Source: Selaginella moellendorffii
Taxonomy: Eukaryota; Plantae; Lycopodiophyta
Reading direction: 5' to 3'
NCBI RefSeq assembly: GCF_000143415.4
Contig: NW_003314347.1
Location: 333,438-397,437 of the forward strand
DNA: 64,000 nt
Positions 1 through 64,000 of this stretch are shown here, piece after piece. Under the pieces are notes generated by a model, which saw only the letters and a program-made list of their open reading frames with translations, was not told the DNA's origin and made no database searches. Within the stretch, counting starts at the first letter, position 1. Each line of letters starts with the position of its first letter. The translations under genes and the position numbers were made by a program.

Positions 1-44
1 AAGAGAAAATTCTCACCTTCTCCCGTTGGCAGTGACTTAAATCA

Positions 45-430
45 GATGTCGGCAGCATTGTCCAAGCTAGAAGCAGTCAGGTTGGTGGCCTTCTCATCAG
101 TGATAATCTTCACCCCTTGCTTGGGTTTGAACTCTGGGAGCTTGATCTTGTGCTTCGGGTTGAGCACACCCACACGGGCCTACAGATGCTACGGTATTTC
201 AGCCCTGATGCTACGAAAGATAGAAGCTTGTGGTTGAGTCCCCTGGGAAAGCTGCTTGACTCTGTTCACAAAGTAGTCCTCAAACCAGAAAAGCATGACA
301 CAAAACAGTAAGGTGGTGTTTATAAACAAAAATAAAACTCCTTTTCCTCACCCAGACGATGCAATCCTCGAACGTTTGGCATTTCTCCATAACAAGGAGC
401 TCAAGCATCTCTCGAGGTTGCATGTCGCTG
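45..430 (-). pseudogene. Fragment of ubiquitin-activating enzyme E1 (UBA1-like), degenerate
   Basis: Minus-strand translation gives E1-like segments REMLE..EKCQTFEDCIVW.RKR, FEDYFVNRVKQ and KIITDEKATNLTASSLDNAA, interrupted by frameshifts. No start or end of an E1 gene is present. Confidence 0.8.
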
Positions 431-502
431 TAAACTTTCCACACCCATGACAGCCAGATTTTCTCTTCTTTGCTCATGGATTTCTTGGTTTTGCTATAGG
501 GC

Positions 503-1084
503 ATGGAAAATCCTCACCTTGTGACTCTCTTGGCTCTAGCCTCGGAGCATCTGGCCGCTCTAATGGGATGGCAAAGTGGTGGTGGCAACAACAAGTTTGG
601 AGGAATCGAGTACAAAGTTGGGGAGTCTCTCGCTCGAGCCCAGGTTGGTGTTCGCCAGAGGTCCAATATCACTGTGGACGACTACCTTTGCTACGAGTGG
701 CCAGCCAAGGTGCCAAAGTCGAATGCTTGGGAACAGCAGCAACAGTGCCAGGGCTTCTCACGCGGTGGTCCTCCTGTCTATTTGCAAGACTCGAAGAACA
801 TCAAGGATGGCAGCCGGTTTCAGTATCAGCACAAGAAGTTTCCAGGTCTAGGATCTTATCTCCCAATGCTACAAGACGAGGGCTACAAGACGATGGCACC
901 ACAGACTCCCACGATCCAGGTCGAGGTCGGCGGCTCCCCAGGCTCAGTCGTGGACTACAACCGAGTCATGGACACACTGTCCTCGGCAGCATCCGTGGAG
1001 AAGCTCTCCAGTCCCATGGCGATCAAGCAGGAAGCTCCAAGTGCTGCCAAGACGTCGTCCCCACAGGGAAAGACATCCCCCTAA
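503..1084 (+). CDS. Unassigned 193-aa ORF, possibly a captured or chimeric fragment
   Basis: ATG-to-TAA ORF with coding-like composition. No motif recognised. It sits in the fragment mosaic and ends exactly at a long hairpin. Confidence 0.3.
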   Translation: MENPHLVTLLALASEHLAALMGWQSGGGNNKFGGIEYKVGESLARAQVGVRQRSNITVDDYLCYEWPAKVPKSNAWEQQQQCQGFSRGGPPVYLQDSKNIKDGSRFQYQHKKFPGLGSYLPMLQDEGYKTMAPQTPTIQVEVGGSPGSVVDYNRVMDTLSSAASVEKLSSPMAIKQEAPSAAKTSSPQGKTSP

Positions 1085-1153
1085 ATTCACTATTATTGAT
1101 AGTTATAAAACTTTGTTTAAGAGTTTTATAGCTATCAATAATAGTGAATTTAG
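1081..1153. repeat. 32-bp-arm inverted repeat (hairpin)
   Basis: ctaaattcactattattgatagttataaaact (1081-1112) is the reverse complement of 1122-1153 with one mismatch. The loop is 9 nt. Confidence 0.95.
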
Positions 1154-2450
1154 ATTTAAAGTAACATATATAAAAATTAAAAATTAAATAAAGTTATTAT
1201 ATAATCTTTTTATATACAAATTTAAATACTTAAAGAAAGTATTTTCTTACATCAATATTAGTTAATGTTTCATTTGAGGGAGCTCATGCTAGGAATTTAC
1301 ATAATGTATAAAATGTTAGTGAATAAAAATCATTCATCACTGCTGTGAAATTTACTTTTACAGTTATTAAGTTATGCTCATTAACGGGGATTGGGAATCA
1401 TACATCAAGCAATCCCATTTAATTATTTTTGCTAAAACACTTAAACTAATGATAAATAGTTCATATACCCATTAAATTAGTTAGTTTAATTTATTCACAT
1501 TCACACTTAATTCATATTAATTCTCAAACCACATAGATTTTATAAATATCTAATCTTTAAATGAAAAAAATTAACATTTAAAATAATAATAAAATATTTA
1601 CTTCGATTAAAGGTTAGAACAACCATGTTAATCTCAAAACCATCTTTTAATATCATTTCTTTGGCACAAGTAACTATTTTAAATATATTTTTAATGTTTA
1701 ATACCAAAATTAAGTAATATTACATTTTTATAAATTTCCTATAGAATAAAAAACAATTGTTTGGAAAAAATATATATATATATCCATATCTATTCTAACC
1801 ACAAGAAAGTTTAATTTCATTTTGAAAATTTTGAAACCATAGTGATAAATCTCTTTATTTTCCTTTAAAATTCTCAATCAGCATAAAAAAAAATGTATTA
1901 TCTATTGTGTAATGTGATAAAGTTATAGTGAGAAACACTATATAAAAAAAGTAACCATAAATAGTTTTTAAAAAATTAAAATTTAAAAAATGTCTTTTAA
2001 TTATTACTTCAGAATCCAAAATCCAACATATGGAGTAAAATCCTTAGAACTAATTAATTTAATGGTAAACTATTCACACCACCTTTGTAGACTTTAATTT
2101 AATAATTTAATTTAATAATAAATTATTTATATAAAAATTTACTATTAAATTAGGCTAACATTTTCCCCTAAAATCCTAATGCTAGCATTAAAATTAAAAT
2201 ATTTAAAAATAGTTTGTAAGGCATAATTTATGAATTGCTGCAAAAATAAATTAATTTGTCCATGGTATCCCTTTAAAAAAAAGAAGGTTGCTAACTAAAA
2301 AATTAAGGATAAAAGAAAAAAAGAAAAAACACATTAAATTCAAAGGGTGAAAATTTTAAATCTCTGGAAATGACAAGTAAAACAAATTATTTTTTAATTT
2401 TGACTGTTTAATTAGATTCACAAAAGAACTATTATCTCTACACTTTTAAA
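1085..2450. other. Extremely AT-rich non-coding island, probably a decayed transposon
   Basis: Abrupt switch to A/T-dominated sequence with no ORFs in the track. Similar islands occur at about 20050-20940 and 47820-49490. Confidence 0.5.
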
Positions 2451-3282
2451 AGCTATGGAGGAAGTGGATTCTTGTTTTTATTTTTTAAACCTCTCTGGTT
2501 TTTTTTTCCGAGATTTGGAGAGAGCCTCCATTTGCAGCAGCCAGACTAGCACCTGCACCGTCACCACTTCACACCACTTTTGCCTCCAACCTCCTTCGCA
2601 GCAACGAGCACTGGTACCCTTCCTCCTCCAAGACCGCTGGGTCCTCTCAGGTGATCAACTCTTCACCTTCCATGGTCGACTCCGACTTGCATTCAAGAGC
2701 TCCTGGGACTCGCATTCATGGGGCTGCTATGCAACAGTGCCGAGCTCCTGGGGGAGGATTGTGCAAGGTATTGTTATGTCGCTTGCCTCAATCAAGTTTC
2801 TTAACATCTTTTACATTCCAGGGTGATCAACTCTGGCACAGGATCCTCGATTTAATCTGACACTGACAACAACAACGACAATGGTGGTGCATCAACCTCA
2901 TTGCCAGCAATTTCCATCTCCATTAGGAAGGCACCAAGTCGTGATCAAATTCCAAACAGTTGCTCATCGCTGCTCCAAGGCTGGCAAAGTGGCATTCCTT
3001 GCCCTGTGAACCCAACAATGGTCGCTCAAGTTCTTCACAGGTGTCGGACTCCTTTGGTTGCATGGGCTTTTAGAAGTTACCTGGAACCAACACCCTGGAG
3101 TATTTTCTTTCCAGCTATCAAGGAGCTCTGCAACGTTCTCATTCAGAGACTGTTCTCGGCTTAGATCCACTTCCTTGCCTTGAGATGGACGTGCAGCATT
3201 CTGAGGTGCTTTCCAGCGGGATCATGCTCATTCTCCAAGCTTGGTTGCGTAAAGCCTGCGAGGCACAGATACGGTACACTAG

Positions 3283-3590
3283 AGGTGATAATCTTCACCC
3301 CCTGCTTGGGTTTGAAATCTGGGAGCTTGATCTTGTCGACAAAGTTGCTTCGGGTTGAGCACACCCACACGGGCCTGCGGATGCTACGACATTTCAGCCC
3401 CGATGCTATGAAAGATAGAAGCTTGTGGTTTGAGTCCCCTGGGAACGCTGCTCGACTCTGTTCACAAAGTAGTCCTCGAACCTGGAAAGAATGACACAAA
3501 ACAGTAAGGTGGTGTTTATAAACGAAAATAAAACATCTTTTCCTCGCCCAGATGATGCAATCCTCAAACGTTTGGCATTTCTCCATAAAA
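3283..3590 (-). pseudogene. Second copy of the E1 (UBA1-like) fragment
   Basis: Near-identical direct repeat of about 100-390, including the intron-like segment. It translates as MEKCQTFEDCIIWARKR..RFEDYFVNRVEQ..DKIKLPDFKPKQGVKIIT. Confidence 0.85.
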
Positions 3591-3671
3591 GAACTAGCCT
3601 TATCGGTTGAGGCTTGCGAATTCTCCTCCCACGAATTTGCCAAGTTCTAATGGGGGAGCCAACAAGAGGGA

Positions 3672-3745
3672 ACTTATTTGCCAATGGAAGTGTGCAAGCT
3701 GGTTTGCAGGGAAAGCCTAGAGAGGCAGACAACAGACAGGCTCAA
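3672..3745 (+). pseudogene. Short Argonaute PAZ/L2 fragment
   Basis: acttatttgccaatggaagtgtgcaagctgg...cagggaaag...agaggcagacaaca matches AGO 30946-31030 (TYLPMEVCKL...QGK...ERQTT) with an internal deletion. Confidence 0.8.
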
Positions 3746-3829
3746 AGTGCACCACTTTCGGAGCCACGCACACAAGAACCAAGAGTTGAATCAATCGGTA
3801 ATCAGACAGATTTTTATTTGTTACATAGA

Positions 3830-3995
3830 AGTCTGCTGGGAGCTCCTTCTTTCGATCATCCTCTCTTTCACCTTGTGAGTGGTAAACGGGTCCACAGGAT
3901 CGTCCTGGGTAACATTGGGAGTCCCATAAGCCATGATCATTCCCTTCTGCATTGCCTCCTCGATCGCGGCTGGAGTCCACTTCTCCCCTTCTTAT
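3830..3995 (-). pseudogene. Unidentified coding fragment, paralogous to 7051-7298
   Basis: EKWTPAAIEEAMQKGMIMAYGTPNVTQDDPVDPFTTHKVKERM aligns with EKWTPAAIWEALAKDLIEGCGVGNVTKDTLRDPITLDKVRDRM. The two share the nucleotide core gatcgcggctggagtccacttctcc. Confidence 0.6.
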
Positions 3996-4147
3996 ACAGG
4001 AATTCAAGGGCTCAGATGGGTCAAAGAACCGACGGTGGCGATTATTTCGTTCTGACTTGAAATTTAGGCTAGATTTTAGGGCTGGATGTTGACCGTTGGG
4101 CGTGTTAGGTTAAAATTCATATTTCTTGCACGCCACAGCTTCTCTCC

Positions 4148-6572
4148 ATGCCGGGCGTGTCTCGATTCTCCGAGAATGGGCTCGCGCTGCCGGCCAGGCC
4201 GTCGTCATCGCAGAAGAAGAAGAGACGGGCAAGGCATCAGCAGCAGCAGCAGCAGGCGAGCTATGTCCGCAAGAGTGTCACAATGTCACGGAAGAAGAAG
4301 CGGCAGGGCAGTGTGGAGGACGCGATGCGAGCTTATCGAGCACAGCTTCGTCCCCTCCTTGATGCTATCAGGTTTGTGGAGTCGAGCAATAGGGTGGATT
4401 GTCCCGATGGAGACGGTGGTGCCAGCATTGGGCCTCTCCAGATCTCCGAGCACTACCATGTCGATGCCTGGAAGAACAAGCGAGCATCCTGGCTACGCTG
4501 CCGGTATGTTTCTTCTTCTCTTTCTTCGTTCTCTATGCTTCTTCGTTGGTTTCTTACACTAGTTAGTCCAGAGATTTAGAGCACGCGGAGAACACAGTGG
4601 TGGCATATTGGATGAGGTACTGCTCGGAAGCTCTAACACAACATGACTGGGAAATTCTAGCTAAGATTCACAATGGTACGAAGTGGTGTGATGGATGGAA
4701 TCTAGCAGCTTTGCTGATGGTTCGTTTTTCCTCTTTGAGACTGTAGGTGGTCCTCAAGGTCCTCAGAGAGAGAAGACAACGTATTACTGGAGCAAGGTGT
4801 GCAGGTACCTGGAAGAGAATCACAGGCACGTCTCTCCCTTTCCGTCGCCTGCGAGACCCGAATGTAAGATCTATCCATCAACTTCCAAGTTTACGAATCT
4901 GGACAAACGAATAGAATGCAAGCTGAAGCACGGTGAGGCTCCCCTTCATCTCTCTTTGCCAAGGATTTTCTAAATGTTTCTCCATCTACAGGTTTGAAAG
5001 TCCTAGCTGCAGAAAGACGATTGCCGATTGTTAACAAGCACCCCAGGCTTCAAGTACGAAGGCTCCCTTTCACGGACATTTCTTCCACAGCATTAAACGT
5101 TTGCTCTTCCCGCCACGAGCCGGGGAGGCTCATAGACGATCTGAGCATTCAACGTTTGGGACTGGAATATAGCTTCTTGAGTTCCGAGTCTGCAGTCGAA
5201 CTAGACTCGGAGAACCAACCTTTGAAGCAAAGTTCCAGCGACGATGAGAAAGGTTTCGCTACGCCATCCGTCAAGAAGAAGGAAGGAGGAGTCGACAGGC
5301 TGCAAGATCTTCACGAAGAAGCTGTAGAATGTCGTAGTTCCAGCGCTCGCAACCTCGACATTCTCTATTCTTCTGAGTTATCAGAACAAAAGGAGGAGGA
5401 GATTCTTACGGAGTTGGCTCGGCTACTGCCACTGGACCTGTCGGAGTGTGTCGACAGAAGAAACGATGAAAGCTTTGAGTTCCCTCCAGTTCCAGAGCAG
5501 GCTGACTACGCGACGCCGGTTATGAATCCAGACAGCCGAGCTATGCAAGTCGCTGCTGAGAACGTTCCTGGGACTGGTGCTGAGACTGCGATTTCCACTC
5601 CAAAGCGCAAAACCTCTGCCTCGCTTGATTTTGATGCAACTTTTACGCTGCTTGAGCAGCTGGAAAGACCGGAGTCCTCTCTTTCCTCGGGTGCGGAGAA
5701 GAAATTGATGTCCGAGCTGGCGGACTTGCTTGACTTGCCACAGGCGGCCACTCCACCGCGGCAGACGGAGCAAGAAGAAGACGAACTCGCCAAGCACACT
5801 GCGAAGCTAAGTCTTGCGGACTTTCTACTTGAGATACCAGACCCGTCGGCTTCGATAGAGTACGTCAAGGCCTTGTTCTCCTGCGAGAACATCCTGCTGG
5901 AGAAGCTTTGTCACAAAGTTGGAGGTCTGGAAGAGTCACTAGATTCCTCGGAACCAATGCCAGTGCCACCTCCAGCTGCAAGCATAAGAACGGAGGAGTC
6001 CCGGACAGGCAACTCTAGTTTTGGCGCCGGATGCACTTGCCACTCTAGCGACAATCGCTTGACATCGTCCTTGAAGAGGCTCTGTGCAGTGTGGGAGGAG
6101 CAAGACGTCGATCTACTGACCCGTTCCTTGAGGTTTAAGATGCTCACTGCGAGCAGCTCTTCATCTGAGGTATGTGAATCCCGTATACACCAGGCACTAC
6201 AGAAATGATGCTTCTTTTCTTCCAGCTTTCTACAAAAGAGGCACCGTGCATCGCCTGGGAGATCCACGCGTTGCAGAACATCGACAAGAGTGCTAAGTCT
6301 CGAAGGGCTGCAAAGGAGCTTATACAGCAGCAAAGAGATAAGATTTACATCAACATAGGCGCCTATGCGAGCAGGAGTGAGAGGCATCAGCTCTATTCGG
6401 CATGGGGGGTTCGCAGGCTATCAACAGGCCGGCTCAAAAAGATCGTCTACGACCTTATGTGGAGGGATACAAAGAGGTAAAAAGCTCATCAACTTAAGAG
6501 TGAGCACTAACACTAACCGAGAACATTGGCAGGTATTCTCATAGCGCTGAGCTCGTGAGCCTCTACCTCTGA
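4148..6572 (+). CDS. Lysozyme-like (i-type/destabilase- or SLT-like) domain + long acidic linker + DUF3490 (NACK kinesin C-terminal)-like domain, ~704 aa
   Basis: Exons 4148-4503, 4572-4675, 4747-4932, 4992-6169, 6226-6476 and 6533-6572. All introns are GT-AG and 56-71 bp, and the exons total 2115 nt in frame. Lysozyme-like motifs: LDAIRFVES..GDGGASIGPLQI..AYWMRYC..LAKIHNGGPQG..TTYYWSKV. C-terminus: W.EQDVDLLTR..ERHQLYSAWGV..LMWRDT..SAELV. Confidence 0.75.
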
Positions 6573-7050
6573 GGATCTCGAGAGAAGGTATATCAGCCTA
6601 CTGGGCCGCAGGTAGAAAGAATTTCGCCATTAGTTGTTGCATTTGCAGAAAGTGGAACTTCAATATTGGTTTACCATTGAGCAAACGTTTAGTGGTCTGG
6701 AAGAAATGTCTGTGAGAGGCACCTGAGGCCTGGAGTGCTTGTTAACAATCGGCATTTGTCTAGGACTGTAGATGGAGGAACTTTTAGAAAATCCTCACCA
6801 TGGTTCTCACAGCCAGTCTTGGTGCTCCAACCATGGCACAAAAGGAGCACGACGAACAGCAAGCTTGGGCCCTGGAAACTTGGAGCTACACAAACTTCAA
6901 AGCGAATGAACGAAGAATTTCTCCTTGGTTGGTGATTACCAACCTGGAAATCTAAAGGAGAAATCTTGTTGGCTCCGGATGGTAAAACACAACAAGAGAT
7001 CTTCTAGGAGACAACAAGAGATTTTCTAGCACACAAGGGTTGGAGATTTT

Positions 7051-7298
7051 CTACTGATAATAACCGTCCAAGTAGACTTCTGGGAGCACTCCTCTCTCGC
7101 TCATTCTATCCCTCACCTTGTCGAGAGTAATCGGGTCCCGAAGAGTGTCCTTGGTAACGTTGCCAACCCCACAACCCTCAATCAAATCCTTTGCCAGTGC
7201 CTCCCAGATCGCGGCTGGAGTCCACTTCTCCACTTCAGCCTCAAAGTAGCCATCTTCGATCACGTACATCACTTGATGGTATAGAGTTGTGATCTGGT
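7051..7298 (-). pseudogene. Unidentified coding fragment (3' end of a gene), paralogous to 3830-3995
   Basis: Open frame YQITTLYHQVMYVIEDGYFEAEVEKWTPAAIW...GYYQ*. No upstream gene is recognisable. Confidence 0.5.
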
Positions 7299-7550
7299 AC
7301 TAGCAGCTTTGCTGATGGTTCGTTTTTCTTCTTCGCGACTATAGCTGGCTCCGCTTGTATTCCATCGTTTGTCCAGATTTGCGATAGATCATACATTTCG
7401 GTCTCACAGGCAATGAAAATGAGAGATAGATTTTCTTCCAGGTATGGTGGTCTGAAGAGGGATGGTAATCACCAACGGAGTAGAAATATCTTTTCATTCG
7501 CGGCCTTAAAGTTTGGTAGGCAACGAACTCGAAGAATTCCAGGATCAGAA

Positions 7551-8966
7551 ATGAGAAACTACAGCCCCAGCTTGCTGTTCGTCGTGTTCCTCTTCTCCGC
7601 GGCGGTGCTCTTATGGATTTTCGACAATTTTTCCGGCTCCGCAGAGTTGTCCCGGAGCCGAACTCTGGGATCAATTTTTCGCATCACCAACAACTACAAC
7701 GTCAGCGACACTTGCAGAAGCAGGATCGAGTACGCTTCCTACAGCCGCCAACGATCGACAAGCTTCAAGCCATCCGAGTCACTCCACCGCAAAATCCTCG
7801 AGTACGAGGCCTTACACGCGAGGTGCTATCCGGGCCCTGAGCAGTGCTCGAACTGTACATGCAACTATCTCCTCTACGTCACCGCCGGCCAGGGGATGGG
7901 CAACAAGATGATAGCTCTGGTGGCAACTTTTCTCTACGGGCTGCTCACGGACAGGACAATGGTGATCGCCGGATTGGAGAACTTGGCCACGCTCTTCTGC
8001 GAGCCGTTTCCATTCAGCTCCTGGCTGGTGCCGCCGAGCTGGAAGCACCTCGAGGGGGCGCCGTTTGACGGCTCGAAGTGGATCGGAAGCTTGGTGGGAT
8101 CTCTCAACTGCAGCCACGGTGTAAATTTCCCCGAGGTGGTGGTGGCCTATCTCGTGAGCAACTACAGGGACGAGGACAAGGCCTTCTTCTGCAAAGAACA
8201 CCAGCAAGCGCTCCAGTCCAGCTCGAAGTGGATCGTTCTCTCGTCCGACCAGTACTTTGCTCCGGCGCTCTACAACGTCCCGGTTTTCAGGAGCAAGCTC
8301 GAGGAATGGTTTCCACAGGAGGAGGCCATCTTTCATCTCCTGGTGAGGTACCTCTTGCATCCCAGGGACGTGGTGTGGGACAGGACGGCCAGATACTATG
8401 ATGCGTACCTGGCCCAAGCCGAGCTTCTAGTCGGGGTCCAGCTGCGAACTAGCAGCTGGTTCGCGCCATCCGACCTCGCCAACGATGCCTTCGACTGCCT
8501 GGTGCAACAAGGCGCGCTCGCGAACATCACCCAAGCGCGAGCTCCCAGATCGTCGCCGAGGAAGAGCAAGAAGGTGGCGGTGCTTGTGCTGTCGCTGGAT
8601 GCGCAGTACTCGCAGACGCTCAAGAACAAGGTGCTGGGCTACGATCTGGAAGATGGTTCGTCGGTTTCGATCCACCAGCCAAGCGTGGAAGGGGTGCAAA
8701 ACACCGGGAACCTGGATCACGATGCAAAGGCAGTGATGGAGATCTATCTGTTGTCAATGAGCGACGTGTTGGTGACGAGCCCGCCATCAACTTTTGGATA
8801 CTCGGCGGTGGGGCTGGCGGGCGTGCGGCCCGTCCAGTTTGCGTGCTCGGGGGCCGGCTGCTCGGTGAGGGAGTCGATGGAGCCGTGCTACCACACGTAC
8901 CCGGATCAGCAATTCATGCTGGACAACATCCAGCGATGCGAGTGCGAATTGGGATACAGGCTATAG
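7551..8966 (+). CDS. Xyloglucan fucosyltransferase-like protein (GT37, FUT1 family)
   Basis: Intronless ORF. An N-terminal TM segment (LLFVVFLFSAAVLLWIF) follows ATG 7551. GT37 motifs: GMGNKMIALVATFLYGLLTDR, LFCEPFP.SSW, FHLLVRYLLHP, GVQLR, EIYLLS.SDVLVTS..STFGY, SMEPCYH. An upstream in-frame ATG exists at 7413. Confidence 0.92.
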   Translation: MRNYSPSLLFVVFLFSAAVLLWIFDNFSGSAELSRSRTLGSIFRITNNYNVSDTCRSRIEYASYSRQRSTSFKPSESLHRKILEYEALHARCYPGPEQCSNCTCNYLLYVTAGQGMGNKMIALVATFLYGLLTDRTMVIAGLENLATLFCEPFPFSSWLVPPSWKHLEGAPFDGSKWIGSLVGSLNCSHGVNFPEVVVAYLVSNYRDEDKAFFCKEHQQALQSSSKWIVLSSDQYFAPALYNVPVFRSKLEEWFPQEEAIFHLLVRYLLHPRDVVWDRTARYYDAYLAQAELLVGVQLRTSSWFAPSDLANDAFDCLVQQGALANITQARAPRSSPRKSKKVAVLVLSLDAQYSQTLKNKVLGYDLEDGSSVSIHQPSVEGVQNTGNLDHDAKAVMEIYLLSMSDVLVTSPPSTFGYSAVGLAGVRPVQFACSGAGCSVRESMEPCYHTYPDQQFMLDNIQRCECELGYRL

Positions 8967-9340
8967 ATGTAACTTTCCATTCTTCCTCATTTGTTTGCTT
9001 GCAAATGCCCTGGTGGCGAAGACGTTTTCACCTTCATAATTTTTATTATTTTCTCTCATAAAAGTTGTGACGCCGATGGAAGGTTCTACAACAAGTTGGC
9101 TAATTCATTCTCTTGTGAGCTTCTCATTGGAGCAGACTAGTCAAAGACAGACTGCTTCATCTGCCGATGCCTTGATCATCGGCCTATAAGAAAAGATGCA
9201 AACTTTGCTCCAAGAAATACAATGTGAACTGTGAGGATCATTCTACCGTGGTCAACGGTGCTCTCCACTAAGACATTATAAAAACGCGGTATAGGGAACT
9301 ACCATCGGATGAGTATGGTTTGATCCAGGCGTTTGATTGG

Positions 9341-9485
9341 AACGGGGAGAAGCGATTCGTCCATGCGCTGTTCGTGGTCAACCATGGTCTTGAGGTTGGT
9401 CAAGTACTCCCAATCAAACGGGGAGAAGCGATTTGTCCATGCGCTGGTTGGTCAACGATGGTCTTGAGGCTGGTCAAGTACTCCC
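9341..9485. repeat. Two tandem copies of a ~75-bp unit
   Basis: aacggggagaagcgatt..ccatgcgctg..ggtcaac.atggtcttgagg.tggtcaagtactccc occurs at 9341-9411 and 9417-9485. Confidence 0.85.
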
Positions 9486-9599
9486 CTCTGATTGGCGCTA
9501 TGTTAAGGAATCAAATAAGGGCCGAAAGGTTTGCATCAATGAAATATAATAAAAGATCTCCGTTTCAACTATCAAAAAAGATGGCACCATTTTCATGCA

Positions 9600-9671
9600 T
9601 GCCTCCACAGAGTATCGAACTCTGGGCCTTCAGTTTACAAGACTGACGCTCTACCACTGAGCTATAGAGGC
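9600..9671 (-). tRNA. tRNA-Thr(UGU)
   Basis: Reverse complement GCCTCTATAGCTCAGTGGTAGAGCGTCAGTCTTGTAAACTGAAGGCCCAGAGTTCGATACTCTGTGGAGGCA folds as a cloverleaf with anticodon loop CT-TGT-AA. A and B boxes are intact. Confidence 0.95.
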
Positions 9672-9756
9672 GAAGACTTGAGAGGCAAGCTAGAGCCTAC
9701 ATTCTCTCGATGCGAGAGTATCTCTTTCGCAAGGGCTCTTTCTAGGGTTTCTGGCT

Positions 9757-10710
9757 ATGGCGGACTATCACTTTGTCTTCAAGGACCCGCAAGGCCCTAG
9801 CACCGAATGGGACGACATCCAAAGGAAGCTCGGCAATCTCCCGCCCAAGCCGCCCGTGGAGAAGCCAGCGCCATGGCAGCCAGCGCCCGATCCCGGTAAG
9901 AGCAAGCAGTGGATCGATTCCAAGAGCGAGGAGGAGCTCCAGGAGCTCCAGGACGATCTGGATCTCGACGAGGATTCCAGATTTCTCGAGGAATACCGGT
10001 GAGTGGTAAGGGATTGTTTAGCCGAGCATTTATATAGTTTTTTGATCTATTACATTGCTCAGGACTTGGAAATTTCTTCTCACAGGAAGAAGAGATTGCT
10101 GGAGCTTAGCGAGGTTTCCAAGAGCGCGAAATTCGGTTCCTTGATCCACATCACTGGCTCGGACTTCATCCGAGAGGTTTCTCGTGCTCCTCCGGACGTG
10201 TGGGTCGTCGTGCATCTCTACAAAGACGGGTAATGACAGTTTCTCGAGGTTTCTTGCAAGAAATCCTTGTTCTTTGTCCTGCAGTGTTCCCGAGTGCCAG
10301 CTCTTGGGCCAATGCTTGGAAGAGCTCGCGAAAAAATATCCCGCCACGAAGTTCGTGAAGATCATCTCCACGGATTGCATAAACAACTACCCCGACTTCA
10401 ACTTACCGACAGTGCTTGTTTACAACAATACCAACGTGAAGGCGACGCTGGTTGGATTGCATCACTTTGGTGGCAAGCGTTGCACACCCGAAGGTTAGAT
10501 TTCCATCCTCTTGCTTAGTTTTCTCTCAGCAATCTTTCGTTGTTGCTAAGACCGAGTTTTGCAGACGTTGCTTTCACCCTGTGCCAAGTTGGGCCTGTTC
10601 TTGGAGAAGGCAGCAGCTCGGAGGCCATCCAGCAAAAGGTCCGGAGGGACTTTATCGAGAAAATTATTTCTAGACACGAGCAGGACAAGTCAGACTCGGA
10701 AGACGATTGA
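9757..10710 (+). CDS. Phosducin-like protein (PDCL3/PhLP2 group), 4 exons
   Basis: STEWDDIQRKLGNLP, FLEEYR|KKRLLEL, VWVVVHLYKD, LAKKYPATKFVKIISTDCI.NYPD.NLPT, and an acidic C-terminus ending at TGA 10708-10710. Confidence 0.92.
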
Positions 10711-10899
10711 TTCCATCGCCACAGAAGGGAAGCTTTTGTCTCCTTTTTCCTTTATCTCCCTCCTGCTGTTCCAGGAAAGCAAATCAATCTCTTTTCAAAG
10801 TCATTCATGGTACAAGGAAAATGGCTTCTTTTTTTTTACAGGTTGCTTGCGAGCTGTCTGTGAATCCTGTTAAACAATCTCCTAGCTATCCAGTCGCTT

Positions 10900-12417
10900 C
10901 TACAATAGCTGACGCTCGCCTTTAACGTACACCACGATGCTGTCATAAGTTTCCATCGTGTATGGACACTCGGCATAGCATCTGCGAAACATAAAATAAC
11001 TTCCAGCTTGTAAGAACTCGCGAAACCAGACAAACTTACCTCAACTCGTGCCAAAACGTGGATGCGTTGCTACCGAGAAACCTCTCGAGCTGCGAAACGG
11101 CCTCGGACGAGCTCTGGCTCGAGCTCTTCCTCGGACCTTCGGGAGGATCATCCGACCCTTCTATCGCGTCGATTCTGTAAGAAAACCAGTGGCTGAGAAC
11201 CAGTTGCTCTAACACGGAGTGATCTGTGTCCCCCAGGATGGCTTTCAGCTCTCGTGTGATCCAGGGTCTCAAACGACGCTCGGCTCTCGTCTTTGCGTCG
11301 AGATCATACGGCCTTAACTGCGAATAGAAACACCAACGAGTCAACAAACTGTCCTGAGAGAAAGTTTCAAAGCCAGTCACACACGAAACTTACTTCCATA
11401 CGCTTCTTCACATTCAACGGAACGGCTCGAAGACCCTTCCTGTATATGCTGCAAGCAACACGCGGAAAGTGTCAACCAAGAACAAAAAAAAAGAAGAAAA
11501 ACACACACCCACACAAACAGACCTTGTACGCCACGAAAGAGCTCTTTCTGTAAGAACTTCAGCAGTGAGCCTCTCCCTCTCAGCGGGGGATATGAAACAT
11601 CTTTGCCGGGGCAAAGGGATTGATCTCCGGTACGATCTGCTGACCCTCGACTGCATGAGTTGTTGCAACCGCAATCTGGATCGAAATGTCATAGTGCTCC
11701 TGACAACTTCTCTGGAAACAAGAGAAAGAAGTCTAGTGTAGCTAAAGTCACGCCAAACTCTGGAAAAAAAAAGTTTTCTTACCTCTCCAGCCTTGCTTGG
11801 TTCCTACTCGTGCTCGTCCGCCTCTCGGGAAGCACGCTGGAGGGCCTCCCATCCGTGGACAGCCGATAGTCCGATGTAGAAATTCGAAAGTCGCTCAAGG
11901 ACAACCTGTAATCCTCGGCTGTGGAGAGCCTGTAGTCCAAAGAAGGCCTGTAGTCGAGCGGCGGCAAAATCCTCTCGACCCGCTTCTGCCCCTTGATGGT
12001 GTGGTACCAACCTGTGAACTCGGCCTTGCAAAGCGGGCACGACCTGCGAACTTTGCTCCACTCCTCGATGCAGCCGACGCAGAAGCTGTGCATGCACCAC
12101 CACAGCGACGCGTTCTTCGACTCCTCAATCGCCCCGAGACAGATCGGACAGACGTGCTCTGCCTCGGCCCCCTTTTCCTCGTCCTCGCGATGCATTGGCA
12201 ACCGAGAAGGTTGCCTCAGCTCGAACGTTATCTCGTGCTGCTGATGCTGCTGTGAACAAGCCCGTGCAAGCCCAGGCATGATGGCTCCACCGTGCTGTGA
12301 GCTGATAGACGTCTCGGCGGGGCGAAAGCTCCAAACTTGAAGTGAAGGGAGCCACACAAAGTTCCCGCTACTGCTGGTGGTGGCGGTGTTGGAGTTGGAT
12401 CTCTCGACGGGGTTCAT
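10900..12417 (-). CDS. RING-HC E3 ubiquitin ligase, Topors-like
   Basis: RING motif CPICLG..CMHSFCVGCIEEWSKVRRSCPLCK. Later exons give LRPWITREL.AIL, FLGSNASTFWHELR and CYAECPYTMETYD before the stop at 10900. Internal exon limits are approximate. Confidence 0.85.
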
Positions 12418-14179
12418 CAACTCGGGGAGGTCTTGCGAGGCTGTGTTTTCAGTTGCTGTCGGAAGGAATCCTGCTTATCCTGCCAGAAGCGTCTGCACAT
12501 CCCAACAAGGCACCTATCAATCGCAACGCAAATGCACTTACGAGTTGCAACATGACAAACGTAGAGGAACATAATGCCGAACAAACAGTAAAGGCCAGAC
12601 AAGAACTACAGCCAAGCCAAACTCAAAAGCCAAAAAGGAAGGGAACCCAGGGACGATTTGGCTGCTCGACCGAAAAACAGGAGCGGATGCATCACAGCAA
12701 CTGGGTAACCACTCTTCGATCGAACTTCTGAGCCGCATCCAGCCATCGAAAGAGATAGACGGATTGGAATATGATGCAAGAAGGGGGGGACAGACCAAGC
12801 CCAGCAAAAGTGGTGTGGTGCTTTCAGTTCAAATAGCATTCAATGCTTCCATAAAAGCTGTGCTAGTATAGCAATTCGCGTTTTTTTCTTTCTTTCCTGG
12901 CTTCCATAACCACTCAAGCTGGAAGCAAGGACCGACTTTGAGACAAACCAGTCCCATCTTCCACTCACAGGAGAAAAGAAAAGCAACAGATCAAAGCAAG
13001 AAAACCAAGAGATCAAACCAAACACACGAGTTTTTCGCTCTAGATCCAAAGCAAAGAGGCCAGACGGGATGGATGGACTGACCACACTCGGCCAAATTCG
13101 CAGTTCAAACATGGAAAGCATAAGGATGAGGCACGCATTTAATGACTTACCAAATTCTTCGCTCCGAGCTAGCTCTTTCAAACCAATGAACCACCTGTTG
13201 CCAGTTCCTGCGAAGATTCCAATTCCCTCCTCGCTTTGGATCAAGAAAGAAAACCCCATTAGATCAAAATCCAAGAGAACGCGAGAGAATTTCTTAGAGG
13301 CTAAGCTAACCTGTGCTTGCTGCTTAATCCATCGCGGCGCCGGACTGGAATGCTCGACAATGTGAATCGCGGCGGCAGCACGGCGGATCGCGGCTTAAAT
13401 ACCCCCCCTTCTTGCTCCAAGACAAGAATTAGGGTTCTGGGCTACACGCCGCCATAGCCGTGGACCTCTGGAAAAAAGGGGGGAAAAGGGCGAGCCCACA
13501 AAATCCACGCTGGAGGAACCGGCGCCAACATGGCAGGATGTCAGCGGTCAGATGGATGGGACGGTTTTGGGTCGCAGGCCACGCGGCGCCAGCTAATCGT
13601 GACAGGTGTTCTCCCTGGCATCTTCACCGTATCTTCTTGTCGTTAATATCTCCCATGATCACAGTGATATTTGCCGATCAAACAAAAACCATGGCCTCGA
13701 TAGATCCTTTGAGCGAAGTGCTTTTGTCAAAACTTCGTTGGCTGGGCGATTAAATTCTATTAATCTCGGTCGTCCAATCCATTTCGGACCACGAGGAATA
13801 ATTCCGACACGTGTAGCGAGTATTTTAATCGAGAGCACCGCAACACCGAAAGTTCGAAAAAATTTATACTACTATCAGCGAGCTTTGGAAGAATGAGAAA
13901 TATTTTTTCACATTCTTCTATACTATGATGTGATAAGCATGTGAAGTGAAGAGTGTATCACACTTCTCTTTCGGAGATTGCCTTTACAGTGTGTACTGAC
14001 CGACCAGTCACTGCAAAGCCCATGTCACCTAAATCAAACACAGTGAGATTTAAAGGTTAGTTAACTTTCATCTTGCGTTAAGATTCACTCAGCTTGTTCT
14101 TCACAGGAAAAAAAAAGGCAAAGCAAAACGAAAGCTCCGGCCATTGCCAAGGCCGTGCAAAACCTTTCTGGAGATTACT

Positions 14180-15849
14180 TTACTTTCTAGTGCTGTTGGG
14201 AGCGCGTGGCTTGGATTTGATTTCGGCCTCCTGCACAAACAATCACTCAAGTGAGAAAAATTCCTTGAAAGCGATGTAAAACACAGCTCCTACCAGTATT
14301 GGATGCAGTAGGATATAATTGTTTGATCCCGGGACGTGATTCTCAGCACCCCTGCTCCAGTCATAGCTCACCTGTGCATAGAATGGACAGATGAATAAAA
14401 CTGGAAAGGAAAAGTGAACAAACAAACACTCACGGCATACGCAAAGATAGTGCCATCGTAGTTGAAAGTGCTACAAGGAATTGGTAGGCTGCACCTCTGA
14501 AACGCCTGTGGAGAAAAAGAGAGATAACGCACCGAAACACACCAACAAAGAAGAGTGAAAATTCTACCTTGAGCCTCTGCTTGCTGTCCTTGTCCCAGAA
14601 GTTAAAAGCACCATCAGAGCCTGATGTAGCGAATGTTCCAAACACCTGCGCATAAAGGCCAGTTAACACAGCTTCAAAGGAAGAGATTGACTCACGGGAT
14701 GAAAATTGATCGCATTCACTGAAAACACGTCGTTCGCTTCCCTGTGGCACTTGAATGTGAAGTTCTTCGATTGCTGCGCGTCGTCAATGTGCTGGATGGC
14801 TACTCTGCCTTCGATAGAGCCCACCTGTTTTGGAAGCGAGATTTACGAAACTACATCACCACTGTGCTTAGACAGCTTACCAGAAAACCTTGTTTGTCAG
14901 GAAAGGTTGAGACACAGCGCGTCATGAACTTTAAAGGCGATTGAATTCTCTTGAATTCTTGCTGCGCAGGAAGAACAAACAAGTTAAAAAGAAAGACCCG
15001 TGTAAAAAAAAAGCTTACTCGAGGATTGGTGAGATTGAAGATGCTAATATTTCTGTCCGCTGTTGCGACAACCATCAGGGGATAGCGGACGCTCATCGAG
15101 TGACATTTCTCGGGAAGTTGCTGGGTGTGAGCAGGAGACTGAGATCGTAAATCCCAATACCTGCGAGAACATTAGAACCTTCACATTCCTCGAGGAGAAA
15201 AAGGAAAAAAAAAACGAGAGAGATGACCATACTTGAGAGTTTTATCCCAGCTCCCTGTAACAAGGAAGTTCATCTCTGGAATCCACGATATCTCTTTCAC
15301 AGGCGCATCATGCATTCCCACCGTTACTGACTGGTTTCCGGATGAAAGAGGCCACATCTTGACCTGTTTATCGCATCCTCCTGAGAAGACAGTCGTGCCA
15401 TCATCCTTCCAAGCCGAGCACAATACCTGAGAAAAAAGCGAAAAGAAAGCTTAGCTCTCGAGCCAAGGAAATATCCAATCTTGAAAAACTTAGAACAAGT
15501 CTAGATCCTTTTTTTTCGAGCATGTAAAAGACTTACTGGTTGATCATGCTGCGTGGCTGCCTTTGCAACACTGGTTCCATTCGGCTGGATTTCCCAGCAT
15601 CGCACCTGGTAGAAAAGCGGGTCACAAAACTTGTAGAGGAAGCAATCTCACAAACCTGATTGTCCCAGGATGTGGCGATGAGATGGTTCGCTTTGGGGCT
15701 AAACGAGAGGCTGGAGATGCCGTCTGTCGGCCGCTCTGCGATCTGACACACCCGTAAGCGAGATTCTTGCGCGAGATTGATGCGCGTACCTCGAAAGATT
15801 TGTTCGGATTGTGAGACGGAGCGTTCTGTGTGACGCCGAAAGTCGCCAT
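14180..15849 (-). CDS. RAE1: mRNA export factor RAE1 (WD40)
   Basis: NPNKSFEV, DGISSLSFSPKANHLIATSWDNQVRCWEI, AWKDDGTTVFSGGCDKQVKMW, TGSWDKTLKYWD, TFATSGSDGAFNFWDKDSKQRLK, SYDWSRGAENH. Multi-exon. Confidence 0.95.
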
Positions 15850-15977
15850 AGCGAAGCGATGCTATTAGGGTTCTTCGTCCATCAAAGCCCTCTGTAAATA
15901 AAGGCACGCAAAAACTTTTCCCGCTCGAAAGTTTAGGGTTTTGATCCAGCTACACTCGGAATTTCTAGGGTCGCCAA

Positions 15978-18425
15978 ATGGCCGATTTGTTCCCTCGATC
16001 TTGCGCATTCTATGGCCGATCGCAGCTTCTTCTTGACAGCGGCTTCACGAAGATCTCCATGGCGCTCAAGAGTCCGAGCGCTTCTCTGGCTGCCGCGATC
16101 TGTGTGGAGATTTCTCAGCTGCTCGGAGAGAATGAATGCGCGGCATTCTCTCTCGATGACCAGAACATCACGGTTGTTTTCGAGGTAAGAAATCCATGAA
16201 TATATCAGTGACATCGATCGATTTCTTGCTCTTTCCCAGGGCAGTAAGCATAAGAAATTTGCGTCTCGTCTCGGGCGTGAACGCGTGAAGCTAGAGCACC
16301 AACAGGTACATGGATTTAAGAATCTATACCTGTTGAGATTGCTGTGTTGCTCAATCTGGGATTTGTAGAACTTATATCTTGTGAAACTCTCGCAGATGAT
16401 GCTCGAGCTTGATGGCGAAGAAGTCTCTAGTGGCTTACTTCTGCAAGAGGCTGTTCGTCACTCACTGGTCTCTTCATTGGTTAGAAAAGGATGGACGTTT
16501 TTGCGAGGAGGCTCTCTTGTATTTGGTACTATTCAGGAAGGACTGCCACTGGAAACTGTGTCTGTGGTAAGATATCCTTTACGAATTGGCACTGCTAAGT
16601 TTTTCTTTCTCCTGGACCAGGATGTACATCTCGAATCTAATGGCCATATAGTTTTGCTCCTGTCACCAGACGTGACGAGTATTCATTTCGCTAAGGTATG
16701 CATGCAATCATGCTTCTCTCAACTTCATTGGATGTTCTAATCTTTTAGTGGCGCGTTAACACAGATAGTGGAAGGCATGCCAGAGGCCTATAAGAAGCGA
16801 TTCGAGCAAGAAGAGTTTGTTTCGATAGAAGAGTATTGTCTGCAAGATGACGAGAGAACTATCAACGAGTTTGAGTGCTGCGTTCTTCCATATATGAGGA
16901 ACGGCTATGCTGTGGGTGAGTGAATATGCGCTCTTTTGAAGGCTAAGACTCTTGTGCCTCCAGGACTTTGCAAAACAATGCGTGGTCTAAACGATGACGA
17001 CGACATGGAGCTCCGCAAGCAATTGTGGAAGAAGCAGGTCCTTTTTACTACTTGGACAAATATATGCCTGTATCAACATAGCAAAAGCTTCTTCAGAATG
17101 GACTTCAATTTACAGGAGACTGCTACTATGTCAAAATATGCTTCTCACTGGACTCAGGCGAGTTTTCATGGTAATTGACAGGCATAACATGTACACTCTG
17201 ATAGCTCGTACTCAACGTGCAGGTTTCCATCGTCCCTGGTGATGAAAAAATCTGGTTTCTTTCCTGTAGTGCCATCGCTCAGATGCTCTCTAATGCTACG
17301 TGTTTTGCAGCACTTTTTTAGTGATGCTGCAGGTGAGACTCTGTGGCTGTTTGTCATTGTGAGATTCTCACAGAGTGTGCTTGTTGTCAGCGTGGGATTT
17401 CTTTTGTTCTGGGAGAATCGATTTTAAGGTATGTCTGCAATATTTATGCTCGAGTTTCTTAGCTGTTTACTAGGAGCTTGAAATCGACAGTAACTCCTCG
17501 CTGCCATGGACAAGAGCCGCGAGTTTGCCAGATACGCCACGGATTTCCTTGAATGGCATGAAGACTGCATCCATTTCTGCCTTGCAACCGGATAATTTAC
17601 TCAGTAAGCTCCTCCTTTACTTTACCGGTGAATAATCTGCCTTTCTATTACAGAGTCCCTCCGTGCTAGAGTAACCACTGAAGTAGGAAAGCCAGCAGCT
17701 AAAGTTTCACAGGCATCATGTGAAAGTATGTTCCACCTTGCCTTGCTGCTGTGCTAACGTTCTCGAGCAAATTGAAGCTGCTAGGCCAGTGACGAGGACG
17801 CTTCTAGTTCCAAACTTGAAAAGAGGTACTCACTTGGCTAACCTGGTTGATGACCAGTGTTGTTTCAGGTCATTCAACAGTGAACAAGGCTCAGACAGTG
17901 AGTTTCTTATTTTATTTCGTTAGTCGCTCAATGCAACCTCTGCCGACAGGAGACGAAGAAAGAATCAAGCATGAAAAACAGGCCTCTCGACTTTAAGGCT
18001 CCTGCGAATGTTCAAGACAGCCAAACAGATTCTCAGCAAGCGGCAACGAAGAAAAGAACAACTGAGGCGACTTTCTCAAGAATCAAGCCTGCAGAGGTGA
18101 GTGCGTCTTTTCGTTCTTTCTTTCTGAATTGTGCTCTTACTTGGTTTTGTTTTTGAGAAGAACACCAAGAAAGTTCATGCCGCAGCCGTCGAGAAGAAGA
18201 AGAAACCTGAGAACGAAACCAACGACGCTCTGGTACACAATCTGATTGGTTTTCGTTGAGCTTGTTTACGATTCGATTTCTTTACAGGTGACGAAGAAAA
18301 ACGCTGAGGGAAAACTCAAGGACCTGAGCGTGGCTGAGATGAAGAACTTCCTTCGATCTAGAAAGGCCAAACTTAGCGGGAAGAAAGAAGAGCTCATTGC
18401 CAGGATCCAGGAAGTACTCGGATGA
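15978..18425 (+). CDS. DUF4708 (C18orf63-like) protein with C-terminal SAP domain
   Basis: Many short exons. The spliced N-terminal part reads LQEAVRHSL..GWTF, CCVLPYMRNGYAVGL, LWKKQNGLQF, YYVKICF, WFPSSLV, which resembles the DUF4708 pattern as I recall it. The terminal exon LKDLSVAEMKNFLRSRKAKLSGKKEELIARIQEVL is a Ku70-type SAP motif. Confidence 0.65.
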
Positions 18426-18527
18426 CGGTGAGCCACTCTTTTATTTCATGATCTAAAAGATTGTGTGCAGTGTTTCAATAATCAAAGTTGGCAGTCAAGC
18501 TGGTCACAAAACTCAATTTCTCTAAAT

Positions 18528-18972
18528 CTAAATCACCTGTCCTGCATTCTCGTTGTCACCACCATCTCCGTTTTCACCGCCACCATCTTTCGCCTTCACA
18601 CCGCCATCCCCGCAAAGCTTCTCCATTGCAGCGATGGCATCGCCTTCATCGACAGTCGCAAATCCTGCCTCTGCTACTTCACCAATCTCTCCATTGGCAA
18701 TCGCTGGAGCCGATTGATTCGCCGCCACGCTTGAGCTTCCATCCGCCTTGAAAACGCTGATCCTCACCCCACTTTTGTTGAGCACCTCCAGGACGCACGC
18801 ATCGTCGAGCTCCAGGTTGTGGAACTGTGCAACTTTGTTCCAGCCGCCACTGAAAGCTCGGTTTGCCGCGAGCCACTTGACATCCCACGGCTCTTTCACC
18901 GCGTTGCTCTCCACAGTCAGCATCTTGTTCTCGTGCGGGAGCTTCTCCGCAAAATCCTTTGGAATGGTCTGT

Positions 18973-19010
<38 letters not shown>

Positions 19011-19988
19011 TCAGGATCACATACAAAATGGTAAGAACAAGGCAAAGATCTCTTACCAAGTAATAACATGGATGTAAGCAACTCTTCTTCATGACGATGG
19101 CGGTGCTTGGATTGGTGCTTGGAATGGTAGCCTTGAACGCCTCGGCTCGAAGGAGCGCCGGAGAGTCACAAGGAACATCCTGATTCTTCTTCTTCTTCTT
19201 TCCACTGCTCTTGGCGGTGGGCTCCTTGTTCTTCTCGCTGGATGAATCCATCTTGGAGACTTCCTCTTGCTTCCTCGAGGGAGGAGGCGTCTTCCTCGTC
19301 CTCTTTGGAGAATCGATCTTGGCCTTCTTTGGGGCAGGCGAGTCATCTTTGGCATCTGGAGATGGTGCTTTCGCTACTGGAGCTGAGGACCTCGTCATCC
19401 TGGAAGATCGCGGAAGAGCATCGCTAGCTTTGGCGGCAGAGACTAGAGGAGTGAAAGGCTCCCCTGCTGGATCCTCTGGCGGGATCTTGGTGACGACGAA
19501 CTTCAAGCTGGAGCCGTCCTCCAGATGCACCAAGCAATCCTTGACGACCACTTCCATCGCCGCTGGCAAATCGTCCCTGGATCGCTTAAGCGCCGAGGAA
19601 GAGGAAACGCTCTTATTGGCGGGAGCTCCCACGCCTCCTTCCTTGGGCGATCCATCGCTGCCGAAGATCTCCAGGGCGAAGCGCCCGGCCGATTGATGAC
19701 GGAAGACAAGGCAGTCGCCCTCGTTGAGCGCATTCCCGAGCCAAAACTCCTTCCAGCCCGTGGTGAAGGATCCGGAGCTTGCGTCGACTTGCCAGTCCCG
19801 GCCGCCATGCGCCAGAGCCACGGTGCCGCGGAAAGCTTCGTTGCGGTGCTTCTCATAGACTGGCCCGGGGATCGCCTGGAAACAGCAAACAAAACAGAGA
19901 TTTCATACAATGTGGGGTGCGAAGAGGAAGAGGAAGGCAGTACCATGGCAGCCATGTCCGAGCTCGTCACGGTCTTGGCGAAGGACAT
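18528..19988 (-). CDS. B3-domain transcription factor (REM-like, two B3 domains)
   Basis: B3 #1: FAKTVTSSD..|AIPGP..WQV..FTTGWKEFWLGNALNEGDCLVF. B3 #2: |TIPKDFAEKL..WDVKW..FSGGWNKVAQFHNLELDDACVLEV. A basic linker separates them. Two short introns. Confidence 0.88.
18977..19004. repeat. (AG)n microsatellite in B3-gene intron
   Basis: Perfect AG run. Confidence 0.9.
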
Positions 19989-21015
19989 CTTCTTTCTTGG
20001 GAGAAGTCGGAGCCTCGCAAAAATCCCTCCCAGGAGCCCTAAACGAAGCAGCTAATTTAAATTGTGAAATTAGTTTTAGGGTATTCAGTTTCCCTTTTTT
20101 GATATTCTTTATTTGAATTCTACAAAAAAGAGTCTGGACCTGGTGTTGGCATTTTTTACATACTTGAAAAAGGTTTGAAATTTTATTAGCTGGTAAAAGA
20201 TGACACAAAGTAAACATGTAGTAAATGGGATATTTTCCTCACTCACCCAAGGTCGGTGCTAGAATAATTTATTGAAACAGTCCTTAGAGTTCATAATGTT
20301 GAAATATAAATAATGATGTTTTGCTCACCTAAACTTTTGTTAAAAATAAATGTGTTGAAAGTAAATTTATAAAGTTTATTAAGTGTTTCAAATTGGTTAT
20401 TTAATGTTCATGCATTGTTAACTCTAAAAACCATTTGATATTATTTGCCAAGCAGTGTATATTTGAAATCCGTAACCAAGTAGTGTAGATTAATCAAAAA
20501 ATTATAACAATGCGATTATAACAATGTTAGAAAAATAATGATTGTAAAGAGTTGTTAAAACCCAAGTTAAATTGCTAAACAATTGAACTATAAAAAAGAA
20601 AGTATAAATTAAGGGATTGGTATTCACACATATATTTTAATAAAATGCTCTAAAATTCATTGATTGTGTGAAAGTGTGTCATGAACAAAGAATCAAAATA
20701 TCTACAAATATAAAATGTGAAAATTATATAAGAGATAATTATTCTATCAATGATAAATAAATAAAATAAAATAAAAATTACCAAACTGGAGCAAAGAAGT
20801 AGCATTGATACTTGATTATTCTTTTTCTTACTATATGAAATTGAGAAAAAATAAACTTTTCCATCAAAAGAAATCAGAAAAAAGATGATTCCCAAATGAG
20901 TATCAAATAAACCTCTCATTCTCACTGAAATATTACAAGGCAAGCACACCTGTGCAACTCCTCTGGCGCTCTATTTAGGCGCAAACTTACATTACTTCCA
21001 TAAGAGAGAGACCTC

Positions 21016-22733
21016 CTATCTATTGAACAGAGTGTCTTCTAACTTTCTTCTTTTTGATGGTCGCTCGACCTGCTGCTCGTTAGCAGGGACAACCATCAGC
21101 TGCTGCTGCAGATGCTTCACCCAGGGAGAAGATGGAGGGAGCATCGCCTTATGAGTGTGTAACCAAGCGAGAAATGGCCTTATGCTAAAATCTGCCCTTG
21201 TGTACAATGCCCACTCTGGAGTCGGAAGATCTTGCAACACAAATTTTAGATACTGATCCACGAAGGCTGGATTATCTGTGGACGTTCCACAGTTTTGGTT
21301 GATGTCTAAGGCCCCAGCATGAGCTGCTACGAAATAACCTGGACTTTCCATGGGTGAAATGGCACCCCCTGAAACACCTGTTTGTAAACAGCATAAATTT
21401 GAGATTTCAGAAAAGTAATGTAGCTAAAACTACCAACCTGGTACGGTGGGACAAGTATGACCGACAAAGCATGATGTAAGTGCTTCAGCAAATCCAGCAG
21501 AAACACATTGAGCCCCATCCGGTATTCCTCGCAGAACGGTTTGAAATTGTTCAAGAAGCCATTTCTTAGCTGTTTCTTCAGCACGCTTTAGATCACCCTA
21601 TAAATCCAATAAAATCCAGGTTAAAAGCCAAATTTCATTAATGAGATTTAAGTACCTCGTATTGTGACGTCCACTCCTGAATATTGTCCCACAGGACTCG
21701 CCAATAGACACTCCAAAGCCCACCATTTTCTGGATTAGCACTCTGTTTTAACTCTCGCGTTGCTCGTCTTAAGTAGCCAACAGCATCAGGGTACCCAAAT
21801 ACCGTGAGAGGCAAGTCCTTTTGTGGCGAAGAAGGTAAAAGAAAGCATGGTAGAGTCGTTCCCTCCACCTACAAAACAAATGTTTTAGTAAATTGAAATC
21901 AAAAGAAGCACCCCTTACTTTAAGAAGCGCTATGTCAGATCCAAGTTCAGGGCACTCCTTCCTGGTACTGTAAACAGAGGTGGCATTTCCTTGAACTGTG
22001 CAGCGAAAACCAAATTCACGAACTTTTTGAATGGGCACAAATTCCCCTGTTCAGAAACCTCAGTTAAGTTATGGTATCCAATCTGGTGGTGGTGTACTTA
22101 CCTGCATAAACTAGCACCTCCTTCAATTGCCACTTCATGGTTTTCCCATCTTTAAAAGTGACCAAAGAAAGCATATGGCCTGCTGTTAGAAGCATATGCT
22201 GTGAAACTGCAAAAGCAGTGCCGTTCGTGGTTTCCTCGTCCCCTAAACCTCAAATTTAGAATAGAGAAACATAAAAAATTAAACCACTCACCAGTGTGAT
22301 TTTGAAAGATTGAAAGAACTCTGTGTGTACTTTTCATGTTTTCAATCCCAACGTATACTTGTTGCTTCATCCTTGTAGTGGGACTGCAATCAGGACTTAA
22401 AGGGATATGTTTTGGGAGCTCTCCTTGAGCAGGAGAAAAAGCGTACATGTGCCCGGTTTGCCAATCACAAGCATAAAAACGAGAGAATTTGCTTGGATAG
22501 TGAGAATCTTTGCTGATTATAAGTCTCTCTGGATAAAGATCAGAAATTAACCACTCAGGACGGTCACGGTTAATAACAGCAGCTACTATTGTGTTGCCTT
22601 CCGGATCATTAGTCTGTGGAACTTCATCATCCAGATCCTCAACATCCCCAACATCATCTTCTTGTGTGCCCACATCCACATCTGCATTGTCTAGTGTGAG
22701 TCCACCACAACGGGCTGTTCTCCAGAGGTTCAT
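21016..22733 (-). CDS. Trypsin-like (PA clan) serine protease with C-terminal NLS-like motif
   Basis: Exons 22733-22292, 22242-22102, 22046-21919, 21868-21656, 21597-21438 and 21377-21016, joined in frame by GT-AG introns. Catalytic triad motifs: GTAFAV....LLTAGH (His), SDIALLK (Asp) and HTCPTVPGVSGGAI (Ser), with VFGYP between them. Ends PSKRRKLEDTLFNR. The true start may lie upstream. Confidence 0.8.
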
Positions 22734-23379
22734 TTCTGCCTGACGATCGATGAGAGAAGGCTATCCTGGCTTGAATAGTTTCTGCGCAGTTTGCAGAACC
22801 TACTTGGATGCCTTGGGGCTTGCACTTGTTGCCAACCCAAAGATGACCAAAGAAAACCTCTCTGTACCTTAAGCAACTAAGGAATCGGGCAAGGAGCAAG
22901 ATCAAGAAACCGAGATCGACTAGAATCCAAGAGGGAAATCGACGGTGCTGTGTTGAACCCTAAGCTATCAGGTTTAGAGATTTTATCGTTGCCCTAAAAC
23001 AGGCCCTTTTTATAGGAAACGCGCTGCTAACGTTTAATTTATAGAGCTGCCTGATGGTTGATTCGCCTTATTTTAATCAACTATATAAATTTATTTTGCT
23101 ATTGTTTTAAGCAGCAGTTTATTTCAAATGAATGTCTTCATTTGGAATTTACATAACTATGCTTCAGTTCTTCGAGATGGCAGTTGCTTGAATTGCATAT
23201 GCCCATGAGTGGCAACTGCTCAAATCGATTATAAGACATTATATTTGAAATGCTCAAATTTAACGGTTGAGCTCAGCACGCTCAACCGGTCTGATGAAAT
23301 GGAATTGTTTGATCGGAGGTTTTAGGAATGGATTGCAGAGAATACTTGGAGCTCATGAGATCATGCAGGACCGCAACGA

Positions 23380-24240
23380 TGGCGAGCGAGATTTTCATGG
23401 CATGGAAACACGTCTTCGCACTTTCGACCAGCCCGGCACCGCTGCAAGCCGCGAGAATTCCCACAAACGTCGCAGCATCGGGCTTGTGGCCCTCGTCTTG
23501 CAATCGGTGAAAAGTTCTAGAAACCATTTCCATGGCGACTGTATCCAGCCATGAGAGAGTTCTACACGGCGATGTCTCTACTGGCGATGGAGTCTTGCAA
23601 GAGTACGAGCTCGGCATCGCCCATGCTCCCGCATCGACCGTAGAAATCCACAAGAGCTACGAGCAGAGCCAAGGATGATTGGATTCCACCTCTCCGGCAA
23701 ATCTCGCCATGGAGTTTCTTCCCGGCCTTGAGCAAGGCCAAGCTGCCGCAAGCTTTCAGGGAGATTGCGAGAGCTGGAGCGTCTGGAGCAAAGCCTCTAT
23801 GTTTCATGTCCTCGAAGAGAGCTATGGCGAGCTCGGGCTCACCGTTGTGGACGTATCCAGACATGAGAGACGTCCACGAGATTAGATCGCGTCGCGGCAA
23901 GGCATCCACGAGCATCGTCCATGCTTCCACACTTGGAGTAGCCCAAGGCACAGCACGCCTTCAATGCCGCGAGGAAGTGAAGCGATCTGGAAGAAAGCCA
24001 GACGCACCGCTGGAAGAGATCCAACGCGAGAGACGATTGCCCATTCTCGGCAATCCCGCGATGAGAGAATTCCACGACACCAGATCGCGCCGGCGCACCT
24101 GGATGCCTCGCCCATGCTCCCGCACTTGGCGTACATCCCCAGCACCGCATTCGCGATATAGCTGTCCGATTCCACTGCGCCGCAGTGGATCGTATCCTCT
24201 CGGACGCTCCTGCCCATTTCTAGATCGCGATTTCTGGAGC
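23380..24240 (-). pseudogene. Degenerate PLS-class PPR gene
   Basis: YIANAVLGMYAKCGSM, RRDLISWTSLMSGY, ALVDFYGRCGSM and KPDAATFVGILAACS are scattered over three frames with frameshifts. Confidence 0.85.
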
Positions 24241-24519
24241 ATCAAAGCCCTAGTCGAATCTAGCGAATATTTTATTGTGACCGTTGACCAAATTCCATTC
24301 TAGAGAATATTCTATTGTGACCGCTGACCATATTCGAATCGGGTATATAGGGTTTGTGGCTTCCATTAGTGCCACGTATGCGTATCCACATTGCGCTATG
24401 GCGTCGTCGCGACAGACATCCTCTCTCCGGGTTTTAGGGTTCTTCCGGATGCTCCGGGGCGACCCCTACGCGGCAAAGGTGCGAGGCTCTCCTCCAGCTG
24501 TGATGAATTTGCGGGAAGA

Positions 24520-27500
24520 ATGAGCGCCGCATTGGGTGCCCTGGGAGGGCAGCTCGTCGTCTGCCCTCACAATTCTTGCTGGAGATGGCCCAGGGGCGAT
24601 GCCGACTGCGCGGCTGCATCCACCTCGGCGATTTTCGGGCTCTCCAGCCCCGGTGCGCAGCTCAGATCGCGGCTCCGGCAAGGCGGCGGCTCCAGGAGGC
24701 ATTCCAAATGCATGGCATTTGCCGAGGAGCGCGTCCGGGTGTTGGATGCCGATGGCGCTAGTGCCGCCGACGACGATGGCGGTGGCAAATCGGCCAAGCC
24801 CAGCGCGGGAGCTGCGAGCGATGGTGAGAGTATGCCGCTGCTCAAGCCATCGCCAAAGCCGATGATCCCACTCTCGCGGCCCAAGCCAGTGATGATGCCT
24901 CCTCCACCTCCTCCTCCTGCGAATGGAGGCGCTGCGAGCAACCAGATGAGAAGGCCAGGAAGTGGAAGTAGTGGTAGCTTTGCGCAAGTTTATCGGCCCA
25001 GGGAGAATGCTCCTTCTGCCGCGCCATCGCAGCAGGGCCATGGCGGTGGAGCTATGCAAAACTTGGACAAAGTGTTACAGAGCGCGGAGAGGCTGGCGAA
25101 TTCTCCTCCCACGAATTCGCCAAGTTCTAGGCCGGTGATGGGAAGGCAGCAATCCTTCCAGCAGCCAGGAACGATGGGTGCTTCTTCGTCGTTCCAACAA
25201 CAAGGTGGATTCCAGACGAGGTGGAAGAAAGGAGATCCCGTGACGCCGGTAAATGGTGCTAACAGCAGCGCTGTGAAGAGCAAGCCCGTTGCTCCAAAGA
25301 CTCCCCCACAAACGAATTTTCCAAAGCCCCCAGAGAGCTCGACCGCTGTGAAGGTAAGCCAAGACTTACCAAAGGCTCCTTCACAGACAGATGTATCAGC
25401 GTCGAAGCAAGCTCCTCCTGCGGCTCCATTTCCAAGAGTTTCTTCGTCGTCCCAAACTCCAGCTCCTGCTCCATCTCCAGGAGTTTCTTCGTCGCCACAA
25501 ACTCCAACTCCGGCTCCATCTCCAGGAGTTTCTCCGTCGTCACAAGCTCCGGCTCCGGCTCCGGCTCCGACTCCGGTTCCATCTCCAGGAGTTTCTCCGT
25601 CATCACAAACTCCAGCTCCGGCTAGAGCTCCTGGACTTTCAGCACCACCAAGAACTCCGATTCTCAGCTCGCCACCTTTGATGCGACCTCCGCCCGTTTT
25701 GAGAAAAGAGCCTCTCATGTCAACGAAGCCGATGATTGCTCCAAAGCCAGCGGCACCGCCGGTGGCGCCCAAGGGACCGAGATTAGTGGATACTTTCAGG
25801 AAGGTGGTGGAACCGAGCGCTACACCTCCCCCTCCTTCGGGTCGCTCTTCTTCGACAAAGAGTGACGAGGCAACGAAGAAGCAGACAGGTCTCAAAGACA
25901 AAGACACTGGAGCTGGAGGTCCGCCATCATCGAAGCCGGGTTTAGCGAACAAGGCCAGGGATGACAAGCGGAAAAGATCGGAAGTGATGGATGGAGCTAA
26001 GCGCAGAACCGTTGCTCGTGACGAGAATGCCATGGACGACGCGGAAGAGATTGGTATCAGCATTTCAGGTGTGAGTCCGGCACGTAAAGGCAGGAAATAC
26101 TCGAAAGCTAGAAGGAAAGCCGAGCGAGCAGAGGCTGCAAAGGCCTCGGCTCCGGTGAAAGTGGAGATTTTGGAGGTGGGGAAGCAGGGAATGACCGTGG
26201 GAGACTTGGCGAGTAAGCTGGCTATCAACGAAGCGGCCGTTGTCAAGGTCTTGTTCATGAAGGGAATAGCAGTGACGATCAACCAGATGCTGGATGAAGA
26301 ATCTGTGAAAATTGTGTGCAATGAATACGAAGTGGAAGTTATCGAAGCTGGCTTTGTCAAAGTCGAGGACATGGCCAAGAAGCAGAAAGAGTTCCTGGAC
26401 GAAGAAGACTTGGAGTCACTGGAGAGACGTCCACCAGTGGTAACAGTCATGGGACATGTTGATCATGGAAAGGTAATTACGAGAACTTTGGTTTCGATCT
26501 TTCTTTTTTGTTTTTGACACTCTGATTTTATTTTGTGCTACAGACTTCGTTGCTGGATTACATCAGGAAGACAAAGGTATTTCTTTTTCTTTCTTTTCGT
26601 TTCTTTTTTGTTTCTCATGTAGGAAGTTCTCTGCATTCATGATTCAGGTGGCTGCCGGAGAAGCTGGAGGAATCACACAAGCAATTGGTGCATATCAAGT
26701 GCCTGTGACAGTCGATGGGGAGGAGCAAACGTGTGTTTTCCTTGACACACCGGGGCATCAGGTACATATTGTGTTTTATGTCTTCTTTGGAAATGCTAAA
26801 GGCTTTCTTGTTCTCGTCAACAGGCTTTCAGTGCTATGCGAGCTCGTGGTGCACGAATCACAGACATTGCAATTATCGTGGTAGCAGCAGATGATGGAAC
26901 CCGTCCACAGACTTTGGAAGCAATCGCTCACGCCAAAGCTGCCAGGGTTCCAATTGTCGTAGCTATCAACAAGGTATTCTTTGTATATGAGATCATCCGT
27001 TGTGACTCTTACTTTCGTTGTAGATTGACAAGCCGGGAGCAAACGTTGATCGTGTCAAGGAAGAGCTTGCAAAAGCGGGTGTAGTTCCACCAGAGTGGGG
27101 TGGAGAAGAGCAGATGGTTTCGGTTAGTGCTCTTACAGGAGAGAACATTGATTCGTTACTGGAGACGGTCATGCTTGTTGCCGAGGTACTGTACAGTAAA
27201 ACTTGTAGCTTGGAGCTCATGTTTTCTTGCTTTCCCGCTAGTTGCAAGACTTAAGATCCAATCCTCACCGTGAGGCCAGTGGCACAATCATTGAAGCAAG
27301 CTTAGACAAGGCAAGGGGACCAGTTGCTACGTTACTCGTGCAAAATGGTACACTAAGCAAAGGAGACGTGGTTCTGTGTGGTGAAAGCTATGGAAAGGTA
27401 AGCTTCAAATCAAGCATAGCTACCGAAGCAACGTTATTGTTTTCAGGTGCGAGCATTGTTTGACGAAAAAGGGAAGTCGGTCAATGAGGCTGGTCCATCA

Positions 27501-28618
27501 ACCGCAGTGCAGGTTTTCTTCGATTCTTGCTTAAGTTCTTTTAGCATCGACATCTGACTGCGATTATCTCAGGTGATTGGACTGAGCAGTGTACCAGTTG
27601 CTGGATACGAATTTGAAATCCGCGACACGATTGATGATGCTAGAGACGCTGCTGCCGAGTACGCAGAACGCATGCGTGATTCTCGTCTAGCCTCTCAAGC
27701 TAGCGAAGGAAAGGTGACGCTTGCGAACCTTGCGAGTGCTGTAGCGTCTGGAAAGGACTCCGGTGTTGAGTCACACCAGCTAAACATTGTTCTCAAAGTT
27801 GACGTTCAGGTACCGGCATTGTTTTCCTTGCTCGTTCACTCGTTTCATACGCTTGTGTTGTTTGATCTCAGGGAACTGTGGAGGCCATCAGGGAGGCGCT
27901 CCAAGTTTTGCCGCAGGACACTGTCCAGCTTCGGTTTTTGATGCAAGGCACAGGCGATATAACAGCCAGTGACATAGATTTGGCGATTGCGAGCGGAGCA
28001 ATCGTGATTGGTTTCAACGTACGCACGCAGCCGACGGTGAGGGACAAGGCTGACAGCGAAGGCGTTGAGATTCGTTTGTACAAAGTCATATACGAAATGG
28101 TAGATGACATGAGGCAAGCAATGGAGGGTCTCTTGAAGCCCATCCAGGTACATGGTTCTTTCCATTTCCTCTCTCGTGGATTTTCCCATCACTCGCACTT
28201 GTATATCGCAGGAGGAAGTTCCGATTGGAAAAGCGGAGGTTCGAGCGGTTTTCACGAGTGGAAGTGGACGAGTGGCGGGATGCATGGTGACGGAAGGAAA
28301 GCTGACCAAAGGCTGCGGTGTTCACGTCAAGCGAGGGAAGAAAACCGTGCACACTGGGAGTCTGAGCTCGCTTCGACGAGTAAAAGACGTCGCCAAAGAG
28401 GTATCGAAGTTTCTCTTTGCTCGCTACTTCCAATTCGATCATGGTTCTTCTTCGATTTCCAGGTTGATGCTGGTTTGGAATGTGGTGTTGGTGTGGATGG
28501 CTTCAACGAGTGGCAAGATGGCGACAGCATACAGGCATTCGACAAAGTGGAGAAGAAGCGAACTCTCGAGGACGCGTCCGCGACTGTGGCGGCTGCTCTA
28601 GCCAGCGAGAAGAAATGA
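24520..28618 (+). CDS. infB: Chloroplast translation initiation factor IF-2
   Basis: Transit-peptide-like start and a long Pro/Ser-rich extension. IF2 motifs: [16 protein letters not shown]|[55 protein letters not shown]. Confidence 0.95.
25420..25640 (+). repeat. Coding tandem repeat ([12 protein letters not shown])n in the IF2 N-terminus
   Basis: About five imperfect copies of gctccatctccaggagtttct..gtcgtc.caa.ctcc. Confidence 0.85.
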
Positions 28619-29139
28619 TTGAATCGAGTGGCAGAGAAAGGGAAGAATCGGATCCGAAGAGATCGAATCGCAGTGGAATCGATTTAATGCTGCCGCCATT
28701 TCCAATAGATCGATGATATCGCTTCGCGCGATTTCTTGTAACTTTTCAAACATTTAAATGCGAGGGCTGCGATGAGCACGCCAATGGACGTTCCAGATCT
28801 TCTGTCTTAAGAATCAAGCTTCCTTAGTTAGTGCTAGTCCGGAGCCACTTTATTCGATCTCGCGCTTTCCGACCAAAGCGCGAGCTTTATCACGATTCGT
28901 ATTTAAATCTGGCGGGCCACGGCGGACGCTTCTGATTTCGCCACATCAGCAAGGAACCGACGTTTGGGATTTTGACACCTTGGAATTCGAAATGTACCAT
29001 CTTTTTTCTACCTTAAAAGAGGTTTGGGTTCTTGCGGGTTTGATCGAGGCGATCGATTCTTTGGCGGCGGTGGGAGAATCGTGGCGATGCCGCTGGAGCT
29101 GTAGGGTCTAACGGGGGTTTTGCTGTGACAGGAGGAGCA

Positions 29140-32100
29140 ATGCCACCGCGGCGGGAAGGCGGGCGAGGCGGCGGACGAGGAGGAGGCGATGGACGGGCGC
29201 CATCGCAGGAATGGCGTGGTCAAGAAGAGGAATTTCGGCAGGGAAGAGGTAGAGGTAGAGGCGGGAGAAATCCCGACGGTCGCGGGCAAGGAGGAAGAGA
29301 GGGCGGCGGCGGGCGTGGAGCTGGAGCTGGAGGAGGTGGTCCTTCTCGAGCTCCGCTTGAGGCCTTCCCTCCACTAGGCGACCGTCGGCAGCAACAAATT
29401 CCTCCAGAGACCTCGCAGCGGCCGCGTACCATCGTAAGCGCTGCTGGATCCCAACGAGGATATGGTACGCTCTTTTTCTTTGTTCTTCTGGAGCTTTACT
29501 ACTTGAGTTTCTTGCTGTGTAGGAGGAGGATCTTCCGGGGCTGCTCAGTACGTTCCTAGGCCTCAAACCATCGATAGTTCTGGGTCTCAGCGTGTCCCTG
29601 GAGAATCTGGTATGGTTTTTGTACCTCGGGCATACCAAAGTTGTGATCTTTTGTTTGCTTTTGTTGTAGGAGTGGCTTACAACCAGAGCGCTGCTGGATC
29701 GCAGGGAGGACATGGTACGCATCTCTTTCTTTGTTCTTCTGGAGCTTTACTCCTTGAATTTCTTGCTGTAGGAGGAGCATCTTCTTCGACTGCTCCTAGG
29801 CCTCAAACCATCGAGAGCTCTGTCCCTGGAGGATCTGGTACGTAAATTTTCGTCCCTCGGGCATGCCAAAGTTGTGATCTTTTGTTTGCTTTTGTTGTAG
29901 GCCAGAGCGCTAGTGCCGACTCGCTGGTTCCTCGAGTAAAAGATTTGGACGTGAAGGGAACTCCTGCTGGCCCGAGTGCTCCCGTTTCTAGCAGCAGCAC
30001 TGGTGATGTTCCTACCTCCTCGAAAGCACTTGTACCTCCTAAAAGGCCTGATCGAGGAACTGTTGGTCAGAAGGTTACCATCAGAGTGAACCACTTCAAG
30101 ATGAAGGTGAAAGATGCACCCATCTTTCACTACGACGTATCCATTCATCCGGCTGTTGGCTCGAAAGGGATTGCTCGTGCTCTGGAGCGGCAGCTCGTGT
30201 CACAGTATCGGGCTTCAGAGCTAAACAACCTTCTTCCCGTCTACGATGGAAGCAAGAGCTTGTACACGGCGAGGCGACTTCCGTTTGAGCAGAAGGACTT
30301 CAAAGTTACGCTGCCGGAGGAAGAAGGGCGCAGGGCCCGCGAGTTCAAAGTCACGATCAAGTTTGCCGCGGAGCTGGACCCGTATCAAATGGACCTCTTC
30401 CTCGAAGGCAGAGGTGCGGTCCTACAAGCCCCGTATGAGTTCTTGCAAGCTTTGGACGTGGCTTTGAGAGAGTGGCCCATGAAGTCGTACGTTCCCAGTG
30501 GACGTAACTTCTTCGATCCGTCATTCGGGAGGCTGGCACTAGAAGGTGGTTTTGAGGCCTGGAAAGGATTCTACCAGAGTGTTCGTCCAACCATGCAAGG
30601 CCTCGTGCTGAACGTCGATTTGTCTGCAGCAGCATTTTACGAGGCATTGCCAGTTCTCGAGTTCCTCAAGAAGTCACTCCCGTACTTCGACCCAAGCCGA
30701 GGCTTGTCGGACGGTGATCGAGCCAAGGCCAAAAATCTCTTGAACCGGCTCAAGGTCGAAGTCACGCACAGGAACATCCCTCGGAGATACAGGATTTCGG
30801 GACTGTCTTTGCGGCCAACAAAGGCGTTGACGTTCACAACTGATTCTGGACAGGAGGTGAAGGTTGTGGACTACTTTTGGACGACGTACAAGCATAAGAT
30901 CCAGTATCCCGAGTTGCCTTGCCTCGAGTTGCAAGGAAGGAAAACTACTTATCTGCCTATGGAAGTGTGCAAGCTGGCTGCCGGTCAGAAATATCAGGGA
31001 AAGCTCAACGAGAGGCAGACAACAAACATGCTGAGGTTCACGTGTCAGATTCCTGCTGTTCGAGAGCAGAACATAAAGACTCTTATGAGCAACGTTCACG
31101 ACTTTCAGCAGTAAGTTTTCTTTCATATGAAGTTCTGCGCTCTTGTTCTTGACACGCTTGTCTTTTTTGCTTCCAGGAATGATTATGCTGCCGAGTTTGG
31201 AATTCAGGTGGCTAAGTCGATGACGTCTTTGCACGCAAGGGTTCTTCCAACTCCGAGTCTGAGGTATAGCAGCAACCAGATCACGCCATCTGATGGCGGC
31301 TGGAACATGATGCGGTCTAGGTTTCTTCGAGGGGGAGTAATCCGCCGCTGGACTCTCGTCAACTTCACGAGATTAGCAAGAGAGGACGTGGACGCTTTCA
31401 TCAGTGAGTTGATCCAACGGTGCGTGGCGGTTGGAGTTCAGATGGATCCTCCCGTGATCCCTCCTTCCAGCGGTCGGCTGGAACAGTATGATACGCTACT
31501 CCGGAATGCCGTCAGGAATCACGCTAGCAAAAGCAAGCCCGGGGAAGGTCTTCAGCTGGTAGTTTGTCTCATGGACGCCAAGCACCAGATTTACGGGGAC
31601 CTGAAGAAGCTGTGCGAGACGGAGCTCGGGCTAGTGACGCAGGTGTGCCTTAAGAAAAATGTGATGAAGGAGTACAACAGTTTGTCACAGTACCTGGCCA
31701 ACCTCGCGATGAAGATCAACGTCAAAGTTGGAGGCCAGAACATGGATCTGGCGCAGGATCTGCGACTCATGGTTCCATCGATTCTCGGCAAGCCAACAAT
31801 CATCTTTGGAGCTGATGTCTCTCATCCCATGGCTCGCGACGACACGAGTCCCTCCATCTCCGCGGTGGTGGCGAGCATGGACTGGCCATCGGCGGTCAAG
31901 TATCTCGCTCGGGCAAGATCTCAGAGGGGCAGGGTGGAGATGATCGAGCACCTGCATGACATGGTGGTCGACCTCATGAGGGCGTTTTTCACTCACACCA
32001 GACTCAAACCGGAGAGGCTCCTCTTCTTCCGGGATGGTGTGAGCGAGGGCCAGTTCTCCGACGTCCTGAACAACGAAGTGCAGGCAATCCAGAGGGCGTT

Positions 32101-32584
32101 CCTTACCCTCCAGCCGAATGGCGACTACTGTCCCCAGATAACTTTCGTGGTCGTCCAGAAGCGTCACCACACGAGGTTCTTCCCGGCGGACAATAACGTG
32201 GTGAGCAACAACGTGAGACCGGGGACCGTTGTGGACACAGAGATCACCCATCCTCGAGAGTTCGACTTTTACCTTTGCAGCCACAGGGGTCTCCAGGGAA
32301 CCAGCCGGCCGACGCACTACCACGTCCTGCTCGACCAGAATGGCTTCAGGGCCGACCAGCTCCAGACGCTCGTCAACAGCTTATGCTACACTTATGCCCG
32401 GTGTACCAAGGCGGTCTCGGTGATACCTCCGGCGTACTACGCTCACCTGGTGGCCTACCGGTCTCGGCTCCACGTCGACAGTGTTGCCGCTGGAGCTGGA
32501 TCTTCTTCTGCTCGCGCTGCGGCCGCGGAGTGTAGGCTGCCTGAGGTACTTCCTGAAGTCCGGAACTACATGTACTACTGCTGA
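29140..32584 (+). CDS. AGO: Argonaute, probably AGO2/3/7 clade, with intact slicer tetrad
   Basis: Exons 29140-29464, 29523-29609, 29670-29714, 29772-29837, 29901-31110 and 31177-32584. RGG-rich N-terminus and PAZ motif (YLPMEVC). PIWI motifs GADVSH (D), VEMI (E), RDGVSEGQF (D) and YYAHL (H). WPSAVKY.AR.RSQ and an intron-poor core point to the AGO2/3/7 clade. Confidence 0.95.
29437..29912 (+). repeat. Tandem duplication of an exon-intron-exon-intron unit (~250 bp) in the AGO N-terminal extension
   Basis: Intron 1 resembles intron 3 (gtacgc..tttcttgttcttctggagctttact..) and intron 2 resembles intron 4 (..ccaaagttgtgatcttttgtttgcttttgttgtag). The exons repeat PRPQTI..S.VPG and QSAAGSQ. Confidence 0.92.
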
Positions 32585-33619
32585 GAGAGCTTCTTCCGGG
32601 TTTGCAGTTTCTCTCTTTCTTCCTTTACTTCCGAGATTTCTCATTTTGCGAGTTTTAGCTGGCTTCTAACGAAACACGAGTTTGGCTTTTCTTGTTTTTC
32701 AATACAACGTTAGAGCTTGGGTTGGAATGTGAAAACTGGGCATGACTGTATATATCTCTCCGGTTTTCACTTGATTCTAAGAGGATTTCGTTTCTTGCAA
32801 TGCAATGATTCCACAGTCTTTGAGCATCTCCACTGTTGGCTCGGCTAACAGAAGAGATAATGGGGAAGGCATGAACTATATTAATTTCATGTCAACACAT
32901 AAGATAAACTCCAAGGTGACTTCTCAAGTTTGCGAAATGGCCCGTGCTTGGTGCCGACTGAAGTGTACTCAAGAAGCCGAAGTTCTCTACACAAACAAGG
33001 CCTCCAAGTTTTTCTATAGTAACTGGTAAGAGCCCAACAAGGTGGCGATGCATGGAATTCTCCTCCAAGTCTTGTGGCTACAAAGCCAAGACTTTCAACT
33101 TCCTGTTTTCAAGAGAACATACTTGCTGAATGTAAGACCGCAGTCCCCAGACTTCCAACAAAGTGGAACCATGCTAAGATAAATTCAGTCTAGAGTGAAA
33201 CCCTTGTGTGTGACGAGAAACTCAAGAGCGTCCCCTTTCTTGCACTGAGCACCGTCACCAAATACTTTGCAAAACTTGATAACCCAATCTGCCCAGTTCT
33301 GGTTGTGAGATCATAGCTATAGATCGAGAATGATCGCTTGGTCGAGGAATTCGCGAAGGCTTAAGGGTCAGAATTGGCCACCATAGCTTTGGAGAGCTTG
33401 TGCGACCCCATTTCAGAGGGCTCTTGAAAGTCATGGCATAGCATTTTAGAACAAAGCTAGCATTGAATTTTTCCATGCATGGCCATAAAAGTAAACTTTC
33501 AGTTTGACCACTTTGCCCTAATCTAATGAGAGGGAAAGGAATGGCGTGGCAATGGCGTGTCAAGAGGCTCTTGCCACAAATCAGTGCAGCCACTCCTTCC
33601 TCGCAGGCGCTAGATCATC

Positions 33620-35137
33620 ATGTGGATCGTCGAGGTAAGCTAGCTCCACCGGCGCTGCGCAATCGATTTTTCTGATCTGTGATTCCAGGCCTACAGAACG
33701 ACCGCATTCTCGCTCTATGGGACGCTCTACTTCACTCGGTCGGCCTTCCTGTGAGTTCCTTGTGTGATACTTCGGTGTCTTCCATCGTGATTGATCGTGA
33801 TTTCTTGCAGGAAGCATGCTGCCGGCTTTAAGAAAGAGGACTTGGATGTGGATATGGCTGGGAAGAACTGTGTGGTCACCGGGGCCAATACAGGAATTGG
33901 ATTTGCATCGGCGGAAGCTCTGGCTGCCAGGTTTGAAGCATTCGTTGGATCTCTTACTAGCAAGGAAACGAGGAACTCTTTCTCTTCTGTGTTTCAGGGG
34001 TGCGAACGTCTTTCTAGTGTGTCGCAACAAAGAGAAAGGCGAGAAAGCTGTCTCGGAGATCAAGTCAAAGACTGGGAATGACAAAGTTGAGCTGGAGGTG
34101 AGTTGTTTCTTTCTTTGTTTTACGATGAAGGAGAACAATTTCCTGGTCTCTCCAGCTTTGTGATTTATCTTCACTGAAAGAAGTCAAGGAGCTGGCCACG
34201 AGATTTCTCAGCATGGACAAGGCGCTCTATGTTTTGGTACACGCGATTTTTTGTGTGAGAAACAATGTTGTGACTTTGGCTTTACAGGTGAACAATGCGG
34301 GGCTGATGGAACACGAACGCAAGACTACAGCAGACGGGTGAGTGATTCTTCTTTGGTCTTTTATTTGCATTTGCTGGATTAGATGACGATTCTTGCTACT
34401 GGTGTTACAGGTTGGAGTTGAACTTCGCAGTGAATATAGCTGCTTCGTATACTCTCACGGAACTTCTCATGCCTGCGCTTGAGAAAGCAGCTCCAGAGTC
34501 GCGAGTGGTCACTGTATCGTCTGGAGGCATGTATGGAAGTTCACTCACCGAAGATTTACAGGTATTCAGCTCAGCCTATCTCTTTTTTATAAGCCTTGAT
34601 CGTCTTTGTGTGTTGTTCTTCCCCAGTATTCAGATGACAAGTTCAATGGTCTTGTCCAGTATTCGCGTAACAAGAGACTCCAGGTAGTCATGAGTTTTTC
34701 TGGGAAGCCTAAACTACTTTCGTGATTTTCAGATTGCCATGACCGAAAACTGGGCAAAGTTGTATGGATCCAAAGGTGTCGGCTTTTATACGATGCATCC
34801 TGGCTGGGTCGACACAGAAGGGGTTGCAAAGAGCCTCTCGTCATTTAGAGAGAAGTAAGCTCCTCGATCAAAAGACGAACTTTAGCTGACTCCATCCCGC
34901 AGATTCCAAGGCAAGCTCAGAACTATCGACCAAGGCGCTGACACAATAGTGTGGCTGTCGCTCCAGCCAAACAGCAAACTAAAGTCGGGCGAATTCTACT
35001 TCGATCGTGCACTAGCTCCCAAGCACCTGGCTGCGTGTGGAACTGGCTACAAACCCCAGCTGGCCGCCAAAATCATCTCCAAAGTCCGTCAGATCTGTGG
35101 CGTCGACGCTCCAGTCAGAGAAGTGAACGTCGCTTGA
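33620..35137 (+). CDS. Short-chain dehydrogenase/reductase, DHRS12-like
   Basis: VVTGANTGIG, NNAG, LELNFAVN, VVTVSSGGMY, catalytic YSRNK, MHPGWVDT, SGEFYFDR. Multi-exon. Confidence 0.92.
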
Positions 35138-35267
35138 GGAACGAAGAAGATCCCCGAAAAATAAGACCTTTGCAATGGTCAGGTATTGACGAGCTTTTCT
35201 TTATTTCACACAATCATATCACACAGTATTTACAAATCAATTTACAGGAATGTGTCATGCGCTCCCT

Positions 35268-36106
35268 TTAGGAGATACTCCGGAAGGATTTTGGTACCAT
35301 CTTATCGACGAAGAGAATGCCTTCCAAGTGATCGCTTTCGTGCTGAAGTGCCCGAGCCAGCCAGCCTTTGGCGTCAATCTGGATCTTCTCGCCCCTCCTG
35401 TTCAATCCGGTAGCTTTCACTCTCGAGAATCTTTCGACGAGAGCACAGTAGCCACAGACGCTGCAAAGAGGACAAGAAAAATTGGTTTTTTTTCTTCTCT
35501 GAGTTTGTTGTTTCACTCACCTTGGACACTCTTCCAGCGACGTCTCGGTTTCCTCCGGATGGATCACTACGAGCTTTGGATTTATAATCACCTGCGAGGA
35601 ATCAAGAAGATGGGATTTTAATGCGAGCGAGAGAAGGAGAGAGGAGTTTTTCACGAACCATGAGCTTGGAAGGCTGTTGGATGGTTGGATCCTCAAGAAC
35701 AATGATCTAGACGAACACGATAGTAGTGATCCCAATTTGCCCCAAAACGCGGATTTTTCGTTACCTGGAGCGCGTGACCGATTTGAGGAGCTGACAGGGC
35801 CGACGCTCCCAAATTCCTCATCGCCGCGACCAAATCATTGATCACTTTCTCGATCGCGCAGCTCCCAATGGCATCCAGGGCGACCTCCACGGCGCGCTTG
35901 CTCAGCAGTGGATCTCCAGCCTGGAGCACCTGTGGGGCGAAGCAATTGGGCCCTGGATTGTGGCCCAGCGATCGCGAATTTCCCCCGGAGATGGAGGGAA
36001 TGGATTGCTGCGCCGCCGAGTGGAAGCTCCGGAAGGGCGAGATGTCCACCACATTGGGCATTGCCAATTGGACGGCGCCATGGGAGGAAGATCGTGCAGT
36101 GGGCAT
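35268..36106 (-). CDS. PDF: Peptide deformylase (PDF1A-like), divergent active-site motifs
   Basis: QAGDPLL..A, GASALSAPQIG (motif 1), IIVLED, VIINPKL, EECPSV (motif 2), ARALQHESDHLEGILFVDKM (motif 3). Three short introns. Confidence 0.88.
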
Positions 36107-36300
36107 TTCTTCTGCGAAGAAGGAAAGAAAAAGAAACCCAAGAGAGAAGACGAAGAACGTGTGGCATCGAGTCTTTCAGTTACTGGCCATTTCCACGTGT
36201 GCGATCCAGACTAAGCCACGTCGGTACCAAAGTTTCAACGGTCAATTGGTCAATCAAAGTAGACTAGGTCACAAAAGAGAAATTTAGGTTTTTGGGAAGC

Positions 36301-38043
36301 ATGCTTGGCTTGCGGCCATGGCTTCTAGCGCAATCTCCTCAAGCTCTCAAGCGCCACGATCTGGTCGTGCGATCTCTTCACCAGGAATGTGGGCGCAAAT
36401 CTCGCCTTGTTTTTCTTGGAACACCGGAGGTGTGTAACGATTCTTTGTTCGTTTCTTTCCTCTTTCGAATTTATTTTGCCCTTTCCAGCCCGCTGCAAAG
36501 GTCCTCGATTCTTTGCTAGACGCCGCAGCGGCTAAAGACTCCAAATTCGAGGTGCGTAGCTTAGAATTTGCATGCATTGCTAGAGAAAACTCTAGAGAAA
36601 AGTTTGTGTTACTTATAGATGATCGATCCAGATTGCTGGGATCGTCACGCAGCCGCCAGCAGCCAGAGGTCGAGGCAAGAAGCAAATGCCATCTCTAGTC
36701 GCCCAAAGAGCTCTCGACCGGCAATTCCCTCCACACTTGATCTTTTCGCCAGAGAAAGCCAGTGAGGTGAGAGCTTGAAAATGGAATGAAAACGAATGAC
36801 TTCTGGGCTTTTGTAGCAATGTTTTTTGGAAGAACTGAAGAGTTTGGAGCCGGATCTCTGCGTGACTGCGGCTTACGGCAACATTCTCTCTCAGAAGTTC
36901 CTTGACATTCCAAAGCTTGGTTTGCATCATATCTCTTAAACTTTTCATCTGTGTCCAACTTAGTTCTTCTTTCTTTTCTTTTTTTCTCTTTTCAAAGGTA
37001 CTGTTAATGTTCATCCGAGCTTGCTGCCGCTGTATCGAGGTGCCGCTCCAGTGCAGCGAGCCATTCAGGTGAGGAGCTCTTCGTGGATTAAGCTGTCTCT
37101 TGAGTACTCAGTATTTTCTTCTTTTCGTAGGATGGAGTGAAGGTTACTGGCGTGAGTGTCGCTTACACAGTCCGAGCTCTCGACTCTGGCCCTGTTGTAG
37201 CCTCTGAAAGCGTTGAAGTGGACGAAAACATTAAGGTAAAGCTTGCACGCAAGGTGTTCATATTCTTTTTCTAGATTGCTTCTCTCTTTCTTTCTCGCAG
37301 GCACCTGAGCTACAAGATCTTCTCTTCTCTAAAGGTAGAGCTTTGTGAAAATGTACGAAGTTTTCTTGAGTTTCTTTGCACAAGGACAAGAGTTCTTATT
37401 TCTTCTTTTGCTCTGCGCTAGGGACGTGTTTGCTGCTGAGAGAAATGCCACATCTACTGGATGGAACGGGACGAAGTCGGGCTACGGAGCAAGATCACTC
37501 TCGCGCCACTCACGCTCCCAAGGTTGGTTTGTCAAATTCTTTTGCTATTCCATCAACTCTTCCTTTTTCTTTAGATTGGTGTAGAGGGAGCGTGGCTTTC
37601 ATTCGAGGAGCCTGCGGCTATAATCCACAACAAGGTACCCAAAGCCTTAGGAAGAAATATATCCAGACACTGCATCGATTTTTCCAGGTGCGAGCTTTTT
37701 CCGAATGGCCTGGGACCAAGGCAAAGTTCCATCTCTCGAGCAGCAACGATCGCGAGATCCTGGAGATGAAGATCGTGACAACCAGAGTTTGCCAGTCAGG
37801 ATTTCCATCGACTCGCTCCATTCTACTCAACGCTGGATCGATGCTTGTGGAATGCGGTGACCACTCTTGGCTGGAGGTAGCGCTCGATCTTTCCTCTCTT
37901 TGTTTCGCGTGTGTGATTCTTCGTTCTTCCAGATTTTGGAGGTCCAGCCACCAGGAAGAAAAGTGATGAAGGCTCGCGATTTTTGGAATGGCTTGCAAGG
38001 AAAGGAATTGACAAAGTTTTACGAGGAAGTTCTAATGCACTGA
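36301..38043 (+). CDS. FMT: Methionyl-tRNA formyltransferase (organellar)
   Basis: LVFLGTPE, IVTQPP, PDLCVTAAYGNIL..KFLDIP.LGTVNVHPSLLPLYRGAAPVQRAI, LDSGP, VRAFSEWPGT, LEVQPPGRKVM.ARDFWNG. Stop at 38041-38043. Confidence 0.95.
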
Positions 38044-38104
38044 GATAGAGCTCGTTGGAAATTTAAATTTCCCGCCGTGGCACAAAACCCTAGCTAGTCC
38101 TGTG

Positions 38105-38951
38105 ATGAGGAGGTTTGGGATGAACAAGCCGAGCGCCGGCGAGCTCGCGTCCCTCTGCGCATCATACGACAGGTTTGAGCGCCAGATCCCCCGCGGCGGC
38201 GATCACAGGCGGCTGGATTTCTCGCGCTCCCGGCCGCTGCCGCCGCCGCCGCCGCATTGCTACGCATCGCAGCCGTCGCAGAGCCAGCAGGAATCCTTCT
38301 CTTCCCAGGGCTTCTCGCAATCCAGGCGAGAATCGCAGGTCACGGCCACGGATTTGGTCCCTTTGCCAGTCTCAATTCGATCGGACGAAGCGATCGAGCA
38401 GCGGTTGGCTGCTCTGGAAAATCTCGTGGCCGGGGTTGCGGAGAGCATCAGTTCCATGCGGAACTCTCTGGACGACCAGAATCGCAAGGTTTCATTCATG
38501 GTGAGTTCTTTCTTTCTATTCCAGTTCTAATGTTTTTTTTGCTTTTCTTGTGAATGGAAGTTGAAGGAGGAGGAAGGCACCATCAAACGAGTGCTCGATC
38601 AGATCCAAGCTGTGCCCGCAAAGCTGTCCGGGGATCTTAAAACGGCACTCCGAGAGGAACTCAAGCAAGCGCTCTTGGAGTCGGACGAAGAAACTGTTAG
38701 CCAATGCAAGGATCCGAGAGATAAGAGCGCATGCAGTGTGGAGATCAGCAGGAGGAAAGCAGCAAGAGAGGAGGAGCAACGATCCGAAGGTAAAACGCGA
38801 ACTCTTTGTTGCCTTTTTTTTCCTTCTTGGCTTTATCTCGTACTTTGCAGATTCTACAACCTTGGATCTCTATTCTCCAAGCGCAAAGGAGCTCAAGAAA
38901 ATGCGAGACAAGGTCCTGAGAGCTCGGAGGAGCATTAAGAAACGAGCCTGA
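38105..38951 (+). CDS. Coiled-coil protein, possibly PRD3/PAIR1-like
   Basis: Three exons. SQ-rich N-terminus (SQPSQSQQESFSSQGFSQ), a coiled coil (EAIEQRLAALEN..) and a basic C-terminus (VLRARRSIKKRA). The layout recalls PRD3/PAIR1 but the similarity is weak. Confidence 0.45.
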
Positions 38952-39069
38952 CGAGATCCACTTGGTCTTCCGCGGTATGTAGAATCTAGACTTCCTGTTT
39001 AGTTAAAAACATTTGGAGATAATCATCCTTCGGAACTTCCACACTTACATACCCAGCAAAGTGGACTTT

Positions 39070-39520
39070 CGACAGGATGTGCTTTCACAGCCTTGTGTTC
39101 TGGAGCTGCGATATGTCGAGAACACGTTTGCAAAGCAGAGCTGGCTTTGGAGATGTTCGAATGGATCAGTGAGGACGGCTGCCAACCAAATGCCTCGACT
39201 TTGCTCCTGCTCTGAAAGCTCGCACCACCTTCAGCCGACGAAGAAAAGAAGGAAATCCACGGATAGAGAAGGGAATGGCCAATATTCACTCGCAGTGCTC
39301 ACAGGATGATGCAGGGAACAGCAAGGGTGATACGGCTTTGGAGTTAGTAGCGGAAATACAAGCAGCGTGCTCCAAACTCTTCACCGTTTGTCGGAGCGCT
39401 CAAAGCGTATTTCTCTTGCAGCTAAAGAGGAGGGGACTGACTTGGAGGAAGCTGCTATGGATGTCCACTTGCAAGCTGGGTCGAGGCTCTGTAACTGGAT
39501 ACATTTCCAAGGTGTGGAAG
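39070..39520 (+). pseudogene. Highly degenerate PPR remnant
   Basis: Broken-frame fragments AELALEMFEWISEDGCQPNA and KGDTALELVAEIQAACS. Confidence 0.4.
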
Positions 39521-40072
39521 TTTGGTTTATTCATGGCATATTATGTTGAAGTGGGAATATAATGACTACTAGCATTCAGAAATGTCTGCACTTATTAATT
39601 CAAATTCTTCCATTGATAAATGCTAGAATACTTCAAGAACAAAGACATCGAGTATGGGTTGTAATGTCATGTGGACAAGCTTATCGAGCACAGAAAAACT
39701 ACACTTTAAAGTAGCTCGAGGTAAAAGAAAACTATATGTACTCTCCTAACCACAGAAAAGCCCCGAACTTGAATTCAGTCTTATATGCAGTGAAACCCGT
39801 ATCAAGTTGAATGATAGCATTCGCCTTTTGTCTACATCTGGATGCGATTTCAATCACGAATTGCCTGTGCATGGCTCTCTAGCAGGCCGATTCAGCAACC
39901 GCAAGCACCTGTCACTGTGCATGATTCTCGGAGTTGCATGTGTACAGTGATTGTGCCTAGCAAAACGATGGATTAAACCTCATCGAATTCAGATTCTGCC
40001 TCCTACTTCTTCTCCTACTGTGCATGGTCACTAGCAAACCTCATAATAAGCAAACTAAAGCGTTGACGTAAC

Positions 40073-41250
40073 TCAAAGAGCAAAGGACTGGTCTGGATCC
40101 AGAATAAGAACATCCAGGCACCGGCTGAACATGATTGTGGGTGGTTTTGGAGGGAGTTCTTCCCAAACACCAGTGTCCAGGTTGCAAATTACAGCGTCTT
40201 CATCGGCCGCACGATGTTCCCAAGGAGTCCAGTGCACAAACTGCATGAAAACAAACTTGCCGGCTCCACAAACTTTGAGCTTGGAATACATGTCACAGCC
40301 GACGTGAAGCTTGCGCCACAAATCATCTGGCATCTTTGCAACTGTCTCCCACTTGTAAGCCTGTTCATCCATTTGCCATATAATCACTTCCGAGTAATCA
40401 TCCACGTCTGGGTAGTATTCTTCATCTTCATCCTCGTCGCGACCAGAAGACGGTGAGCCAGTCACAACGGTATCCACCACAGTCAGCTTGCCTTTGCACA
40501 GGAACAGATTGGGCTCCACAATGCGAATGCTTTCCGCGTACTCTTCCACACCATCCGCACCAAAGAAATCCAGGCTGTGAATCTGTCAAGGCTTCAGCTT
40601 CCATGTCGTAGAACATGACCCTCAGATACCCGTCTCTGCCACTCTTCGCCAAGAAGCAGAACCTGTTGCCAACCATGACATTGCACGGATAAAACTCAAG
40701 GTACTGCAGCGACTCCAACTCCCAGGACCTCCGCCATACCTTCGTCCCGCTTTCGTATATATAAACACCTGTGACTTCACCGAATTCGGCCATTGCTACC
40801 ACCCTGAACTCTTTTGAGCTGCTTGCCTTGGGAACAATAGCTGCGGTGTAGATGACGGTCTTGGGTGGGATAGTCACTTGGAACGCCTCCGATTTGAAAG
40901 GATTGAAGACGTGCATCAAGGCTGGCTTCTGACTAAACCTGAAGAAATCATCCGTGAGAAGGAACAGAGTGGACGAGAACTACACAATAATATCACAGAA
41001 AGACAATTGTTCAAGTACCTCTGTCCTCTGAAGGTACAAACAAGGCCACTGTTGGCACTGGTGAAGGTGTGATCGCTTCCACTTCCACCGAGACGACCTA
41101 AAGAGCCACACAGGGGTATCTTGAAGCAGGCCTTGGAAACGGCGTTGTGAACAACCAGCGAATCCAGCCCGCCGCTGTTGATCTTGTGCACAGCGAACCA
41201 GCAATCGCGTTCTTGGAGGTGCTCCGGCCCAAAGAACTTCATCCAGCTTG
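40073..41250 (-). pseudogene. F-box-associated beta-propeller gene, frameshifted and lacking a visible F-box
   Basis: SANSGLVC, VFNPF, FRVVA..VYIYESGTKVW, LFLCKGKL, IIWQM...WETVAKMP. One in-frame intron (~41017-40940). A frameshift is needed near 40570-40590. Confidence 0.65.
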
Positions 41251-41554
41251 GCTGCCTCCTGCGCCGATCTCGCCGAACAGCCAGGGCATTCGATCCCGTG
41301 GATGAACAAGACCCGATGCTCGTCCTCCTCTCCACCGGCATTTTCTTTCGCAACGGAAAAACAAAGCTTAGAAGATCTTTTTCTACGCCAAATGAAAATT
41401 CTTAAAAATTCTATATATATTCTAGGATATTCTTTAATCGTTGACTAAACATTCTCTTTCAATTCTCTATTATTAATGTTTTAGTAAATTGAGTATATAA
41501 AAAAAAGAATTTTGTGAAGAATAATCTTGAGAGGTAGCTTCCAATAGGTATAGC

Positions 41555-42075
41555 GGCCTCTACCTCTGATCTCATATATAGTTGTCTCTTGAGACGCAGT
41601 ATTTAAAAGAAATTCGTTGAAGAATCATGAATGGTGTCTTGAATTAAATCATAACTCTTGGACCCTGATTATCTGTTGAAAACTTATCTTTTCAAGTACC
41701 ATCTGCAGCTGACTGTTTGGGCTGATAGTACGCTCGTCTTGGGCGTGGAGAAGGCAACTAATGGTCTGTACCTCTGATCTCATGTATAGTTGTCTCTTGA
41801 GACTCTATCAAGAGTTGTGCAGTATTTAAAAGAAATTTCATGAATGGTGTCTTGAATTAAATCATAACTCTTGGACCCTGATTATCTGTTGAAAACTTAT
41901 CTTTTCAAGTACCATCTGCAGCTGACTGTTTGGGCTGATAGTACGCTCGTCTTGGGCGTGGAGAAGGCAACTAATGGCCTCTACCTCTGATCTCATATAT
42001 AGTTGTCTCTTGAGACGCTATCAAGAGTTGTGCAGTATTTAAAAGAAATTTGTGAAGAATCATGAATGGTGTCTT
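41555..42075. repeat. ~210-bp tandem repeat, about 2.5 copies
   Basis: Units start near 41555, 41763 and 41975 (tacctctgatctcat.tatagttgtctcttgagac...ggagaaggcaactaatgg) and are nearly identical. Confidence 0.92.
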
Positions 42076-42928
42076 CTGGTAGTACTAAATTTCTCCCAGG
42101 CTTGGCTGTCAGAGCTGCTTTAAGATCACAAAACAAATATGTGATGACAAGATATCAACATAGATTATACAATGGCACAAATAGCCCACTAATTACTCTC
42201 TTGTTGTGTTTAGCTGGGAAGGCAAGAGGCAACCAACCTTTATGAAATGACTGCAATTCCATGTCCCTGAAAAAACCAACCTAGTCCAGAAGAAACTAGA
42301 TCTGCACAAGGAAAGCAGCACTGCAAAGGCTATGGACTTCTTTTTAAAGGGAAATCTGGTCAAAGTTCTTGGGGAAAGAGCTCATTCACCAGTGTCACAA
42401 TGCAGAGGTGCAACAACAAAACACTAAGATCGTCTATGACAGATGTTGACTTGTACCACTCCTAGAATGGCTTCAAGGCCGATCCTTGTCTACACTTGCA
42501 ACTACACTTATGTCCAGTGTACCACGATTAATGGTGCACAGCTACGACAAATGTTGTACTTTCTCCAGAGTTTTTCTTTCCTGGCCAGGACCGATTCATG
42601 CATGTTTGAAACGGTGAGTAGTTAATCGTCACTGTCGGTTGTCGGATCCATCTGAGCCATTGCACTGTCATTATTAGAAAGGTAATAGGGATGGAAGGAT
42701 GGTGTGATCCAGGTGCTTACACCTCTGGATTGGAATGGGCAGATCGAGGACATTGCAAGGGGTGATGGTGTTTTTGGACATATTTCATTACGAGGAAGTC
42801 AAGCTCAAGAGCATGTGTCAGATGAGGAGGGAAGAGGTTCTGGCATGTCACTGCCCTTTGAGCTAACAAGAGCTTGCTAGAGACGTTGAACAAGCTGTGA
42901 GGAGGATACAAGGGTGATTCAGAGGTGA

Positions 42929-43159
42929 TGTTAGGTGCCAGCTTTGCCACGTGGTCAACGTCAGTCAAAGGGAGGCTCAAGGGTATATTAAAGCATGTTA
43001 GGGTAAGGGATTTAACCTACTTTAGGGCTCACAGTGGAGCAGTGGTGCAGTAGAGCTTTTGAGGTAGCTCGGGGTGGTTGGGTGGTGAGGAACCTCAAGA
43101 GGTGGTATAACATAATCTAGGGCAATTAAATCTCTGTTTTTTTGTGCCGGATCATAACA
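42929..43159 (+). repeat. 5' LTR
   Basis: TGTTA...TAACA termini. About 84% identical to the 3' LTR by manual alignment. Confidence 0.92.
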
Positions 43160-46100
43160 TTGATATCAAAGTAGTTGGTTGCGATGGCCGACCAAACTGA
43201 ATGCTAGAATCCTATTGTCAATAGTGGTGCCGACAATAGTGCCGACAAAGTTATAGAGATTTGGACCATTCAAAATGTGATTCATGAGCTGCGAGCCTTT
43301 AATCGAAATCAGTAAGAGATGCAAGACGAGATGCATGGCATGATAGATATCATGTGTGGGCGTGTTGAGGCACTCGAGGTTGGACAGGGTAGCACTCCAA
43401 GTAAGCCTTCTTTGGTAGATCGACTCAAAATTCTAATTTTTTCCGGTGATGGTGGTGTGGATGAGTGTCTCACTTGGCTAGCCAATGTGAAGAAGTTCTT
43501 GGCTGCTAAGGGAACTCCAGATGCAAAGGCTTTAATGGCTATTCTGATGGTTTTGCGTGATGCGGGTCTTCGATAGTGGAATTGGCTTGAGGAGTCTCAT
43601 GTTGCGAATAAGAAACCACTAGTGTCTACCATGGATGAATTTGAGGCTACTTTCCGTTTACGTTTTGCCCCTCATTATGATGTGGAGAATGCTTGTACAG
43701 AATTTTAACATTTTCAGCAAGGGAAAATGACACTCGGGGACTATATTGAAAAACTTACTCGCTTGATTAGTCATGTTCCAACGAAGGATCCAGATCAGAA
43801 CAAGTCCTACTTCATTGATGGCTTACATAATGAGAGCATGCGGCAACACTTGCGTCATTCTCATCATACAAAGAGTTTGGAAGAGCTCTTTGATGTGGCT
43901 CGTCGACTTGACAATGACAAGCACAAGTCTCACAAGCATTCACGGAGTCTTTCTGTCGAGAATTGTCGTGATGATCACTGTGGACACAAGGATGGGAACA
44001 AGCATCACAAGTTGAAGTCAGTGGTGACTACTTCGGATGCAAAAGGGTCCAAGAAGCAGAAGTTCTTTGTAAAGAATTATAGACAGGGTTGTCATCATTG
44101 CGGCGAACTTGGATACTACAAGGCTGATTATCCGCAGTTGAAGAACAAACAGTAGGACAAGAAAAATGGCCAATCTTCTTCTCACGGTAAATCAGATACT
44201 AAAAAGTTGCAAACTTTGCAGCATGAGGATGACGAAAACGACCATTCCGGTTAAAGGAAGAGACTTTCGATCGTTGCTCATCAGCTCAATTGTGTATGGA
44301 ACAAGATGGAGCTCGAGGATATGCGTGAATCAGCTTTAATGTTGGAGGGCGTGTTCCGTGGCGATGTAGTGCGGATTTTACTAGATAGTGGGAGCGATGA
44401 CAACTTTGTTTCGGCAAAGTTTGTTGCAGAGCATGGCCTGGTCACACGCGGAGTTCTTCCATACATAGTGGAAGGTGCAACTACCTTTACTCAGCATTTC
44501 GATACTTGTGTCAAGGGGCTAGAAGTGTTGGTTGGCAAAACCACATTTGTGGAGACTTTTTATCTCGTGGATATCCATCATGTGGATCTCATTCTTGGGA
44601 TGGTGAACGTGGATCCAGAAATAAAGTGGAGTATTAAGCGTATTTCGCTAGAGTATGGTAGCGTTAAAGATGTGTGGTTTGGCGAACCAGTTGTTATACT
44701 CTCTACTACATCTTTGAAGTAGGTTTGTCGTAATGGAAAAACGCTTTTGAGTTACTTGCTATTTTTTCATGACTTGGGAGACCAAGGCATGTATGGGGGA
44801 GAAGTAGTAGTACGGGATGTACTTGACGAGTTTTCTAATGTTTTTCCATCTGAACTTCCTCATGGATTGCCTCCGTTACGAGGTGTGGAGCATGGGATTA
44901 CATTGGAGCCGGGGACGCGGCCAATTTACCAACGTCCATTTCGGTTAAGTTATGTGGAGGAGCAAAAAGTTCAATGACAAGTCAAGGAATTACTTGAGTT
45001 TGGATTTATTCAGCCAAGTAAGTCTCCGTTTGGTGCTCCAGTCTTGCTTGTGAATAAGAAGGACGGTTCAATATGAATGTGTATTGACTGCCGCACTTTG
45101 AACAAGAAGACAGTGAAGGATAAGATGCCGATGCCACATGTGGATGATATTCTAAACAAGCTTGGTGAAGCACGAGTGTTTACCAAGATTGATCTAAGGA
45201 GTGGATATCATTAGATTGCAATAGATGATGCATCTATCTCCAAGACAGCATTCAACACAAGCTTCGGACATTTTGAGTTTACAGTTATGCCGTTTGGTTT
45301 GACAAATGCACCAGCCACATTTACTCGGTCAATGACGATGGTATTTAGGCATTATCTTCATGAGTTTGTGGAGATTTTCCTGAATGATATTCTTGTTTTT
45401 AGCAAGAATATGGAGGAGCATAAGATGCATTTACGCAAGGTTCTTTTGTTACTCTGAGACAACAAACTTTATGCGAAGAAGAGCAAATGTGAATTTGCAA
45501 AGTCGGAGGTGGAATATTTAGGCCATATTGTAACATCTAAGGGTGTCAAGACGGATCCAAGAAAGGTGGCTGTGGTGGAAAACTAGCCTACACCGACTAC
45601 AGTGGCTGAGTTGCACAATTTTTTTGGTATGGCTAGTTACTACTAATGTTTCCAGCATAAGGTTGCAGAGGTGGCTATTCTTTTGACACGGTTGTTATGC
45701 AAGAATGTGCCATTCGAGTGGAAGAAGTCACAAGAGGAGACTTTTGTGGCGCTGAAACGATTGTTAAGTGAGACTCCAGTGCTTCACATTGCTGATCCAT
45801 CGAAACCTTATGAGGTGACATGTGATGCGAGTGGTTATGCATTGGGAGGAGTTCTCATGCAAGAGGGACAACCTATTGCATATGAGAGTCAAACTTTGAA
45901 TTCTAGGGAGCAACACTATTCCATATATGAGCAAGATTTACTCTCTATTGTTTATGCTTTGCAGACGTGGTGGCACTATCTTTATGGTGCAGTGTTCGTA
46001 GTGTTGACAGATCACAAACCATTTGTGTATCTTTTCACACATAAAGAGTTGAACACTAGGCAAGCTCGTTAGATGGTTAAACTTATGGAGTTTGGGGAGT

Positions 46101-47581
46101 TTCCTATTGAGCATCGTCTGGGAAAATCAAATGTGGTGGCAGATGCTTTATCTCGTGTTCGTCATATGGCGACGTTACAAACACAATTTTGTCATCATTT
46201 GAGTAAGGTGGTCAGCGAATTTGGGCAATTGGTTGAGCATGCTCAGGCTCAAGATGCTAAGATACCCTCTTTGCGAGACCAGATGAAAGCCCCTTTCTCA
46301 TTGGTGGATGGGATTCTCTACTACAATGGCCATGTATATTTGCCATGGGTGGATGTGTTAATTACTCAAGTTTTATTCCACTAAAATCCAGAGGCCGGTC
46401 ATTTTGGGGGAAAGAAGATGTATGAGTTGATTAAGTGCAACTTTTATTAGAGGAATATGAAGGTTGATATCCTCAAGTATTGTAAATCATGCGAGCTTTG
46501 TCATCGGGTTAAGGTGCCACGGGAGAAGTCGGGGGGACTTTTGCAACCTTTACCTATTCCTCAGAGTCGTTGGTGTAGTATCTCTATGGACTTCATCATT
46601 TGTTTGCCACGAACACAAATGCAAAATGAGCAAGTATGGGTCATAGTGGATCAGTTGATAAAGTATGTGTGGTTGTTGGCTTTTCAAAAGACTGTCACTA
46701 CCTCAGACTTGGCTGCGGTTTACTTAGAGAAGGTTTTTTCCTGATTTTGGTTTGCTAGAGGACATCATTAGTGATTGAGATTCAAAGTTCACTAGTGGAT
46801 TTTGGAAAAGCTTTGCAAAGGTTGTGCAAGTGACTTTGAAACTCTTGAGTGGAAATCATCTTCAGACATATGAGCAAACCGAGCGTGTGAATCAGGTGGT
46901 GGAGGATATGCTACATTGTAGCATTGGTTAAAAGCAAGGATAGTGGGATTTATATCTTCCGTTGGTACAATTTGTTTATAACAATAGCCAACACAATGGA
47001 ACCAAGCTAAGTCCTTACTTTGCCATGTTTGGAAGGCATCCTCAAACAGCGGTGGAGTTGGGATTGCATTTGAGTAAGGACGTTCAAGATAAGCTTGATT
47101 CCAAGGCAACTGATTTAGCCACAAAACTTGATGAGATTCTGGTCGTGTGCAAACAGAATTTGTAAGCAGCTTAGGATAGAGCGGAGAAGTTTGCTAATGA
47201 GCATCGCCAATTCCAGGAATATAAAGTGGGTGATCTCATCTTTGTGTGGGTGATCTTTCCGTCAAGTGAGCGGTAGAACACCTTAGTGCCTTTATGGACA
47301 GGGAAGAGTGATAAACTTTTCTATCGATATGCTAATCCATATAAAGTGCTGGAGCGCATTGGTAAAGTAGCTTATCGGGTGTGGTTGCCAATTAGGGTGA
47401 AAATTCATCCAGTATTTTATGTCAGCTAGTTGAAATGTGTACTATCTCGGAGTGACGGGCACAATGCCTCCTTGATGTATATAGCTGTGGATGGACCAAG
47501 AGCTTGAGCAGGGTTCCCCAAAAAGGGTGATCACCGGTACAACTTGTCCTTGGGACAAGGACTTTGTTGGGGGTGAAGAAT

Positions 47582-47814
47582 TGTTAGGCATTAGCTTTGA
47601 CCACGTGGTCAACGTCGGTCAAAGGGAGACTCAAGGGTATATTAAGGCATGTTAGCGTAAGGGACTTAACCTACCCTAGGGCTTATAGTGGAGTGGCAGC
47701 GCAATAGAGCTTTTGAGGTAGCTTGAGGGTGGTTGGGTGGTGAGGAACTTTAAGAAGTGGCATAGCATAGTCTAGGGTTGCTAGATCTTTGTCTTTTGAT
47801 GCCGGATCATAATA
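47582..47814 (+). repeat. 3' LTR
   Basis: TGTTA...TAATA (terminal CA mutated to TA), followed by the TSD. Confidence 0.92.
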
Positions 47815-49898
47815 GGTGAATTGCTAAACAATATTTCCTTTTGTGGTTATTTATTCCAAATTTTTTTCAGGTTTTCTCTATGACTAGCTTGATGGGATGT
47901 ATAGTTTACAATACAACTTTTTAGCAGCTGATAAAGAATTCCTGCTAAAAAAAAGGAAAAGCCAAAAGTGCAATGTTATATGGAAATAAGCTCCTTGAAA
48001 TTACTACCACTCTCTACATATCAGTGAGTATTTAAAGAGCAATGTTTTAATGCATAAAACATATCAAGTTTATTTATAAAAAATTTATGAGGTTGGATAA
48101 TGGTTTAAACATTCTTGCCAAACAAATTAAAGTAATGGTTATAATGTTTAACATAGTCATTGTCAGTTATGATGGTAAGTGTTTCATTATGCTTTTTGGT
48201 TGTGCTTTCTTGGATGTTAATGCTAAAGATGATAAATGTTTAAAATTGTTTTTAGTCCATGAATACAAAAAGGAGTGGAATGTATATAAACATACTAGGA
48301 TTACACTATAAAAGATGCCAAAAAAGTTAAATGTTAAAAGTGAAAGAGTGGAGTTATAACAAAATAAGCATGGAGATTCTAAATATTTTAAGTCTTCTTT
48401 TTTATTTTGCTAGCTTTAACTTTTTTAAATTCCTAAAAAAGCTAAAGCTAATTGGTAAGTCTTGATTTTGAAAATTCTAGCTCTTTGCAAGTTATCTTTT
48501 ATATTATTAAGTGTAGATAAATTTTTAAACATGTTTATGATTATAAATTTCAATTTGATCAATTGGATTTATAAATAAGAATAACACTACTATAAAGATG
48601 AGTAGAAGATTATTTATTTTGAATCTCTTTTATACCAAATGAATATTTCTAAAAAAATGTCTACATATTCTGTAATAAAAAATGAAATGATATGTGAAAT
48701 AAACACTTTTTAAAATATTTACACATTTTTGTAGCAATCCTTCTTTTTTAGCTTCACAAATGATTGTAGAAGTAGCATAAAGTGGTGACATCATTGAATC
48801 TCCTTGCCACTCTTTATAGTGGTAATTTACATAATGTTTCAAAATGGTTATTTTTATGTAGGCAATGCAAATATATTGAGTTCATTTATAAAGAATTTAT
48901 GGGGTCGAATAACAGTTTCAACATTATGTTCTATTATGGTTTTTAACAGTGCTTTTTTGGATATTAACTTGTTTTTATTAAAGGTAATAAAAGCCTAAAA
49001 TTATTTTTTGTTTGTGAATACAAGGAGGAATGGAATATATATAAGCAACCTAGGTAAATATGGATTAGGTAAAAATGGATAAAACTATTGGAAGGAGTTC
49101 CAACACAGAATTAAACATACTATAATCATACCAAAAAAAATGCTAATAAAGTTAAATGTTAAAAAAATAAGTACAGAGATTTATAAGTATTTTAATTTTT
49201 TTGAGTCATTTTTCTTACTTTAAATTTCTTATATTTCTGAAAAATCTGGAAGCTCATTAGTAAAGTCTTAGTCTTGAAAATTCTGGAAAATGTTATATTA
49301 CACAACGGTATGAAACAAAACTTGCTAATATAAAAGAAATAAAGGAATTATTACTTAATGCACTTGGGAGTCTTGAAAGGAGCTAAAGAAAAAAGGAAAA
49401 AGGATAAAAATTTAAAATTATTAATATAAAATAATCATAATTACAGATTATATATTATAATAAATAATAATTTTTGCAACTTAATTGTTTTCATGTTTTG
49501 CAAACCCACATTCAAGGCAACAACAACAACTATTTCAAGTCACATGGACCACAAAGGGCATTTTGAGGGACATGTACATAGCAAGGTGGCGGTGATGAAG
49601 GGGGATTTAGAGATAGTAGCAAATACTCTACTGAAAAGATACATGCCTTTATGTGACTTTGTAAATGCCTCTTGTATCTTATTGAAATTGTGAGTATGTC
49701 ATCCACAGTGCTTTCTTCTATCAAGCTTCCAGGAGAAACACCTGACCCTGGACATAATAGCATGTTGTTGTGTATGCTACTATCATGAACTTTCACCACC
49801 CATGTGAGGTTTTATCCAGTAACTCTCAGGGAAGGATATTTATTATCTTATGTAAATACACAATATTATTAACACTTAATTATCTGTGACAAAAAGAA

Positions 49899-49925
49899 TC
49901 CCGGGTTCAATTCCTGGCATCCCCA
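49899..49925 (+). pseudogene. 3' half of a tRNA (Ala-like) with B-box
   Basis: cccgggttcaattcctggcatcccca gives a T-arm and the 3' acceptor strand, followed by T-runs. The 5' half is absent. Confidence 0.5.
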
Positions 49926-49956
49926 TACGCTCTTTTATCTTTTTGATCTGTCCAAT

Positions 49957-51582
49957 ATGGATGAAAAGGAGGCTATGATCGCGCTGCGATGGGCTGAGAG
50001 GTGCGGTATACAAGACGCATCGCCGCTATACTCATCTCTCCTCCGCCAATGCTGCTCCTCGCGATCTCTCCGCCTGGGTAAGCTCATCCATTCGTCAGTC
50101 CAGCGAGCGGGGCTTGAAAGCGACACCTTTCTTGCAAATCTTCTCCTTCATATGTATACCGAGTGCGGAAGAATCCGCGATGCATGCTCCGTGTTTGATG
50201 CGATTGCCAGGAAGAATGTTTTCTCGGGAAACTTGATGATTGCGGGGTATGCCCGTGCAGGGCATCTGCGGGAAGCGAGGATGGTCTTTGAGGAAATGCC
50301 TCAGAAGAGCACAGTGTCGTGGAATTCGCTCATTGGAGCGTTTTCTCGGTCTGGACGACCGATGGAATCGCTGGTACTGTTTTGGACGATGAATCTGGAA
50401 GGTGTAAGGCCTAACAGTGTGACTTTCATGGCAGCGATCGAGGCTTGCACTTCAATGGAGGAGATTTCTCACGGCCGGTTCGTCCACGCTGTTGTTCTAA
50501 GCTGCGAGGGGGAGGCAAGCGTTGGAGTGATGAACGCGCTCATCAACATGTACGGGAAACACTCGAGAGTTTCCGAGGCGAGGAAGACTTTTGCCTCCAT
50601 TTGCAAGAGCCACCGGGATGTGATCTCGTGGAACAGCATGATTGCAGCCTACGCTCGAAACGGTCGTCTCCAGGAAGCCAAGGATACGTTTGACGCCATG
50701 GATCTCGATCGAAACACCGTGACTTGGAACACGATGATCGGTGGCTACGCACAAAGCGAATCCGCCGGAGCTGGTGCTTTGATCATGCTTGCCTTGATGG
50801 ACCAACAAGGAATCCATCCAAACGCGTGCACTTTCATCAGTGTTTTCGATGCTTGCGCTCGAATCTCCGCTCTTAGGCAAGGCCGACTCGTTCACTCTCT
50901 CTTGCTCGAGGGCCCCGGAGCGGAAGATCACTCGCAACACCACCTCGAAGTTGGAAACTCGATCATCCACATGTATGGGAGCTGCGGCTGCTCTGCGGGG
51001 GCGGAAGAAACTCTCCATCGGATGCAATCCCGGACCGTTGTCTCGTGGAGCTCTCTCGTCGCAGCTCACGTCCAGGCCGGAGATCTCTCGTCCGCTGTGA
51101 CAAGCTTCCACAAGATGGCCATGGATGGAGTCCTTCCCAACGAGGTGACCTTCCTGGCCCTTCTAAGTGCTCTCGGCCACTCGGGCGATGTGAAACGAGG
51201 CTGGAGTTTCTTCATCTCAATGCACCACGATTACGGATTGGTGTGGGGAATAGACCATCTCGTTTGCACCGTGGATCTGTTTGGGCGAGCTGGGCTGATC
51301 GAGCAGGCCGAGAGGATCGTTCTCAGCAGCTCCTTTGCCCGATCGCCCGTGCCATGGATGGCACTGCTGAGCGCTTGCAAGAGCAGCCGCAATCCAGGAA
51401 CCATAGAAAAATCCGGGACCGTCGCCAGAACAGCGCTGGAGCTCAACACCGCCAAGTCGTCGCCCTACGTCCTCGTCTCCAACGCGTTCTTGGACGATCT
51501 TTCGTACTTTCCCGGCGCCCGGACTTTACCGTACCAACCGCCACCGCCGGCGGCTCCGTTAGTTAAAACCCACCTCGGTTAG
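49957..51582 (+). CDS. PLS-class PPR protein (E-type), intronless
   Basis: Repeated VSWNS.I.A, NALINMYGK and PN.VTF motifs. The E-domain-like tail reads VDLFGRAG..W.ALLSACK..SSPYVLVSN. No DYW domain. Confidence 0.92.
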   Translation: MDEKEAMIALRWAERCGIQDASPLYSSLLRQCCSSRSLRLGKLIHSSVQRAGLESDTFLANLLLHMYTECGRIRDACSVFDAIARKNVFSGNLMIAGYARAGHLREARMVFEEMPQKSTVSWNSLIGAFSRSGRPMESLVLFWTMNLEGVRPNSVTFMAAIEACTSMEEISHGRFVHAVVLSCEGEASVGVMNALINMYGKHSRVSEARKTFASICKSHRDVISWNSMIAAYARNGRLQEAKDTFDAMDLDRNTVTWNTMIGGYAQSESAGAGALIMLALMDQQGIHPNACTFISVFDACARISALRQGRLVHSLLLEGPGAEDHSQHHLEVGNSIIHMYGSCGCSAGAEETLHRMQSRTVVSWSSLVAAHVQAGDLSSAVTSFHKMAMDGVLPNEVTFLALLSALGHSGDVKRGWSFFISMHHDYGLVWGIDHLVCTVDLFGRAGLIEQAERIVLSSSFARSPVPWMALLSACKSSRNPGTIEKSGTVARTALELNTAKSSPYVLVSNAFLDDLSYFPGARTLPYQPPPPAAPLVKTHLG

Positions 51583-51692
51583 TTTGACGAAGAACCATTT
51601 TCTAGGGCAGGGATTCTAGGGTTTGTGGCGGCCCAGCGGCAGCGGCAGCGCCATCGCGTGAGGAGCGATGCTCTTGGATTGCCTGCGTAGCA

Positions 51693-53785
51693 ATGGGTAG
51701 CTCGCAGCATCGGTGCGTCTTTGGTGAGTAGTGCGCCCGCGGCGGCCGTCGATTCTTTCACTCCTCCATTCTTCCATTTCGCCGTGAGCAGCGCCCTGAT
51801 TGGGGGTTTTTGTGGTGTGGCAGTCGGCAATATCCCTTACGACGCGACAGAGGAGCAGCTCATTCAAATCTGCGAGGAGGTCGGCCCAGTGGTTTCCTTT
51901 CGGTGCGTCAGAACTACACACACAGTGGTTTTTCATCCTCTTTTTTGTTGGAGATCCTACCGCTGTATACGCGACACTACTTCGTTTCAATATGACTTAT
52001 TGGTCTATTCTTGCGGTGTCTTGTTCTTCGCGTCCTTCGCGTTCTTCCTTCGCTCTTGGTTCTGTGTGTCTAGAGCGTGTGTACAGTGTTGCCTATGGAT
52101 TCAAAGACCACACTTGTGTTTTTCTTTCTTCTCTTTGATTGAGCCCAAGAAGAAAGCTTGCAGCTCTCTAGTGAAGCTTAGGATCTGACTTTGCGCGTCT
52201 TTGAGCTGGGAACTGATTGGAAGTTCTTTTTTCTCTCCAGATTGGTAACCGACAGGGAAACTGGCAAGCCAAAGGGCTATGGCTTTTGTGAGTTTAGGGA
52301 CGAGGAGACCGCGCTAAGCGCTCGACGCAACCTCTCCGGCTATGATCTAAACGGCCGCCAGCTCCGCGTCGATTTCGCCGAGAACGAGAAAGGCAGCGGC
52401 GGTGGCGGTGGTGGTGGTGGTGGCGGCGGCGGCGGCGATAGAAACAGGGACCAAGTAAGGAACTTTTCCCTTCGTCTCTCTGAGGAAAAAACTATGTTTT
52501 TGCTTACAGGGAAGGGGTGGCTCGGCAAACAATCCTGGTAAGATCTTATGATAATAAAAACGCGTCTTTTTTTGTTCTGATTCGTTTCGCGCAGGTGATG
52601 CTATAGGATTCTCAGCCGCTGCTGCTGCTGCCGGTGTTATGGCTGGAGCACTGGGCTCCCAGATCCCATTGATGGCCACTCAAGGTGGTCAAAACGGTGG
52701 TAACCTCCCTGGGAACGATGCTCTCACCAGCCATCTCGCAACCATGTCCAAGCAGCAACTTTACGAAACCATGGTTCAATTAAAGGTATGCTTTTTCCGC
52801 GTAGTATTGCTTGACGAACTGGCGGCTTTTGTGTTACAGCAACTCATTCAACATGACCAGCAGCAGGCTCGCCAGCTACTAATAACTCATCCTTCATTGA
52901 CAAAAGCTCTCTTCCAGGTTTTGTTTAAAGAGGCCCTGTCCTTCTTTCCTTTTTGAGACCTTTCGAGTCGTGAGCTGACATTCAGCTGTGTGTTGCAGGC
53001 CCAAATAATGCTGGGAATGGTCCGACTGCCGCAGTCGAGGCAGCCGCCGCTTCCTCCGGCCTCTGCTCCGCCGTCCACATTTATTCCTCCGGCGTACTCG
53101 CAGCAACCGGGTGGGATTCCTCAGCAGCCACCTTTGCCGCAGCAGCCCAGGCCTCCTCCAATGCCACCAATTGCTCCAGCTCAATCGATGAACTTCCAAG
53201 GTCCACCATTCGGGGTAAATGTTCTTCCTCCAGAAAGTCGTGTTCTTTTTTTTGGTGGAATATTGATCGTTCGTCTGTTATTTCCAGCATCAGCCTCAAT
53301 TTAGCATGGGTATGCCTTTCCAGTCTCAAGGCCAGCCGCCTTTACCACTTCAGCCCCCTCCACAACATTCTTTTCAGGTATTTGTTTCTCTTCGTAATCT
53401 GGCAAAAACAGAAAGAAAAAACGTTTTTTGTGTTGTGTTTTTCCAGCATCCAAGCATGAACATTGGCATGGGGTCCGCGCAAGGACGGGGCCCCGGCATG
53501 AACTTCCAGCAGCCTCCGTTTGGCATGGAAGGAGGTCCAGTTTACGGACAGATGCAAATGCAAGGGCCACCGCAGGTTAGATCGATGTTTTCTCTTCTCC
53601 TACAAGAAAAACTTACCAAAATCTCTCTTTTCTCATAGCCTCTTCCACTGGAGGTGGAGCAACAGCACCTCCTTCAACAGGTTATGAATCTAACACCGGA
53701 GCAGATCAACTCTCTCCCGCCGGATCAACGCCAACAGGTTGTCCAGTTACAGCAGGTGATCCAGCTCCAGCAGTCGATGCGGTAG
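51693..53785 (+). CDS. CSTF64: Cleavage stimulation factor 64 kDa subunit
   Basis: RRM (RCVF|[21 protein letters not shown]|[18 protein letters not shown]), hinge ([28 protein letters not shown]) and C-terminal [24 protein letters not shown]. Confidence 0.95.
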
Positions 53786-54123
53786 CACAGGTTTCTTTTT
53801 TTGTTTTCTCCCGGTAGAGGACACGTGACGGCCGGAACATTGCTCGAGATGATGTTTCATGGATGCCATTGAGCTCGTCCTGGAGGATGGAAAACCTTTG
53901 ATTCATAGGATCATTACATGGTAAAATTTACCAATAGGTACCATGTTGCGTTCTTCAAAGCACAACATTAAGGATTTACAATATGAAAAAGAGTGTGAGT
54001 GATGGATCGATTAATGGAGAAAAATTCTCTTATCCTTCAGATTGGATTGAGTTTTCAACTAAAAAAGGTAATGGTATGCCCCACAAACTATTTCGTTTGA
54101 AGGAGGACCATCCAAAGACGTTA

Positions 54124-55616
54124 TTATAGGGCTGTGTCAGCCTTACTACTGTTTTGCCACGTGGCGCCACCTGGCCAATAGTCGTCCGACGTAAGCACCT
54201 GGAGAAGAGTCAAACATTGTGGACCAGAAAAAGTCAACTAGCACCGACCTTAACTTGCAGCTGGAGGAACTTGACGTAATTGATGGCCTTCTCCAGCATC
54301 GTCACTAGATCAACCTGAGAAGAACGAAAAGATACTCTTAGAATCTTAAAAAATCTTTTGAAGATCCACACCTTTGTGCTGTTTGGAACGAGCTCTTGCA
54401 AGATCTTGAGCCTGTCACTGATCCTCTCCCGGCGATGCTGCGCAGCAAAAGCCTTGGATATCAAGCTTGTGTGAGCGTGTGTGTGTGAACTTACTCTAGC
54501 AGCGATGCTCTGGGGATCATTGGCGCTTCCCTGCCTGGCTCGAGGCTTGAAATTGGTGTTGAGCGCTGGAACCCGTGGTGCTTTGCCGCTGCTACTCGAG
54601 GCCGCGGCGATTTGCTGCAAGATGAGCTCATGATCGTGGGGAGTAGTTCTTCCTCCGTGGCTGATGTGAATGATAGGCTCTTGCGAGCCCAACGCCACCG
54701 CTGCATCAATCGCCCACGCTGGCGACGAAGACGACGATCCAATCTTCTTTTGCTGCTTGCTGGATGCCGCGTCGTGACGATCCTCCAGAGCTCTCCTCTT
54801 TCTCGGATTCCGGGGGCCGTCCACCACGGAAGATCTGTTGACGCTCTCGTTGGAAACACTTGTGCTGCTGGAGCTGGGCTTGGCTTTCTTGCCACTGATT
54901 ATTCCTTTGTCTCCTTGATCCGTGGAACAAGGAGTCATGATTCCGGGATGATTGCTTGTCACGAGCGCGTGATTGGTATCCACATTGTCGATTCTCCTGT
55001 TCGGATCGACGGCGTGGTGTAGTGTGGAGCTGGAGAAGGCTGCGAGGAAAGGGTCCTGGTAACCAGCCTCGTCGTAGAGAGTGGGACACGATGAGAGTGG
55101 TGTAGCCGCACTTGGAATCTCCAAGCATTGAGGGAACTGTTCGAGCACCGTGCTCGACTGGTGACTATGATGAGATGAGAAGCTCGTGAGAGGGAGCGAG
55201 AGGCCTGGTTCCAGATTCGAAGGGAAGAGCTCGAGCTGGGAAAAGTCGGTGGCACTGGGAGGAAATTCAACTGGCATGGCGGCGGCGCTGTTGCTGCTGC
55301 TGCTCTCGATTTGCCACGACCTCCATCTCAAGAAGTTGATCCACTCGTGGTCCGAGAGAAGGTTGATGGGGTGTGGATGATGCTGCTGGTGATGATCGAT
55401 GCCGAAATCCAGGAAATGGTTGCTTGACCCTCCGACCACATCCTGGTGTTGTGGCGGTGGTGAAGAGAAGCAAATCTCCGAGTCAAGGCTGCCCTCTCGG
55501 CTGGTGGAGCAGCTGCAGCTCGGATCAGGAACTTTGCAAATTCTCGTCTTGTGCTCGTCCTCAAATCCTGCTCGGGTGCAATGCTCGACCGCCCACGATG
55601 CTGCGGCCGTGGCCAT
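54124..55616 (-). CDS. RSL: Class I RSL (RHD6-like) bHLH transcription factor
   Basis: [25 protein letters not shown]|[22 protein letters not shown]|[22 protein letters not shown]|VLTSDDYWP, i.e. a bHLH followed by the RSL motif. Confidence 0.9.
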
Positions 55617-58600
55617 GATGATCGATCAGAGACAAAGAAAAGAACCCAAAAAAAAGAAGAACTTCTAATACTTTAGCCTGCAAATACCAGAAATCCCAAG
55701 CAAGAGCAATTGAGATAAATCAAATCTCGAACGGCAGCAAAGTTTCTTGCATGCACTGGTAAAGATCACGCAATCTATCAAGTTCTTGCTGAAGAAAGGA
55801 GAAGAATCTCAAAGAAGCCCAAGTGGCAAATTGCTGGTCCTAGAGTTTAGACACACACCACTACTCTGGAGCAAGATCAGCAGCTTATAACATACGTAGC
55901 TCACAGCGCAGTGAATCTAGAGCGAGGAGAGGAAAGGAGAAATGGCGTGCCCAGTGGCAGTGCTGTTCCACTCAATCAAAGCACACGGGAAGGAACTCAA
56001 AGGAGCTAGCCGGCATTGCCTTCGCGATGACAAGCAAGAACACTTAAACTCGCTGGCTGGGAAAATAAATTCTCCTGCTTTGTGGGGGCACACAAGTGAA
56101 ACGCGTGCAAGGAGTTGCAGTCTGCAGCCCTAACGCGCCCTTAAATCTGGACACACTTTGACAAAATGCCCACCCTGTTTCATTTCTTCTGTCACCCTTT
56201 CTTAGTTTTTCTTATGGTAAATTTACCCTCAAAACTGCTTCTTGGGTGTCATTGTTTTTGAGATCCATATGTTTGACGAGAAGAATTCTCGCGTTATAAA
56301 TCTCTGGGAGTTGAATCCATTGTGTGATGTCTCCTACCCACCAAATAACTTCCATCTTATGTATATTCTTTTGTAAATGTGGGATCATGTGGAATAATTG
56401 GGAACCCTAAATTAGACAACCGACATTTGCTTAGTGAATTAAGAGCAAAGTGCATGCACTCATGGTTAAAGATGTTTAAGACTATGTAAGACATGCTCAA
56501 CATGTTAGCAGCTCCAAACTTTAAATTGTTTACTCTTTGAATTCATCGACATTCCATTTCCATCGTGGTGACACAAAGTCCCTCCAAACTAGAAAGAGGG
56601 AATTTTGGGGCAAGGATCACTGCGGTGGAAGCGCAAGAGATCCAGATGGACAGCTAGGCAGGGAGATCACGCGCGCGAATCTTCTTCGTGGTCTCTTTGA
56701 GTGTGCACCATGAAGCGTTCTTCTTCTAATTTTAATCCAGATATGATATCAAAACGTTGCAATGCAAATACTAATTAACTTCTCTGATTTTTACCCAACA
56801 TTTGTCCAAACCGGCAAGACTGTGCCAGTCAACTTACCACGCATTTTATAAATCCAAACTTGCTGCAGTAGTAGTAATTGCAGCACTAAACCCAATGGGA
56901 GACAATGGTGAACTTGGAGTGATTGGTAAATCATACACACTTACACACAGAAGGAGCTCTCCGGTTTTCGAGAGTGTTTGAATTCGAGACCTCGAAGAAA
57001 CATCCCCCAAGAAGAGCGATCATTGATGAGTTGCTCAGAGCCTTGTTACGATCCGATCTCTCTTCAAAAGCAAACAACGTTGCTCTCTTCTTGTTTATGG
57101 ATGCCGAAGGGTCTTCCGATTCAACGAGAGGGAACATTATAAGATGAAAACTTGTGTGCCCACTGCTTGTTTCGCGCAAGAAGGTCACTGCTCATTAATT
57201 GCAATGTCTTGTTTACTCGGAGCTCTACGTGTTTACAGTACAGACAATGTTGTCTCGCTGCTAACAAGTCCACCCCTTCGTAATTTCTTCATGGCCATCA
57301 ATGCAAATGGCATAGAATATGAAACCATTCAAGCTGTTTGCCACTTAGCATCAACATCATCGACTCCGCGAAATTCACTTTACTAAACAGCTCGGTGGAA
57401 GGAGATGCCCCAATGTCAAAGCCATGGATAAGGCATCTTAATTCCATGGGTGAAAGGTGGCGAGCTTGTTGCAATGTTGCATGTGGTGCGTAATCCTTGC
57501 CTAGAGTCTGCACAGCAGAGGTGAGAAGCTACATTTTTCTACAAACCAAGCTTTGGCAAGTTGCAAATTGATCCCTGGTATCACTTTGTGATTGATAATC
57601 ATGATAATAATGATAATCATGTCCATTTGGGGGAGCTTAGCGAGCATTTAGCAGATGGCACATGTTGCAAGATGGATCTCCTGGAAAACAAACAATGCCC
57701 ACAAGGGGGATTTGGGTTTTCAAAGTGTTGTTTGTACGTGTACTTTCGATTCCGGGCACAATGAATCTGCCATGTAAGCCACAGAACAACAAGTTGCTCG
57801 GATCAGATAGAGCCAATCTCCAACTATTTTTTGCCCAAAATATCGTTCTTGGAAGGAACTGGAAGATCAAATTTTTATAGAAGATTGCGTTCACGAGCTC
57901 TACAAAAAATTTCCAATCCCCACGAAACAAATACGTGCACACATGCACGGAAAGGTAAGCTTCACGAGTTTGCGCAACGCTGACGTCACGACCTACCTGC
58001 GTACGGACACGGCATGTTTGGTGGCCGCGAGACACTGAGCGGGAATGCCGGCCGAGCCCGCCACGTGGACGTCTCATCGGCGTGTGCTCGCAAACGTGTG
58101 CGTGCGCACGTCTATACTTTCATTCCCCTGTACTTTTTTTCGCTTCTCACTCGGCCGGGGACGAAGGGGAGATTCCCACGATCTTCCAAAGGAACTGAGA
58201 TTGCTACAGTCGATAGAACGAACGAAGTGTAAACAAAGGCTATCATCCGTGAAGAACTAAACAATACCTCTTTCACCGCCGCTGAGAGGAGAAAACTAGA
58301 AAATTTCTGGCGATTGCTCGAGTGGTGGTATCTGCGAGAACACAATATCAAAGTGCGCGCACGTCAGGCAAGGAAAAGAGCTGACACAGCAAATGGAAGG
58401 AAGAAGAAGACTAGACAAAACATAAAAACCTCTCCCTCTCTCTCGAGTTCTATACTTACGTGACGATGGAAGGCGTGGTTGGCGCAGTGTAGGCCACACA
58501 AAAGAGCTGGAATATGCGGCTGCCACCGCAAATTCGCATGCTCCATTGTCCTGTACCGCCAGTGCTCTAAAAACGCAGGAAGAAGATCCTTCTCGCATGC

Positions 58601-59156
58601 CGCTCACAGTCATGGTGCTCTTAAACGCTGGTCTCTTGTCCCAACGCAGCTCCAGCAATTTAGCGCTGGATGGCTCACCCTTTTAGCCAAGAGCCGCGGT
58701 TTGGACCGTGTCCCAGGCTTGGAAGCAAAGATCCCAGAGGTTTTATCCTCCCCTCCTGCCAAAAAAGCCATGCTTGTGATCCGCGAGGTGTCGTGAAGGT
58801 TCTAGACAGAAGCTCACCTTGCATTAAGAGGCCGAGTTCGTCAATCCCTCCAAGTTGCAGAGAAGCTGTCCAAAACAAAACAGACTGCCACTAAAGTCAA
58901 GTTTAACCAGCCTTTAATGAGCGAGTTTTAACCGGACAGACATACCTCACCGACGGAGAGACGGACCCATGCGTTTGGATTGAACGGACCTGGAAGAAAC
59001 CATGGAAGTAAAAAAATTGCAAAAAAAAAAAAAAAACAAAAAAACAAGAAAATCTTAAAAAGTGACTCAACCTGTTTTGGTATGTCCAAGCCCATCCCTC
59101 GACCTGGCAGTAACGAAGAAGAAAAACAAAAACGTATCAGCGAGAGCAAAAAGATC

Positions 59157-61100
59157 TCACGGTGCTGCAAAGTACATGTTGGCCAGCACCATAAACGGCG
59201 ACGAGGTTTTGCTCCGGTCAGTAAACTCAAACGCATTCTCCGCCATCCGTGTGCCTCGACTTGGATCAAGGTGAAGCCTGCAAGCTCCCAGCAAAGTCCC
59301 CCAAGCCACCGAGTTTGGCACGAAAGGCATGATTTTGACGAGCTCCTCGGCGTCGCCAAGCCGCCCGGCTCGCCCGAGCGTATCGGCCAGGCAGCAGTAG
59401 TGCTCTCGCACCGCCACGACGCCAAAATCGCTGCTTCGTGACACGAAGTAGCAGCAAGCCTGGTCGAGCAGGCCGTAATGGTTGCACAGGCTGAGAACTA
59501 TGACGAAAGTGATGGCGTCCGGCAAGCATCCATCCAAGTGCATGGTGTGGAAGAGCTCGAAAGCCTGCTGAGCACCATCGCCCTTTTGGACGTGCATTGC
59601 GATCACGGAGTTCCACGAGATAACGTCTCGCACTGGCAAGCGATCGAATGCGTCCTTGGTTTCTTGCAGCTTCCCGTGCTGCATGAAGGCCCCCAGCATC
59701 GAGTTGCAAGCGTGGACCGTCTTCTCTGGCATGGCTTCGTAAGCCTCGACCGCCTTGTCGAGAGACTTGTTCTGTGAAAATGCCGCTATCATCGAGCTCC
59801 AAGTGACCGAATCCCTCTCGGGACACCTCCGGAACAAGAGCTCCGCCTCCGAGAGCTCCCCGTGATGCGAGCTCGCAGTGATCATCGCGTTCCAAGTCAC
59901 TACATCCTTCTGCGGCATCAAAATGAAGAGACTTCTAGCCTCTTCCAGCGTCCCATTCTGCGCGAAAGCCATGAAAACAGCGTTCCACGAGGAAACACTT
60001 CGTTTCGGCAAGAGCTTGAACGTAGAGCTTGCTTTCTCCAGCTCCTTGTCCTGCATAAAAGCCCCCAGAAGCGCATCCCACGAAAGAATGTCCCGTGTCA
60101 CCATCTTGTCAAACACCGCCTTGACGTTCTCGACGTCTCTCTTCTGGGCATACGCCGCAATGAGCCCGTTGTAAGACGAAACATCGCGCAGGGGCATGGA
60201 ATGGAAGATCTCCACTGCCTTGTCAGTATGACCCTTCTGGGCATACGCCGCCATCATCGAGTTCCACGATACCACGCTATGCCGAGGCATCTGATCAAAG
60301 ACAAGCTTTGCCTCCTCGAGCTGGCCACCATGAGCAAAGATCCCAACGATGGCAGTCGAAGAGATCACGTCCCAGAGAGGCATCCGATCATACATCGCTC
60401 TGGCCACTTCCAAATGCCCATTCTCGGCATAAGCCAAGAACATCGAAGTCCACAGCACCACGTCTCGTCCAGAGAACTCATCGAACACTCTCTTCGCGAG
60501 CTCGGGAGCTCCATCTTGGGAGTAGCCTTGGATGATCGCGGTACAGGACACCACATTCGTCTCGGGCATGGCGTCGTACACGTTCCGTGCCTCGGCAGTG
60601 TGGCCTTGCCGTATAAGCCCCGCCAGGAGCGCGTTCCACGAGAGGCAATCGTGCCCGGGCGATCGATCGAATGTGGGCTTTGCTCGATCCAGCTCGCCGC
60701 TGTGGAGATAGGCCTGGAAGATGGAATTCCACGACGAGAGCGATCGCTCGGGCGAGTTCTCGAAGCACGCAGCCGCCTCGGCAAGGTCCCCATTCACGGC
60801 ATTTGCAGCGATCATGGAATTCCAGGACACGGACGTCCTCCCAGGCATGAGGCGAAAGATCACCCTGGCGCTAGGGATCCCTTCGTGCTGCGCGGCGCCG
60901 TGCATCAGCGTCGTCCAGGTGAAGACATCCCTGCGCGGCGCGCGATCGAACAGCCGGCGCGCCCCGAGAAAATCCCCATTGTTGGCATATGCCGCGATCA
61001 TCACATTCCACGACGGCGTAAGCGCCGGCTGCTGGATCCCATCGAACACGGCCCTAGCGTCGGCGATGCTGCCGCATTTGCCATACATCTGGACGAGCAT
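59157..61100 (-). CDS. PLS-class PPR protein rich in short (SS/S) repeats, E-type
   Basis: 647-aa ORF of ~31-aa repeats (F..MP.R.V.SW..M..AY...G) ending HYCCLADTLGRAG..WGTLLGACRLH..PFMVLANMY. The PPR-like frame stays open about 150 nt upstream of the first ATG. Confidence 0.92.
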   Translation of the reverse strand: MLVQMYGKCGSIADARAVFDGIQQPALTPSWNVMIAAYANNGDFLGARRLFDRAPRRDVFTWTTLMHGAAQHEGIPSARVIFRLMPGRTSVSWNSMIAANAVNGDLAEAAACFENSPERSLSSWNSIFQAYLHSGELDRAKPTFDRSPGHDCLSWNALLAGLIRQGHTAEARNVYDAMPETNVVSCTAIIQGYSQDGAPELAKRVFDEFSGRDVVLWTSMFLAYAENGHLEVARAMYDRMPLWDVISSTAIVGIFAHGGQLEEAKLVFDQMPRHSVVSWNSMMAAYAQKGHTDKAVEIFHSMPLRDVSSYNGLIAAYAQKRDVENVKAVFDKMVTRDILSWDALLGAFMQDKELEKASSTFKLLPKRSVSSWNAVFMAFAQNGTLEEARSLFILMPQKDVVTWNAMITASSHHGELSEAELLFRRCPERDSVTWSSMIAAFSQNKSLDKAVEAYEAMPEKTVHACNSMLGAFMQHGKLQETKDAFDRLPVRDVISWNSVIAMHVQKGDGAQQAFELFHTMHLDGCLPDAITFVIVLSLCNHYGLLDQACCYFVSRSSDFGVVAVREHYCCLADTLGRAGRLGDAEELVKIMPFVPNSVAWGTLLGACRLHLDPSRGTRMAENAFEFTDRSKTSSPFMVLANMYFAAP

Positions 61101-61639
61101 CGTGTGGAGAACGCGATTGCCGTGGTAGCCATCGCCGAGGAGGCGCTCCAGCCGCGCGTGGAGCGCCTTACAAGCGCGTAGATCCTTGGCGCTGCCATAA
61201 ACCCTAATTGCCTCGCAAATTCGAGACCAGCAAATGGTCGCCGTTTCGAACCCTTTCCAGCGCAGGTTAAAAAATGCGGCTTAAAAATTTTAAAGGCTGG
61301 ACAGTTAAGCTAATTAAACTGACGTGGTTAAGCGGGTTTAGGGCAAGGTGGGAAGAACACTGTCACACAGGGGAGAGTGGAGGAGGAGGAGGGCAAGGCA
61401 CTGCCGGGATTCTACCGCTACAGATGCTACGCTGGATCAATCCATGCATCGCAGTAGCAGCGGTGTCCGGAGTGGCGGGAGGAAACAGGGCACGGTGAGG
61501 AAGATCCCAGCGGCTAGGGCGGCGGCTTCGCAGCGTAATCCACAGGTATGGCGGCTTGCTTGGAGGCTCTCGGTGACGTTAGGGTTTTCTTGTTCTTGCC
61601 AAATCCAATGGCGCGCAGGCCGAGCACAGCAGCAACGGG

Positions 61640-62591
61640 ATGTATTCCGATCAGATAGGCGTAGCAGGCAGCCGGAAGAGGCCCGTGCGCGAGCGATTGC
61701 ACGGGATTTCTGACGGGATTGCTTCCGTGGGACGACAGAGCGTGAACAAAAGGTAGATTTTTTTCTTCGTGGGCTTTCGGTGTTGAGCTTAACTAGCGTG
61801 ATTCTGTGAAGGCAAAGGCAGGAGGATGGCAAGTGGAAGCATGATCTCTACGCCGACGAAGATGGAGATGACTCTGGACTTGGTATGGTCGTTTCGTTTC
61901 TTATTTTTTCCTGGGCTCCCTCCATACGTCAGTTTGCTGCATTGTCTCGTAGAAGGCCAGAGCGGTACTCAAGATCTTCGCTTGCGATTGACGAGAAAGA
62001 ATCCCTTGCGGAGCTCCAGTGGAGGAGGAGGAGGAGGAGCTCCACCCATGAAAGATCTACGTGAGAAGCTGTCGGGACCAATCCCACCTCCAGTGGCTCA
62101 ACCCGAGAAGCCTCGTCACAGGCTGCCCTCGACCATTGTCCGCGGTAGCACTGCTGCCTCGGCGTCAGTGGCGCCGCCGAGGCCTGTGATTCCGCGCAGC
62201 AATCCACCACCTCCGAAAATCCAGCCAGTAAGTAGCAAAGCCACACATATCCATGCTCGACGCTCATCACTTTTTTGTGCAGGCCTTGGAAAGTGTTGCC
62301 TCGTTTTTGACGTCTTTAGGATTGGAAAAGTACTTACTAACGTTCCAAGCGGAAGAGGTGAGTGATAGAATCCACTTTGGAAATTCCGGGGCTAAATGAT
62401 GGGTTTTGCAGGTCGATATGACAGCATTGAGGCATATGAAAGATGAAGATCTCAAGGAACTGAATGTTCCCATGGTAAGAACCCACCCACTGATTCTTTC
62501 TTCACTTTTGAGACACATCTCATCCTTTCTTCTGGATTGGTAGGGACCAAGGAAAAAAATTCTTCTTGCGCTGGGTAATCGTGCTTCATAG
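61640..62591 (+). CDS. SAM (sterile alpha motif) domain protein
   Basis: MYSDQ..RKRPVRERL..KRQR..DGKWKHDLY, DLRLRL, DLREKLSG. SAM domain: SVASFLTSLGLEKYLLTFQAEE|VDMTALRHMKDEDLKELNVPM|GPRKKILLAL. Confidence 0.9.
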
Positions 62592-63050
62592 GTACCCAAA
62601 AGCTCCAGTTTCACTGCAGATGTTTTAATATTTGTTGCTTACCAAGAAATGTCACTCTTTTTTTTTGTGTTTCCTTGTGAAACTTGCGTCCTAGCCCAGC
62701 CCACATTTCTGTTGGCTGATCTAACTATCTTTGTCAGTTTGTGACTTGGACAGAAAAACGGCAGCGCATCGAAACTTGGTACTCTCTCTCTCTTAATTTT
62801 TTTTTCTCTCGCTTTCGTTTTCTCTTACTATTATATAAGTTTTAATTAAAGCATGTTTGTACAGGAAATCTCACACCAGCAAATCTCACTTTCACGCTAT
62901 ATGGGGTGGTCACACATAACTGGAAACAAGGATCAAAGGTCGGTCTCAGTTTGGAAACGCATCGTAAGCAACAGGAAACAACAGTTAAAACAAAGATCAA
63001 CCGCAGCATAAAGAGCACAGGTCGATCCGGAGGCTCGCTCGCTCGCTCGC

Positions 63051-63710
63051 TCAGTCGTAAGGCCCGTTGGGATTGAGCTGCTTGAGAAGGCCAACGTACG
63101 TGAGATAGAGAACCCGGTCCTTGGCCCCGGTGCGGTGGCGGCGGGTGTGCTTGCAGAAGTACTTGAGCTGGTCGAGCGTGCAGAGGCCGAGCGTCTGGGT
63201 GAGCAGCAGGAAGAGCCAGTTGATGTTGCGCTTCTTGGCGTCGATGACGGGCTTGACGCAGTCGCACTGGCGGCACAGCGAGCAGTCGAGCAGCCGGGGG
63301 GACGTCCAGCACTTGGGAGCGCGGTCGTGCATGGAGTCGCGGTAGCTGATGAAATAGTTGTTTACCTGCATGAAGGCGTCCCGGACGTCGAGGTCCACCA
63401 TCTGGGAGCCGTCGCAGCGCTTGCAGATCACCTCGCCGCGGATGCGAGTGATGGCCGAGCTCCAGAGGTAGTCGAGCGAGTGGACATGGGCGCGGTACTC
63501 GCTGGCCCACGGGAATGGAGCGGGGATTCTCTCCGACTTAGGCATGGTGGTGGTGGCGGCGGTGGCGGTGGCGGGGGTGGCGGCGGAGTGTGGCGATGAA
63601 GCTGGCGGCGCTGGCGTTAGAGATGATGCTCCAAGCTCGCGGGGGCTTCTAGTCCTGCTGGGTGGAGACAGTGTGAGCCTGAGAGATTCGTCGTCATCAA
63701 AAATTGGCAT
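63051..63710 (-). CDS. Conserved plant Cys-rich protein (DUF7086-like)
   Basis: Intronless. IPAPFPWA..RA.VHSLDYL, GEVICKRC, MHDRAP..W, INWLFLLL.Q.LG.CTL.QLKYFCKHT..HRTGAKDRVLYLTY. Confidence 0.85.
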   Translation of the reverse strand: MPIFDDDESLRLTLSPPSRTRSPRELGASSLTPAPPASSPHSAATPATATAATTTMPKSERIPAPFPWASEYRAHVHSLDYLWSSAITRIRGEVICKRCDGSQMVDLDVRDAFMQVNNYFISYRDSMHDRAPKCWTSPRLLDCSLCRQCDCVKPVIDAKKRNINWLFLLLTQTLGLCTLDQLKYFCKHTRRHRTGAKDRVLYLTYVGLLKQLNPNGPYD

Positions 63711-64000
63711 ATGGAAGGAGGAGGTGCAGGATGATTATGGTACCGTGTTAATCAACTTGTGGGATGGAATATAAGCTTGGTGACGAAGGAGCGTGCGTAT
63801 GGGTGTCGTGATTGTGCGTGTGAGAGTACCCTCACCTCCTGCAAGGAAGAATATTTCACTGCCACCAATCAGCCACTTTGTACAGAAAAAAGAGAGCGCG
63901 GGGAAGAGGAAAGAAGGCCTTGCATGTAACATGAGGCGATCGATCCGGGCACGCTGACAAAGGTGGGGATTATGGAAAACAGGTATGGCACGGAGGAGAG

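What the first reader, a model, noticed from the sequence alone, without database searches (positions are those of the whole stretch)
4148..6572. Intron-hidden plant gene fusing a lysozyme-type (peptidoglycan hydrolase-like) domain to a NACK-kinesin-tail (DUF3490)-like domain
Seen in sequence: six exons splice in frame through canonical 56-71 bp introns into a ~704-aa protein that the ORF track breaks into four pieces. Exons 1-3 give AIRFVES-x9-GDGGASIGPLQI...AYWMRYC...LAKIHNGGPQG...TTYYWSKV. Established knowledge: 'E-S...G..QI' is the catalytic-Glu signature of the lysozyme/lytic-transglycosylase fold, and 'RIHNGGP.G...T..YW.KV' is the hallmark C-terminus of invertebrate i-type lysozymes (destabilase) and their bacterial relatives. 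This family is not normally associated with land plants. The last exons resemble the DUF3490 tail of NACK1/HINKEL cytokinesis kinesins, but there is no motor domain. Inference: this is a novel architecture, possibly with a horizontally acquired enzyme domain. Mosses and lycophytes retain plastid peptidoglycan genes, so it could remodel the plastid wall during division, or it could be antibacterial.
Basis: partly seen in the sequence, partly recalled or inferred. Interest (0 to 1): 0.9.

Follow-up and report, generated by a model that had tools for sequence, protein, structure and literature searches.

The report
Spikemoss lysozyme fused to kinesin-tail domain
This is a real, expressed Selaginella gene joining a cysteine-poor "invertebrate-type" lysozyme domain to a motor-less kinesin-tail (DUF3490) domain; it belongs to an old, unstudied gene family shared by conjugating green algae, mosses, lycophytes and ferns, so it is a conserved puzzle, not a one-off or a recent gene transfer.

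Summary
Six exons (4148-6572, +) splice through GT..AG introns of 68, 71, 59, 56 and 56 bp into a 704-aa protein. It is identical to RefSeq "uncharacterized protein LOC9657483" of Selaginella moellendorffii. Spliced RNA contigs from four studies show all five junctions, including exon 3 to exon 4.

- **Lysozyme domain (aa 58-185):** it matches solved i-type lysozymes (E 9e-9). The model (pLDDT 91.5) is closest to leech destabilase. The catalytic Glu78 and Asp89 are invariant in 42 relatives.
- **Tail domain (aa 576-704):** it is DUF3490-like. Selaginella scores 21.8 bits, below the cut-off of 25; the moss and Diphasiastrum orthologues pass.
- **Not unique:** Spirogloea, Adiantum and Physcomitrium show the whole architecture. 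Closterium, Sphagnum, Diphasiastrum and Ceratopteris show parts of it. Several orthologues carry IQ motifs that Selaginella lacks.
- **Not a recent transfer:** the lysozyme domain sits in one green-lineage clade with chlorophyte sequences.
- **Location:** no signal peptide or membrane segment, so it is probably intracellular.
- **Function:** untested, and I found no paper on it.

Plastid-wall remodelling is neither supported nor excluded. The scan noted the same architecture on another piece of this genome (s1-402649), possibly the broken second copy I found.

The parts
4148..6572 (+). Whole coding region of LOC9657483. Six exons: 4148-4503, 4572-4675, 4747-4932, 4992-6169, 6226-6476, 6533-6572. 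704 aa plus stop.
   Evidence: Spliced translation is identical to P0001. Introns are seen as joints or loose ends in RNA contigs.
4148..4318 (+). N-terminal leader, aa 1-57. It is basic (26% K/R, 4% D/E) with two Lys/Arg clusters, at 4214-4237 and 4286-4306. No hydrophobic signal sequence.
   Evidence: Composition and hydropathy scan. The leaders of the orthologues are poorly conserved.
4319..4841 (+). Cysteine-poor i-type (destabilase-type) lysozyme domain, aa 58-185, interrupted by introns 1 and 2.
   Evidence: PDB i-type lysozymes at E 9e-9 to 8e-7. AF2 pLDDT 91.5. Foldseek top hits 8bbu, 4pj2, 2dqa, 3ab6.
4379..4381 (+). Codon of Glu78, the presumed catalytic acid.
   Evidence: Invariant in the 42-sequence alignment A3. 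Aligns with the catalytic Glu of i-type lysozymes.
4412..4414 (+). Codon of Asp89, the presumed second catalytic carboxylate.
   Evidence: Invariant in A3. Lies one residue from the column of destabilase Asp46 in the pairwise alignment.
4669..4760 (+). HNGGPQG signature (aa 152-158), split by intron 2. His152 corresponds to destabilase His112.
   Evidence: His is invariant and GGP nearly invariant in A3. Alignment to 8bbu. PMC10126035.
4933..4991 (+). Intron 3, which joins the lysozyme exons to the long exon 4.
   Evidence: Loose ends in four runs spell the spliced junction.
4842..6070 (+). Linker, aa 186-575. It is acidic and Ser-rich and poorly conserved. It lacks the IQ motifs that several orthologues carry.
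   Evidence: Alignment A1. No Pfam IQ hit in P0001, but hits in Spirogloea, Adiantum, Ceratopteris and Physcomitrium. Motif scan.
5357..5446 (+). Short motif shared with most orthologues (LY..(D)IS...E.E.LTELA.LLPL), aa 338-367.
   Evidence: Consensus of A1/A2. Coordinates.
5675..5737 (+). Second, similar motif (LS...E...SELA.L), aa 444-464.
   Evidence: Consensus of A1/A2. Coordinates.
6071..6569 (+). C-terminal all-helical DUF3490-like domain, aa 576-704, interrupted by introns 4 and 5.
   Evidence: PF11995 at 21.8 bits here. 8 of 9 orthologue tails hit it, and Physcomitrium (28.1) and Diphasiastrum (25.1) pass the cut-off of 25. AF2 pLDDT 86.6, seven helices.
6679..6795 (-). Inverted partial copy (72% identity) of the end of intron 3 plus the start of exon 4 (4962-5106), about 100 nt past the stop codon.
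   Evidence: the repeat finder I1-I3, blastn, tblastn. Also present beside the second copy in L001.

Best explanation
**What it is.** This is the intact, transcribed Selaginella orthologue of an ancient streptophyte gene family. The family's full architecture is an N-terminal cysteine-poor i-type-like lysozyme domain, then a long disordered linker (with IQ calmodulin-binding motifs in several lineages, absent in Selaginella), then a C-terminal helical DUF3490 domain of the kind found at the end of NACK/HINKEL kinesin-7 motors.

**Shown here.**
- The gene structure and its splicing.
- Homology and fold of the lysozyme domain.
- Retention of the Glu78/Asp89 pair and of the Ser93/His152 positions.
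- DUF3490 homology of the tail.
- Orthologues from Zygnematophyceae to ferns.
- Absence of a signal peptide or transmembrane segment.

**Inferred.**
- The protein is a soluble intracellular enzyme.
- Its N-terminal domain still cleaves a beta-1,4 amino-sugar glycan (muramidase or chitinase-type chemistry).
- Its DUF3490 tail acts as a protein-binding or localising module, as a kinesin tail would, placing the enzyme at a cytoskeleton-linked site.
- In most lineages calcium/calmodulin modulates this through the IQ motifs.

The substrate and the site of action are unknown.
For: - **Gene and splicing:**
- **Lysozyme homology:** phmmer against PDB gives 8bbu at 9e-9, 3ab6 and 4pj2 at 1.4e-7, and 2dqa at 8e-7. 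The library search finds 1468 relatives at E <= 0.001.
- **Fold:** AF2 pLDDT 91.5, pTM 0.86. The best Foldseek matches are i-type lysozymes (TM 0.61-0.65 by query, 0.69-0.75 by target), followed by lytic transglycosylases and g-type lysozymes.
- **Catalytic residues:** E, D, H and W are invariant in 42 sequences. The per-orthologue table shows Selaginella, Sphagnum and the zygnematophytes keep every signature residue.
- **Tail:** DUF3490 hits in 8 of 9 orthologue tails, two of them above the gathering score.
- **Orthologues and IQ motifs:**
- **Vertical descent:** the long form is a 98* clade inside a 96* green-lineage clade.
- **No hydrophobic segment:** maximum 19-residue Kyte-Doolittle mean is 0.74.
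Against: - No activity, localisation or partner has been measured for any member.
- Pfam Destabilase does not hit the Selaginella protein at E <= 1, and its DUF3490 score is below the cut-off.
- The catalytic Asp aligns one residue off the destabilase Asp.
- Physcomitrium and Cryptomeria have replaced several signature residues, so catalysis may not be what the family is kept for.
- The basic leader could be an organelle or nuclear targeting signal that I could not score.
- The DUF3490 fold matched nothing in PDB or the ESM Atlas, so a binding or localising role for the tail rests only on its position in kinesins.
Confidence: 0.6

Rival explanations
1. It is a plastid peptidoglycan hydrolase. 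The protein reaches the plastid envelope and cuts the peptidoglycan layer during plastid division.
For: - The catalytic pair is kept.
- The closest paralogues carry LysM peptidoglycan/chitin-binding domains.
- Every lineage where I found the family is reported to depend on, or encode, plastid peptidoglycan synthesis: Closterium (PMC3398972), moss and Selaginella (PMC4015805), a conifer, Picea (PMC12681378), and prasinophytes (PMC4815162).
- No angiosperm appeared among the 34 best hits I could name.
Against: - No recognisable transit peptide could be tested. The leader is Lys/Arg-clustered and not conserved.
- IQ motifs and a kinesin-type tail point to the cytosol, whereas the peptidoglycan lies under the outer envelope.
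- A phyletic-profile screen for genes that track the peptidoglycan pathway listed LysM families but no lysozyme (PMC4815162).
- DipM is already a known splitting enzyme (PMC4015805).
- Absence from angiosperms was not systematically tested.
Confidence: 0.15
2. It is a pseudo-enzyme scaffold. The lysozyme fold is kept as a binding module, and the protein works through its linker motifs, IQ sites and DUF3490 tail.
For: - Physcomitrium has changed S93, G95, Q98, I99, G155 and P156, and sits on a long branch (0.99). Cryptomeria has lost Asp89.
- Ferns have changed the NGGP signature.
- Even so, Physcomitrium, Adiantum and Ceratopteris keep the lysozyme domain, and Physcomitrium and Adiantum also keep the DUF3490 tail. 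The Cryptomeria model is short and shows no tail.
Against: - Glu78 is kept in every orthologue whose model covers it, and Asp89 in all but Cryptomeria.
- Selaginella, Sphagnum, Spirogloea and Closterium keep the full signature across a very long time span, as expected for a working active site.
Confidence: 0.15
3. It is an intracellular isopeptidase. Like leech destabilase, the domain cleaves gamma-glutamyl isopeptide bonds, here on cytosolic or cytoskeletal proteins to which the tail brings it.
For: - The positions of the proposed destabilase triad Ser51-His112-Glu34 (PMC10126035) are occupied by Ser93, His152 and Glu78.
- The protein lacks any secretion signal, yet peptidoglycan is not a cytosolic substrate.
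Against: - The destabilase triad is itself only a proposal.
- Ser93 is not conserved in the wider family, where many members have Ala.
- There is no evidence of such substrates in plants.
Confidence: 0.06
4. It is an annotation artefact: two neighbouring genes (a small lysozyme and a DUF3490 protein) wrongly joined. Or the enzyme domain was recently acquired by horizontal transfer.
For: - The exon 3/exon 4 junction is shown only by short overhangs of 17 and 10 nt.
- An inverted copy of that junction region lies downstream, which shows past rearrangement.
- Atlas neighbours include phage clusters.
Against: - The overhangs spell a 30-mer found only in the spliced form, in four runs from four studies.
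- No contig reads into intron 3.
- Spirogloea, Adiantum and Physcomitrium carry both domains in one protein.
- The streptophyte and chlorophyte domains form one 96* clade, with the long form nested as a 98* clade.
Confidence: 0.03

Closest known systems
Invertebrate (i-type) lysozymes / destabilase (GH22i, Pfam PF05497): leech destabilase 8bbu, Tapes japonica lysozyme 2dqa, Meretrix lusoria lysozyme 3ab6
   Same: - Significant sequence similarity, about 29-31% identity over about 100-120 residues.
- The same predicted fold.
- The catalytic Glu, a nearby Asp, the GP.QI strand, the HNGGP.G signature and the YW.KV helix.
   Different: - No signal peptide, and almost none of the many disulfide cysteines of the animal enzymes.
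- The Asp sits one residue later in the loop.
- It is embedded at the N-terminus of a 704-aa intracellular multi-domain protein.
- The Pfam model does not reach its cut-off on this protein.
C-terminal DUF3490 domain (PF11995) of plant kinesin-7 NACK1 / HINKEL / TETRASPORE
   Same: - The tail (aa 576-704) matches profile positions about 9-139 of 161 in the orthologues.
- It sits at the extreme C-terminus, as it does in HINKEL/NACK1 (PMC6385969).
   Different: - No kinesin motor and no stalk; the domain follows a lysozyme and a disordered linker.
- The Selaginella score of 21.8 bits is under the cut-off of 25.
- What DUF3490 does is unknown even in kinesins.
Green-lineage LysM-lysozyme proteins (Selaginella LOC9662026, Riccia, Mesostigma, Chlorokybus, Chloropicon, Picocystis, Myrmecia), all auto-named 'lysozyme'
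   Same: - The same cysteine-poor lysozyme domain, in one 96* clade with it.
- No signal peptide stands ahead of the first LysM domain in the streptophyte members read (P0016, P0020, P0013, P0015).
   Different: - They are 250-390 aa proteins with one or two N-terminal LysM domains, no IQ and no DUF3490.
- They are paralogues, not orthologues.
Orthologues: Physcomitrium patens LOC112282919 (1360-1378 aa), Sphagnum CY35_01G049700, Diphasiastrum O6H91_03G077100, Adiantum, Ceratopteris KP509_02G074000, Spirogloea SM000153S01619, Closterium CLOM_g22415
   Same: - The same domain order, and in most of them the same two short linker motifs.
- The same C-terminal ...TGRLKKIVY.LLW.DP.R..ESA.LV..YL ending in Physcomitrium, Diphasiastrum, Adiantum and Ceratopteris. 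The Sphagnum, Closterium and Spirogloea models end differently.
   Different: - Spirogloea, Adiantum, Ceratopteris and Physcomitrium have Pfam IQ hits (one to four stretches), and Sphagnum and Diphasiastrum show IQ-like sequence in the alignment. Selaginella has none and is the shortest complete member.
- Physcomitrium has a degenerate lysozyme signature.
- The Closterium and Sphagnum models do not show the tail, so their architecture is only partly confirmed.

Membership tests
i-type lysozyme / Destabilase (PF05497, GH22i) | Significant sequence similarity to characterised i-type lysozymes | tested here: met
   phmmer against PDB: 8bbu 9e-9, 3ab6 and 4pj2 1.4e-7, 2dqa 7.8e-7
i-type lysozyme / Destabilase (PF05497, GH22i) | Pfam PF05497 score at or above the gathering cut-off (26.2 bits) | tested here: not met
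   No hit at E <= 1 for P0001. The orthologues Pteridium (33.5) and Adiantum (27.1) pass; the others score 16-23 bits.
i-type lysozyme / Destabilase (PF05497, GH22i) | Lysozyme fold closest to i-type structures | tested here: met
   AF2 pLDDT 91.5. The six best Foldseek hits are all i-type lysozymes.
i-type lysozyme / Destabilase (PF05497, GH22i) | Catalytic Glu plus Asp dyad (destabilase Glu34/Asp46) | tested here: met
   Glu78 and Asp89 are invariant in 42 sequences. Glu aligns exactly and Asp is one residue off in the flexible loop.
i-type lysozyme / Destabilase (PF05497, GH22i) | Secreted, disulfide-rich small protein | tested here: not met
   No hydrophobic N-terminus and only 4 Cys in the domain. 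The Cys columns of the animal enzymes are mostly non-Cys here.
i-type lysozyme / Destabilase (PF05497, GH22i) | Muramidase (and/or isopeptidase) activity | not testable with these tools
   Needs an enzyme assay.
DUF3490 (PF11995, NACK-type kinesin-7 tail) | Pfam score at or above the gathering cut-off (25 bits) | tested here: inconclusive
   Selaginella tail 21.8 bits (E 1.7e-4). The orthologous tails of Physcomitrium (28.1) and Diphasiastrum (25.1) pass. 8 of 9 tails hit at E <= 0.1.
DUF3490 (PF11995, NACK-type kinesin-7 tail) | Located at the C-terminus of a kinesin motor protein | tested here: not met
   No kinesin domain in P0001 or in any orthologue scanned.
IQ-motif (PF00612) calmodulin-binding proteins | At least one IQ motif | tested here: not met
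   None in P0001 by Pfam or by motif scan. Present in Spirogloea (four stretches), Adiantum, Ceratopteris and Physcomitrium.
Streptophyte lysozyme-(IQ)-DUF3490 family (unnamed) | Same domain order and orthology of the lysozyme domain | tested here: met
   Full-length alignment. The 13 long-form rows form a 98* clade.

The most novel reading that the evidence does not exclude
The family is a cytoskeleton- or division-site-tethered hydrolase that streptophytes built by joining an ancestral green-lineage lysozyme to a kinesin-7-type tail and calmodulin-binding sites, and that flowering plants later lost.

It could act in one of two ways:
- It splits plastid peptidoglycan from a position set by the division machinery.
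- It acts as a destabilase-like isopeptidase on cytosolic targets.

Either would be a kind of enzyme targeting not described in plants.
Probability: 0.15. Interest if true: 0.85.

Novelty: new variant of a known kind. Interest (0 to 1): 0.55.

Why it matters
Both domains are known kinds. Their union in a signal-less protein conserved from conjugating green algae to ferns has, as far as my searches reach, never been discussed in a paper.

It matters in three ways:
- It gives the uncharacterised DUF3490 kinesin tail a second, motor-free context, which could reveal what that domain binds.
- It is a candidate for the poorly known hydrolytic side of plastid peptidoglycan biology in non-flowering plants.
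- It shows that "invertebrate-type" lysozymes have an old, cysteine-poor, apparently intracellular branch in the green lineage.

If it proves to be only a scaffold with a dead enzyme fold, it is still a clear example of enzyme-domain co-option.

Tried and rejected
- **Pfam and NCBIfam on single exons** gave almost nothing, because the domains are split by introns. The full-length RefSeq protein had to be found first.
- **PDB sequence search with the tail** found no hit.
- **Fold searches with the tail model** found nothing meaningful: Foldseek PDB best E 1.3, ESM Atlas TM below 0.4. The Atlas feature search on the tail found no usable hit.
- **A profile search with the full-length alignment** returned only ferns, because the candidate list was saturated. 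It could not be used to test for absence in seed plants.
- **A second lysozyme copy downstream,** suggested by the repeat at 7300-7348, was looked for by tblastn. Only short non-coding remnants exist.
- **The odd RNA joint 5088->5400** (311 nt, non-canonical ends) was considered as alternative splicing and rejected. It equals a genomic deletion in the second, broken copy.
- **Recent horizontal transfer** was rejected on the tree.
- **A flagella-linked role** was considered because mosses, lycophytes and ferns have swimming sperm. I set it aside because Spirogloea and Closterium, which lack flagella (my own knowledge), keep intact copies.
Full report
**Observation**

The window is Selaginella moellendorffii nuclear DNA. 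The exons are 4148-4503, 4572-4675, 4747-4932, 4992-6169, 6226-6476 and 6533-6572 on the + strand. The five GT..AG introns are 68, 71, 59, 56 and 56 bp. The CDS is 2115 nt in frame and ends in a stop.

A database search with the large exon-4 ORF returned a 704-aa protein, P0001, [quoted passage not shown]. It is identical to my splice product. So the gene is real and is already modelled in RefSeq. It is not hidden from annotation, only from an ORF track.

**Transcription and the fusion**

Twenty public runs from eleven studies hold the stretch. I laid the contigs of four runs from four studies on 3900-6900.
- Introns 1, 2, 4 and 5 appear as clean GT..AG joints.
- Intron 3 is the one that joins the lysozyme exons to the rest. 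For it, all four runs have contigs that end 17 letters into exon 4 or begin 10 letters before the end of exon 3.
- The combined 30-mer exists only in the spliced form and nowhere in the window.
- No listed contig reads into intron 3.

This is good evidence for one mRNA, short of a single long read. The runs are only guessed to be RNA, but contigs without introns can hardly come from anything else.

**The N-terminal domain**

- *Sequence:* residues 50-220 match the solved i-type lysozymes. These are leech destabilase 8bbu (9e-9), Meretrix lusoria 3ab6/4pj2 (1.4e-7) and Tapes japonica 2dqa (7.8e-7). A full HMMER pass over 1.84 billion representatives gave 1468 relatives at E <= 0.001.
- *Fold:* with 42 of these as an alignment, AlphaFold2 gave pLDDT 91.5 and pTM 0.86. 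The six best Foldseek matches in the PDB are all i-type lysozymes. Lytic transglycosylases, GH134 mannanases and g-type lysozymes follow.
- *Catalytic residues:* four columns are invariant in the 42 sequences: Glu78, Asp89, His152 and Trp168. In destabilase the muramidase dyad is Glu34/Asp46, and a Ser51-His112-Glu34 triad has been proposed for its isopeptidase activity (PMC10126035). Here Glu78 aligns with the Glu, His152 with His112 and Ser93 with Ser51. Asp89 lies one residue after the Asp46 column, in a flexible loop.
- *What does not fit:* the Pfam Destabilase model does not reach the Selaginella protein at all, although it passes its cut-off on two fern orthologues. The domain has almost none of the cysteines of the secreted animal enzymes.

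**The C-terminal domain**

- Residues 570-704 hit Pfam DUF3490 at 21.8 bits, below the cut-off of 25.
- Eight of nine orthologous tails hit the same model at the same place. The tails of Physcomitrium (28.1 bits, profile 9-137 of 161) and Diphasiastrum (25.1 bits) pass the cut-off.
- The AlphaFold2 model is a seven-helix domain (pLDDT 86.6). It has no meaningful match in the PDB or the ESM Atlas, and no PDB sequence match.
- There is no kinesin motor anywhere in the protein.

**The family**

| Lineage | Member | What was shown |
|---|---|---|
| Zygnematophyceae | Spirogloea muscicola, 1356 aa | Four IQ stretches; weak Destabilase and DUF3490 hits |
| Zygnematophyceae | Closterium, 670 and 511 aa | Lysozyme domain; the models show no tail |
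| Moss | Sphagnum magellanicum, 1122 aa | Lysozyme domain and IQ-like sequence; the model shows no tail |
| Moss | Physcomitrium patens LOC112282919, 1360-1378 aa | IQ and DUF3490 |
| Lycophyte | Diphasiastrum complanatum, 1006 aa | Partial lysozyme domain, IQ-like sequence, DUF3490 tail |
| Ferns | Adiantum (two species), Ceratopteris, a Pteridium fragment | Adiantum nelumboides: Destabilase, IQ and DUF3490; Ceratopteris: Destabilase and IQ |
| Conifer | Cryptomeria japonica, 589 aa | Short and divergent model |

 Where UniRef names these proteins, it calls them "lysozyme".

A full-length alignment shows the shared plan:
1. A variable leader.
2. The lysozyme domain.
3. An IQ region.
4. Two short acidic helical motifs.
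5. The DUF3490 tail.

Selaginella lacks the IQ region, while Diphasiastrum keeps IQ-like sequence. Selaginella is therefore a shortened, derived member.

**Origin of the enzyme domain**

I made a tree of 150 lysozyme domains (quick IQ-TREE, 127 columns, so many forks are unresolved).
- The 13 long-form rows form one clade (SH-aLRT 98).
- That clade sits inside a clade of 30 rows (96).
- Within that clade, the ~200-aa Mesostigma proteins group with the long form at weaker support (82). The LysM-lysozyme proteins of Mesostigma, Chlorokybus, Riccia and Selaginella form a separate branch.
- The clade also holds ten unlabelled rows. My label pattern also caught two unnamed 200-aa rows outside the clade, which I ignore.

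Three of the ten unlabelled rows are chlorophyte proteins or cluster with one: Picocystis, Chloropicon and Myrmecia. Two more (P0017 and its identical copy P0163) lie on a metagenomic contig with NPC1 and HYPK genes, so that contig is eukaryotic.

The domain is therefore old in the green lineage. The fusion to the tail predates the split of Zygnematophyceae and land plants. Nothing supports a transfer into land plants. A much older bacterial or phage source remains possible, since the Atlas neighbours include phage clusters. The tree is unrooted and does not address that.

**Where it acts**

- The protein has no hydrophobic stretch. The highest 19-residue hydropathy mean is 0.74.
- The first 57 residues are 26% Lys/Arg and 4% Asp/Glu, with two Lys/Arg clusters. 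The leaders of the orthologues are not conserved.
- I could not run targeting predictors.
- With IQ motifs and a kinesin-type tail in the family, a cytosolic, cytoskeleton-linked or nuclear location is the most economical reading. This is inference.

**Is the enzyme alive?**

Selaginella, Sphagnum, Spirogloea, Closterium and an unnamed transcript keep every signature residue. Other members do not:
- Ferns changed the NGGP motif.
- Physcomitrium changed six signature positions and sits on a long branch.
- Cryptomeria lost the Asp.

So the active site looks maintained in most lineages and relaxed in some. A non-catalytic role therefore stays a real rival.

**Plastid peptidoglycan**

Every lineage where I found the family is reported to have plastid peptidoglycan genes or a dependence on them (PMC3398972, PMC4015805, PMC12681378, PMC4815162). 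No angiosperm was among the 34 best hits that I could name.

Three things weaken this:
- Absence from angiosperms was not tested systematically, and my profile search for this failed.
- A published phyletic screen for peptidoglycan-linked genes did not list a lysozyme.
- A cytosolic enzyme would not reach a layer that lies under the outer envelope.

I put this reading at about 0.15.

**Literature**

Searches combining destabilase or i-type lysozyme with Selaginella, plants, chloroplast, moss or algae found nothing relevant, and neither did searches for DUF3490 or PF05497. Subscription journals are not covered.

**Second copy**

A second locus lies on scaffold GL377585.1 (L001). It aligns at 86-89% identity and is broken:
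- In-frame stops and frameshifts in exon 1.
- Loss of the region around the catalytic Glu.
- A 311-bp deletion equal to window 5090-5400.
- Further frameshifts in exons 4 and 5.

The deletion explains the odd 5088->5400 joint seen in all four runs, so the broken copy is still transcribed. The old 441-aa model P0002 comes from this locus.

**Earlier scan notes**

- s1-410669 describes and follows up the LysM paralogue, and reaches the same view of an old green-lineage family.
- s1-402649 is a first-reader note of the same lysozyme plus kinesin-tail architecture on another piece of this genome. It is possibly the broken copy, but I did not check its coordinates.

**Verdict**

The domain calls are right. 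The claims of a unique architecture and a horizontal origin are not. What remains is a conserved, expressed, uncharacterised streptophyte protein that tethers a probably active, signal-less i-type-like lysozyme to a kinesin-tail domain. I call it a new variant of known kinds, of moderate to good interest, with its function open.

Noticed in passing
L001 (GL377585.1:669578-683529, reversed), gene at about 5690-8010: This is a second Selaginella copy of the gene, 86-89% identical in DNA. It is a pseudogene: stops and frameshifts in exon 1, the Glu78 region deleted, a 311-bp deletion equal to window 5090-5400, and frameshifts in exons 4-5. RNA contigs carry the deletion joint, so it is still transcribed. 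The old model SELMODRAFT_413249 (P0002) was built on it.
   Followed up: yes
window 6679-6795 (-) versus 4962-5106 (+): An inverted copy, 72% identical, of the last 30 nt of intron 3 plus the first 115 nt of exon 4. It lies about 100 nt past the stop codon and is also present beside the pseudogene copy (L001 about 7919-7993). It is older than the duplication. If it lies inside the 3' UTR it could pair with exon 4 in the transcript.
   Followed up: partly
window 3827-3991 versus 7071-7236, and 4702-4750 versus 7300-7348: Direct repeats on either side of the gene. One is 75% identical and covers small minus-strand ORFs with no Pfam hit. The other is 90% identical and covers the end of intron 2 plus 4 nt of exon 3. 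They look like remnants of a local tandem duplication whose second lysozyme copy has been almost entirely deleted.
   Followed up: partly
window 7413-8966 (+) and 11779-12420 (-): The neighbours are ordinary plant genes. One is an intron-less xyloglucan fucosyltransferase (PF03254, E 3e-82). The other is a RING-finger protein.
   Followed up: partly
P0016, P0020, P0013, P0015; P0008, P0010, P0011: There are two other streptophyte architectures of the same lysozyme domain. One has one or two LysM domains followed by the lysozyme (Selaginella LOC9662026, Riccia, Mesostigma, Chlorokybus). The other is a set of ~200-aa Mesostigma and Chlorokybus proteins with a moderately hydrophobic C-terminal stretch that might be a tail anchor. 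In none of them is a signal peptide evident.
   Followed up: partly
P0023 (Physcomitrium patens LOC112282919), lysozyme domain aa 74-198: The moss model organism's orthologue has replaced six signature residues (GPLQI to LPLKP, NGGP to NGDV) and sits on a long branch. It may be a poor proxy for the enzyme activity of the family.
   Followed up: partly
window 6770 -> 3912 (run X3, contig record 18): One 1442-nt RNA contig runs through exons 4-6 to 6770 and then continues in sequence that matches 3912-3990 with five differences. It carries many differences throughout, so it probably comes from the other copy or an allele with a different downstream arrangement.
   Followed up: no
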